From the NCBI RefSeq assembly GCF_044704955.1, contig NC_091985.1:152582001-152646000 (forward strand): 64,000 nt of DNA. The letters are read 5' to 3'. Numbering within the stretch: position 1 is the first letter of the stretch; the number at the start of each line of letters is the position of its first letter. A program made the position numbers and the translations under genes. This DNA comes from Pristiophorus japonicus. Taxonomy: Eukaryota. Shown here piece after piece: positions 1-64,000 of this stretch. Under the pieces are notes generated by a model that was not told the origin of the DNA, ran no database searches, and was given only the letters and a program-made list of their open reading frames with translations.

Positions 1-71
1 CATCTTGAGTGGTCAACTAGAATAGGCCACTGTCCCAAATACATGGTCAGAAAATCTGAATAGATCAAATC

Positions 72-1015
72 GAATTATAGGATATACGGCACCGAAACAG
101 GCCATTCGACCAAACCAGTTCATGCTGGCATTTATGCTCCACTTGAGCCTCCTCCTGTCTTTCCTCATCCAATTCTATCAGCATAACCCTTTATTCCTTT
201 CTCTCTCATGCTTGCCCAGCCTCCCCTTAAATGCATTTATACTATTCGCTTCAACCACTCCCTGTGGTAGCGAGGTCCACATTCTCACCACTCTTTGGGT
301 AAAGAAGTTTCTTCTGAATGTCCTATTGGATTTCTTGATGACTATCTTTTATTGATGGCCTCTAGTTATGCTCTTCCCCCACAAGTGGAAACATTATCTC
401 CGTATCCACTCTATTAAAACCTTTTATAATTTTAAAAGACCTCCATTAAGTCACCCCTCAGCCTTATATTTTTCAAGAGGAGACCCAGCCTGTTCACCCT
501 TTCCTGATGTGTATACCCTCACATTTCTGGTATCATCCTGGTAAATCTTCTCTGCACTCTCTCCAATGCCTTTATATCCTTTTTGATATGGTGACCAGAA
601 TTGCACGCAGTACTCGAAGTGTGGTCTAACCAAGGTTCGATACAGGTTTAGCATAACTTCCCTACTTTTCAATTCCATCCATCTAGAAATAAACCCTAGT
701 GCTTGGTTTGCTATTTTTATGGCTTTGCTAAACTGTGGCGCAACTTTTAGTGATTGGTGTATTTGTAGTCCAAGATCCCTTTGTTCCTCTACCCCACCGA
801 GACTAGCACCCTCCAAGTAATAAATGACCTCCCTATTCTGCCTACCAAAATGTAACACCTCACAATTATCGGTGTTGAATGCCAACTGTTTGCCCATTCT
901 GCAAGTTTATTAATGTCCTCCTGTAATTTGTTGCAGTCCTCCTCAGTATTGACTATTTGGTGTCAGTCCACAAATTTAGAAATTGTGTTTTTGATTCAAA
1001 AATCTAAATTGTTAA
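72..1015 (-). mobile_element. CR1 LINE 3' fragment (RT C-terminus and tail), decayed
   Basis: ORF 451..897 contains LYRTLVRPHFEYCVQFWSPY; CR1-type tail near 75-120. Confidence 0.85.
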
Positions 1016-2124
1016 TATAAAACTAATAAATTATAAACTAAGCTTGTGCAAAACATCCCTGCATGCTCCCACCAATGAATGGATGCATAAGGAAGTAAAT
1101 ATTGTTTTATGTACTGGGAAAATGATTTGCATGCGCACTTACATTTTTAAACAATTCTTAATTACTACCCATATGTAAAAAGTGACGGAGTAAATCAAAT
1201 TACAAGGACACTAAAAAGGTACACCGGGCTATCTATAAAAAATATTAGTCCACAATCTAATACTGTATTCTAGGAATTTTGCCAGATCACAAAAGGAGCT
1301 TATGCTAAAAACAATGCACACTTGGACCCAACACACTTCCAAGTTCAGTAATTTGCAGGTTTTCCTTCTACAGTAGTAATGTGGTATTCATATCCCAATT
1401 AGGATTTGGGTCACTATTTTTATCTAGAGAATGCTATATAAATGTTGACAGTTACTCCATTTACTAAAGTCACCAGTCCATTAGATATATTTCAAGGTTT
1501 AGGAATGTGGCGATTATCTTCACTTGTAGAATTACTGCACTCAAAGATAAGATCTGCCTTTCAGATCTACTTCACATACACTGTACTATCCAAGTTAAGT
1601 AGCACATTTTCAGAAAGCAGAGACTCCTGCCAGGCTCCAAGTAGAAAAGGGGTTGACACTTTATAATGAACTCTGAGGCATTATTACAGGACCATTAGTT
1701 TACAGCAACTGAATAAATCAAATTCCATTATAACACAGCATTCCGGACTTTCTTTTAAACTGGTGTTCTAAGGATTGTATTCTGAAATTCTATGTACGGG
1801 TACCTATAATTAGGGCCACTGATTGCTTCGTGACTAAATGAAATTTCATTTTTTTTTTTTATATACAGGTTTTTCTGGGAATTATACGAGTGTTCTGAGA
1901 TTGCAATATGTGAGTCATTTTTTCCTAAGAAAACAACTAAGCAGCTTCAACTGCATACAATATTCTTAACAGTAAGTTATCCAAGCCAATTATTTTGATT
2001 CATTAGCACTCATTGTTCCACACAAAAAAAAAATCAAATTTTAATTTATAACATATTAGATTGCTATGCATGTCACACACCTATCACAATTCTGTGACAG
2101 TCACATAACAGCTGCATGCTTATA

Positions 2125-2139
2125 CCACCAGATGGCGCT
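2125..2139 (+). promoter_or_regulatory. Candidate CTCF binding site
   Basis: CCACCAGATGGCGCT matches the CCASYAGRKGGCRS core, in unique AT-rich intron sequence with the CpG retained. Confidence 0.55.
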
Positions 2140-2486
2140 TCAGAACCCCATACTTATACCTGCAGCATCACCAATGCCCTTGGGAGAAATTTGCTTTGTT
2201 CTGACTTTCTGTGGTCAAAGCCAAAGGAAATCCAATAGTATTTGTTTGAACAATATTTAGAGGTGAATTCTAGTGGATATTCTGTTTTTATTTGACGACT
2301 AAACGCATGGAGGCCAGCAAGGTCACAGATACCAAAGAAACATTTCCAAGGACACAACATTGTATGACAATTTAAGATGAGGGGATTCATTTTAATGTTA
2401 TGGGAATTATGGCGATTTGATTACCACGGCTTGCAAACTCGCTCATCAACTTCACACAGCAAAAGGGCCATATGCAACACGATTCA

Positions 2487-2576
2487 TTACTTAAATTTGT
2501 ATAGCGCTTTTCACATCCTTGGGAATTCCCAAAGCCCTGTACAGCCAGTGAATTACTTCTGAGGCGTGGTCACTGT
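2487..2576 (-). mobile_element. SINE 3'-tail fragment
   Basis: Similar to the tail of the SINE at 45034-45502 (tatagcgc...caaagc...tacagcc..tgaa.tactt). Confidence 0.55.
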
Positions 2577-3774
2577 TTATTTGTGTGGCTACTATAGTTT
2601 GAGGATAACTAAAGATAGCAAACTAACTTATAGGGTAAGGAAAGTACTTTTTGTTCAAGCTACTCCCCTTTTTCATATAGTGAAAAAATCTACCATTTAA
2701 GAATCTTGATAGATATCTTAAAATGTAAAGGATGCAGCCTAGTAGGGGACACACCCAACAGTGCACAATGATTATTTATGTGACTCAAAACATGAAAAGT
2801 GTGGGGGGGGTTTTATAATAAAGATTCTTGCCTGTAGATCTTTTGGTCTACAAAATTGAGTGCAGGGAAGAGAAATAGTAAGTACTTTGAACAAGAGTAC
2901 TTCTTATAGGCTTTCCTTTTCCTTTTACAGTTTCACAGCTGTCCTTTTAAGATTCCAGACATCCAAGGTCTGACAATTCCATCTGTATTTACAGACAGTG
3001 CTTGACTGCAGCATATGCATGTCAGACCCATCAGGGAACTTCTGTGGTGGGGGTGGGGGCAAATGGAAAGCTGAAGAGAGACCATATGATACAATCATTT
3101 TTTTTTTTACTGAGTATGAAATATCAAATTTCGAGCAGTGGACACATTTTGTAACAGAACAAACCATCCTGGGGCTCACTGCAAGACAGTCTCGGAGGTA
3201 GAATGCTTGAATGAAGTGAAACAAAACAACTTTGATCTTTGAAAAATTTGCACAATATGTTCAACTGGTCAAGAGCAGAATGTCATCTCAGATAGTTTTT
3301 ATTTAGGACAAGACTGCTGCCAACGAAGTTGAAGTAGCTGCGCATGCACAGTTTGTAGTTTTTTTCGCTTGTTTTTGCTAACTGAAAAGAAAATATTGTC
3401 GCCATTACAAAGAAAACATTTCCAGAGAGAAAGGAGGGGAGGGGTGGTGCAGAGATCGCTACTGTCGAACAGAACCACATCAGGAAAAGAAAATTTATGC
3501 CAGCAAAACACAGTAAACATCCATTTTTATGAATTTTCTTCTCCTTTTCTCTTGCGCACCGTACAAATAAATCTCTGCAACCCTCCCCCAGCGAAAATAT
3601 CATACATTAATACTTAAACCAACCCCGCGCTATTATACATTAAACCAACCCAGAGCTCTATAGATTTCGGCATGCAATATGACTTATTATACATTCAACT
3701 TAAACCACCACAGATTTATGCGCAGAATGCTTTTCCGCAGTTTCCAGTCGTTGATAGCAGCAGTGACTCCGTTT

Positions 3775-4232
3775 TATAGAGGGAGTGCAACAAAGGTTCA
3801 CCAGACTGATTCCGGGTATGGGGGAATTGTACTATGAAGAGAGGTTGAGCAGACTAGGCCTTTATTCAAGTTTAGAATAATGAGAGGAGATCCCATTGAA
3901 ACATACAAATTCCTACAGGGTTTGATAGGGTAGAAGCAGGGAGGCTGTTTCCTCTGGCTGAGGAGTCTAGAACCAGGGATGATAGAATAGGGGGTCGGCC
4001 ATTTCGGAGAGGAGAAACCTCTTCACTCAGAGGATGGTGAATCTTTGGAATTCTCTATCCAGAAGGCTGTGGAGTCAGAGTATATTCAAGACAAAGATCG
4101 ATAGATTTTTGAAAATTAAGGGAATCAAGGGATTTGGGGATAGTGCAGAAAAGTGGAGTTGAGGTAGAAGATTAGCCATGATCTCATTGAATGGCAGAGG
4201 GTCCGAATGGCCTACTCCTGCACCTAGTTCTT
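3775..4232 (+). mobile_element. CR1 3' end, decayed
   Basis: gagggagtgcaacaaaggttcaccagactgattcc through tail ccgaatggcctactcctgcacc. Confidence 0.85.
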
Positions 4233-5659
4233 AAGAGGGAAGTGGGTCTTGTGGGTTTGAAGGCAAAAACATAAGCACAAAATGAAACTCATTCCAAAGA
4301 CCATGTATAATCCATCCCAATATGAACTCCATACATCCCCAATTCTGCTTATCTTGGTACTTGCCAAATCCAGAGATACACTTAGGTTATAGGAAGCTGA
4401 AAGAGACAGCATCTCATCATCATCATAGGTGGTCCCTCGAACTAAGATGGCTTGCTTCCACAAGAGTTCACAGATGTTTCAATGAAGGACCTGATGTTGC
4501 AGCAGGATAAATCCTCAACACTTGCTGGAGCTCAACATTGATTTTCACTAGGTATTACAAACTAACACTAGTTGTGACCGGCATCCATCCACATGCCTCC
4601 TACTTAAGCTTTAACTGCACTAATTTTCTCCACTTTAAATCAAAATAGAAACTGTTCCCTCAACATTGACAGGCACGCTATGGGTTCATTAAAGCACAAA
4701 AAGGTTGAAGAAAGAATGGTGCAAGTCAAAATTTGGCCACCCACAGGACCTGCTGACTCTAAACTAGATGTGAGTGGATCAATCAGCACACCACTGGAGG
4801 ATCATCACTGGCCATGCAGCAGAAACCTGCCGGGGATCAGTATCAAAAATAACTCCTATACATGACTCAATCATCTAGAATGACCTCATCTCTGGTACTC
4901 ATCCCAGTTGCTGGGTGCCAAACTTCCAAAACAAAGCTCACAACAGCTTATATCTCATATATGGATGATAGGCATCAGTCATAGGTTCACTGCCATGGTT
5001 GAAGAAGTTTTAATGTTTGCTGCCGATCAAAATTCTTTAATGAAGGGTTCCTCAACAAGTGAAGCACTGTCAAAGAAAAAGCTGCACACCAACCCCAAAA
5101 TGCAATTGCAAATGTCAGAAGGGATTGTACAGGTGGCATGATGTTACTGATGTCAACATCTTGGAGACTTCACACTTTTGATTCTTCTCAATGATTCAGA
5201 CTTACTCCTGAAATGTGTTGCTGATACGAATGAGGAAGTTTCTCTTTTTCCCCCCCTTCCTCCAACCCCCGACAATTTTTCACTACTGACGTCTTTTGTG
5301 CTCCTAAATAGATTTAAATGCAGAAGGATGCATCCAATTTTAAGACAAAAGTGATCTAAGCAACAGTATGAAGAAATTGGAGTAATCGAAGGTCGTAATA
5401 AACCAACTCTACATGGCATGGTAAATGAAAGTGCTGAAATAGTGGATGCTAGAAATTTTGGAAAGTTTACATCCATAGTAACTATGCATGAGGAATACAA
5501 CACAGAATGACACAAAGACCAATAACCCTGTTAGCTTGACTTCCAAGCATGTAAAATACTGGACTTTATAGAGAAAACACTAACAGTAACTATTAAATGT
5601 AAAGGCAATACAAACCAATATAGCGTTAAGCAGGAAACGTCATGCACAACAAATTCATT

Positions 5660-8507
5660 GTTGGGGAGAGTTTAAACTAATATGGCAGGGGGATGGGAAT
5701 CTATGCAGGGAGACAGAGGTAAGTAAAATGGGGCAGAAGCAAAAGGTAGAAAGGAGATAAGGAAAAGTGGAGGGCAGAGAAATCAAAGGCAAAAATCAAA
5801 AAGGGCCACAGTACAACATAATTCTAAAAGGACAAAGGGTTAAAAAAAACAAGCCTGAAGGCTCTGTGTCTCAATGCGAGGAGCATTCGTAATAAGGTGG
5901 ATGAAGTAACTACACAGATAGCTGTTAACGGATATGATGCAATTAGGATTACGGAGACATGGCTCCAGGGTGACCTAAGCTGGGAACTCAACATCCAGCG
6001 GATAGATAGAAAGGAAAAGAAGGTGGGGTAGCGTTGTTGGTTAAAGAGGAAATTAACGCAATAATAAGGACATTAGCTTGGATGATGTGGAATCTGTATG
6101 GGTAGAGCTGCGGAACACCAAAGGACAGAGAAAAAACTCGTGGGAGTTGTGCACAGACCACCAAACAGTAGTAGTGAGGTTGGGGATGGCATCAAACAGG
6201 AAATTAGGGATGCGTGCAATAAAGGTACAGCAGTTATCATAGGTGACTTCAATCTACATATAGATTGGGCTAACCAAACTGGTAGTAATATGGTGGAGGA
6301 GGATTTCCTGGAGTGTATAAGGGATGGTTTTCTAGACCAATATGTTGAGGAACCAACAAGAGAGCTGGCTATCATAGACTGGATGTTGGGTAATGAGAGA
6401 GGATTAATCAGCAATCTTGTTGTGCAAGGACCCTTGGGGAAGAGTGACCATAATATGGTAGGATTCTTCATTAAAATGGAGAGTTGCACAGTTAATTTAG
6501 AGACTAGGGTCCTGAACTTAAGGAAAGGTAACTTCGATGGTATGAGACGTGAATTAGCTAGGATAGACTGGCGAATGATACTTAAAGGGTTGATGGTGGA
6601 AAGGCAATGGCAGACATTTAAAGATCACATGGATGAACTTCAACAATTGTACATCCCTGTCTGGCGTAAAAATAAAACGGGGAAGGTGGCTCAACCGTGG
6701 ATAACAAGGGAAATTAGCGATCATGTTAAATCCAAGTAAGAGGCATATAAAAGGGCCAGAAAAGGCAGAAAACCTGAGGACTGGGAGAAATTTAGAATTC
6801 AGCAGAGAAGGACAAAGGGTTTCATTAGGAGGGGGAAAATAGAGTATGAGAGGAAGCTTGCAGGGAACATAAAAACTGACTGCAAAAGCTTCACGAGATA
6901 TGTGAAGAGAAAAAAAATTAGTGAAGACAAATGTAAGTCCCTTGCAGTCAGAATCAGGTGAATTTATAATGGGGAACAAAGAAATGGCAGACCAATTGAA
7001 CAAATACTTTGGTTCTGTCTTCACTAAGGAAGACACAAATAACCTTCCGGAAATACTAGAGGACCGAGAAAAAGGAACTGAAGGAAATCCTTATAAGTCA
7101 GGAAATTGTGTTAGGGAAATTGATAGGATAGGTTCATCAGTCTTTGAAAGTTTGCCATACAAGTACAGCAGGTGGTGAAGAAGACAAATGGTATGTCGGC
7201 CTTCATAGCTAGGGGATTTGAGTATAGGAGCAGGAAGGTCTTACTGCAGTTGTACAGGGCCTTGGTGAGGCTTCACCTGGAATATTGCATTCAGTTTTGA
7301 TCTCCTAATCTGAGGAAGGACATTCTTGCTATTGAGAGAGTGCAGCAAAGGTTCACCAGACTGATTCCCGGGATGGCAGGACTGACATATGAGAGGGTCT
7401 CGCAAGAAAGAGGAACTGAAGGAAATTCTGTGGCGGGAGCAGGACTTCCACGCTGGGGGCTACAATTCCCGGCGCCAGAAGGCCCCCAAGATGGGAGCCT
7501 GTGCGGGGAGGTAGAGGGAAGTAGAGGGGAGACGGGGGCGGGGGTTGGAGGGAAGAGTGGTGGAGGTGGAGGGCAGAGAAACCCAGGGCAGGGGACGGGA
7601 GGGGCCACATTGCAGCGGAGGTCTCGGTGCGGGGAGTGTTCAGAGTGGGGTGGATGGGTTGACTGCGCAGCTGGCGGTTGGTGGATGTGGTGTGGTTGGC
7701 GTTGCGCGGGCGTGGCTCCTGGGTGGCCGGGCCTGGGGGCTCGACATCCGGGGGTGTTCGGCATTTGGGAAGGATTCTGACGGGACGGGGCGGGTTGGGT
7801 GTGGGGGGAGTGTTCCCGGTGTTGAGTGGGCTGTTTGGGGCTGGGATGGGGAAAGACTTCTTCACTCGGGGAGTTGTTGGCCTTTGGGGTTCCCTGCAAT
7901 GGAGAGTTGTTGATGCCAGTTCATTGGATGTGTTCTGGAGGGAGTTGGATGTGGTCCTTGCGGCTGGGGGGGGGATGCTGGGGTAGGTGATCAGCCATGA
8001 TCTTGTTGAATGGTGGTGCAGGCTCGAAGGGCCAAATGGCCTACTCCTGCACCTATTTTCTATGTTTCTATGAGAGACTGGATCAACTGGGCCTTTATAC
8101 ATTGAAGTTTAGAAGGATGAGGGGGGATCTCATAGAAACATAAGATTCTGACTGGACGGGACAGGTTAGATGTGGGTAGAATGTTCCCGATGTTGGGGAA
8201 GTCCAGCACCAGGGGACACAGTCTGAGGATAAGGGGTAGACCATTTAGGACTGAGATGAGGAGAAACTTCTTCACTCAGAATTGTTAACCTGTGGAATTC
8301 CCTGCCGCAGAGTGTTGTCGATGCCAGTTCATTGGATATATGCACGATGGAGTTAGATATAGCCCTTACGGCTAAGGGGATCAAGGGGTATGGAGAGAAA
8401 GCAGGAAAGGGGTACTGAGGGAATGATCAGCCATGATCTTATTGAATGGTGGTGCAGGCTCGAAGGGCCGAATGACCTACTCCTGCACCTACTTTCTATG
8501 TTTCTAT
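5660..8507 (+). mobile_element. CR1 with large internal deletions (EN region and RT 3' end); hosts the A>G-rich insert
   Basis: ORF 6098..6739 has APE motifs (GDFN, SDH); ORF 6921..7178; tail ends ...tatgtttctatg near 8507. Confidence 0.85.
7396..8068 (+). mobile_element. Internally deleted CR1-derived retrocopy with A>G hypermutation
   Basis: Flanked by TATGAGAG (7388-7395 and 8069-8076). Segments align by eye to CR1 ORF1/ORF2 junction, EN start and RT 3' end, with many A positions read as G. Normal CR1 tail. Confidence 0.85.
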
Positions 8508-9992
8508 GAAGGCCTGATCCCAGTCTGCATCCCAGAGTACTTAAGGAAATGGCCCTAGAAATAGTGGATGCATTGGTGGTCATTTTCCAACATTCTATAG
8601 ACTCTGGATCTGTTCCTATGGATTGGAGGGTAGCTAATGTAACCCCACTTTATAACAAAGGAGGGAGAGAAAACAGGGAATTATAGACCGGTTAGCCTGA
8701 CATCGGTTGTGGGGAAAATGTTGGAATCAATTATTAAAGATGTAATAGCAGCGCATTTAGAAAACAGTGACAGGATTGGTCCAAGTCAGCATGGATTTAT
8801 GAAAGGGAAATCATGCTTGACAAATTTTCTAGAATTTTTTGAGAATGTAACTAGTAGAGTGGATGTGGTATATTTGGACTTTCAAAAGGCTTTTGACAAG
8901 GTCCCACACAAGAGATTAGTGTGCAAAATTAAAGCACATGGTATTGGGGGTAATTATTGACGTGGAGAGAGAACTGGTTGGCAGACAGGAAGCAAAGAAT
9001 AGGAATAAATGGGTCCTTTTCAGAATGGCAGGCAGTGACTAGTGGGGTACCACAAGGTTCAGTGCTGGGATCCCAGCTATTTACAATATATATTAATGAT
9101 ATAGACGAAGAAATTGAATGCAATATCTCCAAGTTTGCAGATGACACTAAGCTGGGTGGCAGTGTGAGCTGTGAGGAGGATGCTAAGAGGCTAGAAGGTG
9201 ATTTGGACAGGTTAGGTGAGTGGGCAAATGCATGGCAGATACAGTATAATGTAGATAAATATGAGGTTATCCACTTTGGTGGCAAAAACAGGAGGACAGA
9301 TTATCTGAATGGTGACAAATTAGGAAAAGGGGAAGTGCAACGAGGCCTGGGCGTCATGGTACATCAGTCATTGAAAGTTGCAGCAGGTACAGCAGGCGGT
9401 GAAGGCAGCAAATGGCATGTTGGCCTTCATAGCAAGAGGATTTAGGTATCAGAGCAGGGAGGTCTTACTGCAGTTGTACAGGGCCTTGGTGAGGCCACAT
9501 CTTAAATGTTGTGTACAGTTTTGGTCTCCTAATCTGAGGAAGGACATTCTTGCTATTGGAAGAGTGTAGCGAAGGTTCACCAGACTGATTCCCGGGATGG
9601 CAGGACTGACATATGAAGAAAGACTGGACCAACTAGGCTTATATTCACTGGAATTTAGAAGAATGAGGGGATCTCATGGAAACATAAAATTCTGACTGGA
9701 TAGGACAGGTCAGATGCAGGAAGAATGTTCCCGATGTTGGGGAAGTCCAGAACCAGGGGTCACAGTCTAAGGATAAGGGGTAAGCCATTTAGGACCGAGA
9801 TGAGGAGAAACTTCTTCACTCAGAATTGTGAACCTGTGGAATTCTCCACCACAGAAGGTTGTTGAGGCCAGTTTGTTAGATATATTCAAAAGGGAGTTAG
9901 ATGATGCCCTTACAGCTAATGGGATCAAGGGGTATGGAGAGAAAGCAGGAATGGGGTACTGAAGTTGCATGATCAGCCATGATCATATTGAA
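8508..9992 (+). mobile_element. 5'-truncated CR1 (RT, frameshifted); its tail is split and resumes at about 15533-15605
   Basis: ORFs 8709..8960 and 8957..9445 (GVPQGSVLG, FADD). gatcatattgaa at 9992 continues as gaatggtggtgcagg at about 15534. Confidence 0.88.
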
Positions 9993-10063
9993 ACATAGAA
10001 ACATAGAAAATAGGTTTCTAGCCTGCACCGCCATTCAATGAGTTCATGGCTGAACATGAAACA

Positions 10064-13000
10064 TCAGTACCCCATTCCTGCTTTCTCACCATACCCCTTG
10101 ATCCCCCTAGTAGTAAGGACTTCATCTAACTCCTTTTTGAATATATTTAGTGAATTGGCCTCAACAACTTTCTGTGGTAGAGAATTCCACAGGTTCACCA
10201 CTCTCTGGGTGAAGAAGTTTCTCCTCATCTCGGTCCTCAATGGCTTACCCCTTATCCTTAGACTGTGACCCCTGGTTCTGGACTTCCCCAACATTGGGAA
10301 CATTCTTGCTGCATCTAACCTGTCTAAACCCATCAGAATTTTAAACGTTTCTATGAGGTCCCCTCTCATTCTTCTGAACTCCAGTGAATACAAGCCCAGT
10401 TGATCCAGTCTTTCTTGATAGGTCAGTCCCGCCATCCCGGGAATCAGTCTGGTGAACCTTCGCTGCACTCCCTCAATAGCAAGAATGTCCTTCCTCAGGT
10501 TAGGAGACCAAAACTGTACACAATACTCCAGGTGTGGCCTCACCAAGGCCCTGTACAACTGTTGCAACATCTCCCTGCCCCTGTACTCAAATCCCCTTGC
10601 TATGAAGGCCAAAATGCCATTTGCTTTCTTAACCGCCTGCTGTACCTGCATGCCAACCTTCAATGGCTGATGTACCATGACACCCAGGTCTCTTTGCACC
10701 TCCCCTTTTCCTAATCTGTCACCATTCAGATAATAGTCTGTCTCTCTGTTTTTACCACCAAAGTGGATAAACTCACATTTATCCACATTATGGGCCCAAG
10801 TTTCCACATGATAAAAAACAGGCGCCCCTCCGAGCTGTGCGCCCGTTTTTCGCGTCTAAAACGGCGTCGGAAAAAAAACGAGCGATTCTGGAGCGATTTG
10901 CAGTTCCTTGTCTGCTTGGCGCGGCGCCCAGGGGGGCAGAGCCTACACTCGCGCCGATTTTGGAAGTGGGAGGGGGCGGGTACTATTTAAATTAGTTTTT
11001 TTTCCTGCCGTCAACGCTGCACGTGCGCGTTGGAGCATTCGCGCATGCTCAGTATGAAAAAAACATTGGCACTCGGCCATTTTAGCAGTTCTTTGTAGCT
11101 GTTTAGTTTTTGAACATTTTTTAATAAAAGTACATTGCCATCAGCACAGAGGCTTCTTGTAGCAGTGAGAAGGGTGCAGGAAGCCTCAGAATGTTGAGGC
11201 AGCCGTTTCCCGACGACCTCCCCCTTTTGCCGTCGGGAAATGGCTCCTCAATTTCTGAGGCTTCCTGCAGCCTTCTCTCTTTCCCGCCAGCCGTCTGCAA
11301 CGGCTCCATTCCCCCCCCCCCGCCCACGTTCGGTCGGCTCCCTCCTCCCCCCCCGCCGCCCGCGTTCGGTCGGCTCCCTCATTTTGTGAGGCTTGCTGCA
11401 CCATTCTTCCTGGCTGAAGCACTTTCACACAGGTAGGAAGATGGTTTATTTAATCTTTTCTTGGCTTATAAATGTTTATTCAGGTTGGATTTATTTGTAT
11501 AATATTTGTAGAAGTAGAAATTAGGATTGATTGTAGAATTTAATGAATTCCCTTCCCCCCCCCCCACCTCGTTCTGGACGCCTGATTTGTAACCTGCGCC
11601 TGATTTTTTAATGTGTAGAACAGGTTTTTTCAGTTCTACAAAAATGTTCACTAGCTCCATTCTACTTTAGTTTGGAGTACATTTTCACTGTGGAAACTTT
11701 GAAATCAGGCGTCAGTGGCCGGACACGCCCCCTTTTGAAGAAAAAATTCTGTTCCAAAGTAGAACTGTTCTACCTGGCTAGAACTGCAGAAAAAAAAATG
11801 TGGAGAATTGCGAATTCTAAGATAGTCCGTTCTCCACCAGTTGCTCCTAAAAATCAGGCGCGAATCATGTGGAAACTTGGGCCCATAACTTAATCTGCCA
11901 TGCATTTGCCCGCTCACCTAACCTATCCAAGTCACTCTGCAGCCTCATAGCATCCTCCTCGCAGCTCACACTGCCATCCAACTTAGTGTCATCCTCAAAT
12001 TTGGAGATACTACATTTAATCCCCTCGTCTAAATCATTAATGTACAATGTAAACAGCTGGGGCCCTAGCACAGAACCTTGCGGTACCCCACTAGTCACTG
12101 CCTGCCATTCTGAAAAGTCCCCATTTACTCCTACTCTTTGCTTCCTGTCTGACAACCAGTTCTCAATCCATGTCAGCACACTACCCCCAATCCCATGTGC
12201 TTTAACTTTGCTCATTAATCTCTTGTGTGGGACCTTGTCGAAAGCCTTCTGAAAGTCCAAATATACCACATCAACTGGTTCTCCCTTGTCCACTCCAATG
12301 GAAACATCCTCAAAAAATTCCAGAAGATTTGTCAAGCATGATTTCCCTTTCACAAATCCATGCTGACTTGGACCTATCATGTCACCTCTTTCCAAATGCG
12401 CTGCTATGACATCCTTAATAATTGATTCCATCATTTTACCCACGACCGATGTCAGGCTGACCGGTCTATAATTCTCTGTTTTCTCTCTCCCTCCTTTTTT
12501 AAAAAGTGGGGTTACATTGGCTACCCTCCACTCCATAGGAACTGATCCAGAGTCAATGGAATGTTGGGAAATGACCGTCAATGCATCCACTATTTCCAAG
12601 GCCACCTCCTTAAGTACTCTGGGATGCAGTCCATCAGGCCCTGGGGATTTATCGGCCTTCAATCCCATCAATTTCCCCAACACAATTTCCCGACTAATAA
12701 GGATTTCCCTCAGTTCCTCCTCCTTACCAGACCCTCTGACCCCTTTTATATCCGGAAGGTTGTTTGTGTCCTCCTTAGTGAATACCGAACCAAAGTACTT
12801 GTTCAATTGGTCCGCCATTTCTTTGTTCCCAGTTATGACTTCCCCTGATTCTGACTGCAAGGGACCTACGTTTGTCTTTACTAACCTTTTTCTCTTTACA
12901 TATCTATGGAAACTTTTGCAATCCGCCTTAATGTTCCCTGCAAGCTTCTTCTCGTACTCCATTTTCCATGCCCTAATCAAACCCTTTGTCCTCCTCTGCT

Positions 13001-14045
13001 GAGTTCTAAATTTCTCCCAGTCCCCGGGTTCGCTGCTATTTCTGGCCAATTTGTATGCCACTTCCTTGGCTTTAATACTATCCCTGATTTCCCTTGATAG
13101 CCACGGTTGAGCCACCTTCCCTTTTTTATTTTTACGCCAGACAGGAATGTACAATTGTTGTAGTTCATCCATGCGGTCTCTAAATGTCTGCCATTGCCCA
13201 TCCACAGTCAACCCCTTAAGTATCATTCGCCAATCTATCCTAGCCAATTCACGCCTCATACCTTCAAAGTTACCCTTCTTTAAGTTCTGGACCATGGTCT
13301 CTGAATTAACTGTTTCATTCTCCATCCTAATGCAGAATTCCACCATATTATGGTCACTCTTCCCCAAGGGGCCTCACACAACGAGATTGCTAATTAATCC
13401 CCTCTCATTACACAACACCCAGTCTAAGATGGCCCCCCCCTAGTTGGTTCCTCGACATATTGGTCTAGAAAACCATCCCTTATGCACTCCAGGAAATCCT
13501 CCTCCACTGTATTGCTTCCAGTTTGGTTAGCCCAATCTATGTGCATATTAAAGTCACCCCACCCTTATTGCATGCACCCCTAATTTCCTGTTTGATACCC
13601 TCCCCAACATCACTACTACTGTTTGGAGGTCTGTACACAACTCCCACTAACGTTTTTTACCCTTTGGTGTTCTGCAGCTCTACCCATATAGATTCCACAT
13701 CATCCAAGCTAATGTCCTTCCTAACTATTGCATTAATCTCCTCCTTAAACAGCAATGCTACCCCACACCTCCTTTTTCTTTTATTCTATCCTTCCTGAAT
13801 GTTGAATACCCCTGGATGTTGAGTTCCCAGCCCTGATCATCCTGGAGCCACGTCTCTGTAATCCCAATCACATCATATTTGTTAACATCTATTTGCACAG
13901 TTAATTCATCCACCTTATTACAGATACTCCTTGCATTAAGACACAAAGCCTTCAGGCTTGTTTTTTTAAACACCCTTTGTCCTTTTAGAATTTTGCTGTA
14001 CAGTGGCCCTTTTTGTTCTTTGCCTTGGGTTTCTCTGCCCTCCAC
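10064..14045 (-). pseudogene. CR1 ORF2 (APE endonuclease and reverse transcriptase), frameshifted and MITE-disrupted
   Basis: 13758..14045 (LNARS, ITETW); 11865..13367 (SDH, GVPQGSVLGP, FEDD); 10064..10807 (C-terminus). Confidence 0.9.
10792..11884 (+). mobile_element. Harbinger-family non-autonomous element (MITE)
   Basis: TIRs GGGCCCAAGTTTCCACATGAT / ATCATGTGGAAACTTGGGCCC. Both arms resemble the autonomous element at 48623-53369. Flanks are TAT / ATA (imperfect TSD). Confidence 0.9.
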
Positions 14046-14137
14046 TTTTCCTCATCTCCTTTCTGTCTTTTGCTTTTGTCTCCTTTTTGTTTCCCTCTGT
14101 CTCCCTGCATTCGTTCCCATCCCCCTGCCATATTAGT

Positions 14138-15086
14138 TTAACTCCTCCCCAACAGCACGAGCAAACACTCCCCCCCTAGGACATTGGTTCCGGTCCTGCC
14201 CAGGTGCAGACCGTCCGGTTTGTACTGGTCCCACCTCCCCCAGAACCGGTTCCAATGCCCCAGGAATTTGAATCCCTCCCTGCTGCACCACTGCTCAAGC
14301 CACGTATTCATCTGCGCTATCCTGCGATTCCTACTCTGACTAGCACGTGGCACTGGTAGCAATCTCGAGATTACTACTTTTGGAGGTCCTACTTTTTAAA
14401 TTTAGCTCCTAACTCCTTAAATTAGTCTCGTAGGTCCTCATCCCTTTTTTTAACCTATGTCGTTGGTACCAATGTGCACCACGACAACTGGCTGTTCTCC
14501 CTCCCTTTTTAGAATGTCCTGCACCCGCTCCGAGACATCCTTGACCCTTGCACCAGGGAGGCAACATACCATCCTGGAGTCTCGGTTGCGGCCGCAGAAA
14601 CGCCTATCTATTCCCCTTACAATTGAATCCCCTATCACTATCGCTCTCCCACTCTTTTTCCTGCCCTCCTGTGCAACAGAGCCAGCCACGGTGCCATGAA
14701 CTTGGCTGCTGCTGCCCTCCCCTGATGAGTCATCCCCCTCAACAGTACTCAAAACAGTGTATCTGTTTTGCAGGGGGATGACCACAGGGGACCAACTGCA
14801 CGACCTTCCTTGCACTGCTCTTCCTGCTGGTCTTCCATTCCCTACCTGGCTGTGGACCCTTTACCTGCGGTACGACCAACTCGCTACACGTGCTACTCAC
14901 GTCATTCTCAGCATCGTGGATGCTCCAGAGTGAATCCACCCTCAGCTCCAACTCCGCAATGCGGTCAGTCAGGAGCTGGAGGCGGATACACTTCCCGCAC
15001 ATGTAGTCGTCAGGAACACTGGAGTCGTCCCCGAGTTCCCACATGGTACAGGAGGAGCATAACACGTGACCGAGCTGTCCTGCCAT
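14138..15086 (-). pseudogene. CR1 ORF1 (N-terminal Cys-rich zinc finger, coiled coil, SGNH esterase), frameshifted
   Basis: CxxC...CxxC in 14739..15086; GDSIVRG and VVHIGTND in 14450..14815; DGLHL in 14138..14362. Confidence 0.88.
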
Positions 15087-15158
15087 GACTTAACCCTTAG
15101 ATAAGCAACAACAATGCTAAAGTTTACTCACTGTTATAGAAGAGAAAAAAGAAAAACT

Positions 15159-15532
15159 ACTCACCAATCACCATCCAGTCACTTACGCCCTTGGCTGTGA
15201 CGTCACCTTTCTGTTTCTTTCTACTTCTTTTTTGCCTTCTCCCTGTAGCTGCACCGGCTCGCCTTTTATAGGCCTCTCCATGGACCTCCTCCGACGCTGC
15301 TCCCGACTGCCGCCGACGCTGGGCCCCGGACTTCCTGCTGTGCCTTTTATAGGCCTCTCCACGCAGCTCCCGACTGCCGCTGACGCTAGGCCCCGGACTC
15401 CCTGCTGTGCCTTTTATAGGCCTCTCCACGCACCTCCAATGCTGCTCCCGACTGCCGCCGACGCTGGGCCCCGGACTCCCTGCTGTGCCTTTTATAGGCC
15501 TCTCCACGCACCATCGACGCTGCTCCCGCCGA
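15159..15532 (-). promoter_or_regulatory. CR1 5' UTR: four TATAAAAG-bearing tandem monomers, a CRE palindrome and splice-donor motifs
   Basis: CTTTTATA at 15263, 15344, 15411 and 15489; TGACGTCA at 15198-15205; minus-strand GTAAGT (15181-15186) and GTGAGT (15159-15164). Confidence 0.6.
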
Positions 15533-16406
15533 CGAATGGTGGTGCAGGCTCGAAGGGCCGAATGGCCTACTCCTGCACCTATTTTCGATGTTTTCTATGA
15601 TTCTATTGGAATTCTCTGCAACCAAGAGGCTGGAGACCAACTTTAGATGGCTTTTTTGGGATGAATTATTTTTATACTATTTTGGCTGTAGAAGGTCTAG
15701 GGAATCTGCTGAATCTAAATGCCCATTTATTAAAGATGGGGAAGTTTTCTTTGACTGCTTTACAATGTGCACACTAAATTCAATCACTTCACAACTTTAG
15801 CACAATACAGCAACTCTACCATAAATCACATCATCTTCCAGAGTGATTAGGTTTCCCAGAGAATAAAAAAATCAAGCCTGCCCTTGTAAGATTTGTCTCA
15901 AATATAGGATTAATCTAAATCTGACCCAAGACAGGTAATCTCAAAACTTTAAAAATCACATCTGACAGACTTCGTAAATCATAATTTTTGGACTATGGAA
16001 GCAGTAATTAACTGGATAGCTGCTTTCAGCCAATTTAGCATCCATTATAACTGATGTGTGAGGGGAAAAAAAAAATTCAGTGAAAAGAAGGAATTTCGAA
16101 TTCACATGACAAAAATTCATGAAATAATGAAATAGTGACGCACATAAGTAGCAATGCTGCTAACTGCTGCAAACAAGAAATTAAATGAACCTCGGCAATG
16201 CATCAAGGAGAATTTATATGGGCTCCAGCTGAAAGTGTTGACCATTCATTGAATTTTCTAGCCATCTGGTTTTCTTTAATCATTTATTCTTTACAACCAA
16301 CCTTTCCTTTGTACTTGCCCTGCAACTTTAACAAACCAAACTAGTTCTGTCAATTCAAACTTGAATAGATTTTTCCAACAATGCTTGTAACTATCCAAAT
16401 GTAATT

Positions 16407-17006
16407 GGCCTAGAAATCCTGGCTTCCCCGTACGGAGTGTACATGGACCTGGGAAGGCATCGTAAAACGCGCATGCTCTGAAAACCGGCTTTTCCAATCT
16501 GTCAAGCTGGCACACGCGAAACAGTTTTAAAACATACAAAAACATAGTAAAATAATAAAAAATTAAAAAACATTTTAATGTTTAAAAACCATGCCCACTA
16601 AGGAAAGTTTATTTTAAAACCATAAATTAAAAAAAAAAAAAAAATTTTTTCCCCCTCGATTTTTAAAGACATTTATTAACTTTAATTTAAATTAATCTTA
16701 AATATGTGATGTAGTTTTTCTATTTTGTGTGTGTTTGGGTGTTTTTCAATCATAATAATGAGAACTCCTACTTACGGAGTTCCCATTATGAATGAGAAAA
16801 TACTACACCTGGATTGGTTGTCCAGTGCCAAGTGACTCCAGCTCCAGCGTACGGACGTCCTGATGTGCACGCGCTCCGATGCGCAGGGAGAGGCGGCCGC
16901 CTCGGGACCGGGATCGCTGGTGGGTGTAGCAGGCACAGGTAGGTGTGCATCTTTAACATTTTCTGTCAAGCGCCCACGGGAAGCAGAGGAGCGGGATTTC
17001 TCGACC
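16407..17006. mobile_element. 600-bp MITE, probably PIF/Harbinger superfamily (second family)
   Basis: Imperfect TIRs GGCCTAGAAATCC / GGATTTCTCGACC; 3-bp TSD ATT on both sides; CpG-rich arms. Confidence 0.75.
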
Positions 17007-17553
17007 ATTATTTTTCTTCTAATTATTAAATTTGCATCCTTTTCTTGCCAATGTTCTCCTCTTGAAGGCATTGATTCTTTATTTAGGCAAGATTCCATAT
17101 ATACAGATCACTCTACAGTACCTTGCCCAAGTGGTCATTATAATGCACACGCCTAGATACAAGTGGACAATTTTCTGTAACTAAGCCAGAGGCACCAAAT
17201 ACAGCATCAATGTCACCCCAGCAGATCATCAATTCATTCATTATAGGCTAGGCATCAAACCTTTCTGATCTTTCTAGTTCAGTTGCTCACTAGCTTAAAC
17301 AACTAAACCAAAATGCTTTTCTGTAGTAAAACTGATCAAAAATATTAATGCATAGAACTAATCATTGAATTTACTTGCTAAAATTGCCACTATGTTGTTC
17401 AAATAAATGAATGTTCAGAAGCAGCCTTTTATTGCAAACATTTTGAAGTGGTGAATGGAGTGCAGCAGTTCAACCAAAATCTGACCAACAAATCCATTTA
17501 AACTGAATATCTGATACTATGTAAAGCTCTTTTCCTTCAACTGTGTAATACTG

Positions 17554-17760
17554 CATGCAAATAACTCTCGAGTTATGTGCATTTACCTTCAGATGGGCAA
17601 CAGTTGTAGTAGGCAACATGATTCCTTCTCCCTGGGGTTAGGACACATGCACAGGATCCAGGTGAAGGCAGATCAGCAGGATAGAAACCATGCAGATCAT
17701 GCAAAGGACAGGAAAGAGAAGACAGCGACGCTGTGAAACTACAGCAGGAAAACACATGCA
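17554..17760 (-). promoter_or_regulatory. Cluster of five RBFOX-type UGCAUG elements around the afadin micro-exon
   Basis: CATGCA on the + strand at 17554, 17646, 17689, 17698 and 17755. Confidence 0.7.
17587..17631 (-). CDS. AFDN: Afadin 45-nt symmetric cassette exon: GRRNHVAYYNCCPSE
   Basis: Matches the mammalian afadin segment GRRNHFAYYNYHTYE (recalled) that follows LVELSP. Boundaries ccccAG / GTaaat, phase 1-1, length divisible by 3. Confidence 0.88.
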
Positions 17761-19099
17761 TCTCTTCCATTTAAATTAGTGAATCTACACATTTCAGTGA
17801 AAATCAGATCACTAGATATCCTGCAATCTGGATAGCAAGGTTTCAGATTTAACTTTTCTGCAAAACACACTGCAAGCAGTTGGATACATAAACATGTACA
17901 TTATGAACCTGGTCAGCTGTCTAGTGCATTTTAAGCATTTGTTACCTTGAAACAAATTAGACAGAATTATTCCTCCCTCTCATGAACTTGTTTGAAAACG
18001 CTTGAGTATTAGCTGCAGATATTACTCAGCCCATTTTTAGACAAGTTCTATTTTAGATAAACAAGTTCAATAATTTCAAAGAGATCACCCTTTCAGTAAA
18101 TACACCTCAGTCCAGAAAAAGATTAGTCATCCAACTGTACTTTTCAATCTTCCAAAGTTATACATAACATAGGTAATGCACAGCTCAACTCTGGGAGGAG
18201 AAAGGAGGAGGGGCAACAAAGAAAAGTAATTAGAATTCATGACCTTTTAAGAAAGTTACATCTTGAACCACAGTTCCTTATCTTTCCTTATTCTAAATAG
18301 GATAGCCCCCTGGGCATTATGAATTATTTTTAGTCAGAGGAGAGAAGGCTAAGCAGCAGAACTCAAAAAGGAAGTCAGTCAAAATATTTTTTTAAAAAAA
18401 GGAAATGCTCTTTTCTTGTGGAAACATTAAAATGCAACTGTTGTGAGCAGTAAGGTTTCCTGTGTGCTCGGTGTAGTAAAATTGTAAATGTGTTCTTTAT
18501 TGACTGGTTTGCAGAGGAAATTATGCCTTACAATGGTGATAATTTCCCAATAGACATTCCTACCCACTGAATGGTTTCAATGTAAGTTTAAAATCATATT
18601 GCAATAATCACCCCAATGTAAAGGTCTTCAATGGAACCTCATGTACTAATGCAACTTGTCCTTGCTTCAAACTTAAGACTTCACCTTACTATTTAGTCAC
18701 AACTTTGGAGTGGATTATTGTATATTTCCAACTTCATTTTATAGGAGTTTGCAGTGACACAAATCATTACCAGGGATAGAGGGGTTACAGGTTACACTTT
18801 TCTCTACATAAAAGGTTATTAGACACAACGTTATTACAGCTACTGAAACATTGTGAATCGTGACATTCAAGAGTGGATTAAATTTGAGAAACATTAAAGT
18901 GAATGGGGAAACAGCTGGGAAATGAGATTACAGCAGCTCTACTGTAGAGCACAAACTTCCTTCTGAATTTAAATTTCTCTGATTCTGTGTGTAATGATGT
19001 ACTTAAGAAGCAAGTACTTACTAATTTTTGATCAATATAAAACACATTTCTAATAAGTGTGTTTTCTTTGCTACTACAGATCTAGAAAAACTATAAAAT

Positions 19100-20567
19100 G
19101 TGGAGTGGATGGTAGCCAATGTAACACCACTTTTTAAAAAAAGGAGGGAGAGAAAACAGGGAATTATAGACCGGTCAGCCTGACATCGGTAGTGGGTAAA
19201 ATGATGGAATCAATTATTAAGGATGTCATAGCAGTGCATTTGGAAAGAGGTAATATGATAGGTCCAAGTCAGCATGGATTTGTGAAAGGGAAATCATGCT
19301 TGACAAATCTTCTGGAATTTTTTGAGGATGTTTCCAGTAGAGTGGACAAGAGAGAACCAGTTGATGTGGTATATTTGGACTTTCAGAAGGCTTTCGACAA
19401 GGTCCCACACAAGAGATTAATGTGCAAAGTTAAAGCACATGGGATTGGGGGTAGTGTGCTGACATGGATTGAGAACTGGTTGTCAGACAGGAAGCAAAGA
19501 GTAGGAGTAAATGGGGACTTTTCAGAATGGCAGGCAGTGACTAGTGGGGTACCGCAAGGTTCTGTGCTGGGGCTCCAGCTGTTTACACTGTACATTAATG
19601 ATTTAGACGAGGGGATTAAATGTAGTATCTCCAAATTTGCGGATGACACTAAGTTGGGTGGCAGTGTGAGCTGCGAGGAGGATGCTATGAGGCTGCAGAG
19701 TGACTTGGATAGGTTAGGTGAGTGGGCAAATGCATGGCAGATGAAGTATAATGTGGATAAATGTGAGGTTATCCACTTTGGTGGTAAAAACAGAGAGACA
19801 GACTATTATCTGAATGGTGACAGATTAGGAAAAGGGGAGGTGCAAAGAGACCTGGGTGTCATGGTACATCAGTCATTGAAGGTTGGCATGCAGGTACAGC
19901 AGGCGGTTAAGAAAGCAAATGGCATGTTGGCCTTCATAGCGAGGGGATTTGAGTACAGGGGCAGGGAGGTGTTGCTACAATTGTACAGGGCCTTGGTGAG
20001 GCCACACCTGGAGTATTGTGTACAGTTTTGGTCTCCTAACCTGAGGAAGAACATTCTTGCTATTGAGGGAGTGCAGCGAAGGTTCACCAGACTGATTCCC
20101 GGGATGGCGGGACTGACCTATCAAGAAAGACTGGATCAACTGGGCTTGTATTCACTGGAGCTCAGAAGAATGAGAGGGGACCTCATAGAAACGTTTAAAA
20201 TTCTGACGGGGTTAGACAGGTTAGATGCAGGAAGAATGTTCCCGATGTTGGGGAAGTCCAGAACCAGGGGACACAGTCTAAGGATAAGGGGGAAGCCATT
20301 TAGGACCGAGATGAGGAGGAATTTCTTCACCCAGAGAGTGGTGAACCTGTGGAATTCTCTACCACAGAAAGTTGTTGAGGCCAATTCACTAAATATATTC
20401 AAAAAGGAGTTAGATGAAGTCTTTACTACTAGGGGAATCAAGGGGTATGGTGAGAAATCAGGAATGGGGTACTGAAGTTGCATGTTCAGCCATGAACTCA
20501 TTGAATGGCGGTGCAGGCTAGAAGGGCCGAATGGCCTACTCCTGCACCTATTTTCTATGTTTCTATG
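19100..20567 (+). mobile_element. Young 5'-truncated CR1 with uninterrupted RT ORF (19192..20475) and complete tail
   Basis: 427-aa ORF with FADD motif; almost identical by eye to the reverse complement of 9993-12530 once the MITE is removed. Confidence 0.95.
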
Positions 20568-21074
20568 TAATTGCCAACATGTTTAAAGGTTTACATCCTT
20601 TTTAATATGCTCCCATTTTAGGGCATCACTGGAAACATGTTTTAGAAATATTAATTTCTCCAACTTGCATACATCTTTCACAAAATATTTAAATAAATAG
20701 TAAGCCTCAAAATGAAGTTTTCTTAGAAGAAATTAAGTTATCTGTGAAACCTTCCTGGCTGTGGTTATTGTTCAAGAAAAACATCAAGTTGGGTTGGACA
20801 CCCCCAGGTATAGATTTGATAAATGGAAAAAGGCAGTCAATGATAAAAAGTCACAGAAAAAGGAGTTTTAAAAGGAAACGGATTGTTCACTTTTCTTGCA
20901 GGCAGAATTGCCAAAAGTATCAAAAACTACAGAGGTAAACAGTAGCAACGGTAGGGCTACTAAAAACATGCATAATAATCCAAGACATTGCCTAGGTAAA
21001 TATAATTATAAGTAACCAGAAAGTAAAGATTATTAGAGGCCTGGGAGAAATAAAAGAAAGGTGTGCATACAAAG

Positions 21075-24000
21075 TAGTGTATTGCCACAGTAGAGATAAA
21101 GTAAAACAGAGTATAAATCAGGAAATTAGAGGTGCATGTAACAAGGGGAATACTGTAATCATGGGGGACTTCAATCAGCATATAGGGCTCAAGTTTCCAC
21201 ATGATTTGCGCCTGATTTTTAGGAGCAACTGGTGGAGAATGGACTATCTTAGAAAGCGCAATTCTCCACATTTTATTTTCTGCAGTTCTAGTCAGGTAGA
21301 ACAGAACAGATTTTTTTCTTCAAAAGGGGGCGTGTCCGGCCACTGACACCTGATTTCAAAGTTTCCACAGTGAAAACGTACTCCAAACTAAAGTAGAATG
21401 GAGCAAGTGAAGATTTTTGTAGAACTGAAAAAAACCTGTTCTACACATTAAAAAATCAGGCGCAGGTTACAAATTAGGCACCCAGAACAAGGTGGGGGGG
21501 GGGGGGAAGGGAAGTCATTAAATTTTATAATAAATCCTTATTTATACTTAGACAAATAAATCCAACCTGAATAAACATTTATAAGCAAAGAAAAGATTAA
21601 ATAAACCATCTTCCTACCTGTGTGAAAGTGCTTCAGGCAGGCCTTTCGGGACCGAAGGCTGAACGGGCCGGCCCGAGACTTTGGGCAGGGCCCGTCCCCA
21701 GCACCAGATTTACAGGTAGGTGGCGTTGGGGAGGGGGAGGGGGAGGGGGAGGGGGAGGGGGAGGGGGAGGGGGAGGGGGAGGGGGAGGGGGAGAGAGAGG
21801 GAAGTCAGGTCGGATCCAGTCCAGGAGCTGGAGTCGGGTCGGGTCCAGTGTGGGGGGGTCGGGTCGGGTCCAGTCGGGGGGGCGGGGACCGGGAACAGGA
21901 GCGCGGGTCGGGTCAGTCCGGGGGGGGGGGGGGGGGGGGGGGGCACGGGTGTCGGGTCTGGTCCGGAGGCAGGGGGGTGGCGGGTGTCGGGTCTGGTCCG
22001 GAGGCAGGGGGGGGGGCGGAGCAGGAGCTGGCCGTGGGAGGAGCCTTATTCACGCAGCCCCAGTGAGGCCATTCAGCCAGGGCTAGGGGCTGCGTGCTTC
22101 GGGCCCCTCCCACACAGTTTGGCGCCTGGAGCTACTGCCACTTGCGTGCCCACTGTAGCGCGCATGTGCAGAGGTCCCGGCACTGTTTTCAGCGCAGGGA
22201 CCTGGCTCCGCCCCCCCCACAGCTCGTGCTGGCTGCGCCGAGGGCCAGAGGACCTGTAAGTCGGTGGAGAATACCAAGTATTTTTTTAGGCGCACTTTGT
22301 GGCGCGAAAAACAGGCGTCCAGGTCGGGACTGCGCTGTTCTAGGCACGTGTGGAAACTTGGGCCCATAGACTGGGCAAAATAAATATGCAGTAATAGTGT
22401 AGAAGACAAATTCATGGAATGTATACAAGATGGTTTTCTAGATCAGTATGTTGAGGAACCAACTAGAGAATAGGCTATTTTAAGAGCTAATATTGTTCCA
22501 TGAGAAAGGGTTAATTAATAACCTAGCAGTAAAGGGGCATTTAGGGAAGAGTGACCATAATATGATATCATTTTATATTGAGTTTGAAAGTGATTTAGTT
22601 AAATCCAAAACTAGTGTCTTAAATCTAAACAAAGGAAACTACATAGTTATGAGGGGCGAGTTGGCTAAGGTAGATTGCGAAACTACATTAAAAGGTACGA
22701 CGGTAGACAAGCAATGGCTAGCATTTAAAGAATTAATACATAATTTGCAATAAACATATTTTCCTTTAAAGCACAAAAACCCACAGGAAAAGTGGTCCAA
22801 CTGTGGCTACCAAGAGAAGTTAAAGATAGTATTAGATCAAAGGAATAGGCTTACAATGTTGCCAAAAAGAGCAATAATAAGCCTGAGGATTGGGAGGATT
22901 TTAGAATTCAGCAAAGGAGGAGCAAGAAATTGATAAAGAAAGTGAAAATAGAATATGAGAGTAAACTAGCGAGAGACATAAAAACAGGCTGTAAAAGCTT
23001 CTAGAGGCATGTAAAAAGGAAAAGATTAGCAAAGGTAAATGTGGGTCCCTTACAGACCGAGACAGGAGAAATTATAATGGGGAATAAGGAAATGGCAGAG
23101 CAATTAAACAACTACTTTGTGTCTGTCTTCATGAAAGACAAAAAACCTCCCGGAAATAGTGGAGAACCAAGGGTCTAGCGAGACTGTGGAACTGAAAGAA
23201 ATTAGTATTAGTAAAAAAGTAGTACTGGAGAAATTAATGGGACTGAAAGCCAATAAATCCCCAGGATCTGATGGCCTATATCCTAGGGTTTTGAAAGAGG
23301 TGGCTATAGAGATAGTGGATGCATTGGTTGTTATCTTCCAAAATTCCATAGATTCTAGAATGGTTCCCAGAGATTGGAAGGTAGTTCATGTAACCCCACT
23401 ATTTAAGAAAGGAGGGAAGAGAGAAAACGGGGAACTACAGAACAGTTAGCCTGACATCAGGCGTAGGGAAAATGCTAGAATCTATTAAGGACATGGTAAC
23501 AGGGCACTTAGAAAATAATAATAGGCTGGTGCAGAGTCAACACAGATTTATGAATGGAAAATCATGTTTGACAAATCTGAAGAGTTTTTTGAGGTTGTAA
23601 CTAATAATATAGATAAGGAGGAACCAGTGGATGTGGTGTATTTGGATTTTCAGAAGGCATTCGATAAGGTGCCACACAAGAGGTTATTAAACAAAAGTAG
23701 GGCTCATGGGATTAGGGATAATATACTAGCATGGATTGAAGATTAGCTATCGGAACAGAAAACAGAGTGCAGGAATAAACATGTCATTTTGGTTTGGCAG
23801 GCTGTAACTAGTGAGGTACCGCAAGGATCGGTGCTTGGGCCCCAGCTATTCACAATCCATATCAATGATTTGGATGAGACCACCAAATGTAATATATTCA
23901 AATTTGCTGATGATACAAAGCTAGGAGGGAATAAAAGTTGTGAGGAGGGTGCAAAGAGGCTTCAAGGTTGAAGGTGACCAAGGCTGGGAACTGAATATTC

Positions 24001-27000
24001 AGGGGTATTTGGCAATTCGGAAGGACAGACAGAAAGAAAAAGGAGGGGTAGCTCTGTCAATAACGGATGAGATTAGTGCAGTAGTGAGAAATGATATTGG
24101 CTCAGAAGATCAAGATGTAGAATCAGTTTGGGTGGAGATAAATAATAAGAGGAAGAATTCATTGGTGGGCATAGTCGAAAGGCCCCCTAATAGCTACACT
24201 GTTGAACAGAGTATAAATCAAGAAATAATGGAGGCTTGTAATAAAGGAACAGCAATAATCATAGGCAATTTTAATCTTCATATTGATTGCACAAATCAAA
24301 TTGGCCAAGGTAGCCTTGAGGAAGAGTTCATAGAGTGTATCCGGGATGGATTCCTTGAACGGTACGTTGTGGAACCAACCAGGGAGCAGGATGTAATGTG
24401 ACAGGATTAATAAATGATCTCATAGTAAAGGATCCTATACAAAAGAGTGATCATGGTTGAATTTCAAATTCAGTTGGCGGGTGAGAAAGTTGGGTCCCAA
24501 ATAGCGTCCTGATCTTAAATAAAGGCAATTACAAAAGGTATGAAGGCAGAGTTGGCTCAAGTGGACTGGCAAAATAGATTAAAGAGCAAGACGGTTGATG
24601 AGCCGTTGCAGACATTTCATAGCTTTCAACAAAAATATATTCCAGTGAGAAGGAAAGCCTAAGCGAAGGGATAACCATCTGTGGCTAACTAAGGAAGTAA
24701 AGGATCGTATCAAATTGAAAACAAAGGCATACAATGTTGCAAAGATTAGTGGGAGGCCAGAGGATTGGGAAATTTTTAGAAAGCAGCAGAGGACGTCTAA
24801 AAATATGAGAGCGAGAGAAGATGGATGATGACTTTTTATATTTCTTGCTAGTTTACAGATAGCAAGAGCTTCTACAGGTATATAAAAAGGAAAAAGATAG
24901 CTAAAGTAAACGTTGGCCCCTTAGAGGATGAGACTGGGGAATCAATAATGGGGAACAGGGAAATGGCAGAGACTTTGAACAAATATTTTGTATCGGTCTT
25001 CACGGTAGGAGACTAAAAATATCCCAATAATCGAGGGGCGTTAGGGAGGAGGGAACATAAAACAATCACTATCACTAAAGAAAAAGTACTCAGTAAAATA
25101 ATGGGACTAAAGGTGGACAAGTTCCCTGTACCTGATGGCCTACATCCCAGGGTCTTAAAAGAAATGGCTGCAGATATAGCGGATGCATTGGTTGCAATCT
25201 ACCAAAATTCATTAGATTCTCGAGAGGTCCCAGCAGATTAGAAAACTACAAAAGTAACGCCCCTATTTAAAAAAGGGAGACGGAAAGAAGGAAACTATAG
25301 ATCAGTTAGCTGAACATCTGTCATTGGGAAAATGTTGGAGTCCATTATTAAGGAAGCAGTAGCAGGACATTTTGAAAGTCATAATAGTCAAGCAGTCGAC
25401 ATGGTTTATTGAAAGGGAAATCATGTTTGACAAATTTTCTGGAGTTCTTTGAGGATGTAACGAGCAGGGTGGATAAATGTGAGATTATCCACTTTGGTGG
25501 CAAAACAGGAAGGCAGAATATTATCTGAATGGTGACAGATTAGGAAAAAGGGAGGTGCAACAGGATCTGGGTGTCATGGTATATCAGTCATTGAAAGTTG
25601 GCATCCGAAGAAGGCAAAAGGCATGTTAGCGTTCACAGTGAGAAGATTTGAGAATAGAAGCAGGGAGGTCTTACTGCAGTTGTACAGGGCCTTGGTGAAG
25701 CCACACCTTGAATATTGTGTACAGTTTTGGTCTCCTAATCTGAGGAAGGAGATTCTTGCTATTGGAGGAGTGCAGCGAAGGTTCACCAGACTGATTCCTG
25801 GGATGGCAGGACTGACATAAGAAAGACTGGATCAACTAGGCTTATATTCACTGGCATTTAGAAGAATGAGAGGGGATTTCATAGAAACATAAAATTCTGA
25901 CGGGATTGGACAGGTTAGATGCAGGAAGAATGTTCCCGATTTTGGGGAAGTCCAGAACCAGGGGTCACAGTCTAATGATAAGAGGTAAGCCATTTAGGAC
26001 CGAGATGAGGAGAAACTTCTTCACTCAGAGAATTATGAACCTGTGGAATTCTCTACCACAAAGTTGTTGAGGCCAGTTCATTAGATATATTCAAAAGGGA
26101 GTTAGATGTGGCCCTTACGGCTAAAGGGATCAAGGGGTATGGAGAGAAAGCAGGAATGGGATACTGAAGTTGCATGATCAGCCATGATCATATTGAATGG
26201 TGGTGCAGGCTCGAAGGGCCGAATGGCCTACTCCTGCACCTAGTTTCTATGCCTTCTGGAAATCCAAATCCACCACATCCACATATATCTACATTATACT
26301 GCATCTGCCATACATTTGCCCACTCACCTAACCTGTCCAAATCACCCTGCAGCCTCTTAGCATCCTCCTCACAGCTCACAGTGCCACCCAGCTTAGTATC
26401 ATCTGCAAACTTGGAGATATTACATTCAATTCCTTCGACTAAATCATTAATGAATATTGTAAATAGCTGGGGTCCCAGCACTGAACCTTGCGGTACCCCA
26501 CTAGTCACTGCTTGCCATGTATTCCTAATCTTAGCTTCCTGTCTGCCAACCAGTTCTCTATCCATGTCAATACATTACCCCCAATACCATGTGCTTTAAT
26601 TTTGCACACTAATCTCTTGTGTGGGACCTTGTCAAAAGCCTTTTGAAAGTCCAAATACACCACATCCACTAGTTCTCCCTTGTCCACTCTACTAGTTACA
26701 ACCTCAAAAAATTCTGGAAGATTTGTCAAGCATGATTTCCCTTTCATAAATCCATGCTGACTTGGACCGATCCTATCACTGCTTTCCAAATGTGCTGCTA
26801 TTACATCTTTAATAATTGATTCCAACGTTTTCCCCACTACCGATGTCAGGTTAACCGTCTATAATTCCGTTTTCTCTCTCCCTCCTTTTTTTAAAAAGTG
26901 GGGTTACATTAGCTAGCCTCACATCCATAAGAACTAATCCAGAGTCTATAGAATGTTGGAAAATGACCACCAATGCATCCACTATTTCTAGGGCCAATTC

Positions 27001-28700
27001 CTTAAGTACTCTGGGATGCAGACTATCAGGCCCTGATAAGGTGCCACATAAAAGGTTACTGCACAAAATAAGGGCTCACAGGGTTTGGGGTAATATATTA
27101 GCATGGATAGAGGATTGGCTAACTAACAGAAAACAGAGATTCGGGATAAATGGATCATTTTCCGGTTGGCAAACAGTAACAAGAAGAGGGTGGCACAGGG
27201 ATAGGTGCTTGGGCCTAAACTATTTACAATCTATATTAACTTGGATGACGGGACCGAGTGTAATGTAGCCAAGTTTACAGATGATAAAGATGGATGGGAA
27301 AGCTAGTTGTGAGGAGGACACAAAGAATCTGCAAAGGGATATAGATAGGCTAAGTGAGTCGGCAAAGATTTGGCAGATGGAGTATAATGTGGGAAAGTGG
27401 CAGGAAAAATAAAAAAGCAAATTATTTAAATGGAGAGAGATTACAAAATGTTGCAGTAGAGGGATCTGGGGGTCCTTGTGCATGAAACACAAAAAGTTAG
27501 TATGCAGGTACAGCAAGTAATCAGGAAGACAAATGGAAAGTTGGCCTAAATTGCAAGGGGGTTGATGTAAAAGCAGGTAAGTCCTGCTGCAACTGTACGC
27601 GGTATTGGTGAGACCACACCTAGAGTACTGCGTACAGTTTTGGTCTCATTATTTAAGGAGGGATAGACTTGCATTGGAGGCAGTTCAGAGAAGGTTCACT
27701 AGGTTGATTCCTGAGATGAAGGGGTTGTCTTTTGAAGATTGAGCAGGTTGGGCCTATACAAATTGAAGTTTAGATGAATGAGAGGCGATCTTATTGAAAC
27801 ATGCAAGAAATTGAGGGGGCTCGACAAGGTAGATGCAGAGAGGATGTTTCCACTTTTGGGGGAATCTAGAACTAGGGGGCATAGTTTAATAAGGGGTTGC
27901 CCATTTAGAATTGAGATGAGGAGGAATTTCTTCTCAGAGGGTGGTGAATCTTTGGAATTCTCTACCGCAGAGAGCTGTGGAGGCTCAGTCATTGAGTATA
28001 TTCAAAGACAGATTTTTGAATATTAAGGGAATCAAGGGATTATGGGGACAGTGCAGGAAAGTGGATTTGAAGAAGAAGATTAGCCATGATCTTACTGAAT
28101 GATGGAGCAAGCTCGAGGGGCCAAATGGCTTACTTCAGCTCCTATTTCTTATGTTCTTACAGAGAAGTTATGCTAAACTTATATAAAACCTTGGTTCTAC
28201 ACGGAGTACTGTGAACAGTTCTGGTCTCCATATAATAAAAAGGATATAGAGGCACTATCAGAAGGTGAACTTTCTTTTACTAAAATGGTACAAGAATTGA
28301 GATGTTATACCCATCAGAAAGGACTGAGTAGGCTGGGGCTCTTTTCTCGAGAAAAGAGAAGACCGAGAAGTGACCCGATAGAGGTCTTTAAGATTATGAA
28401 AGGGCTTGATAGGGTTGAATTAGAGACGTCTCCATTTGCAGGCAAGACCCATTACGGAATTCAGGAGACACTTCTTTTCCCAAAGAGTGGTTAGAATGTG
28501 GAACTCTCTACCATAAGGAGTAGTTGAGGCGACCAATATAGATGCATTTAAGGAGAAACTAGATAAACACATGACTAAGAAAGGAATAGAAGAATATGTA
28601 AATGGGATCAGATGAATGAGGGTGGGAGGAGGCTTCTGCGGAATTTAACCGCCGGCATGGAACTGTTGGGCCGAATGGCCTGTTTCTGTGCTGTAAATAT
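21075..28700 (+). mobile_element. Stack of nested and fragmented CR1 copies (mostly +, with an inverted block at about 26250-27030)
   Basis: Multiple short EN/RT ORFs (22493, 23159, 23564, 23789, 23940, 25623, 26188-, 26505-, 26963, 27778, 28285); tails near 26250, 28160 and 28695. Confidence 0.85.
21185..22365 (-). mobile_element. Harbinger-family MITE, opposite orientation to 10792-11884
   Basis: TIRs GGGCTCAAGTTTCCACA / TGTGGAAACTTGGGCCC. TSD ATA; removing the element restores CR1 sequence cagcatATAgactgg. G-rich interior with (GGGGGA)n. Confidence 0.92.
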
Positions 28701-28784
28701 GACTTAACTAAGTAATCCTAGGGCAACTAAAATGTTCCCTGGATACACTGCCTGGATAATCTATGGAAGTGCACCTCCAATTTT

Positions 28785-30570
28785 AGAACATAAGAACATA
28801 AGAAATAGAAGCAGGAGTAAGCCATACGGCCCCTCGAGCCTGCTCCGCCATTTAATACGATCATGGCTGATCCGATCATGGAATCAGATCCACTTCCCTG
28901 CCCGCTCTCCATATCCCCTTATCGTTTAAGAAATTGTCTATTTCGGTCTTAAATTTATTCAATGTCCCAGCCTCCACAGCTCTCTGAGGCAGTGAATTCC
29001 ACAGATCCACAACCCTCTAAGAAGAAATTTCTCCTCATCTCAGTTTTAAATGGGCGACCACTTATTTGAAGATTATGTCCTCTAGTTCTAGTCTCCCCCA
29101 TCTGTGGAAACATCCTCTCTGCATCCACCTTGTCAAGCCTCCTCATAATCTTATACATTTCGATAAGATCACCTCTCATTCTTCTGAATTCCAATGAGTA
29201 GCGGCCCAACCTACTCAACCTTTCCTCAAAAGTCAAACCCCTCATCTCCAAAATCAACCTAGTGAACCTTCTCCGAACTGCCTCCAAAGCAAGTATATCC
29301 TTTCGTAAATATGGAAACCAAAACAGCACGCAATATTCCAGGTGTGGCCTCACCAATACCCTGTACAACTGTAGCAAGACTTCCTTGCTTTTATACTCCA
29401 TCCCCTTTGCAATAAAGGCCAGGATTCCATTGGCCCTCTTGATCACTTGCTGTACCTGCATACCAACCTTGTGTGTTTCATGCACAAGTACCCCCAGGTC
29501 CCGCTGTATTGCAGCACTTTGCAATCCCTCCATTTAAATAATAACTTGCTCTTTGATTTTTTTTCTGCCAAAGTCATGACCTCACACTTTCCAACATTAT
29601 ACTCCATCTGCCAAATTTTTGCCCATTCACTTCACTTGTCCATGTCCTTTTGCAGATTTTTTGTGTCCTCCTCACACATTGCTTTTCTTCCCATCTTTAT
29701 ATCAGCAAACTTAGCTACGTTACACTCGGTCCCTTCTTCGAAGTCGTTAATATAGATTGTAAATAGTTGGGGTTCCAGCACTGATCCCTGCGGCACCCCA
29801 CTGGTTACTGATTGCCGACCAGAGAATGAACCATTTATCCCGACTCTGTTTTCGGTTAGTCAGTCAATCCTCTATCCATGGTAATATATTACTCCAAAAC
29901 CTGTGAACTTTTATCTTGTGCAATAACCTTTTATGTGGCACCTTGTCAAATGCCTTCTGGAAATCCAAATACACCACATCCACTGGTTCCCCTTTATCCA
30001 TTCGTTACATCCTCAAAGAAATCTTGCAAATTTGTCAAACAAGACTTCCCCTTCATAAATCCATGCCTGACAGAATTTTGCTTTTCCAAATGGCCTGCAA
30101 CTGCTTCTTTAATAATGGACTCTAACATCTTCCCAACCACAGATGTTAGGCTAACTGGTCTATAGTTTCCTGCCTCCTTTTTTAAATAGGGGCGTTACAT
30201 TTGCAGTTTTCCAATCTGCTGGGACCTCCCCAGAATCCAGGGAATTTTGGTAAAACACAACCAATGCATCTACAATCCCTGCCGTCACTTCTCTTAAGAC
30301 CCTAGGATGCAAGCCATCAGGTCCAGGGGATATATCTGCCTTTAGTCCCATTATCTTACTGAGTACCGCCTCCTTGGTGATTGTGATTGTGTTAAGTTCC
30401 TCTCCCCACCCCCCCCATAACTAACCACTGTTGGATTATTATTATACCGTAAAGACTGATACAAAATATTTGTTCAGAGTTTCTGCCATCTCCATGTTCC
30501 CCATTGTTAATTCTCCGGTCTCGTCCTCTAAGGGACCAACATTTACTCTAGCCACTTTTCCTTTTTACCA
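28785..30570 (-). mobile_element. CR1 RT-to-tail fragment
   Basis: ORFs 28955..29533 and 30160..30351; (AGAACATA)n tail at 28785-28805. Confidence 0.88.
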
Positions 30571-30589
30571 GGAATCGGTTTAGGTCTTT

Positions 30590-33500
30590 TGAGTTCTAAT
30601 ATGGAGTGGGAGGGGAACGATCCAGTTGTTGTGGTCCACGTGGGTACCAACGACATCGATAGGACAAAGAAAGAGGTTCTGCTAAGAGATTATGAGCAGC
30701 TAGGGACCAAATTAAAAAGCAGAACGACAAAGGTAATAATCTCTGGATTACTACCTGAGCCACGAGCAAATTTGCGCAGGATAAATAAGATCAGAGAGTT
30801 AAACACGTGGCTCAAAGATTGGTGTGGGAGAAATGGGTTTTGGTTCATGGGACACTGGCACCAGTACTGGGGAAAGAGGGAGTTGTCCCGTTTGGACGGG
30901 CTCCACTTAGACCGTGCTGGGTCTAGGGTCTTGGCGAATCAAATAACCAGGACTGTAGAAAGGGCTTTAAACTAATTAGTGTGGGGGGGAGGATTCAGGT
31001 GAACGAAAAGTTAAAAAGTCAAAGAATAAGGAGAAGGCAATAGATCAGGGTAGCACTGGGGGAAATGAAAACCTGAGAATGCCAGGAAGGGACAGAATGT
31101 ATAAACATAAAGGTGAATCAGAAAGTGTGGTCAAAGCAGGAAGAAATGGTAAAAAAAACAATTTTAAAAGCTCTTTATCTGAATGCACGGAGCATTCGTA
31201 ACAAAATAGATGAGTTGATGGCACAAATAGATACAAATGGGTATGATCTGATAGCCATTACAGAGACATGGTTGCATGATGACCAGAACTGGGAACTAAA
31301 TATTTAGCGGTATTTGACAATTCGGCAGGATAGACAAAGGAAAAGGAGGTGGGGTGGAACTGTTAATAAAGGATAAGATCAGTGCGTTAGTAAGAAAAAA
31401 TATTGGCTCAGAGGATCAAGATGTTGAATCAGTTTGGGTGAAGATAAGGAATAATAAGGGGAAAAAGTCACTGGTGGGCATAGTCTATAGGCCCTCTAAC
31501 AGTAGCTACACTGTTGGACAGAGTATAAATCAAGAAATAATGGAGGCGTGTAATAAAGGAACGGCAATAATCACGTGCGATTTTAATCTTCATATTGATT
31601 GGACAAAGCAAATTGGCCAGGGTAGCTTTGAGGAAGAGTTCAAAGAGTGTATCCGGGATAGTTTCCTTGAACAGTACGTTGCGGAACCAACCAGGGAGCA
31701 GGCTATCCTAGATCTGGTATTGTGCAATGAGACAGGATTAATAAATGATCTTGTAGCAAAGGATCCTCCAGGAATGAGTGACCATAATATGATGATTGAA
31801 TTTCAAATTCAGTTGCAGGGTGAGAAAATTGGTTCTCAAACCAGTGTCCTTAGCTCAAATAAAGGAGACTATAAAGGTATGAGGGTAGAGTTGGAAAAGG
31901 TGGACTGGGAAAATAGATTAAAGTATGGGATGGCTGATGAGCAGGTGGCAGACATTTAAGGAGATATTTCATAACTCGCAACAAAAATATATCCCAATGA
32001 GAAGGAAAGACTAAGAAGGGATAACCATCCGTGACTAAACTAAGGAAATAAGGGATGATATCAAATTGTAAACAAGGGCATACAATGTGGGCAAGACTAG
32101 TGGGAGGCCAGCGGATTGAGAAACTTTTAAAAGCCAGCAAAGAACGACTAAAAAATGATAGAGAGGGGGAAGATAGATTATGAAAGTAAACTAGCACGAA
32201 ATATAAAAACAGATAGTAAAAAGGAAAAGAGTGAAAGTAAATGTTGGTCCCTGAGAGGATGAGACTGGGGAATTAATAATGGAGAACCGGGAGATGGCAG
32301 CGACGTTGAACAAATATTTTGTATCTGTCTTCGCGTTAAAAAACACAAAAAACATCCCAATAGTGGATAATCAAGGGGCGATAGGGCAGGAGGAACTTAA
32401 TACAATCACTATCACTAATGAAGTAGTGCTTGGTAAAATGGGACTAAAGGCAGACAAGTCCTCTGAACCTGATGGCTTACATCCTAGGGTCTTAAAAGAA
32501 GTGGCTGCAGAGGTTGTAATCTACCAAAATTCCCTGGATTCTGGGGCGGTCCCAGCAGATTGGAAAACCGCAAATGTAACACACCTATTTAAAAATGGAG
32601 GCAGACAAAAAGCAGGAAACTATAGACCAGTTAGCCTAATATCTGTTGGGAAAATGCTGGAGTCCATTATTGAGGAAGCAGTAGCGGGACATTTGGAAGA
32701 GCATGATTCAATCAAGCAGAGTCAGCATGGTTTTATGAAATCATGTTTGACAAATTTGCTGGAGTTCATTGAGGATGTAACGAGCAGGGTGGATAAGGGG
32801 GAACCAGTGGATGTGGCACTGGTATTTGGATTTCCAGAAGGCATTCGATAAGGTGCCACATAAAAGTTTACTGCACAAGATAAAAGTTGTCTATCCATGG
32901 TTGGAAGTAATATATTAGCATGGATAGAGGATTGGCTAACTAACAGAAAACAGAGAGTCTGAATAAATGAGTCATTTTCCAGTTGGCAAACAGCAACTAC
33001 TGGGGTGCTGCAGGGATCGGTGCTGGGTCCTCAACTATTTACAATCTATATTAATGACTTGAATGAAGGTACAGAGTGTAATGTAGCCAAGTTTGCTGAT
33101 GATACAAAGATGGTGGGAAAGCAAATTGTGAGGAGGACACAAAGTCTGCAAAGGGATATAGACAGGCTAAGTGAGTGGGCAAAAATTTGGCAGATGGAGT
33201 ATAATGTGGGAAAATGAGAGATTATCTACTTTGGCAGAAATAATAGAAAAGCAAATTACAATTTAAATGGAGAAAAATTGCAAAGTGCTGCAGTACAGAG
33301 GGACCTGGGGGTCCTTGTGCATGAAACACAAAGTTAGTTTACAGGTACAGCAAGTAATCAGGAAGCCAAATGAAATGTTGGCCTTTATTGCAAGGGGGAT
33401 AGAATATAAAAGCAGAGAAGTCCTGCTACAACTGCACAGATTATTGGTGAGGCCACACCTAGAGTATTGCGTACAATTTTGGTCTCTCTATTTAAGGAAG

Positions 33501-33990
33501 GTTATTCTTGCATTGGAGACTGTTCAGAGAAGGTTCATTAGGTTGATTCCGAAAATGAGGGGTTGACTTGTGAAAATAGGTTGCGTACGTTGGGACTGTA
33601 CACATTAGAGTTCAGAAGAATGAAGGGTGATCTAATCGAAACATACAAGATAATGAGGGGGCTCAACAAGGTGGATGCAGAGAGGATATTTCCAAATTAG
33701 GGGACAGTCTCAGAATAAGGGGGCGCCCAGTTAAAACTATGAGGAAAAATGTTTTCTCCCAGAGGGTTGTAAATCTGTGGAATTCTCTACCCCAGAGAGC
33801 TGTGGAGGCTGGGTCTTTGAATACATTTAAGGTAGAGATACAGATTTTTGAGCAATAAAGGGAATAAATGGTTATGGGGAGCAGGCAGGGAAGTGGAGCT
33901 GAGTCCACGATCAGATCAGCCATGATCTTATTAAATGGCAGAGCAGTTGCAAAGGGCCAGGTAGCCGACTCCTGTTCCTATTTATGTTCT
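30590..33990 (+). mobile_element. Long decayed CR1 (esterase end of ORF1, ORF2 and tail)
   Basis: 30589..30975 VVHVGTND/DGLHL; 31354..31959 EN; 32279..33566 RT pieces. Confidence 0.9.
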
Positions 33991-34004
33991 TAATATAAAG
34001 TATA

Positions 34005-36400
34005 GAATCATAGAATGATACAGCAGAAAAGGAAAGCATTCAGCACATCATGCCTGTTCTTTGAAAGATTTATCCAATTAGTTCCATTCCCTTGCACTTT
34101 CCCCACAGCCCTGCAAATTTTTCCTTCAAGTATTTATCCAATTTTCTTTAGAAAGTGATTACTGAATCTGCTTCCACCACCCTTTCAGGCAGTGCATTCC
34201 AGATCAGAACACTCTCTTTAAAAAAAAAAAGTTTGCATCTCGCCTTTAGTTCTTTTGCCAGTCTTCTCTGGTTAAAATCAGTCTTCTCTGGTTCGCAACC
34301 CGTCTGCCACTGGAAACTCCTTATTTACTCTAACCCGTCATGGTTTTGAACATCTCTATTAAATCTCCCCTTAACCTTCTCTGTTCTGAGGAAAAAAAAA
34401 CTTACATTTATACAGTGCCTTTCACGACCCAAGGATGTCCCAAAGTCCTTACAGCCAATGAAGTACTCTTCAAGTGTAGTCACTTGTAATGTTAGAAACT
34501 CTGCTCCCACAAACAGCAATTTGATAATGACCAGATAATCTGTTTTAGTGAGATTGTTTGAGGGATAAATATTGGCCACTACACTGGGGATAACTCCCCT
34601 GCTCCTCTTCAAAATACCACTATGGGATCTTTTATGTCCATCTGAAAAGGCAGACGGGCCTCGGTTTAACATTTCATCCAAAAGACGCCACCTCCTACAG
34701 TGCAGCACTCCCTCAGTACTGCACTGAAGTGTCAGCCTAGATTTTTGGGCTCAAGTCTCTGGAGTGGGACCCACTGGGGAGAACAACCCCTGCTTCTCCA
34801 CATAACTCAAGTCCTGCATCCTTGGTGCCACTCTGCACCCTCTATAAATCCTAAAGTGTGGTGCCCAAAATTGAACACAATACTCCAGCTGGGGCCTAAT
34901 CAGTGATTTATAAAAGGTTTAGCATAACCTCCTTGCTTTTGTACTCCATGCCTTGGTTTATAAACCCAAGGATCGCATATGCTGTTCTAATGGCTTTCTC
35001 AACTTGTACTGTCACCTTCAAAGATTTGCAATACATACACCCCCAGGTCTGTGTTCCAGAACCCCCTTTAAAATTGCAGCATTTAGTTTATATTGCCTCT
35101 CCTCATTCTTCCTACCAAAATGCATCAATTCACACTTCTATGCATTAACTTGCATCTGCCATATGTCTGCCCATTTCACCAGTCTATGTCCTCCTGTAGT
35201 CTGTTACTATTAGCCTCATTGTTTACTACATTTCCGAGTTTTGTATCATCTGGAAACGTTGAAATTATGCCCTGTATACCCAAGTCCAGGTCATTAATAT
35301 GTCAAAAAGAGCAGTCCAAATAACGACCCCTGGGGGACACCACTGTCTGCTGAATATGAGCTTGACATTTATCACAAGCCTCCTTTTTCGGTTACATTGT
35401 AATCTCTACATCTTTACTCATCCAGGGATCTCTAGTTTTGGATGCCCTTCCTTTCCCCTTCGTGGGAATATGTCTACTCTGTACCCTAACAATCTCCCCT
35501 TTTGAAGGCCTCCCATTGCTCATTTACTGTTTTACCTGCAAATCTTTGATTCCAATCCACCTGGCCCAGATTCCCTTTCAACTCACTGAAATTATCCTTC
35601 CTCCAGTTGAGTATTTTCACATTTGATTGTTCCTTGTCCTTTTCCATAATTACTCTAAACCTAGTGATCACTGTTTCCCAAGTGCTCACCTATTGAAACA
35701 AGCTTCACTTGCCCCACTTCATTCCCCAAAACCAGATCCAGCGCTGCTGTCTTCCTCGTTTGGCTAGAAACATAATGACGTTCTCTTGTTCAAGAATTCT
35801 TCCTCCTCTTTGCCCTTATTTTCCCCGTCTTTACTAGGATAATTGAAATCCCCCATTATCATTACTCTATAATTCTTGTATATTTCTGCAATTTACCTGC
35901 AATTTGCTCCTTTATCTCCTTCCCAATACCTGGTGGCCTATAGTGTACACCTAGCAGTGTCATAGCTCCTCTATTGTTCCGTAATTCTGACCAAATAGAT
36001 TCTGCATTTGAACCCTCAAGTATAGCATCCTTTTCCAGTTTTTACTTCCCAATCTTTTCTGAATACATTGTAGTTCGGAATATTGTTCCCAAACCTCCCC
36101 TTGTTTGAGCCAGGTCTCAGTTATTGCCCCAGATCAGAATCCCATGTGGCAATTTGTGCCTGCAGCTCACCAACCTTATTTACCACACTCCGCCCATTTA
36201 CACACGTTTTTCAAACTCATCCTGGCCTGCCTCACATTTTCCCCATCTGATCCCTCCTATTTTTGAATTACTCTTTATTCTAATGCTATTCATCTCTCCC
36301 AGTCCTCTGTGCATCTTATTTCTCCTCTCTACTGCTTCACCCTAGTGGCGTTCCCCTCCCAAATTAGTTTAAACCATCCACCACAGCACTAGTTAACCTC
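34005..36400 (-). mobile_element. Older CR1 copy with deletions, interrupted by a SINE
   Basis: (ATAGAATC)n tail near 34005; RT and EN remnants such as 35486..35689. Confidence 0.7.
34400..34770 (-). mobile_element. Deu-domain-type SINE, head truncated
   Basis: Collinear with the SINE at 45034-45502. Confidence 0.75.
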
Positions 36401-37422
36401 CTTGCAATATTTCTGTTCATTTTGGGGAATATAACATGCCTTGAAGTAATAACTTGCTGCGAAAGGAGAAAGTAACCTTTTGTGGTAGTTGCTATGAAGC
36501 ATAATTTCCAGGGACTACACCATAATGTGGAGGGATGGTTTGCATGCTCCTATGACCCCATGAGCTATGGTGGCAGGAATACAACTCTTTCTAGGGTCAC
36601 CCAAACGAGGCAGGTCAAAAGGCAGGAACCAGACTAAAGGCAGTCCACTAGTCCTTTTGATAGGGTGTTGAATTAAGCCAACATGTCCACATATAAATGC
36701 CTTTCATTACAGAAAACCCAGAGACAAGATGTCTGTTACAGACCAGCAAACTTAATTACCAACTGTGCAGAATCACAATCTGCTGGATGTAAAGCAAGAT
36801 AATACTTGGTTGGAGTTAAATATCTTTGTCTACACAAACAGCAGTCGAAGAAGTGCATTAGCTCATGTGCCACTCGGTACAGTAGATTCTAACTATTACC
36901 TATTCACCTGTAGTGAATTTTTTCCATACAGCCTCAGGTAGCTATAACCCAGGTACAAGAGGAAATTAAATACCAGTGAGCTACTAGCATGAACCCGGAG
37001 ACATTTAAGATCTGTGGTGGGAGCCTCTAGGTGTGGATATTGCTCAAAAGTGAAAGAGAATTATCTCAAATCCCAAATACCGCCACGAAAAGGCGTGGTT
37101 AAGTCGGGCTTTATCACAGCTCATCAGTTGATGATGGGGGTGGGTGGGGGCAGGGAGAGAGAGAGAAATGAGAGAGTGCAACAAAAGGGGCCATTTAAAC
37201 AGAATTCTACTTTCATAAGCATTCTTGTATCGAAACAAAATATGCAATTTTTTCCATAAAATAGTTGGTCTACTTGTTTCCCCCCACCCCATTGCCAAAT
37301 TAGCTGTCAAAGGATATTTGTAATAGCTGCTGCTATGGCTCCAGTGGGAACACAACTACAATCTTCAATGAGCTAAGCAGTAAAGCTTACTCCTCCCCAT
37401 GACCCTTCAAAGCGGTTTCTTT

Positions 37423-38661
37423 GGGCCGAAGTTTCGGCATCTGATGAAAACGGCGCACCCTCTGAGACTTACATGACCTGCCTGGGCTCAAAGGTGCGGC
37501 GGAATATTCTGCAGCAATTCTCCGGTCCTCCTGGACCATGTCGTAGAGTGGCGTGGCGCAGCGTAATCTCCCTGGGGAGGAGCCTGCCTGCAGGGGGGCG
37601 GGGCTAGGGATCATGCCTTCTTCCCAAAGCCGGCAGCGTTGTGCAGGGCGCTGGAGCCTGCGCAATGGCTCGAGAGAGCGTGGATACCTGGGGGGGGGGG
37701 GGAAAAAGAGAGGAGAGAGGGAGAGAGCGTGGATACCGGGAGGGGGGAGCGTGGCAACAGGGATGGAAGGGGGAGTGTGGGTTGGGGGGCACTCAATGAT
37801 CGAAGGGCCGGAGGAGAGAGCAGGGGTGCCTCCTTTCAGCCCCACACACACACACACCACACTCACCCCCTCCCACATTCCCCCCCCCCCCCACACACAC
37901 CCCCTCCCACATTCCCCCCCCCCACACCGCCCCCCCCCACTCACACAGACACACAGACACACAGACACACAGACACACAGACACACAGACACACAGACAC
38001 ACAGACACACAGACACACAGACACACAGACACACACTCGTACCCCTCACTGTCAGATACAGAGAGAGAGAGAGAGACACTGACAGAGACACCTTCCCTTT
38101 ACATAAAGGTAGAACTTCTATTTTTTATTGATTGATTACTTATTACTTTGGTCTTGGTGCTTTAGGTGCAGGGTTCCTTTTATTTTTTATTAATTAATTG
38201 CTTATTACTTTTTGTGCTTCGTTTAGCGCTTGGTGCTTTAAATGTACTTTGCTTCTTTAATGTTGTTGTGAAGGTGTTTATGGAAAATCCTCCAACTTCC
38301 CTTAACCCCCGCTGTTGTGATGTTGATGTGTCCTTTGTGTTTAATGCTTCCCACCCGCCGTCTCTGGCTGTGCCTGCACTAAACTTAACTCTAGGTAAGG
38401 TTTTTCAGAACTTACAAAAGTGGACACTTACTCCATCCTAAGTTAGTTTGTAGTAAGTTTTCACTGCCGAAACTTGCAAAACTGGCCTGAGTGGCTTGAC
38501 ACACCCACTTTTGAAAAAAAAGTACCTTACCTAAAGCCAACCTAAACTAACTCACTAGAACTGGAGCAAACTAATATCCGAGAATTGCAATTTCTAACAT
38601 ACTCCAAACTAAACTAGTTGCTCCAAAAAACTAGGAGTAACTCCACCCAAAACTTGGGCCC
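37423..38661 (+). mobile_element. Diverged Harbinger-family MITE with internal (CACAGACA)n and G/C runs
   Basis: TIRs GGGCCGAAGTTT / AAACTTGGGCCC; TSD TTT on both sides; right arm resembles 53100-53369. Confidence 0.8.
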
Positions 38662-40320
38662 TTTGTGTGTGTGGCACTCTCTCATAGCTTACCCTCACTG
38701 TACTCAGGCTGTACTCCAAAGACACAAAATCCATTCAGTCCAGGACATCCATCACTTGTGCAACAGTACTACCACAGCCTGTATTTGATCTTTGATCAAT
38801 CACCAACTACCCAGTAAAATGCCCCATCTGTTTTATCCATGGTCTGGAGCTGTGTGACCTTCTGATGACCAAAATCTGCCCGATTGCCAGGTAGTACATT
38901 ATCCTAACCCGATTAGATCCTATTTCAAGTAGATTTAGGTGCAGACATACTTACAAACTACAGAAGCAATTCACTCATTTTAAGTGCATATGATGTATTG
39001 TGGGATTCGTGCCAGAAAGCATGCCATACAACCACAGTTCTGTGGACCTTGGCCTTTGAACGCTAATCCCTCTGGTTTGTTTTGCCTGCTTTATTTGCTC
39101 TCCATGGCCATCGAGAGAACACAAAATTGGTCAAGTGTGTTGCTATATGACTTAAAAGAGCACAGCTTTTCCATGTTCTTTTCCCAATGTTAGTTTTTGG
39201 CAGATCTTTAATAAGTACTTGCACTTTAGTCCCCCAAGAAAGCGGAATACATTGCATAACCTGGATAAATAAATAATGTTTTATGCTCTGACTGATCTAA
39301 CCTACACTTAGAGCAGCTGGAGACTGTTCCAAACTTTAGTGAGGAGGTTCAAAGTAATGGGCAAAGAACCCTTAGATGGGGATTAAGCAGTACCATAGCA
39401 CAGGTTCTGGGGCTTCATCTGACACAGAAGTAGGACACTACATGTCTGTGGAGTCATTACATTTTTGTGTGCATACTCAGCACATGGATTCCCAGAACCT
39501 ATCAAATTAGACTGTGCTCCTATGGCGCATGGAGAACACAGAATAAAGATTACAGCACCAAAAGTATGCAAGGAAAATGGGATGGGGTGGAATGTAAAGA
39601 TGGTCTCTGTACCTGAAGCACTTTCCTCTTTAGTATCCTTGCCTTTTGATAGAGATTCAATCTTTATATAGCCCTCACTATATTAGTGAGGGGAAGTCAG
39701 TGTAACTAATTATAGTCTTGATTCTTAAAAGAAATGTTAACTTCGTGCGTCTGTTAGGCATTTCATAGATAGGTACATTCAAAACAATACCAATGATGTA
39801 ATGGTCATCTCTCTGAAATCATTAACTCTGGTTATGCAAAAGTTCTAACTATATTAACAAATACAGCCAAACAAGATCGATCAAGTTTTAGAAAAAATTG
39901 AAACAGGCAAATCAAAGACCTCAGTTGCTTTTACTCAATGAGGCAGACAGTGTTTAAATTGGACTAAAGGAAACTATTTCTATTTGACATGAATTAAATT
40001 GTATCTAAAAGAGTGGAACCTTTCAGAAAAAACAAATGGAACGTTTCAAGACTGCAGTACGAGTGGTAAACTTGTAAAAAGCTAAGAGCAAAAACATCAT
40101 TTTTGGCAACTGTAAAGACCAGCTATTGGTGCATTTGATTCTGAACTCAAAACAAAAGGATCTGCTGTGTCCGGTTTCTTTAGCTGTATTAACAAACAAA
40201 GCTACAGACAAACAGAATTTTCCAGATGCCAAGTTAAGACAGACATTAAGCAGGACAAGACTGACTGAAATGTTCAGCTATACAAAGAAACCTTAAACAT
40301 TGGTGTTATACAACTCTTAC

Positions 40321-40494
40321 CAGGACTCAGTTCAACAAGGTATGGCAGTTTCTCAGGAGGCAACGATGAACCATAGCTTGAACCATCATTCCTTTCTTTT
40401 CCTTTTGATAACCTCCCATCTAGCTCCTTGTGTTTCCTTGCGTTCTTTGGGATATAGTCAGGTGGGCGTTTCTTTAACTGGAAAACTAAAGTAC
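40321..40494 (-). CDS. AFDN: Afadin exon (174 nt): GTLVFQLKKRPPDYIPKNARKHKELDGRLSKGKERNDGSSYGSSLPPEKLPYLVELSP
   Basis: Within ORF 40274..40525. The PPEKLPYLVELSP motif is characteristic of afadin. Boundaries tttttttaaAG / GTaaga, phase 1-1. Confidence 0.95.
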
Positions 40495-40578
40495 CTTTAA
40501 AAAAAAAGAGTTTAAGAGAAGACAAAAGAGATTCATTAGTTAGGCGACAGTTAGAATATTAGCCAGTTGTGGTTACAA

Positions 40579-41558
40579 CAGGGGTTCTAAAACGAGGTTC
40601 TGCGAGAAGGTTTTATGGGGACCACCAAAAATAACCAGATTCTACACAACATCCTGCCCCTCACACACTCCGATTGGTTGGAGGACCCGCTTGGTCAGTG
40701 TTGGCAGGTGGAGACACAACAGGTTGAGGTCTGAAGGGAGCAGGTTAATATAGCCCAGAGGGGCACCGGTTCAGAGTTTCACCCTGGTTCAGAAAATGCA
40801 GTGTAAGTGCAAATCTTTGGGAGCAACATCAAGTGCTGGGAACTCACTGAACAAAAGGGGACAGGTCAGGGAGCATGTGTAAATGCAGGAGAAATAGTGA
40901 TTGGAAGGTATAGGGAGCTGGCCTTGACCAGAGTGCCGCACCTAGCCTTGGTATCAGAGTCGAAATCAAACATCTGAATTGTAATCGCGATCCTGAGCCA
41001 TGACCCGTAACTGTAAAATCCTAACTCAAAACACGAACGTAATCCCTAACCCCAACCCCGAACTAACATCCTAACCATAGACCCAATGTCCATCACGAAA
41101 CCCTAAAGTTTATATGTTTAATTGTATAAGTTTTCAAATCCCTCCATGGCCTCGCGCCTCCCGATCTCTATTCTCCTACAAACCTATAACTGCCCGAGAT
41201 ATCTGCGCTCCCCGAATTTTAGCCTCTTAAGCAACTCTGATTTTAATTGCTCAACCATTGGTGACCATGCCTTCAGCGACAAAGGCCCTAAACTCTGGAA
41301 TTCCCTTCCGAAACATCTCCACCTCTCTTTCCTCCTTCAAGGTGCTGCTTAAAGCCTTCCTCTTTGACCAAGCTTTTCATCGTCTGCCCCAAAATCTCCT
41401 TATGTGGCTGGATGTCAAACTTTATTTGATAACGCTCCGGTGAAGCGTCTTGGGATGTTTTGCTAAGTTAATATGAATACAATACTATATGAATACAAGT
41501 TGTGGTTGTTGTTTTGTGTTAGAGGGGAGCCTCAGAAGCAAAAAGGTTGAGCACCCTG
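40579..41558. mobile_element. Old hAT-type non-autonomous element containing an L2 3' fragment (about 41115-41515)
   Basis: Ends CAGGGGTTCTAAAAC / AAAAAGGTTGAGCACCCTG; 8-bp flanks GGTTACAA and GGTTGGAA (6 of 8 identical). Confidence 0.6.
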
Positions 41559-43196
41559 GGTTGGAAAATAGCAGGAATGAGAGACTTTGGTTAAAGTGCG
41601 AGAGACCCAAGAAACAGGGATTCTTTATATAGAAAGGGGCTGTTCAAACTTATTAGGGACTGTGATAAGGTAAATAGGATAAAATTATTTTCACTGGCCA
41701 GTGCAACAATACCAAGAGTATATTTTTAGGATTGTCACCAAGGGGCAGGTTGAGTTTTTAAAAAAAATATATAAATGCAGGGGGTTGTTAGGATATTGAA
41801 TACTCCACTAGTAACAGTGGTGGAATCAGAATCCATAAAAGATTTTAAACAATACACAGCAGAATGTATAGCATTTAACATTTGTGGAAATAAATGCTCC
41901 ACCCTAACTAGCAAAATTGTCACTATATAAATAACAATTCTGAAGTACCATGAAAATGACTGTTGAACCTAGAAGTATTCTGCATTGTTTCAATGTTCAT
42001 AATTCAGTCAACTACTGCAGCTCAAGAATTTGAAAGCTATTCCTTAAATCAGCAATGCAACCTCATTCCAACAGATGTTTTTGCTCTACATTCTCAGTTC
42101 TCAACCAGAACACAAGTTACTTGAAATGTACAGGTCAACTGGATTTTGCATAGGATATGCCAAAGAACTTGCATTTTTCTCTTAACTCAGTATTAAAGCA
42201 GTCAATATACAACTTCAGCAGACTCAACACTTCCAGAATGATGTGTGAGCATTTACAAAGGCAGATTATCACAGAGTGGAAAGAATCACTGAGATCAGCA
42301 GGTTATGCTACCACTGGAGAATCATGGAGAATTGATGCCACTTGAAATGTTTACAATACCAAAGGTATCCTTCAGTATAGGTACCATCACTCACTCTCTT
42401 CCCCACCATATGAAAGGCAATGCTTCCCGAGTAGTCAGAAGTAAACTAACACAGGCTAAGGGCCAACGTGGAAGTTCTAACCAGTGGCAACAAATTATTT
42501 TCAATCCGAAGTAACAATCTGGGTCAGCTGGTCAGGTGCTTGGTTTACAGAGTGGATTTCTATTCAAAAGAATGAAGACTCCACTAAGTAAGCAACCTCT
42601 CTACATACCACCCCAGACCCCCCCCCACCCCCAAGATCCTATCCAAGTATCATTGCTTCCCCATCACAGGAAGGAGGAAAAATATTAAGCAACTTCTAAC
42701 AAGACCATCGAGTCCACAATTACTAAAAAGACAGAAAAAGTAATGCTTAATAAATGAAAAAGGATTGTTCTAAGCTGCAGCTTCAAAGATATCAACTAAC
42801 TTTTTGGAGTTAATCCAACAGCAATGAAACTTCCCAGATTGATTTTTTTTCTGCCAATTGACTCTAAAGGATGCTCTCCATCCAGCTACAGACCTGTGTA
42901 AAGCATTGCCATAAAGATGAAGATAGCAAGAAGTGATGTCTTGCAAAAAACACTGTATTCCAGAATCCACAACCAAAGATCCAGACCCTGCTCAAAACAT
43001 ACTGTTTGTCAGAGCCAGATGCTACAGTACAAGGAACAAAATTGAGAATCTCAAACTCTTTCAACCACTAAATTCTTACATTTATAAAGCATTTTATTAC
43101 ATCTCTCAAGCGTTCCATAACACCAAGTAGAATTACTTTGAAATGCAGTCATCATTGTTCAGCCATTTTACGCACAAGATCAGGTAAATCACAATA

Positions 43197-43553
43197 CAGG
43201 TGCAGCATCGAGAATCCAGAGTTCCGGAATCCGGGACGATCGATGGCAGAGTCACCCGGAATCCATAAAATGTTCCGGAATCTGGACCAGACGACCCTGG
43301 GGCCCCCCCGCCGCTGCCCGGCCTTGGGCCTCGCCCGCCACCGGCGACCTCCCCGGTGGGGCTGGATGACCCAAACAGTTCCTCGGAGGGAATCCCCCCC
43401 CCCACCCCCCGCTTTTATGACGTTCCGAAATCCGGAAATACCCAAACCTGGGCTCGGATGTTTCCGGATTCGTAATGTCAGAAACAAATCTTAATTCCAG
43501 AAAAGCCAGGAATTCGGAACAGCCTCGTTTACGGAATTTAGGCACTGCACCTG
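43197..43553. mobile_element. Tc1/mariner (pogo/Tigger-like) MITE
   Basis: TA-CAGGTGCAG ... CTGCACCTG-TA; repeated TCCGGAA/TTCCGGA motifs inside. Confidence 0.75.
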
Positions 43554-43574
43554 TACAACAATTGACCAATGTGT

Positions 43575-44300
43575 TTTGGTGGTGGCCTCCCATTATTTAT
43601 CGGGGACTTGGCCTGGAGGATGGTGCACGGAGCAGTCCTGTGCAATAAATTTTTAAGCCGGTTCACGGGCTCCCAGGCCGCCTGCAATTTCTGCAGTCTG
43701 GAGGAGTCCGTGTTCATGTTTTTACTGAATGTGCGAGGTTGCAGCCCCTGTTCCAATATTTAAAAGGGGCTGCTCCTCAATTTCTGGTTGCACTTCAGTC
43801 CCACACTCCTGATCTTTGGGCACCCTGTGCGGAGGGGAGCGGGTAGGTCCGAGGGCCTCCTCGTAGGACTGCTCCTGGGCACGGCCAAGGGTGCCATCAG
43901 CCGGTCCAGGCAGCGGGCGGTCAAGGGGGTCGTTCAGCCTGACTGCCTGCCTCTCTTCCGCACGTACATCCGGGCCAGGGTGTCCCTAGAGATGGAGCAC
44001 GCGGTGTCCACCGGTACGCTCGCGGCCTTCCGCGAGAGGTGGGCGCCGGAGGGACTGGAGTGCATCATCACCCCAGGCAACCAAATTTTAATTTGATATT
44101 ATGTTTTAAAGTTTAATTTGTTTTAATTGCCGGGGTTTTAGTGTCCCCCTCCACTTTTATAGGGGGCAATTGTAAAATATTGAATTTTAATGCCCTAAAA
44201 AAACACAAAAAAAAAGAGGCTGTTATAAGTGTCTGGAGTGTCCCCCAGATCGGGGGGCACTCGATCTAATGTTGATTTGTTTACTCTAAAAGAGTTGTTT
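43575..44300 (+). mobile_element. Tx1-clade (L1-like) LINE 3' end
   Basis: ORFs 43569..43763 (WRMVHGAV...CNFC zinc-finger-like region) and 43788..44096, followed by an A-rich 3' UTR. Confidence 0.7.
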
Positions 44301-44521
44301 TGGTGGTGGTGGTTAAAGAAGGAATTCTGACCAGAAATGCAGGAGCTCAAGTTCCCTGCTTTTAATAGTGCCATGTCCAGTTCAATGTTCACCTGAGCAG
44401 GCAGATGATGTCTCACAATAACATCTCACCATTACACAAAGAATTGAGAGCCCATCCTAATTCTCCACTTCACCTGAACACAGCACTTGGTCTTAATTTC
44501 ACCCCATCGCCCCCCTGCCCC

Positions 44522-44610
44522 CAAGATCAGATCAGCCATGATTTTATTGAATGGCGGAACAGGCTCGAGGGGCCAAATGGCCTACCCCTGCTCCTATTTC
44601 TTATGATCTT
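44522..44610 (+). mobile_element. Isolated CR1 3' tail abutting an afadin splice donor
   Basis: agatcagccatg...ggccaaatggcctacccctgctcctatttcttatgatctt ends a few nt from the GT at 44616-44617. Confidence 0.8.
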
Positions 44611-44617
44611 ATCTCAC

Positions 44618-44729
44618 CTTTGTCACTTGGCCAGTCTCTGAAAATCTGGAGAGGACATTCATCATCGTCAAGTAGAGCCTCTTTAGCACCTTTGTCATCA
44701 GAGTGTTGTGCACCAGGTGGTAATACTAC
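44618..44729 (-). CDS. AFDN: Afadin exon (112 nt): VVLPPGAQHSDDKGAKEALLDDDECPLQIFRDWPSDK
   Basis: Hand translation. Boundaries ttctttcttAG / GTgaga. Phase 0 in, phase 1 out, consistent with neighbouring exons. Confidence 0.95.
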
Positions 44730-45033
44730 CTAAGAAAGAAAATATTGGCAAACAAAAAAATCAATTTCCCTAGTTGGTATTCAGCTTTTCCCACAATTAA
44801 AAAAAAGGTCCAAACAAAATTTGTACTCTCCAACTTTAATTTTAGACTGTACATTTAATACCCGAGAAAGGAAAGAGTAGGAAAGAGAAAAGGAAAGTAG
44901 GAATGTAGAGAATTTTTTCGCGTCTTTCACATCCACAGGACATCCCAAAGCATTTCACAGCCAATGAATTACTTTCTGAAGTATAGGCACTATGCTAATA
45001 TAGACAAACACAGCAACCAATCTGCACAGCAAT

Positions 45034-45502
45034 AAGAAAGAAAGACTTGGATTTATATAGCGCCATTCACGACCACCAGACATCTCAAAGCATTTTACAG
45101 CCAATGAAGTACTTTTGGAGTGTAGTCACTGTTATAATGTGGGAAACACGGTAACCAATTTGCGCACATGCACACTCCCACAAACAGCAATGTGATAATG
45201 ACCAGATAATCTGTTTTTATTATGTTGATTGAGGGATAAATATTGGCCAGGACACTGGGATAACCCCACTACTCTTCTTCTAAATAGTGCCATGGGATCT
45301 TTTACGTCCACCTGAGAGAGCAGATGGTGCCTTGGTTTAACTTCTCATCCGAAAGACGGCACCCCCGACAGTGCAGTACTCCCCCAGCACTGCACTAGAG
45401 TGTCAGCCTAGATTTATATGCTCAAGTCCCTGGAGTGGGACTTGAACCTACAACTTTCTAACTCTGAGGCGAGTATGCTACCCACTGAGCCACAGCTGAC
45501 AC
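45034..45502 (-). mobile_element. Full-length tRNA-derived SINE (Deu-domain type)
   Basis: Minus strand: A box TGGCTCAGTGG, B box GGTTCAAGTCC, central gcactgtcgg..gtgccgtctttcggatgag..gttaaacc, (TTTC)n tail. Confidence 0.8.
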
Positions 45503-47564
45503 TTTACAGCATAGAAACAAGCCATTCTGCCCAACTAGTCCTTGATGGCGTTTATGCTCCTCTCGAGCCTCCTCCCACCTTTCCTCATCTAACTATCAGC
45601 ATAACCCTCTATGCCCTTCTCCCTCATTATGCTTATCCAGCTTCCCCTTAAATGCATCTATACTATTCGCCTCAACTACTCCCTGGGGTAGCGAGTTCCA
45701 CATTCTCACGACTCTCCAAAGGGATCCCTATTCGGGCATAAAATGCTTGAAATATACACTATGGAATGGAACAAATCATAAAACTTTGCACAATAACACT
45801 TTACAAGGAACTGAACATTTTCAGAGTGAGGATCATGAAAGTGCCCTATTGCTATTCTAAAGCGTCCATTAGAATAGTCAATTAGATTTGTGTTCAAATA
45901 TTAACTGTGAATTCATACATATCTGGAAATGTTGGTTAAGAGCAAAAGCTGACAAATTTTATAACTATAGGGGGGAAAAAGTTTAAGCCATAGGAGCATG
46001 GCAAATGCATCTTTTATGGTTACAATGAACCATGTAATGCTAACTTCTCAACCTAGGTCACGTTCCTGTTCTAACATTAGACCAGCAGCTCTTTGTATTA
46101 AAACAAATACATTGGAACTGGCTGGGGACAGCCACTTTCCAATCACGTGAAGTAAATTTTACAACAAAAAAAAGTGACTCTTAAAAGACAACTGGAACTT
46201 AGGTGGGAGGCAGTGGTTGGACAAGTGCTGTCACAAGCAAACACCTCCAATATAGGAATCACACAATGATTTCAACATCTCAAGAACCAGAACTGCAAAC
46301 CAGGTTACAAGTACTGCTGCGTACAAACACTGCGTCAAAACAAGTTTCTGGTAGCAATCTTGCCTCAGAATCAGAAGGTTTCAAATGTGATCAACTACCA
46401 AATATATTTGAGCAGTGTAAAAAGGACCCCAAACTATTGAAGACAGACTTTCTAGAAAGTAATCAGCAGCATTCAATTGAAACAAGGGCCTCCTAGTCAG
46501 AAGGACGGTGCGAAGATTGTAGCCATCAAGCTGGTAATACTAACATTAAATTTCAATAAATCTGATTGTTAGGAAAAGCACTATATATGGATGGCAAACA
46601 AATGAGCATTCATAGTGGTACACATTCATCTAGAAGCAACTTTTAATTCACTCAAGAATGAGGTAAAGTGAACTACCATCCAATCATTAAATAAATCACT
46701 TGGTGGAAGGAATAATGTTGCAAATGGGATAAGCACCCTCCAGAGGATTGGATATTAACGAGTGTATAGATTAGAAAAATACGTCATCCTGCTGAAAGCC
46801 ACCTGGGTGAAGAACCATCAAGCTAGAACCATGAAAGGTTGCGGCCTATAGCAGCACAAGCTATTGCTCATGGTGAAGTATTAAGCGGATAAGAAACTCT
46901 TGAGGCAAAAGATGCATTTCAAGTTCTGCTAATAACCTCGATGTATAATACAGGCTGTACAAACTTTAAATGAGATGAGTCTGTGCAATGCTCTTGGGGG
47001 AACTTTAGAACATGCAATTCAATTGCTACAACACTAATTAAGCGTCTTTCTTCTTAACTAGTACCCTGCTGAAGAGTCTAAATTTAAAATGTAAAATATA
47101 AAATTAGATATTCACAATGATCTACTTGGATTCAAGTCCTGCGGATTAATTTTGATAATCAAATCCATTATTAAATGATTGATCTCAATATATTAACCCA
47201 TTAAAATATTACAACTTAATTCTGGCAGTGGTTTTTTTTTTTTACACAGCAATAAATTAGTCACACAATGAAACTCAACTCATTTCCCCCTCCTGCTGCC
47301 CAATTCAGCATGAATGGCCCTGTATGTACACTGTTCTACACCATGGCTCAACAAAACACACCAGTTTATTTTATTATATACTACCAAACCACCCATGGCA
47401 GTGCTCATGGGGAATTGGCAAATATACTATTTTATACCATGTAGCCAACAAGATATAAAGTAAGAATGGCTTCTCTGATAGCAATATTGGGGGCTTCGGT
47501 GCTTTAGGGCGGATTGGGGTCTTATGACATCAAGTGGTTGGGGTTCAGGTGGGAGGAGGCAACG

Positions 47565-48503
47565 TGGGGGGTGGGGGGGGGGGAAGGGGGAAGGGTGAGG
47601 GAAAGAGAGAGAGGGGGGGGGTGAGGGAAAGAGAGAGAGGGGGGGGGTGAGGGAAAGAGAGAGAGGGGGGGGTGAGGGAAAGAGAGAGAGGGGGGGGGTG
47701 AGGGAAAGAGAGAGAGGGGGGGGGGTGAGGGAAAGAGAGAGAGGGGGGGGTGAGGGAAAGAGAGAGAGGGGGGGGTGAGGGAAAGAGAGAGAGGGGGGGG
47801 TGAGGGAAAGAGAGAGAGGGGGGGTGAGGGAAAGAGAGAGAGGGGGGGGGTGAGGGAAAGAGAGAGAGGGGGGGGGGGTGAGGGAAAGAGAGAGAGGGGG
47901 GGGGTGAGGGAAAGAGAGAGAGGGGGGGGTGAGGGAAAGAGAGAGAGGGGGGGTGAGGGAAAGAGAGAGAGAGGTGAGGGAAAGAGAGGGGGGTGAGGGA
48001 AAGAGAGGGGGGTGAGGGAAAGAGAGGGGGGTGAGGGAAAGAGAGGGGGGTGAGGGAAAGAGAGGGGGGTGAGGGAAAGAGAGGGGGGTGAGGGAAAGAG
48101 AGGGGGGTGAGGGAAAGAGAGGGGGGTGAGGGAAAGAGAGGGGGGTGAGGGAAAGAGAGGGGGGTGAGGGAAAGAGAGGGGGGTGAGGGAAAGAGAGGGG
48201 GGTGAGGGAAAGAGAGGGGGGTGAGGGAAAGAGAGGGGGGTGAGGGAAAGAGGGGGGGGTGAGGGAAAGAGGGGGGGGTGAGGGAAAGAGGGGGGGTGAG
48301 GGAAAGAGGGGGGGAGAAGAAGAAGGGGGGGGAGAAGAAGAGGGGGGGGGGAGAAGAAGAGGGGGGGGAGGAGAAGAGGGGGGGGGAGGAGAAGAGGGGG
48401 GGGGGAGGAGAAGAGGGGGGGGGGAGGAGAAGAGGGGGGGGGGGGGGGAAAGAGAAAGAAGAGAGAAAAAAGAAAAAGGAGAGAGAGAGAGAGAGAGAGA
48501 GAG
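47565..48503 (+). repeat. Polypurine minisatellite (GTGAGGGAAAGAGAG..GGGGG)n grading into GGAGAAGAG and (GA)n
   Basis: Directly visible; source of the low-complexity ORFs at 47427-48796. Confidence 0.95.
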
Positions 48504-49125
48504 ATTTGCCGACATTGATTCCAGAATGTGCAGATTTGAAGGATACAATTTTCAGGAATAACTGGTTGAAGAATCTCATTACTGGACAGTGCAAATATAT
48601 AACACAGGTTAAGAGTCTTATAGGCCCCAAGTTTCGTGCCGCGGCAAAAACGGTGGGCGCCTGTTTTTCGCGCCGAAAACTGCGCCTAAAAAAAAAAAGT
48701 CCGATATTCTTGAGCTCCTTGGAGCTCGATGTCTGCTTGGCGTGGCGCGCTCTTCGCAGCAGGGGGCGGAGCCTAACTCTCGCGCCGATTTTCTAAGTAG
48801 CAGGGGGCGGGTACAATTTAAATTAGCCTTCGTGGTGCTGGCAACCCCGCGCAGTCTCACACAAACATTGGCACTCGACCATTTTTAAAAATACTGCAGA
48901 AAAAGTGAAGATTTGTTTCTTGGACCCCTGCAAAGGCTTGTAATTTAATTTGTTTTGATATTTCTGTGTGAGGGAGTGCTTTTAGCAGCACTGTTGAATA
49001 AATCACCTGCTGAAATCAGTGAGTTCAGCTTTTCACTGCTAAACTTGCAGAACCAGTGCTGCATTGGTGCATGCAAATTAAGGACTGTGTGTTTTGAGAA
49101 ATAAGAATGCCAATTCAACTTTGCA

Positions 49126-50702
49126 ATGGATCAACGTCCACCAAGAACCAAGAATTTCTTGCGTGAGGAAGTGGAGATATTAGTCAACGTAATTGAGCAG
49201 AGATGGCAGGAGCTAGATATCAGCAACAGAGGTCGCATAAAAGTGCCACCAAAAGAAAAGAAGAAACGCTGGAACCACGTTGCAGAAGATTACTGCGCAG
49301 TGGTACATACCAGGAGATCTGGAAGTCAGTGTAAAAAGAAATGGCATGACCTTGGTCAAGTAGTTAGTGTAAGTAATATTTCCCATTTTTAATTTAATCG
49401 TAATTGTAACCTGGCTATCTGTATGTCCCACCTTGCAGACTGACACACTCTGTAAAAAGTTATATTTTACTCTTTGCAGAAGAAATTGGCCCACAACAAA
49501 AGGGAGGCAACTCGGACAGAAGGAGGCGTGCCCAATCTGCATCCACTGATACCCTTGGAACAAAGGGTAGCTGCTATGATGAGTCGTACATGGAGAAAAG
49601 CAATCGGTACAGCACAAGCTGGGCCCGCACGCGAGGAAGAGGGCAAGTCCTGAAAATGCATCATGGCCCTTTAAATCAACCTGCTGCCTGGCCTGCTATG
49701 TGTGAGAGTACTCATGCCATCCACCCGGCCCCCTCTCTTGCTGTTAAGCATTTGACTGTTCTGATGTATTTTGCAGAACATGATGATGATAATGACGATG
49801 ATGATGACGATGACGATGCTGCTGCTGCCAACCCTGAGGATCCTGAGGGTACAGAACAAGAACCAGTACAACCAGCTGCGGACGATCCAGACTGGATGAT
49901 GGCAGCGATGACTGAAATGTCTGCAGGGGAGAGCTTCCAATTTAATGTTTATGAGCCCCCATCAAGGGGCATCAGAGTTTCAACCCCTAGCATAGGTCTT
50001 GGTTCCACCTTCCATGGTTTCGCTTCCGATGTTGCGGGTCCCAGTGGTGCTGCTGGTATAATGCAGCATTCTACAGTCAGTGCACTACCGTCCGAGCCTG
50101 CACCTCCCTCTCGCATAGGTTCTGGTTCCACCTACTATGGTTTTGATTCCGACGCTTCGGGTCCCAGTATTGCTGCTAATATCATGGAGCAGTTTACACC
50201 CATTTGTCCAACATCCCAGCCCACGGCTCGCACTCGAGTGCTGTCGTCTGGAACACCGAGCGCCCCACAGTCCCAGCCCATGCCTCCCTGTGTAGTGGTG
50301 CCGCTTGCAACACCGAGCATCCCACCGTCTGTGCTCGCGCCTCCCAGTGTAGTGGTGCCACAAGGCAGACCCAGGCAGAGGAGGAGATTGGAGACACGCT
50401 CTCCTGAGATGCAGCGTGCAACAGATGCGACTCAGGTTGTGGCATTGGGTATGGAGACCAATGAGCTTACCCGATCACTCATCGGTGGCGTCAGTGCAGT
50501 AGGTGAAGAGTTGACGGTCCTGACGGGAGAAATAGCAGTAATGACACGGGAACTTAGGGAGGGAATGTCCGAGGGAGTGCAATCGACGGCACAGGCCGTT
50601 AGGGAGGGCATGCAAATTACAGCACAGGCAGTCAGGGAGGGCCTGGTTGAGGTAGCTGCTGCAAGGGCACACAGCCCAGCCAATCAAATGCCACCCCCAT
50701 GA
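49126..50702 (+). CDS. Harbinger Myb/SANT-like DNA-binding protein; exons 49126-49368, 49480-49642 and 49777-50702; 443 aa
   Basis: NF..EEVEILV...W..VA...R...QCKKKW.DL trihelix/SANT motif. Intron 1 GTAAGT..tttgcAG; intron 2 GCAAGT..tttgcAG. The spliced product is 1332 nt with no internal stop. Confidence 0.82.
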
Positions 50703-51208
50703 GGAAGTGAACATTCACTGAGATATGGATGAGACATGGTTGCAGCCTTTCTTTGCTGCTTTTGTTCTTGTTCTTGATGTAGCGTTTTTCAAATTGAAAT
50801 TGTTTTGTAAGTTTTGTAACTTTACAACTTATAAGGGATCTTATGGTTTTTAAGTGATCTTATAGTGTAAATGCTCTCACATTTTTTTGTATCTTATTTA
50901 ATTTTGCACCTAAAAAGTGATCCTGAAGTTTAAGTGTTCTTCAGAGTGTAAGATTTTTCACAATGAAACTGTTTTGTAAGTTTTGTAACTTTACAACATA
51001 AGTGATCTTAAAGTTTTTAAGTGATCTTCAAGAGTCATATTAAAAAGTATAGTTTGATACAACAAATATTTTATTAGAGTGACGTTAACTTTTCAATAAA
51101 ATATTTTTTCATTAGAACTGTTTCATGTTCCATTAACACAACACAACGTCGGAACAACTGCAAAGAATAAACATGTCCATATGCAAGTGGTCGTAGAGCC
51201 CTCAGGCA

Positions 51209-52426
51209 TCAGTAGTTGAAGCGTTCACGGATGAGCTGCTGGCGCAAGTCTCGAGCAATCGTTAAAGGGGCACGATGGACAGCCCTCCTCCGACCTCGTG
51301 CTTCGGCATCAGGCACTTGCATGCTTTCCTGATTGTCGTTATCATTCACATCCTGGTCTTCCGTAATACTATCATCATGCACTGGACCCTCACGTCGGTC
51401 TTCGGGTTCCACTACCAGCTCCTGCTGCCTCATGATGGCTAAGTTATGAAGCATGCAGCACACAACAGTGAAGTGACCGACAATCTGAGGAGAGTATAGC
51501 AACTGTCCTCCGGAATGGTCCAGGCATCGGAATCGCTGTTTCAATATGCCAATGGTCCTCTCAATGATGCTGCGCGTCGCAATGTGCGCCATGTTGTATT
51601 GACGGTCAGCTTCTGTCCGTGTCATGCGTATGGGCGTCATGAGCCAGGTGGTCAGGCCGTACCCTTTGTCTCCCAGTAGCCAGCTCTGCCCTTCTGGCTG
51701 CTGCTCAAACATGTCAGATAGAACGCTGTTGCGTAGGATGAACGCATCATGGGTGCTGCCAGGGTATCTCGCATCGACTGACATGATGCGCTGCTTGTCG
51801 TCACACACGAGCTGCACATTGATAGAGTGGAAACCTTTCCTATTTCGGTACTGCTCAGATTCCTCCACGGGTGCTCGCAAGGCTATGTGGGTACAATCAA
51901 TGCAGCCCTGTACCTTTGGGAAGCCGGCAATCCTGAAGAAGCCCACAGCCCTCTCATGGATCGCTTGTGCGGTCATTGGGAAATTGATGAAGTCATTCCT
52001 TCGCGCATAAAGTGCAGCCGTGACCTGGTAAATGCAGGCATGTATTGCACGTTGAGAGATGGCACACACATCTCCAGTTGTAGCCTGAAACGATCCCGAG
52101 GCATAGAAAGAAAGTGCAGCTGTTACCTTCACTTCAACAGACAAGGCAGTTGTCCTTCTGCTTCTGGGCTGCAAATCTGCTCTCACCATATCACAGATCT
52201 GAGTGACAACTTCTCTGCGAAAACGCAGCCTTTTCACACAATCAGCCTCGCTCATGTCCAGGTACAAGCGCCTGGTTCGATATTGTCGACGTGGGTAAGG
52301 TCTCCTGCCCATCAACCTACGGGCTACGACGTTCCTGGTGCGGTGAGCTCTAATCAATTCTCTCCTATGCAGTGAATTGATGGCAAACCATTGCATAATA
52401 CGTGGTGTTGACAATGCAGCACCCAT
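51209..52426 (-). CDS. Harbinger DDE transposase (HARBI1-like), 405 aa, intact
   Basis: Motifs GCIDCTH, YPGSTHD, LLGDKGY, RSIIERTIG and CCMLHN; N-terminal HTH region. Confidence 0.95.
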   Translation of the reverse strand: MGAALSTPRIMQWFAINSLHRRELIRAHRTRNVVARRLMGRRPYPRRQYRTRRLYLDMSEADCVKRLRFRREVVTQICDMVRADLQPRSRRTTALSVEVKVTAALSFYASGSFQATTGDVCAISQRAIHACIYQVTAALYARRNDFINFPMTAQAIHERAVGFFRIAGFPKVQGCIDCTHIALRAPVEESEQYRNRKGFHSINVQLVCDDKQRIMSVDARYPGSTHDAFILRNSVLSDMFEQQPEGQSWLLGDKGYGLTTWLMTPIRMTRTEADRQYNMAHIATRSIIERTIGILKQRFRCLDHSGGQLLYSPQIVGHFTVVCCMLHNLAIMRQQELVVEPEDRREGPVHDDSITEDQDVNDNDNQESMQVPDAEARGRRRAVHRAPLTIARDLRQQLIRERFNY

Positions 52427-53951
52427 TCTGCAAATTTAAATATAAAACTGTCGATGTGGCTGCCTCTCCCTGTCCAAATGGCCTCAGTCCCCCTCACAGC
52501 TCGAAGGCTGCTGTTGTATCTTCGGCTGCCGTCGAGCCACTGACGCCGCCCCTAAAGCGTGGCCGAATGGCCTCAAGCACCATAAAGAGCTGCGTGTGTC
52601 AGGTGTTGATTCTTCGGCTGCCGGCCAGCCACTTACGGCGCTGATATCCTATGGCCGAATGGCCTCACGTCGGTCCGCTGCTGCTTCTTCGGCTGCCGGC
52701 CAGCCACTGACGCCGCTGATATCTCGTGGCTGAATGGCCTCGGGTCCGTCCGGTGCTGCTTCTTCGCGGCCAGCCACGAAGAGAATGAAGGCCTGCCTCA
52801 AGCACTGCAGCTCAGCTCGAAGCTTGCTGCCGCTGCCTTCGAGACACTGACACCACACCGCTGCCTGTCTCCAACATGAAAGGCCTGCCTGAAGCACTTT
52901 CACACAGGTAGGAACATGGTTTATTTAATCTTTTCTTTGCGTATAAATTTTTATTCACGTTGGATTTATTTGTATAACATTTGTATAAGTATAACTAAGG
53001 ATCGATTGTAGAATTTAATGACTTCGCTTCCCCCCCTCCCCCCCCACCCCCACTTCATTCCCTACGCCTAATTTGTAACCTACGCCTGATTTTCTAAAGT
53101 GTAGACAAGGTTTTTTCGAGCGTACAAAAATCTTCACTTACTCCATTCTAAGTTAGTTTGGAGTAAGTTTTCACTCACGAAACTTTGAAATCAGGCGTAA
53201 GTGGCCGGACACGCCCCTTTTTGAAAAAAAAATTCTGTTCCAAAGTGAAACTGTTCTAACTGACTAGAACTGGAGCAAACTAAATGTGGAGAATTCCGAT
53301 TTCTAAGATACTCTGTTCTACACCAGTTGCTCCTAAAAATCAGGAGCAAGTCATGTGGAAACTTGGGCCATAGTATCTGGTCTTAAAGGGCAGCAAAATA
53401 TAGATCAACAACATGCTCAGTCACGTATAATTAGCAAATTCCCCAAAGCATGTGAAAGTGAAAATAAACAACTTTCATGTGCACACTCTTACACCTTTCG
53501 ACAGCAAACATAACCTATAATGTGAATTCCATTTTACAGATTCATTATTTGTACTAAATGACAAAATGCAAACTTACACACACAACGGATCTGGTTTTAT
53601 AGTATTTTTGATGAGTTTTGGTTCATGTACAAAGTTAACAGATTTTTTAGAATCTCAAGCCTTGCAACTGCCTTGTATAAAAGGAATGATGTACTACACT
53701 CATCCGATTCGTCACGTACTTGAACTTCAATTAAATGCAAAAAGCATTATACCTAGAAAATTATTAAACCCATTAATACAAACCTCTAGTATTTTAATTC
53801 CACACACTGGCTGTATACAAAACAGCCTGAAGTGTTGTGATGTAGATTAGTGTGACATTTCAACAAGTATGATGAAACAAACTCTGATGAAGCCAGAGAC
53901 AGTCAGGCATTTATTTGCAAGATCTGCCCCAAAAGTACTCTTGATAGAAAT

Positions 53952-54655
53952 CATCATCATCATCATAGGCAGTCTCTCGAATAGAGGATAACTTGCTTCC
54001 ACACCAAAAAGTTCACAGGTGTTTCAATGAAGGACCTAAAATTCCAGTTCTGAACTGCTTATTGAAGATGCCTGTGCATGGATTTTTTTTTTTAAACGTA
54101 TGATGGCCGTTGCACACCAGCCACCACACGGGCTTGACAGAGCTTGGTCTTGGTCCAGTGGTAAGGATTAACCAAGACGACTGGAGACCAGCTTTGCTGC
54201 ACAGTATCGCAGTATAGGCTGGCCCGTGCTGCCCCTGGGCCATCGCCTCTGCTGGGCCCCGAACTCTCACCTCTCCTGGGCCCCGAACTCACACCTCTCC
54301 TGGGCCCCGATCACGTCCCTCTACAATCTCTTGCTGCTCCTTCGCCCCGACCTCGCTGCTGCTCTGTTGCTTGCCGCCTCTCCTGCTGTACCTGCTCACG
54401 CTCCAATCATCGACCTGGATCTTGGTGATGTCCAATCTAGTCGCCTTCTTTGCTGCAGTTGGTCTCCTGCTCCAGCAGCAGTCTATGCGGCCCCCGGCCT
54501 GTGAGTATCATCGGAGCAGGCCGGGGAGCAGAAGAGGAGGCGTGGCGGCCTGGCCCAGCAGTCTGTGCGGCCCCCGACCTGTGAGCACCATCGGAGCAGG
54601 CCGGGGAGCGGAAGGAGTAGCATGGCGTCATACCATTCTAGGGAGCAGCACGTGA
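53952..54655 (-). mobile_element. Non-autonomous retroelement with (ATG)n tail; a second fragment lies at about 4415-4500
   Basis: (CAT)n followed by ag..gt..ctcgaa...cttgcttcca...agttcacag.tgtttcaatgaaggacct at both loci; GC-rich tandem subrepeats. Family not identified. Confidence 0.55.
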
Positions 54656-55311
54656 TAGAAAACAGACCAACATTGGAAACACCTTTTCAAGCTGCAATTT
54701 GTATTTTAACGCCAATTATTTTCTTGTGCATAGATATCCAAGAACAACTTCCCTCATTAATTTAAGGGATTCAAATGTCAAGCCACAAGAGCAAGACTCA
54801 AGCGATTTATAATTAATTTGAAAGCTAAGGTGACATTACTGTTTGGTAATCACCCACATATGAATTTTTGTAATACAGTATACATAGGGTGGAGCTGGCA
54901 GGGGAAGTTATTTGTAAAAAAAGTCGTCAGTAACATCATGGTAGATCAGATAGCCAGAATGATCCATATATTTGACTTTTGATAGTCTCACTGATGGATT
55001 AATGAAGATGACTAAATGGCTATAAATTTATCATGCAATAGTCTGCAGCTGAAAATCAAAACTTAAACATTAAATAGTACATAAACTGGAATATTGCAAG
55101 GTACCAATATGGAGACACAGGTGACATTAAGAAGCACATGAATTGCTTTAATAAATATGATTCGAACAATACGGAAACATACTCTCATTTATTATTCATT
55201 GCAGCAATAGAGTTCACATCCACCATTTTATTAAGAAGGTCATGAGTTCAAACCCCACTATGATTCTTCCAAGTGATATCAAGGGAATGCACGGTTATCT
55301 TTAGATTGGTC

Positions 55312-55935
55312 AGAGGTAGGTTTTAAGAAGCATCATAAAGGAGGAGAGAGAGTTGGCAGGGTTTAGGGAGGGAATTCCAGAGCTTGGGGCCTAGGCAGAT
55401 GAAGGCACTGCCACCAATGGTGGAGCGAGTAAAATCAGGATGTGCAAGAGGCCAGAATTGGAGGAGCGCAGATATCTCGTGGGGGGGCGGGAGTGCTGGA
55501 GAAGATTACAGAGATCTGGAGGGGTGAGGACATGGAACGATTTGAAAACAGGATGAGAATTTTAAAATCAAGGTGTTACTGAATTGGGAACCAATGTAGG
55601 TCAGCGAGCATAGGGATGATGGGTCAACGGGATTTGGGCAGCAGAGTTTTGGATTACCTCAAGTCTAGAGAGTAGAATGTGGGAGGCCGGCCAAGAATGC
55701 ATTGGAATAGTCAATCTAGAGATAACAAAGGCATGAATCAGGGTTTCATCAGATGAGCTGAGGCAGGGACGGAGTCGGCCGATGTTACTGAGGTGGAAAT
55801 AGGCGGTGTCAGTGATGGCGCAGATATATGTCGGAGACTCATCGCGGGGTCAAATATGACACCAAGGCTGCCAACAGTCTGGTTCAGCCTCACAGTTGCC
55901 CAAGAGAAACATGGAGATAGTGGCTAGGGAATGGT
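55312..55935 (-). mobile_element. L2 LINE 3' fragment
   Basis: Collinear with 57900-58310; reverse frame includes LIHAFVISRL-like sequence. Confidence 0.7.
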
Positions 55936-56384
55936 GTTTGTGGCATTAATCATTATCTTGTGCATGTATTACTGGGATGATTCCCCAACATTCAAAGGAA
56001 GATTTTAAAATCAGCTGCCAGTACTGTACAGCAGTCAAGACATAAACTGGGTCCACCTTGAGTGATTAATACAGGAAACAGCTTGGCTGGAACTGCTACA
56101 TTGATGACTTTAGATAATCAAAACTTTATAAAGGAAATGCCCATGTAAATTTTTGCAGATTACAAAAGCACACTATTGCTAACATGCAAAAAGCAAAATT
56201 TGAAACTACTATCATTCCAGATGTGCATAGTCAAAAACCTTGCCACTAATTGGAATAAAAAGAATTTTGGTGTGTTCAGGAGGAAGAGTAATACAATTGA
56301 CAAAGTGTTAAATTTTTAATTTGGACCCTTTATTACTGGAAACGGCATCAAAAATGCTGCTCACAGGGTTAAAATGGTCAACAT

Positions 56385-57720
56385 CAGAATTAGGAGCAGG
56401 AGTGGGCCAAATTGGTTGCTCGAGCCTGTTCCTCCATTCAATATCATGGCTGATCTTCGACTTCAACTCGATACACATATCCCTCAGTTCCCCGAGAGTC
56501 CAAAATTCTATCGCAGCCCTGAACCTATTCAACGATTTAGCAACCGTAGCCCTCTGGGGTAGAGAATCCCAAAGATTCGCAGCCCTCATCATTCCTCCTC
56601 ATCTCAGTCATAAATGGCCAACACCTTATCCTGAGACTGTGTCCCCTAGTTCTAAACTCTCCAGCCAGGGGAAACTTCCTCTCAGCATTTACCTTATCAA
56701 TCCCCCTCAGAATCTTGTATGCTTCAACGGGATCATCTCTCATTCTTCTAAACTTGAGATTACAGATCCAAATCTACCCAATCACTCCTCATAGGACAAC
56801 CCTTTCATCCCAGAAATCGATCTAGTGTACCTTCGTCGTACTGCCTCGCAGGCAAAAATATCCTTCCTCAGATAAGGAGACCAAAACTGTGCACAGTATT
56901 TCAGGTACGGTCTCATTAAAGCCCTTCACAATTGTATTAAGCCTTCCTTACTCGTGTACAGTAGCATAATGGTAACTAGTAATCCAGAGGCCTGGACTAA
57001 TGATCCAGCGACAAGAGTTCAAATCCCACCACGGCAGCTGGGGAATTTAAATTCAGTTAAATAAATCTGGAATAAAAAGCTAGCATCAATAATGGTGACC
57101 ATGAAATTACCGGATTGTCGTAAAAACCCATCTGGTTCACAAATGTGGTCTATATGTGACTCCAGACCAACAGCAATGTGGTTGACTCTTAACTGCCCTC
57201 TGAAATGGCCTAGAAAGCCACTCAGTTGTCAAGGCAGCTCACCACCACCTCCGAGGGTAATTAGGGATGGGAGATAAATGCTGGCCTTACCAGTAACATC
57301 CACATACCGTGAATGAATTTTAAAAAAAACTCCAACCTCCTTACAATAAAGGCCAACATGCCATTTGCCTTCCTAACTGCTTGCTGTACACGCAGGCGGT
57401 GTGTGTTTCCTGTACGTGGACACCTAAAACTCTCTGAACGAACATTTAATAGTTTCTCACCATTTAAAAAATCCCATTTTTCTATTCCTCCTAGCAAAGT
57501 GAATAACCTCAGTTTCCCACATTATACACCATCTGCCAGCTTATTGTCCACTCGCTTAACCTGTTTACATCCTTTTGAAGACAGTGTCCTCCTCACAGCT
57601 TACTTTCCCACCTAGCTTTGTACTCTCAATCCTCAGGCTTGCTTCTATTCTTCGCAACATTATAAGCCTCTTCTTTTAATCTGATACTATCCTTAGCTTC
57701 ATGGAATGTACATTCATTGA
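56385..57720 (-). mobile_element. Decayed CR1 3' part, split by a + strand SINE
   Basis: ORFs 56537..56743 and 57261..57497. Confidence 0.8.
56960..57329 (+). mobile_element. tRNA-derived SINE (second family)
   Basis: A-box-like TAGCATAATGG, B box GAGTTCAAATCCC, poly(A) end; interrupts CR1 at gtac|tcc. Confidence 0.7.
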
Positions 57721-57777
57721 GAATTTTGGAATACATCTTGTTTACCACTGCTTATATACCATAGTTACCTTTTAAAT

Positions 57778-58310
57778 CAACAACAATAACGCCTTTGATA
57801 TAGTAAAACGTCTCTAACATAGTAAAACGTTTCAAGGTGCTTCATAAAAGTATTATGAGACAAAAAAATTGACGCCAAGCCACATTTGGAGAAATTCAGG
57901 CAGGTGACCAAAAGCTTGGTCAAAGAGGTAGGCTTTAAGGAGCGTCTTGAAGAAGGAAAGAGAGGTAGAGAGGCGGCGAGGTTTAGGCAGGAGTTCCAGA
58001 GCTTGGAGCCTAGGCAACAGAAGGCACGGCCACCAATATTTGAGTAATTATAATCAGGGATGCTCAAGAGGACAGAATTAGAGGAGTGCAGATATCGCAG
58101 GATGGGTTGTGGGGCTGGAGCAGATTACAAGAGATAGGGAGGGGCGGGCAAGCCCATGGAGGGATCTGAAAACAAGGATGAGAATTTTGAAATTGAGGAG
58201 TTACTTAACTGGGAGCCAATGTAGGTCAGCGAGCACAGAGGTGAGGGTAAGCGGGACTTGGTGCAAATTAGGACATGGGCAGCCGAGTTTTGGATCACCT
58301 CTAGTTTACG
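57778..58310 (-). mobile_element. L2 LINE 3' end with (TTG)n tail
   Basis: ORF 57777..58067 GGRAF...KLWNS; tail caacaacaa. Confidence 0.75.
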
Positions 58311-58431
58311 TAGGGTCTAGTCAACACACTTGTTTACTAAAGTAGTCAAATACGCATTACAGTATAAAGCTATTCCCTTAATTTAAAAAGTGTTGTATTA
58401 TTACGTATGCATGCACAAAGAATACACATAC

Positions 58432-58589
58432 CCGTGCTATACAATATTCCTTTGGGTTTTCCTTTTCCAGTCCATATTTCTCAAGGGCTTCTCCAACAGC
58501 GAAGTCTGATGTATCCGTTGTTGACAACAAGATGGTCTTGTATGGTATATTTGGCTTTAAACTATCCGCATAGATCCTAAGAGTTCCAC
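58432..58589 (-). CDS. AFDN: Afadin exon (158 nt), start of RA2: GGTLRIYADSLKPNIPYKTILLSTTDTSDFAVGEALEKYGLEKENPKEYCIAR
   Basis: Hand translation (absent from the ORF track). Boundaries tgtccAG / GTatgt. Near-identical to the afadin RA2 sequence as recalled. Confidence 0.95.
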
Positions 58590-59269
58590 CTGGACAAAAT
58601 AAAGATAAACGTTTTAATGTTCATAATTGCCCAATTAGATTGGACTAGCCTTTTTATGGCTTTGTGTACATTTTCTTTATACACAGCCAACGTGCGTGTG
58701 GAATCAATAATTCCTAGCAACTATCCCAAAGCAGTAGCACAAAAACAATGAATTATATTTAAACTATAATTTTCTACTTAACTTAGAAAATTTAAGTAAA
58801 GTTTGAAAGAAATATAGTTTATAATTTCTTAAGTACACTGAATCATCGACTAAATATTGGTCTGCTCAACAATTTGAATAAACATTTTGTTCAATACCCA
58901 AGTTATTACTACTTTTTTTTAATGAAGTGTATACTTATGAATAATCTATTCCACATCTTAGATCAAGTCATCCACAAATTGCACAATGAATCTTTCCAAT
59001 CTAAGTCAGTGAATTTAAAGGGAGGACTAGACTGAATGCAGCTGCCCACATGGAGGGCAGATCACTCAGTCCATTTCCATGCCTTCCAAGAGTAAGTTGC
59101 AGTCCAGCAGCTTAGGTCTGAAAAGAAATCAGTTGCTGGAAAACAATCAGGCAAACCATCGAGGGATTAGTACCTATGATACAATGAAAGCCCCTCACTC
59201 AGGAGAACGTGGTTGTTTCTATTAGGCCTCACTCTCTTCTACCAAAACCAACACCTTGTGCCCCTCCAC

Positions 59270-60296
59270 CTTCATCTCCAATAAGTGCAAAGAGCTCACG
59301 GACTTCGTCACCCAAGACCAAGTCCATGCATTCAACTGCCTCTGCTACTTCTTCCCATTCCCTTTGCCCACAAAGCCAAGCCTCCCACCCCTACTGGCAC
59401 TGAACCCACATCTTTCAACTTCTCTCCCATCTTCCTCTATACTGTCTTTGTCTACGAGAGCCACTTACTGCTTCCTTGACCCTATTCCCACTAAACTGCA
59501 GACGACCCAATGTCTTCCTGGCCCATATGCGAGCTGACATTGTAAATTGTGCTTTCTTCCCAGGTACTGACCCTCCCTTTCAAAGCCACCATTATCAACC
59601 CCTCCATTCTGGCAATCGTTTCACTTCCTGTCCCAGCATAGTTTTATTTAGAGTCCTCCGAGGATCCATCTTCTCTCCCCCACCATCTTATGCAATATCT
59701 ATAGCCACGAGATCAGTTTCGACACATACAACAAACTCCAGCTCTGTCTCAGTCCCTCCACTGCCTGTGTTATCAGACCATTTGTCCAACATCCAATGTC
59801 AGATAAGTCGTAACTTCCTCCAGCTAAACAAAAGGAAGGCTGAAGCCATCCACTCTGGCCCCTGCTACAAACTCTCTACCCTAACTACCGATTTCATTCC
59901 CCTCCTTAGCCATTGTTTCAGAGTGAATCATAAAGTTCATACACCCAAGCAGAGATCCCAACCGCACATCTTCGCAACCATAAAGACCATCTACTTCCAG
60001 CTCTGTAATATCACCCGCCTCTGCTCCTACCTCAGCCCATGTGCTGCTAAAGCCTTCAATGATGCCTTTTTACTTCCAGACTATTCCAATGCTCACCTTG
60101 TCAACATTCTCCCACTCACCCATCCTCTCTGACCTATAATCGTTCCAGTCCTCAACACTTCCAATTGAAAATTTTCATTCTTGTGTTTAAATCCCTTCAT
60201 AGTCTCATCCCTACTAATCCCTGGAAGCTCCTACAACCCTCTGAACTCACTGTTCCTCTGACTAACCTTGTGCAGCCTCCTCCCTTCACCCTACCA
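59270..60296 (+). mobile_element. Highly decayed L2 LINE
   Basis: ORF 59476..60132 remnants (LQLN..KAE, YFQL.NI.RL, DYSNA.L). Confidence 0.6.
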
Positions 60297-62306
60297 TGGA
60301 TTTCAAAAGGAATAGTCTTGCTTGACCAACCTCATTGAATTTTTTGAAGAGGTTACAGAGTAGACAAGAGTAATACAGCAGATGTAATTTATCTAGATTT
60401 TCAAAAGGCCATCGTTAAGGTACTGCATAATAGACTGATGAACAACGTCAGAGAATGTGGAGCCAGGGGACAAGTAGCAGAATGGATAGCTAGCTGGCAT
60501 CAAGACAGAAAGCAGAGAATGGAGGTAAAGGGTAGCTATTCAGTGGCAGGAGGTGGGTACTGGTGTTCCACAAGGATCAGCACTGGGACCACTGTTGTTC
60601 GCAATTTATATTATCAATTTAGGCTTTGGAATCAAAAACACAAATTTCTAAATTTGTAGTTTACATCAAATTGGGGGGGGGGGGGGGGGGAGGAAAGAGA
60701 TAGTCAATACAGGGGACGAATGTAACAAATTACAGGAGAACATTAATAAACTTGCAGAATGGGCATATAATTGACAAATGAATTTCAACACATAAAAGTG
60801 AGGTATTACACTTTGGTAGGAAAAATAGGGAGATCACATTACTTGGGAGGGTGAGAGTCTAGGTGAGGTAGAGGAGCAAAGGGATCTCGGAGTAACATAG
60901 AAATCTAGAAAATAGGTGCAGGAGTAGGCCATTCAGCCCTTCGAGCCTGCACCATCATTCAATAAGATCATGGCCGATCATTCACCTCAGTACCCCTTTC
61001 CTGCTTTCTCTCCATACCCCTTTGATCCCTTTAGCCGTAACGGTCATATCTAACTCCCTCTTGAATATATCCAATGAAATGGCATCAACAACTCTGCAGT
61101 AGGGAATTCCACAGGTTAACAACTCTGAGTGAAAAAGTTCTTCCGCATCTCAGTCCTAAATGACCTACCACTTATCCTAAGACTGTGTCCCCTGGTTCTG
61201 GACTTCCCCAACATCGGGAACATTCTTCCTGCCTCTAACCTGTCCAGTCCCGTCAGAATTTTATATGTTTCTGAGATCCCCTCTCATCCTTCTAAACTCC
61301 AATGTATAAAGGCCCAGTTGATCCAGTCTCTCCTTATATGTCAGTCCAGCCATCCCAGGAATCAGTCTAGTGAACCTTCGCTGCACTCCCTCAATAGCAA
61401 GAACATCCTTCCACAGATTAGATGACCAAAACTGAACACAATATTCCAGGTGTGGCCTCATCAAGGCCCTGTACAACTGCAGTAAGACCTCCCTGCTCCT
61501 ATACTCAAATCCCCTAGTTATGAAGTACAAATACACAAATCGCTAAAAGTGGTAACAAGGCCATAAAAAGAGAAAACCAAGCACAAAGGTTTATTTCTAG
61601 AGGAATTGAATTGAAAAGTATTGAAGTCATGCTAAATTTGTATCGAACCTTGGTTAGACCACACTGCGTATTGCACTCAGTTCTGGTCGCCACATTATAA
61701 AAAGGATAGCTTCTGAGGCAGTCCTTCAGAGTCAAGGATGACTTAAAAAGGATATACCTGTAGTACAGTTCTGGTCGCCATATCATAAAACGGATAAAGA
61801 AGCACTGGAGAGGATGCAGAGGAAATTTACAAGGATGATTCTAGAAATGCAAGAGTGCACATATCAGGAAAGGATGAACAGGCTGGGTCTCTCTTCTTTT
61901 GATAAAAGACGGCTGAGGGGTGACCTAATAGAGGACTTTAAAAATTATGAAAGGTTTTGATTGAGTGGCTACAAAGAAAATGTTCCTAATTGTGGGGAAG
62001 AGCATAACTAGAGGCCATCAATATAAAATAGCCACCAAGAAATCCAATAGGGAATTCAGCAGAAAATTCTTTACCCAAAGAGTGGTGAGAATGTGGAACT
62101 CTCTGCCACAGGGAGTGGTTGAAGCAAATAGTATAGATGCATTTAAGGGAGGCTAGACAAGCATGAGGGAGAAGGGAATAGAGGGTTATGCTGATAGTTA
62201 AGATGAGGAAAGATAGGAGGAGGTTCGCGTTGAGCATAAACGCCGGCATGAACTGATTGGGCCGAATGGCCTGTTTCTGTGCTGTTAATCCTATGTAATC
62301 CTATGT
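60297..62306 (+). mobile_element. Decayed CR1 with a nested younger minus-strand CR1 3' end (about 60895-61522)
   Basis: ORFs 60438.. and 61965.. on +; 61261..61536 on -; tails near 60895 and 62300. Confidence 0.8.
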
Positions 62307-62309
62307 AAA

Positions 62310-62966
62310 ACCTTTCCTCTTGTCCAATTAATTGAGACAGCCGTTCCTTGGTTCCACTATTACCTGTCCAGTGTAGTCATAGAATCTCCTGCAATGTCTT
62401 CTCTTTCCACCCAGCCATCGTTACCTCTGGAGTCCCCCAAGGATCTATCCTTGGCTCCCTGGGTTGTCAGACTGCTTGTCCACCATCCAGTCCTGGATGA
62501 CCAGCAATTTCCTCTAATTAAATATTGGAAAGACCAAAGATATTGTCTTCAGCCCCTGCCACAAACACAGTTCCCTCATTACTGATTCCATTCCCTTTCC
62601 TTCCTTAGCCGCTGTCTCAGGCTTTTCGCAACCTCAGCGTTCTATTTGACCGATCTGAGCTTCCGGCCCCATATCCTCTCCACTACAAAGACTACGTACT
62701 TCTACATCGCCCGTCTCCGTCCCCGCCACAGTTTATCAGCTACTGAAACCCTCATCCATGCTTTCATTACCTCCAGACTTGATTATTCCAATGCTCTCCT
62801 GGCCAGCCTCCCATCTTCAACCCTCCATAAACTTGAGATTCAAAACTCTGCTGCCCAGCACCAAGTCCCAGAATTCAGAAGAATCTTCTTTACACCTTTT
62901 AAATTACACCTCTGAAGCATTTAGGATGTTTTACTACATTAAAAACGCTATACAAATACAAGTTGT
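62310..62966 (+). mobile_element. L2 LINE 3' fragment ending beside an afadin splice donor
   Basis: ORF 62646..62915 LIHAFITSRLDYSNALL; tail ...gctatacaaatacaagttgt. Confidence 0.75.
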
Positions 62967-62972
62967 CAATAC

Positions 62973-63139
62973 CTGAATCGGGCCGTCCATCAGCACTACG
63001 AAATTCTTGCATTCTTTGTTCTAACTTTTGTTGTCGTCTTCGTTTCATAACTACCTCAGGGTTAGATATTGTACGGGTGAAGCTAGTCTCTGGCATGTCT
63101 TTGTATACCTCTGCTGCAAGATGCGAACTTGAGTTCTCA
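62973..63139 (-). CDS. AFDN: Afadin internal exon (167 nt): ENSSSHLAAEVYKDMPETSFTRTISNPEVVMKRRRQQKLEQRMQEFRSADGRPDS
   Basis: Peptide recognised as vertebrate afadin between RA1 and RA2. Minus-strand acceptor (cttttctaccaatAG) and donor (GTattg). Ends in phase 1, matching the next exon. An in-frame alternative AG lies 12 nt inside. Confidence 0.93.
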
Positions 63140-64000
63140 CTATTGGTAGAAAAGAGACATTTACTATTTAAAAACTGGAGAAAAAATGTAGATTACAGTC
63201 AGTTTCTGCAATTTTAAGTCTTTTGGGAAGCTTGATAAAAATATAATTTCAGAATGGTCTCCTGGGAACTTTGAAATTTATCTGATATAATTTTTTTTTA
63301 ATTGTAGTTTCATGGGTTTTCAGTGGCTTCATGAAATCAACCTTGTTTGAGGAAGGAGTAAATTGACACATTAAGGTCCGTCAGTAAGGTTGTGCTTGCA
63401 TGGGCAGCACCGTGGATTTAAGGACTAAAGTAATTTATTTGACCTTAACCCCTTGGGTTTAATTGGGCTAGGGAACAAAAAGTCCAGCTTATTAATGTCC
63501 TAATGGTCTTGGTCACTCATTACTCTCTGCAGGTCTGGTGCATTCACTGACTCTTTCTTGGGTTGTTCAGCTTTCTTCTCCTGGGAAGTGATTTTTATAT
63601 TGGATTGGGTAGCACCTTGACTGCTAATATTAACACAGTTCTTGGAACATGTCAAACATAACTTGTTCAAATTGCAACATATTCCACAGACCTGTCAGCC
63701 ACATATTTGCTGCTGTGGAGAATAACCTTTTTGTAGTTGGCAGCAACAGGTCAGCTCGGCTATAGGCTGCACGGAGGTCGGGGGGAGGATGCATAGGGGG
63801 AATTACTTGTTTTCCATTAAATAATTCCAACAAGCATTGGCTGGATCTTCCAAAGTTGCATGGTAACCTAGTAAACAAGAGTCAACATAGTTCCGGGTCC
63901 CAAACCAACCTCACTGATCACAGAGAAACCAACCCAACAGGACTGCAACACTTTACGATGCCAAGTACCTAGACTGCCAAAAGGCATGTGGCCAAGTTCC

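Follow-up and report, generated by a model that had tools for sequence, protein, structure and literature searches.

The G-rich block at positions 7424–8072 of the window (the whole 64,000-nucleotide stretch of Pristiophorus japonicus DNA analysed here) is a 5′-truncated member of a non-autonomous retroposon family of about 2,000 copies, the CR1-derived body of which carries a dense and almost purely one-directional set of A>G changes. Comparison of the family with its unedited relatives makes it very probable that the family descends from a master copy that arose in the germline by reverse transcription of a single CR1 RNA hyper-edited by ADAR. The preliminary description of the locus had viewed it as a direct retrocopy of an inosine-rich transcript, which it is not: the founder of the family was edited once, and the window copy, being only two A>G changes apart from the family majority sequence, inherited its G's rather than acquiring them in place.

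The block is embedded in an unedited CR1-type LINE (all coordinates given for the window refer to the forward strand). The 3′ region of the host ORF2 occupies 7121–7393 to the left of the insertion, as found by BLAST to paralogues, with an approximate left bound, and the host CR1 resumes at 8072 and runs, likewise unedited, to its own 3′ tail at 8509. A scrap of unedited CR1 ORF2 at 7392–7423, which aligns to loci L246, L143, and L153, was captured at the 5′ junction and lies outside the family, as other family copies lack it and their match begins at 7424. Because this scrap retains bases that were lost from the nearby host copy (about 7060), it derives from another CR1 template, and it was likely acquired by a template switch. 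The family sequence proper opens with the truncated end of the unedited 5′ segment (7424–7488), a piece of an older dispersed repeat that matches L139 and L066 at 74–77% (A>G versus G>A, 6 versus 3 and 2 versus 5, respectively). Alignment to the parent subfamilies delineates two A>G hyper-mutated CR1 pieces, the start of the ORF2 endonuclease region (7489–7775) and the end of ORF2 with the 3′ UTR (7776–7988), of which the window copy has lost 47 nt and about 43 and 29 nt, respectively. They are joined at a deletion junction with GAT microhomology (7769–7782) that is common to the family and at which about 2.35 kb of ORF2 is gone. The element ends in a spared CR1 3′ tail (7989–8072) that consists of a stem-loop and TTTCTATG repeats and has 1 of 17 A's read as G. 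Bounds of 7396..8068 had been proposed for the insert; the edited block is indeed present there, but its edited part is limited to 7489–7988.

The octanucleotide TATGAGAG is present at 7388–7395 and again at 8069–8076, and it had been interpreted as an 8-bp target-site duplication bounding the insert. This interpretation is unproven: the empty site is 3 nt longer in all three host-subfamily copies, so the flanks would meet at 7393 and 8072 without a duplication, and the TATG of the right octanucleotide doubles as the tail repeat of the element itself. In the retrieved sequence, the long form of the empty-site motif has 101 matches versus 7 for the short form, about 4 of which we read as the window junction itself, and the best-supported join in sequencing contigs is also the long form (25 contigs in run X1 versus 8 with the short form). 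A target-site duplication at the window copy, which requires an earlier 3-nt deletion in the host, is possible. Short duplications or tail microhomology were seen by eye at several other family copies (L100, L181, L234, and L232).

Aligned with its closest unedited CR1 relatives over 584 columns, the window copy displays 108 A>G changes and 32 of other kinds; the other classes listed for it are G>A (8), T>C (0), C>T (11), and transversions (21). The excess of A>G over G>A (p = 2e-23) comes from an alignment in which the four transition types were given equal scores. The changes are confined to the insert, as had been proposed, with the left host flank containing 1–3 A>G per 242 columns (compared to unedited L143, L147, and L153) and the right host flank 3–5 per about 430 columns (compared to three unedited relatives). 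The earlier remark that surviving A's often follow a G also holds: 23 of 55 A's were changed after a G versus 84 of 111 otherwise (p = 3e-5).

The insert, presented initially as a unique fossil, has many counterparts. A search of the genome returned 2,651 candidates, and all 40 of those scored have the same G-rich body. A 25-nt motif that spans the deletion junction matches exactly at 875 places in the genome (reversed control, 0) and is present in 12 of 24 independently chosen copies, which corresponds to a family of ~1,750 members. A second motif, placed closer to the 3′ end and written in its edited state, matches the genome 1,983 times when no more than 2 mismatches are allowed (992/991 by strand; reversed control, 0). 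As this motif is present in 26 of 30 copies of the family and in none of 59 unedited loci, the count corresponds to ~2,300 members. The copies have a median distance of 3.8% from the majority sequence, which was built from 54 copies after the exclusion of 6 segmental duplicates, and in the alignment they carry identical G's at identical sites (14 of 30 rows inspected). They are dispersed on both strands, have staggered 5′ ends, and retain the LINE 3′ tail, the traits of a non-autonomous retroposon mobilized by target-primed reverse transcription (TPRT). Many identical copies had been named as a sign of an ordinary G-rich subfamily; such copies exist, but the family is not of that kind, since it consists of A-state CR1 sequence that was changed almost purely from A to G.

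The possibility that the G's are an assembly or sequencing artefact due to poly-G errors derives some appeal from the length of G runs, which differs among copies, but it is refuted at the family level, and we give it practically no credence. Some 2,000 loci, located on both strands, agree in the sites that read G, and family contigs with the edited body and the family variants are present in three of four sequencing runs, namely X1 and X6 (organism A) and X5 (organism B), where X1 may be the assembly's own sample. Contigs of runs X8, X14, X19, X20, and X23 reach the tail end only.

Compared to its closest parents over 703 columns, the family majority has 146 A>G changes and 19 of other types, including 2 G>A, 0 T>C, and 6 C>T. 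In the body, 145 of 210 A's (about 69%) became G, whereas the 84-nt tail has 1 change in 17. The fraction changed depends on the 5′ neighbor in the order T (28/28), A (55/70), C (31/44), and G (31/68; p = 1e-6), and a 3′ G has no such effect (52/73 compared to the rest, p = 0.64). With a slightly more distant, five-copy parent, the numbers are 139 A>G versus 22 other changes, and T 30/31, A 51/64, C 28/40, and G 29/64. As the 5′ piece was compared with progressively better-matched parents, its differences other than A>G dropped from 27 to 26, 12, and 9 while A>G remained steady at 83–90, the best 5′ parent resting on 2 of 18 retrieved stretches. A sister subfamily predicted from the residual differences of the family was found with 1,308 exact matches.

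The spectrum, its strand, and the order of 5′ neighbors support well the earlier attribution of the G-rich block to ADAR. ADAR1 and ADAR2 are described as having this same order of preference, U>A>C>G, in the available text of a study of these enzymes (PMC11019741), and the portion consulted of a comparative survey (PMC5625713) describes hyper-editing with depletion of an upstream G across animals, including the elephant shark, and a 3′ G preference that differs among animals. The edits reduced the number of A's from 202 to 68 and increased G's from 204 to 335, CpG dinucleotides from 13 to 37, and G4 motifs from 0 to 4, and 542 of 594 (92%) 26-nt windows differ from the parent CR1 at at least 4 positions.

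The element is a composite of a tandem array, a fragment of an older repeat that is unedited, an internally deleted and edited CR1, and an intact tail. The 5′ head is an array of a 37–38-bp unit that ranges from none to over 8.4 kb, and the family thus spreads this minisatellite. Arrays longer than 8.4 kb were observed at three loci (L238, L239, and L241; L231 and L236 were also noted) among 11 extended copies that were selected for long arrays and of which three run off the retrieved stretch; such lengths would mean that very long RNAs were retrotransposed or that the array expanded once inserted. The array is followed by about 160 bp of the older dispersed repeat, which keeps four TA dinucleotides versus none in the edited body, and then by the ORF2 start (~335 bp) joined to the 3′ end of CR1 (~370 bp), the gap lying between reference positions 669 and 3019. 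With this part of ORF2 deleted and the rest hyper-mutated, the element does not encode an ORF2 of its own. The tail folds with −29.1 kcal/mol (z = −2.98), a value equalled by 2 of 200 shuffled sequences. Rfam yielded no matches to tRNA, 5S, or 7SL at the gathering score in L240, L001, and L166, a test that ends short of the true 5′ end, as all long copies begin inside the array.

A related full-length CR1 (L198) contains Lipase_GDSL_2 in ORF1 (E = 4e-10) and RVT_1 in ORF2 (E = 7e-28), together with a weak, below cut-off match to Exo_endo_phos (E = 8e-5). An esterase ORF1 combined with an AP endonuclease and reverse transcriptase ORF2 is the marker set of the CR1 clade, and by the domain content of this relative the parent would be a CR1-clade LINE. 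We also considered whether the edited body is prone to deletion. The count of 16 deletions in 17,669 bp compared to 2 in 10,078 bp (p = 0.018) is weak, another parent set having 9 in 18,234 bp, and we make no such claim.

The editing was one event that is fixed in the family and does not continue. Outside CpG, edited G's have reverted at 147 of 5630 positions (2.6%) compared to 187 of 9727 (1.9%) for parental G's, and copies chosen for an A at the junction (L161–L165) still hold 94–99% of the G's. Ongoing editing was rejected as an explanation, since the private A>G excess over T>C in the family (1.8-fold) matches that of unedited CR1 (2.2- and 1.6-fold in two parent sets, a third having more T>C than A>G) and the array units display no consistent A>G excess. 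Among 84 copies, there are no intermediates between the A state and the G state, and subfamily structure is limited to a single linked pair out of 13 polymorphic sites. In 986 kb of retrieved sequence, 449 of 4,276 CR1 windows are skewed towards A>G, and all 449 belong to the family; the same sequence contains no independent hyper-edited CR1 copies and no windows skewed towards G>A, T>C, or C>T.

The earlier suggestion to search the genome for other edited copies and for the source locus bore fruit with regard to edited copies, of which there are ~2,000, and no source was found. Three motif searches for an unedited precursor of the family returned a single locus, L166 (G000:C18:40836893-40838576), which is unedited, has A at 130 of 138 edited sites, and has the same deletion junction. 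L166 shares none of the 21 family-private sites, however, and is therefore not the source but belongs to a sister subfamily; its identical junction may be due to a recurrent microhomology deletion or to templating from a family neighbor. A purine-degenerate motif placed over the private deletion of L166 matched exactly only L166 itself, revealing no edited daughter. An inverted full-length CR1, able to pair with both pieces, lies 270 bp downstream of L166, and inverted CR1 neighbors are present at 9 of 59 loci. The source duplex of the edited RNA was not found, nor was a master locus found when 11 long copies were extended by ~9 kb: seven begin inside the array in unrelated DNA, three leave the stretch, and one ran on. 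A_deamin exons, among which ADAR, ADAD, and ADAT are not told apart, are present at six places in the genome.

The surroundings of L166 provided further observations. Across G000:C18:40836893-40842900 (L166 and the L197–L198 region), L166 is followed by a short inverted tail and then by the inverted full-length CR1. A family copy in the opposite orientation is located 7.6 kb downstream of L166, a proximity with a chance of about 0.8% (computed post hoc). The family copy in L198 near G000:C18:40847000-40847900 interrupts a sequence that resembles a hAT transposase and that may be a remnant of one.

We propose the following model for the origin of the family, which builds on what the sequences show: a family of composite structure that descends from A-state CR1, changes that are strand-specific and ranked by 5′ neighbor, a spared tail, and edits that are fixed. 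A CR1 RNA with the internal ORF2 deletion would have paired with an antisense CR1 RNA, and ADAR would have converted about 69% of the A's in its body to inosine. The CR1 reverse transcriptase, recognizing the intact tail, would then have copied the edited RNA and read I as G. LINEs of this type require their 3′ end, according to the section consulted of PMC3747384. The edited copy would have ended up within the older repeat and beside the 37–38-bp array, and the upstream segment, being unedited, must either have been added once editing was over or have fallen outside the paired region. Transcription through the array would finally have produced a chimeric RNA, whose amplification in trans by CR1 proteins would have spread body and array together.

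Several observations speak against the founding by an ADAR-edited RNA, namely the conversion of 69%, the lack of a source duplex or master in the searches above, and the lack of a 3′-G preference. Long duplexes in vitro reach 40–50% conversion at completion (as given in the available part of PMC11019741), and repeated pairing or two rounds of editing must therefore be assumed. For human L1, cell assays found binding of the RNA but no editing of it, as far as the parts consulted of PMC5224506 and PMC8677026 report.

An event at the DNA level, in which adenines on the sense strand of an RNA:DNA hybrid were deaminated in the founder by ADAR or another deaminase, would affect the same strand, would follow the same neighbor order if ADAR was the enzyme, and could exceed 50% conversion. 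ADAR acts on RNA:DNA hybrids. We nevertheless consider this route improbable, as about 145 deoxyinosines within one molecule would have to evade repair and the hybrid formed by the first strand in TPRT would yield T>C on the sense strand, where none is observed. A single burst of misincorporation by the reverse transcriptase at unbalanced nucleotide pools would account for the strand specificity and for one founder without a duplex partner, and unedited CR1 copies do display a mild excess of A>G over T>C. That excess amounts to about 1% per A compared to 69% in the family, and misincorporation leaves the T>A>C>G ranking (p = 1e-6), the spared tail, and the spared upstream segment unexplained, so that its chance of being correct appears very small.

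The stepwise emergence of an ordinary G-rich subfamily by drift, selection, or GC-biased conversion would fit the roughly 2,000 copies that share their G's and the presence of a few polymorphic A/G sites. Such a process has hardly any probability given 146 A>G versus 0 T>C and 19 others, as a GC bias would affect both strands; given the absence of intermediates in 84 copies and the single linked pair among 13 polymorphic sites; and given that junction-A copies still hold nearly all of the G's. The polarity could also be reversed, with G ancestral and the CR1s edited from G to A by APOBEC-type enzymes, and ample documentation of G>A editing in retroelements is given in the part of PMC4866542 that we consulted. 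The comparison of subfamilies refutes this reading, which we regard as next to impossible: the A state is found in at least 4 CR1 subfamilies, where it encodes endonuclease and reverse transcriptase frames, whereas the G state is found only in the deleted composite, and neither the 4,276 windows, none of which was flagged G>A, nor the 2 G>A changes in 703 columns carry its signature.

Primate SVA is a composite non-autonomous retroposon with a tandem array of variable length that is moved by a LINE. The family described here differs in that it has a CR1 tail instead of poly(A), a 5′ array, and an edited body, and no sequence relation to SVA is expected. SINE/LINE pairs with a common 3′ tail, including shark HE1/HER1, are tabulated in the consulted part of PMC3747384, and resemble the family as non-autonomous elements with a LINE tail that are moved in trans. 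Unlike SINEs, the family has no tRNA, 5S, or 7SL head that we could find but an array and a repeat fragment, and its body is hyper-mutated CR1.

The closest parallels to the editing itself come from retroviruses. ADAR-type A>G clusters in proviral DNA have been described in the 3′ LTR of BLV, with HTLV-2 and STLV-3 cited in the same text (PMC8025556, in part), and, as proposed for the family, A-to-I edits in a retroelement RNA were fixed as G by reverse transcription. In the text available, these clusters are somatic, span about 70 bp with at least 7 changes, and concern 3 proviruses, whereas the family has 145 changes over about 620 nt of a germline non-LTR element in about 2,000 copies. APOBEC G>A fossils in germline ERVs, polarized by subfamily majorities, are likewise traces of hypermutation by a host deaminase in genomic retroelements, but in the excerpt consulted (PMC4866542) they are G>A changes on LTR-element cDNA in single damaged copies, whereas here A>G changes on a LINE RNA founded a family. 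That screen retained G>A and filtered A>G, and in the published screens for edited retroelements, as far as the text consulted goes, G>A was selected and the A>G class would be filtered out. For human L1, restriction by ADAR1 and ADAR2 is editing-independent with L1 editing unseen in the parts consulted of PMC5224506 and PMC8677026. In both cases ADAR meets a LINE RNA, but the CR1 RNA was likely heavily edited and its spread was not stopped. A LINE-derived family founded by a hyper-edited RNA was not found in the literature searched; Repbase and Dfam, which were outside the scope of the search, may catalogue the family without the editing reading.

A-to-I editing is regarded as non-heritable, and the family provides genomic evidence that an edited LINE RNA was likely reverse-transcribed in the vertebrate germline. 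If this is true, an RNA edit became heritable and then multiplied: the edited LINE product was no dead end and founded about 2,000 insertions. The map of 146 changed versus 81 kept adenosines would record an ancient in vivo preference of ADAR, and the sharp edge of the edits at the tail marks a putative minimal cis element of about 84 nt for mobilization in trans by CR1. A putative advantage, less likely than not, is that the edits let the family escape silencing by CR1-directed small RNAs or duplexes while it kept the tail that the CR1 reverse transcriptase needs and seeded the minisatellite across the genome.

Additional features of the loci were noted. Segmental duplication multiplied L011, L012, L015, L017, L018, and L020 (C23 and C3501) as well as L008 and L010, the 1.5-kb flanks of which are 99–100% identical. 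The independent copies L103 and L116 have the same other repeat directly at their 3′ flank, which suggests a shared target preference. In the window, positions 5660–9600 are occupied by CR1 pieces of several subfamilies, nested and deleted, that are arranged head to tail round the insert, and a long purine-rich simple repeat at 47550–48460 produces spurious matches in A/G-collapsed searches. The segment 13770–14150 is a member of a very young subfamily, the copies of which are 98–99% identical.
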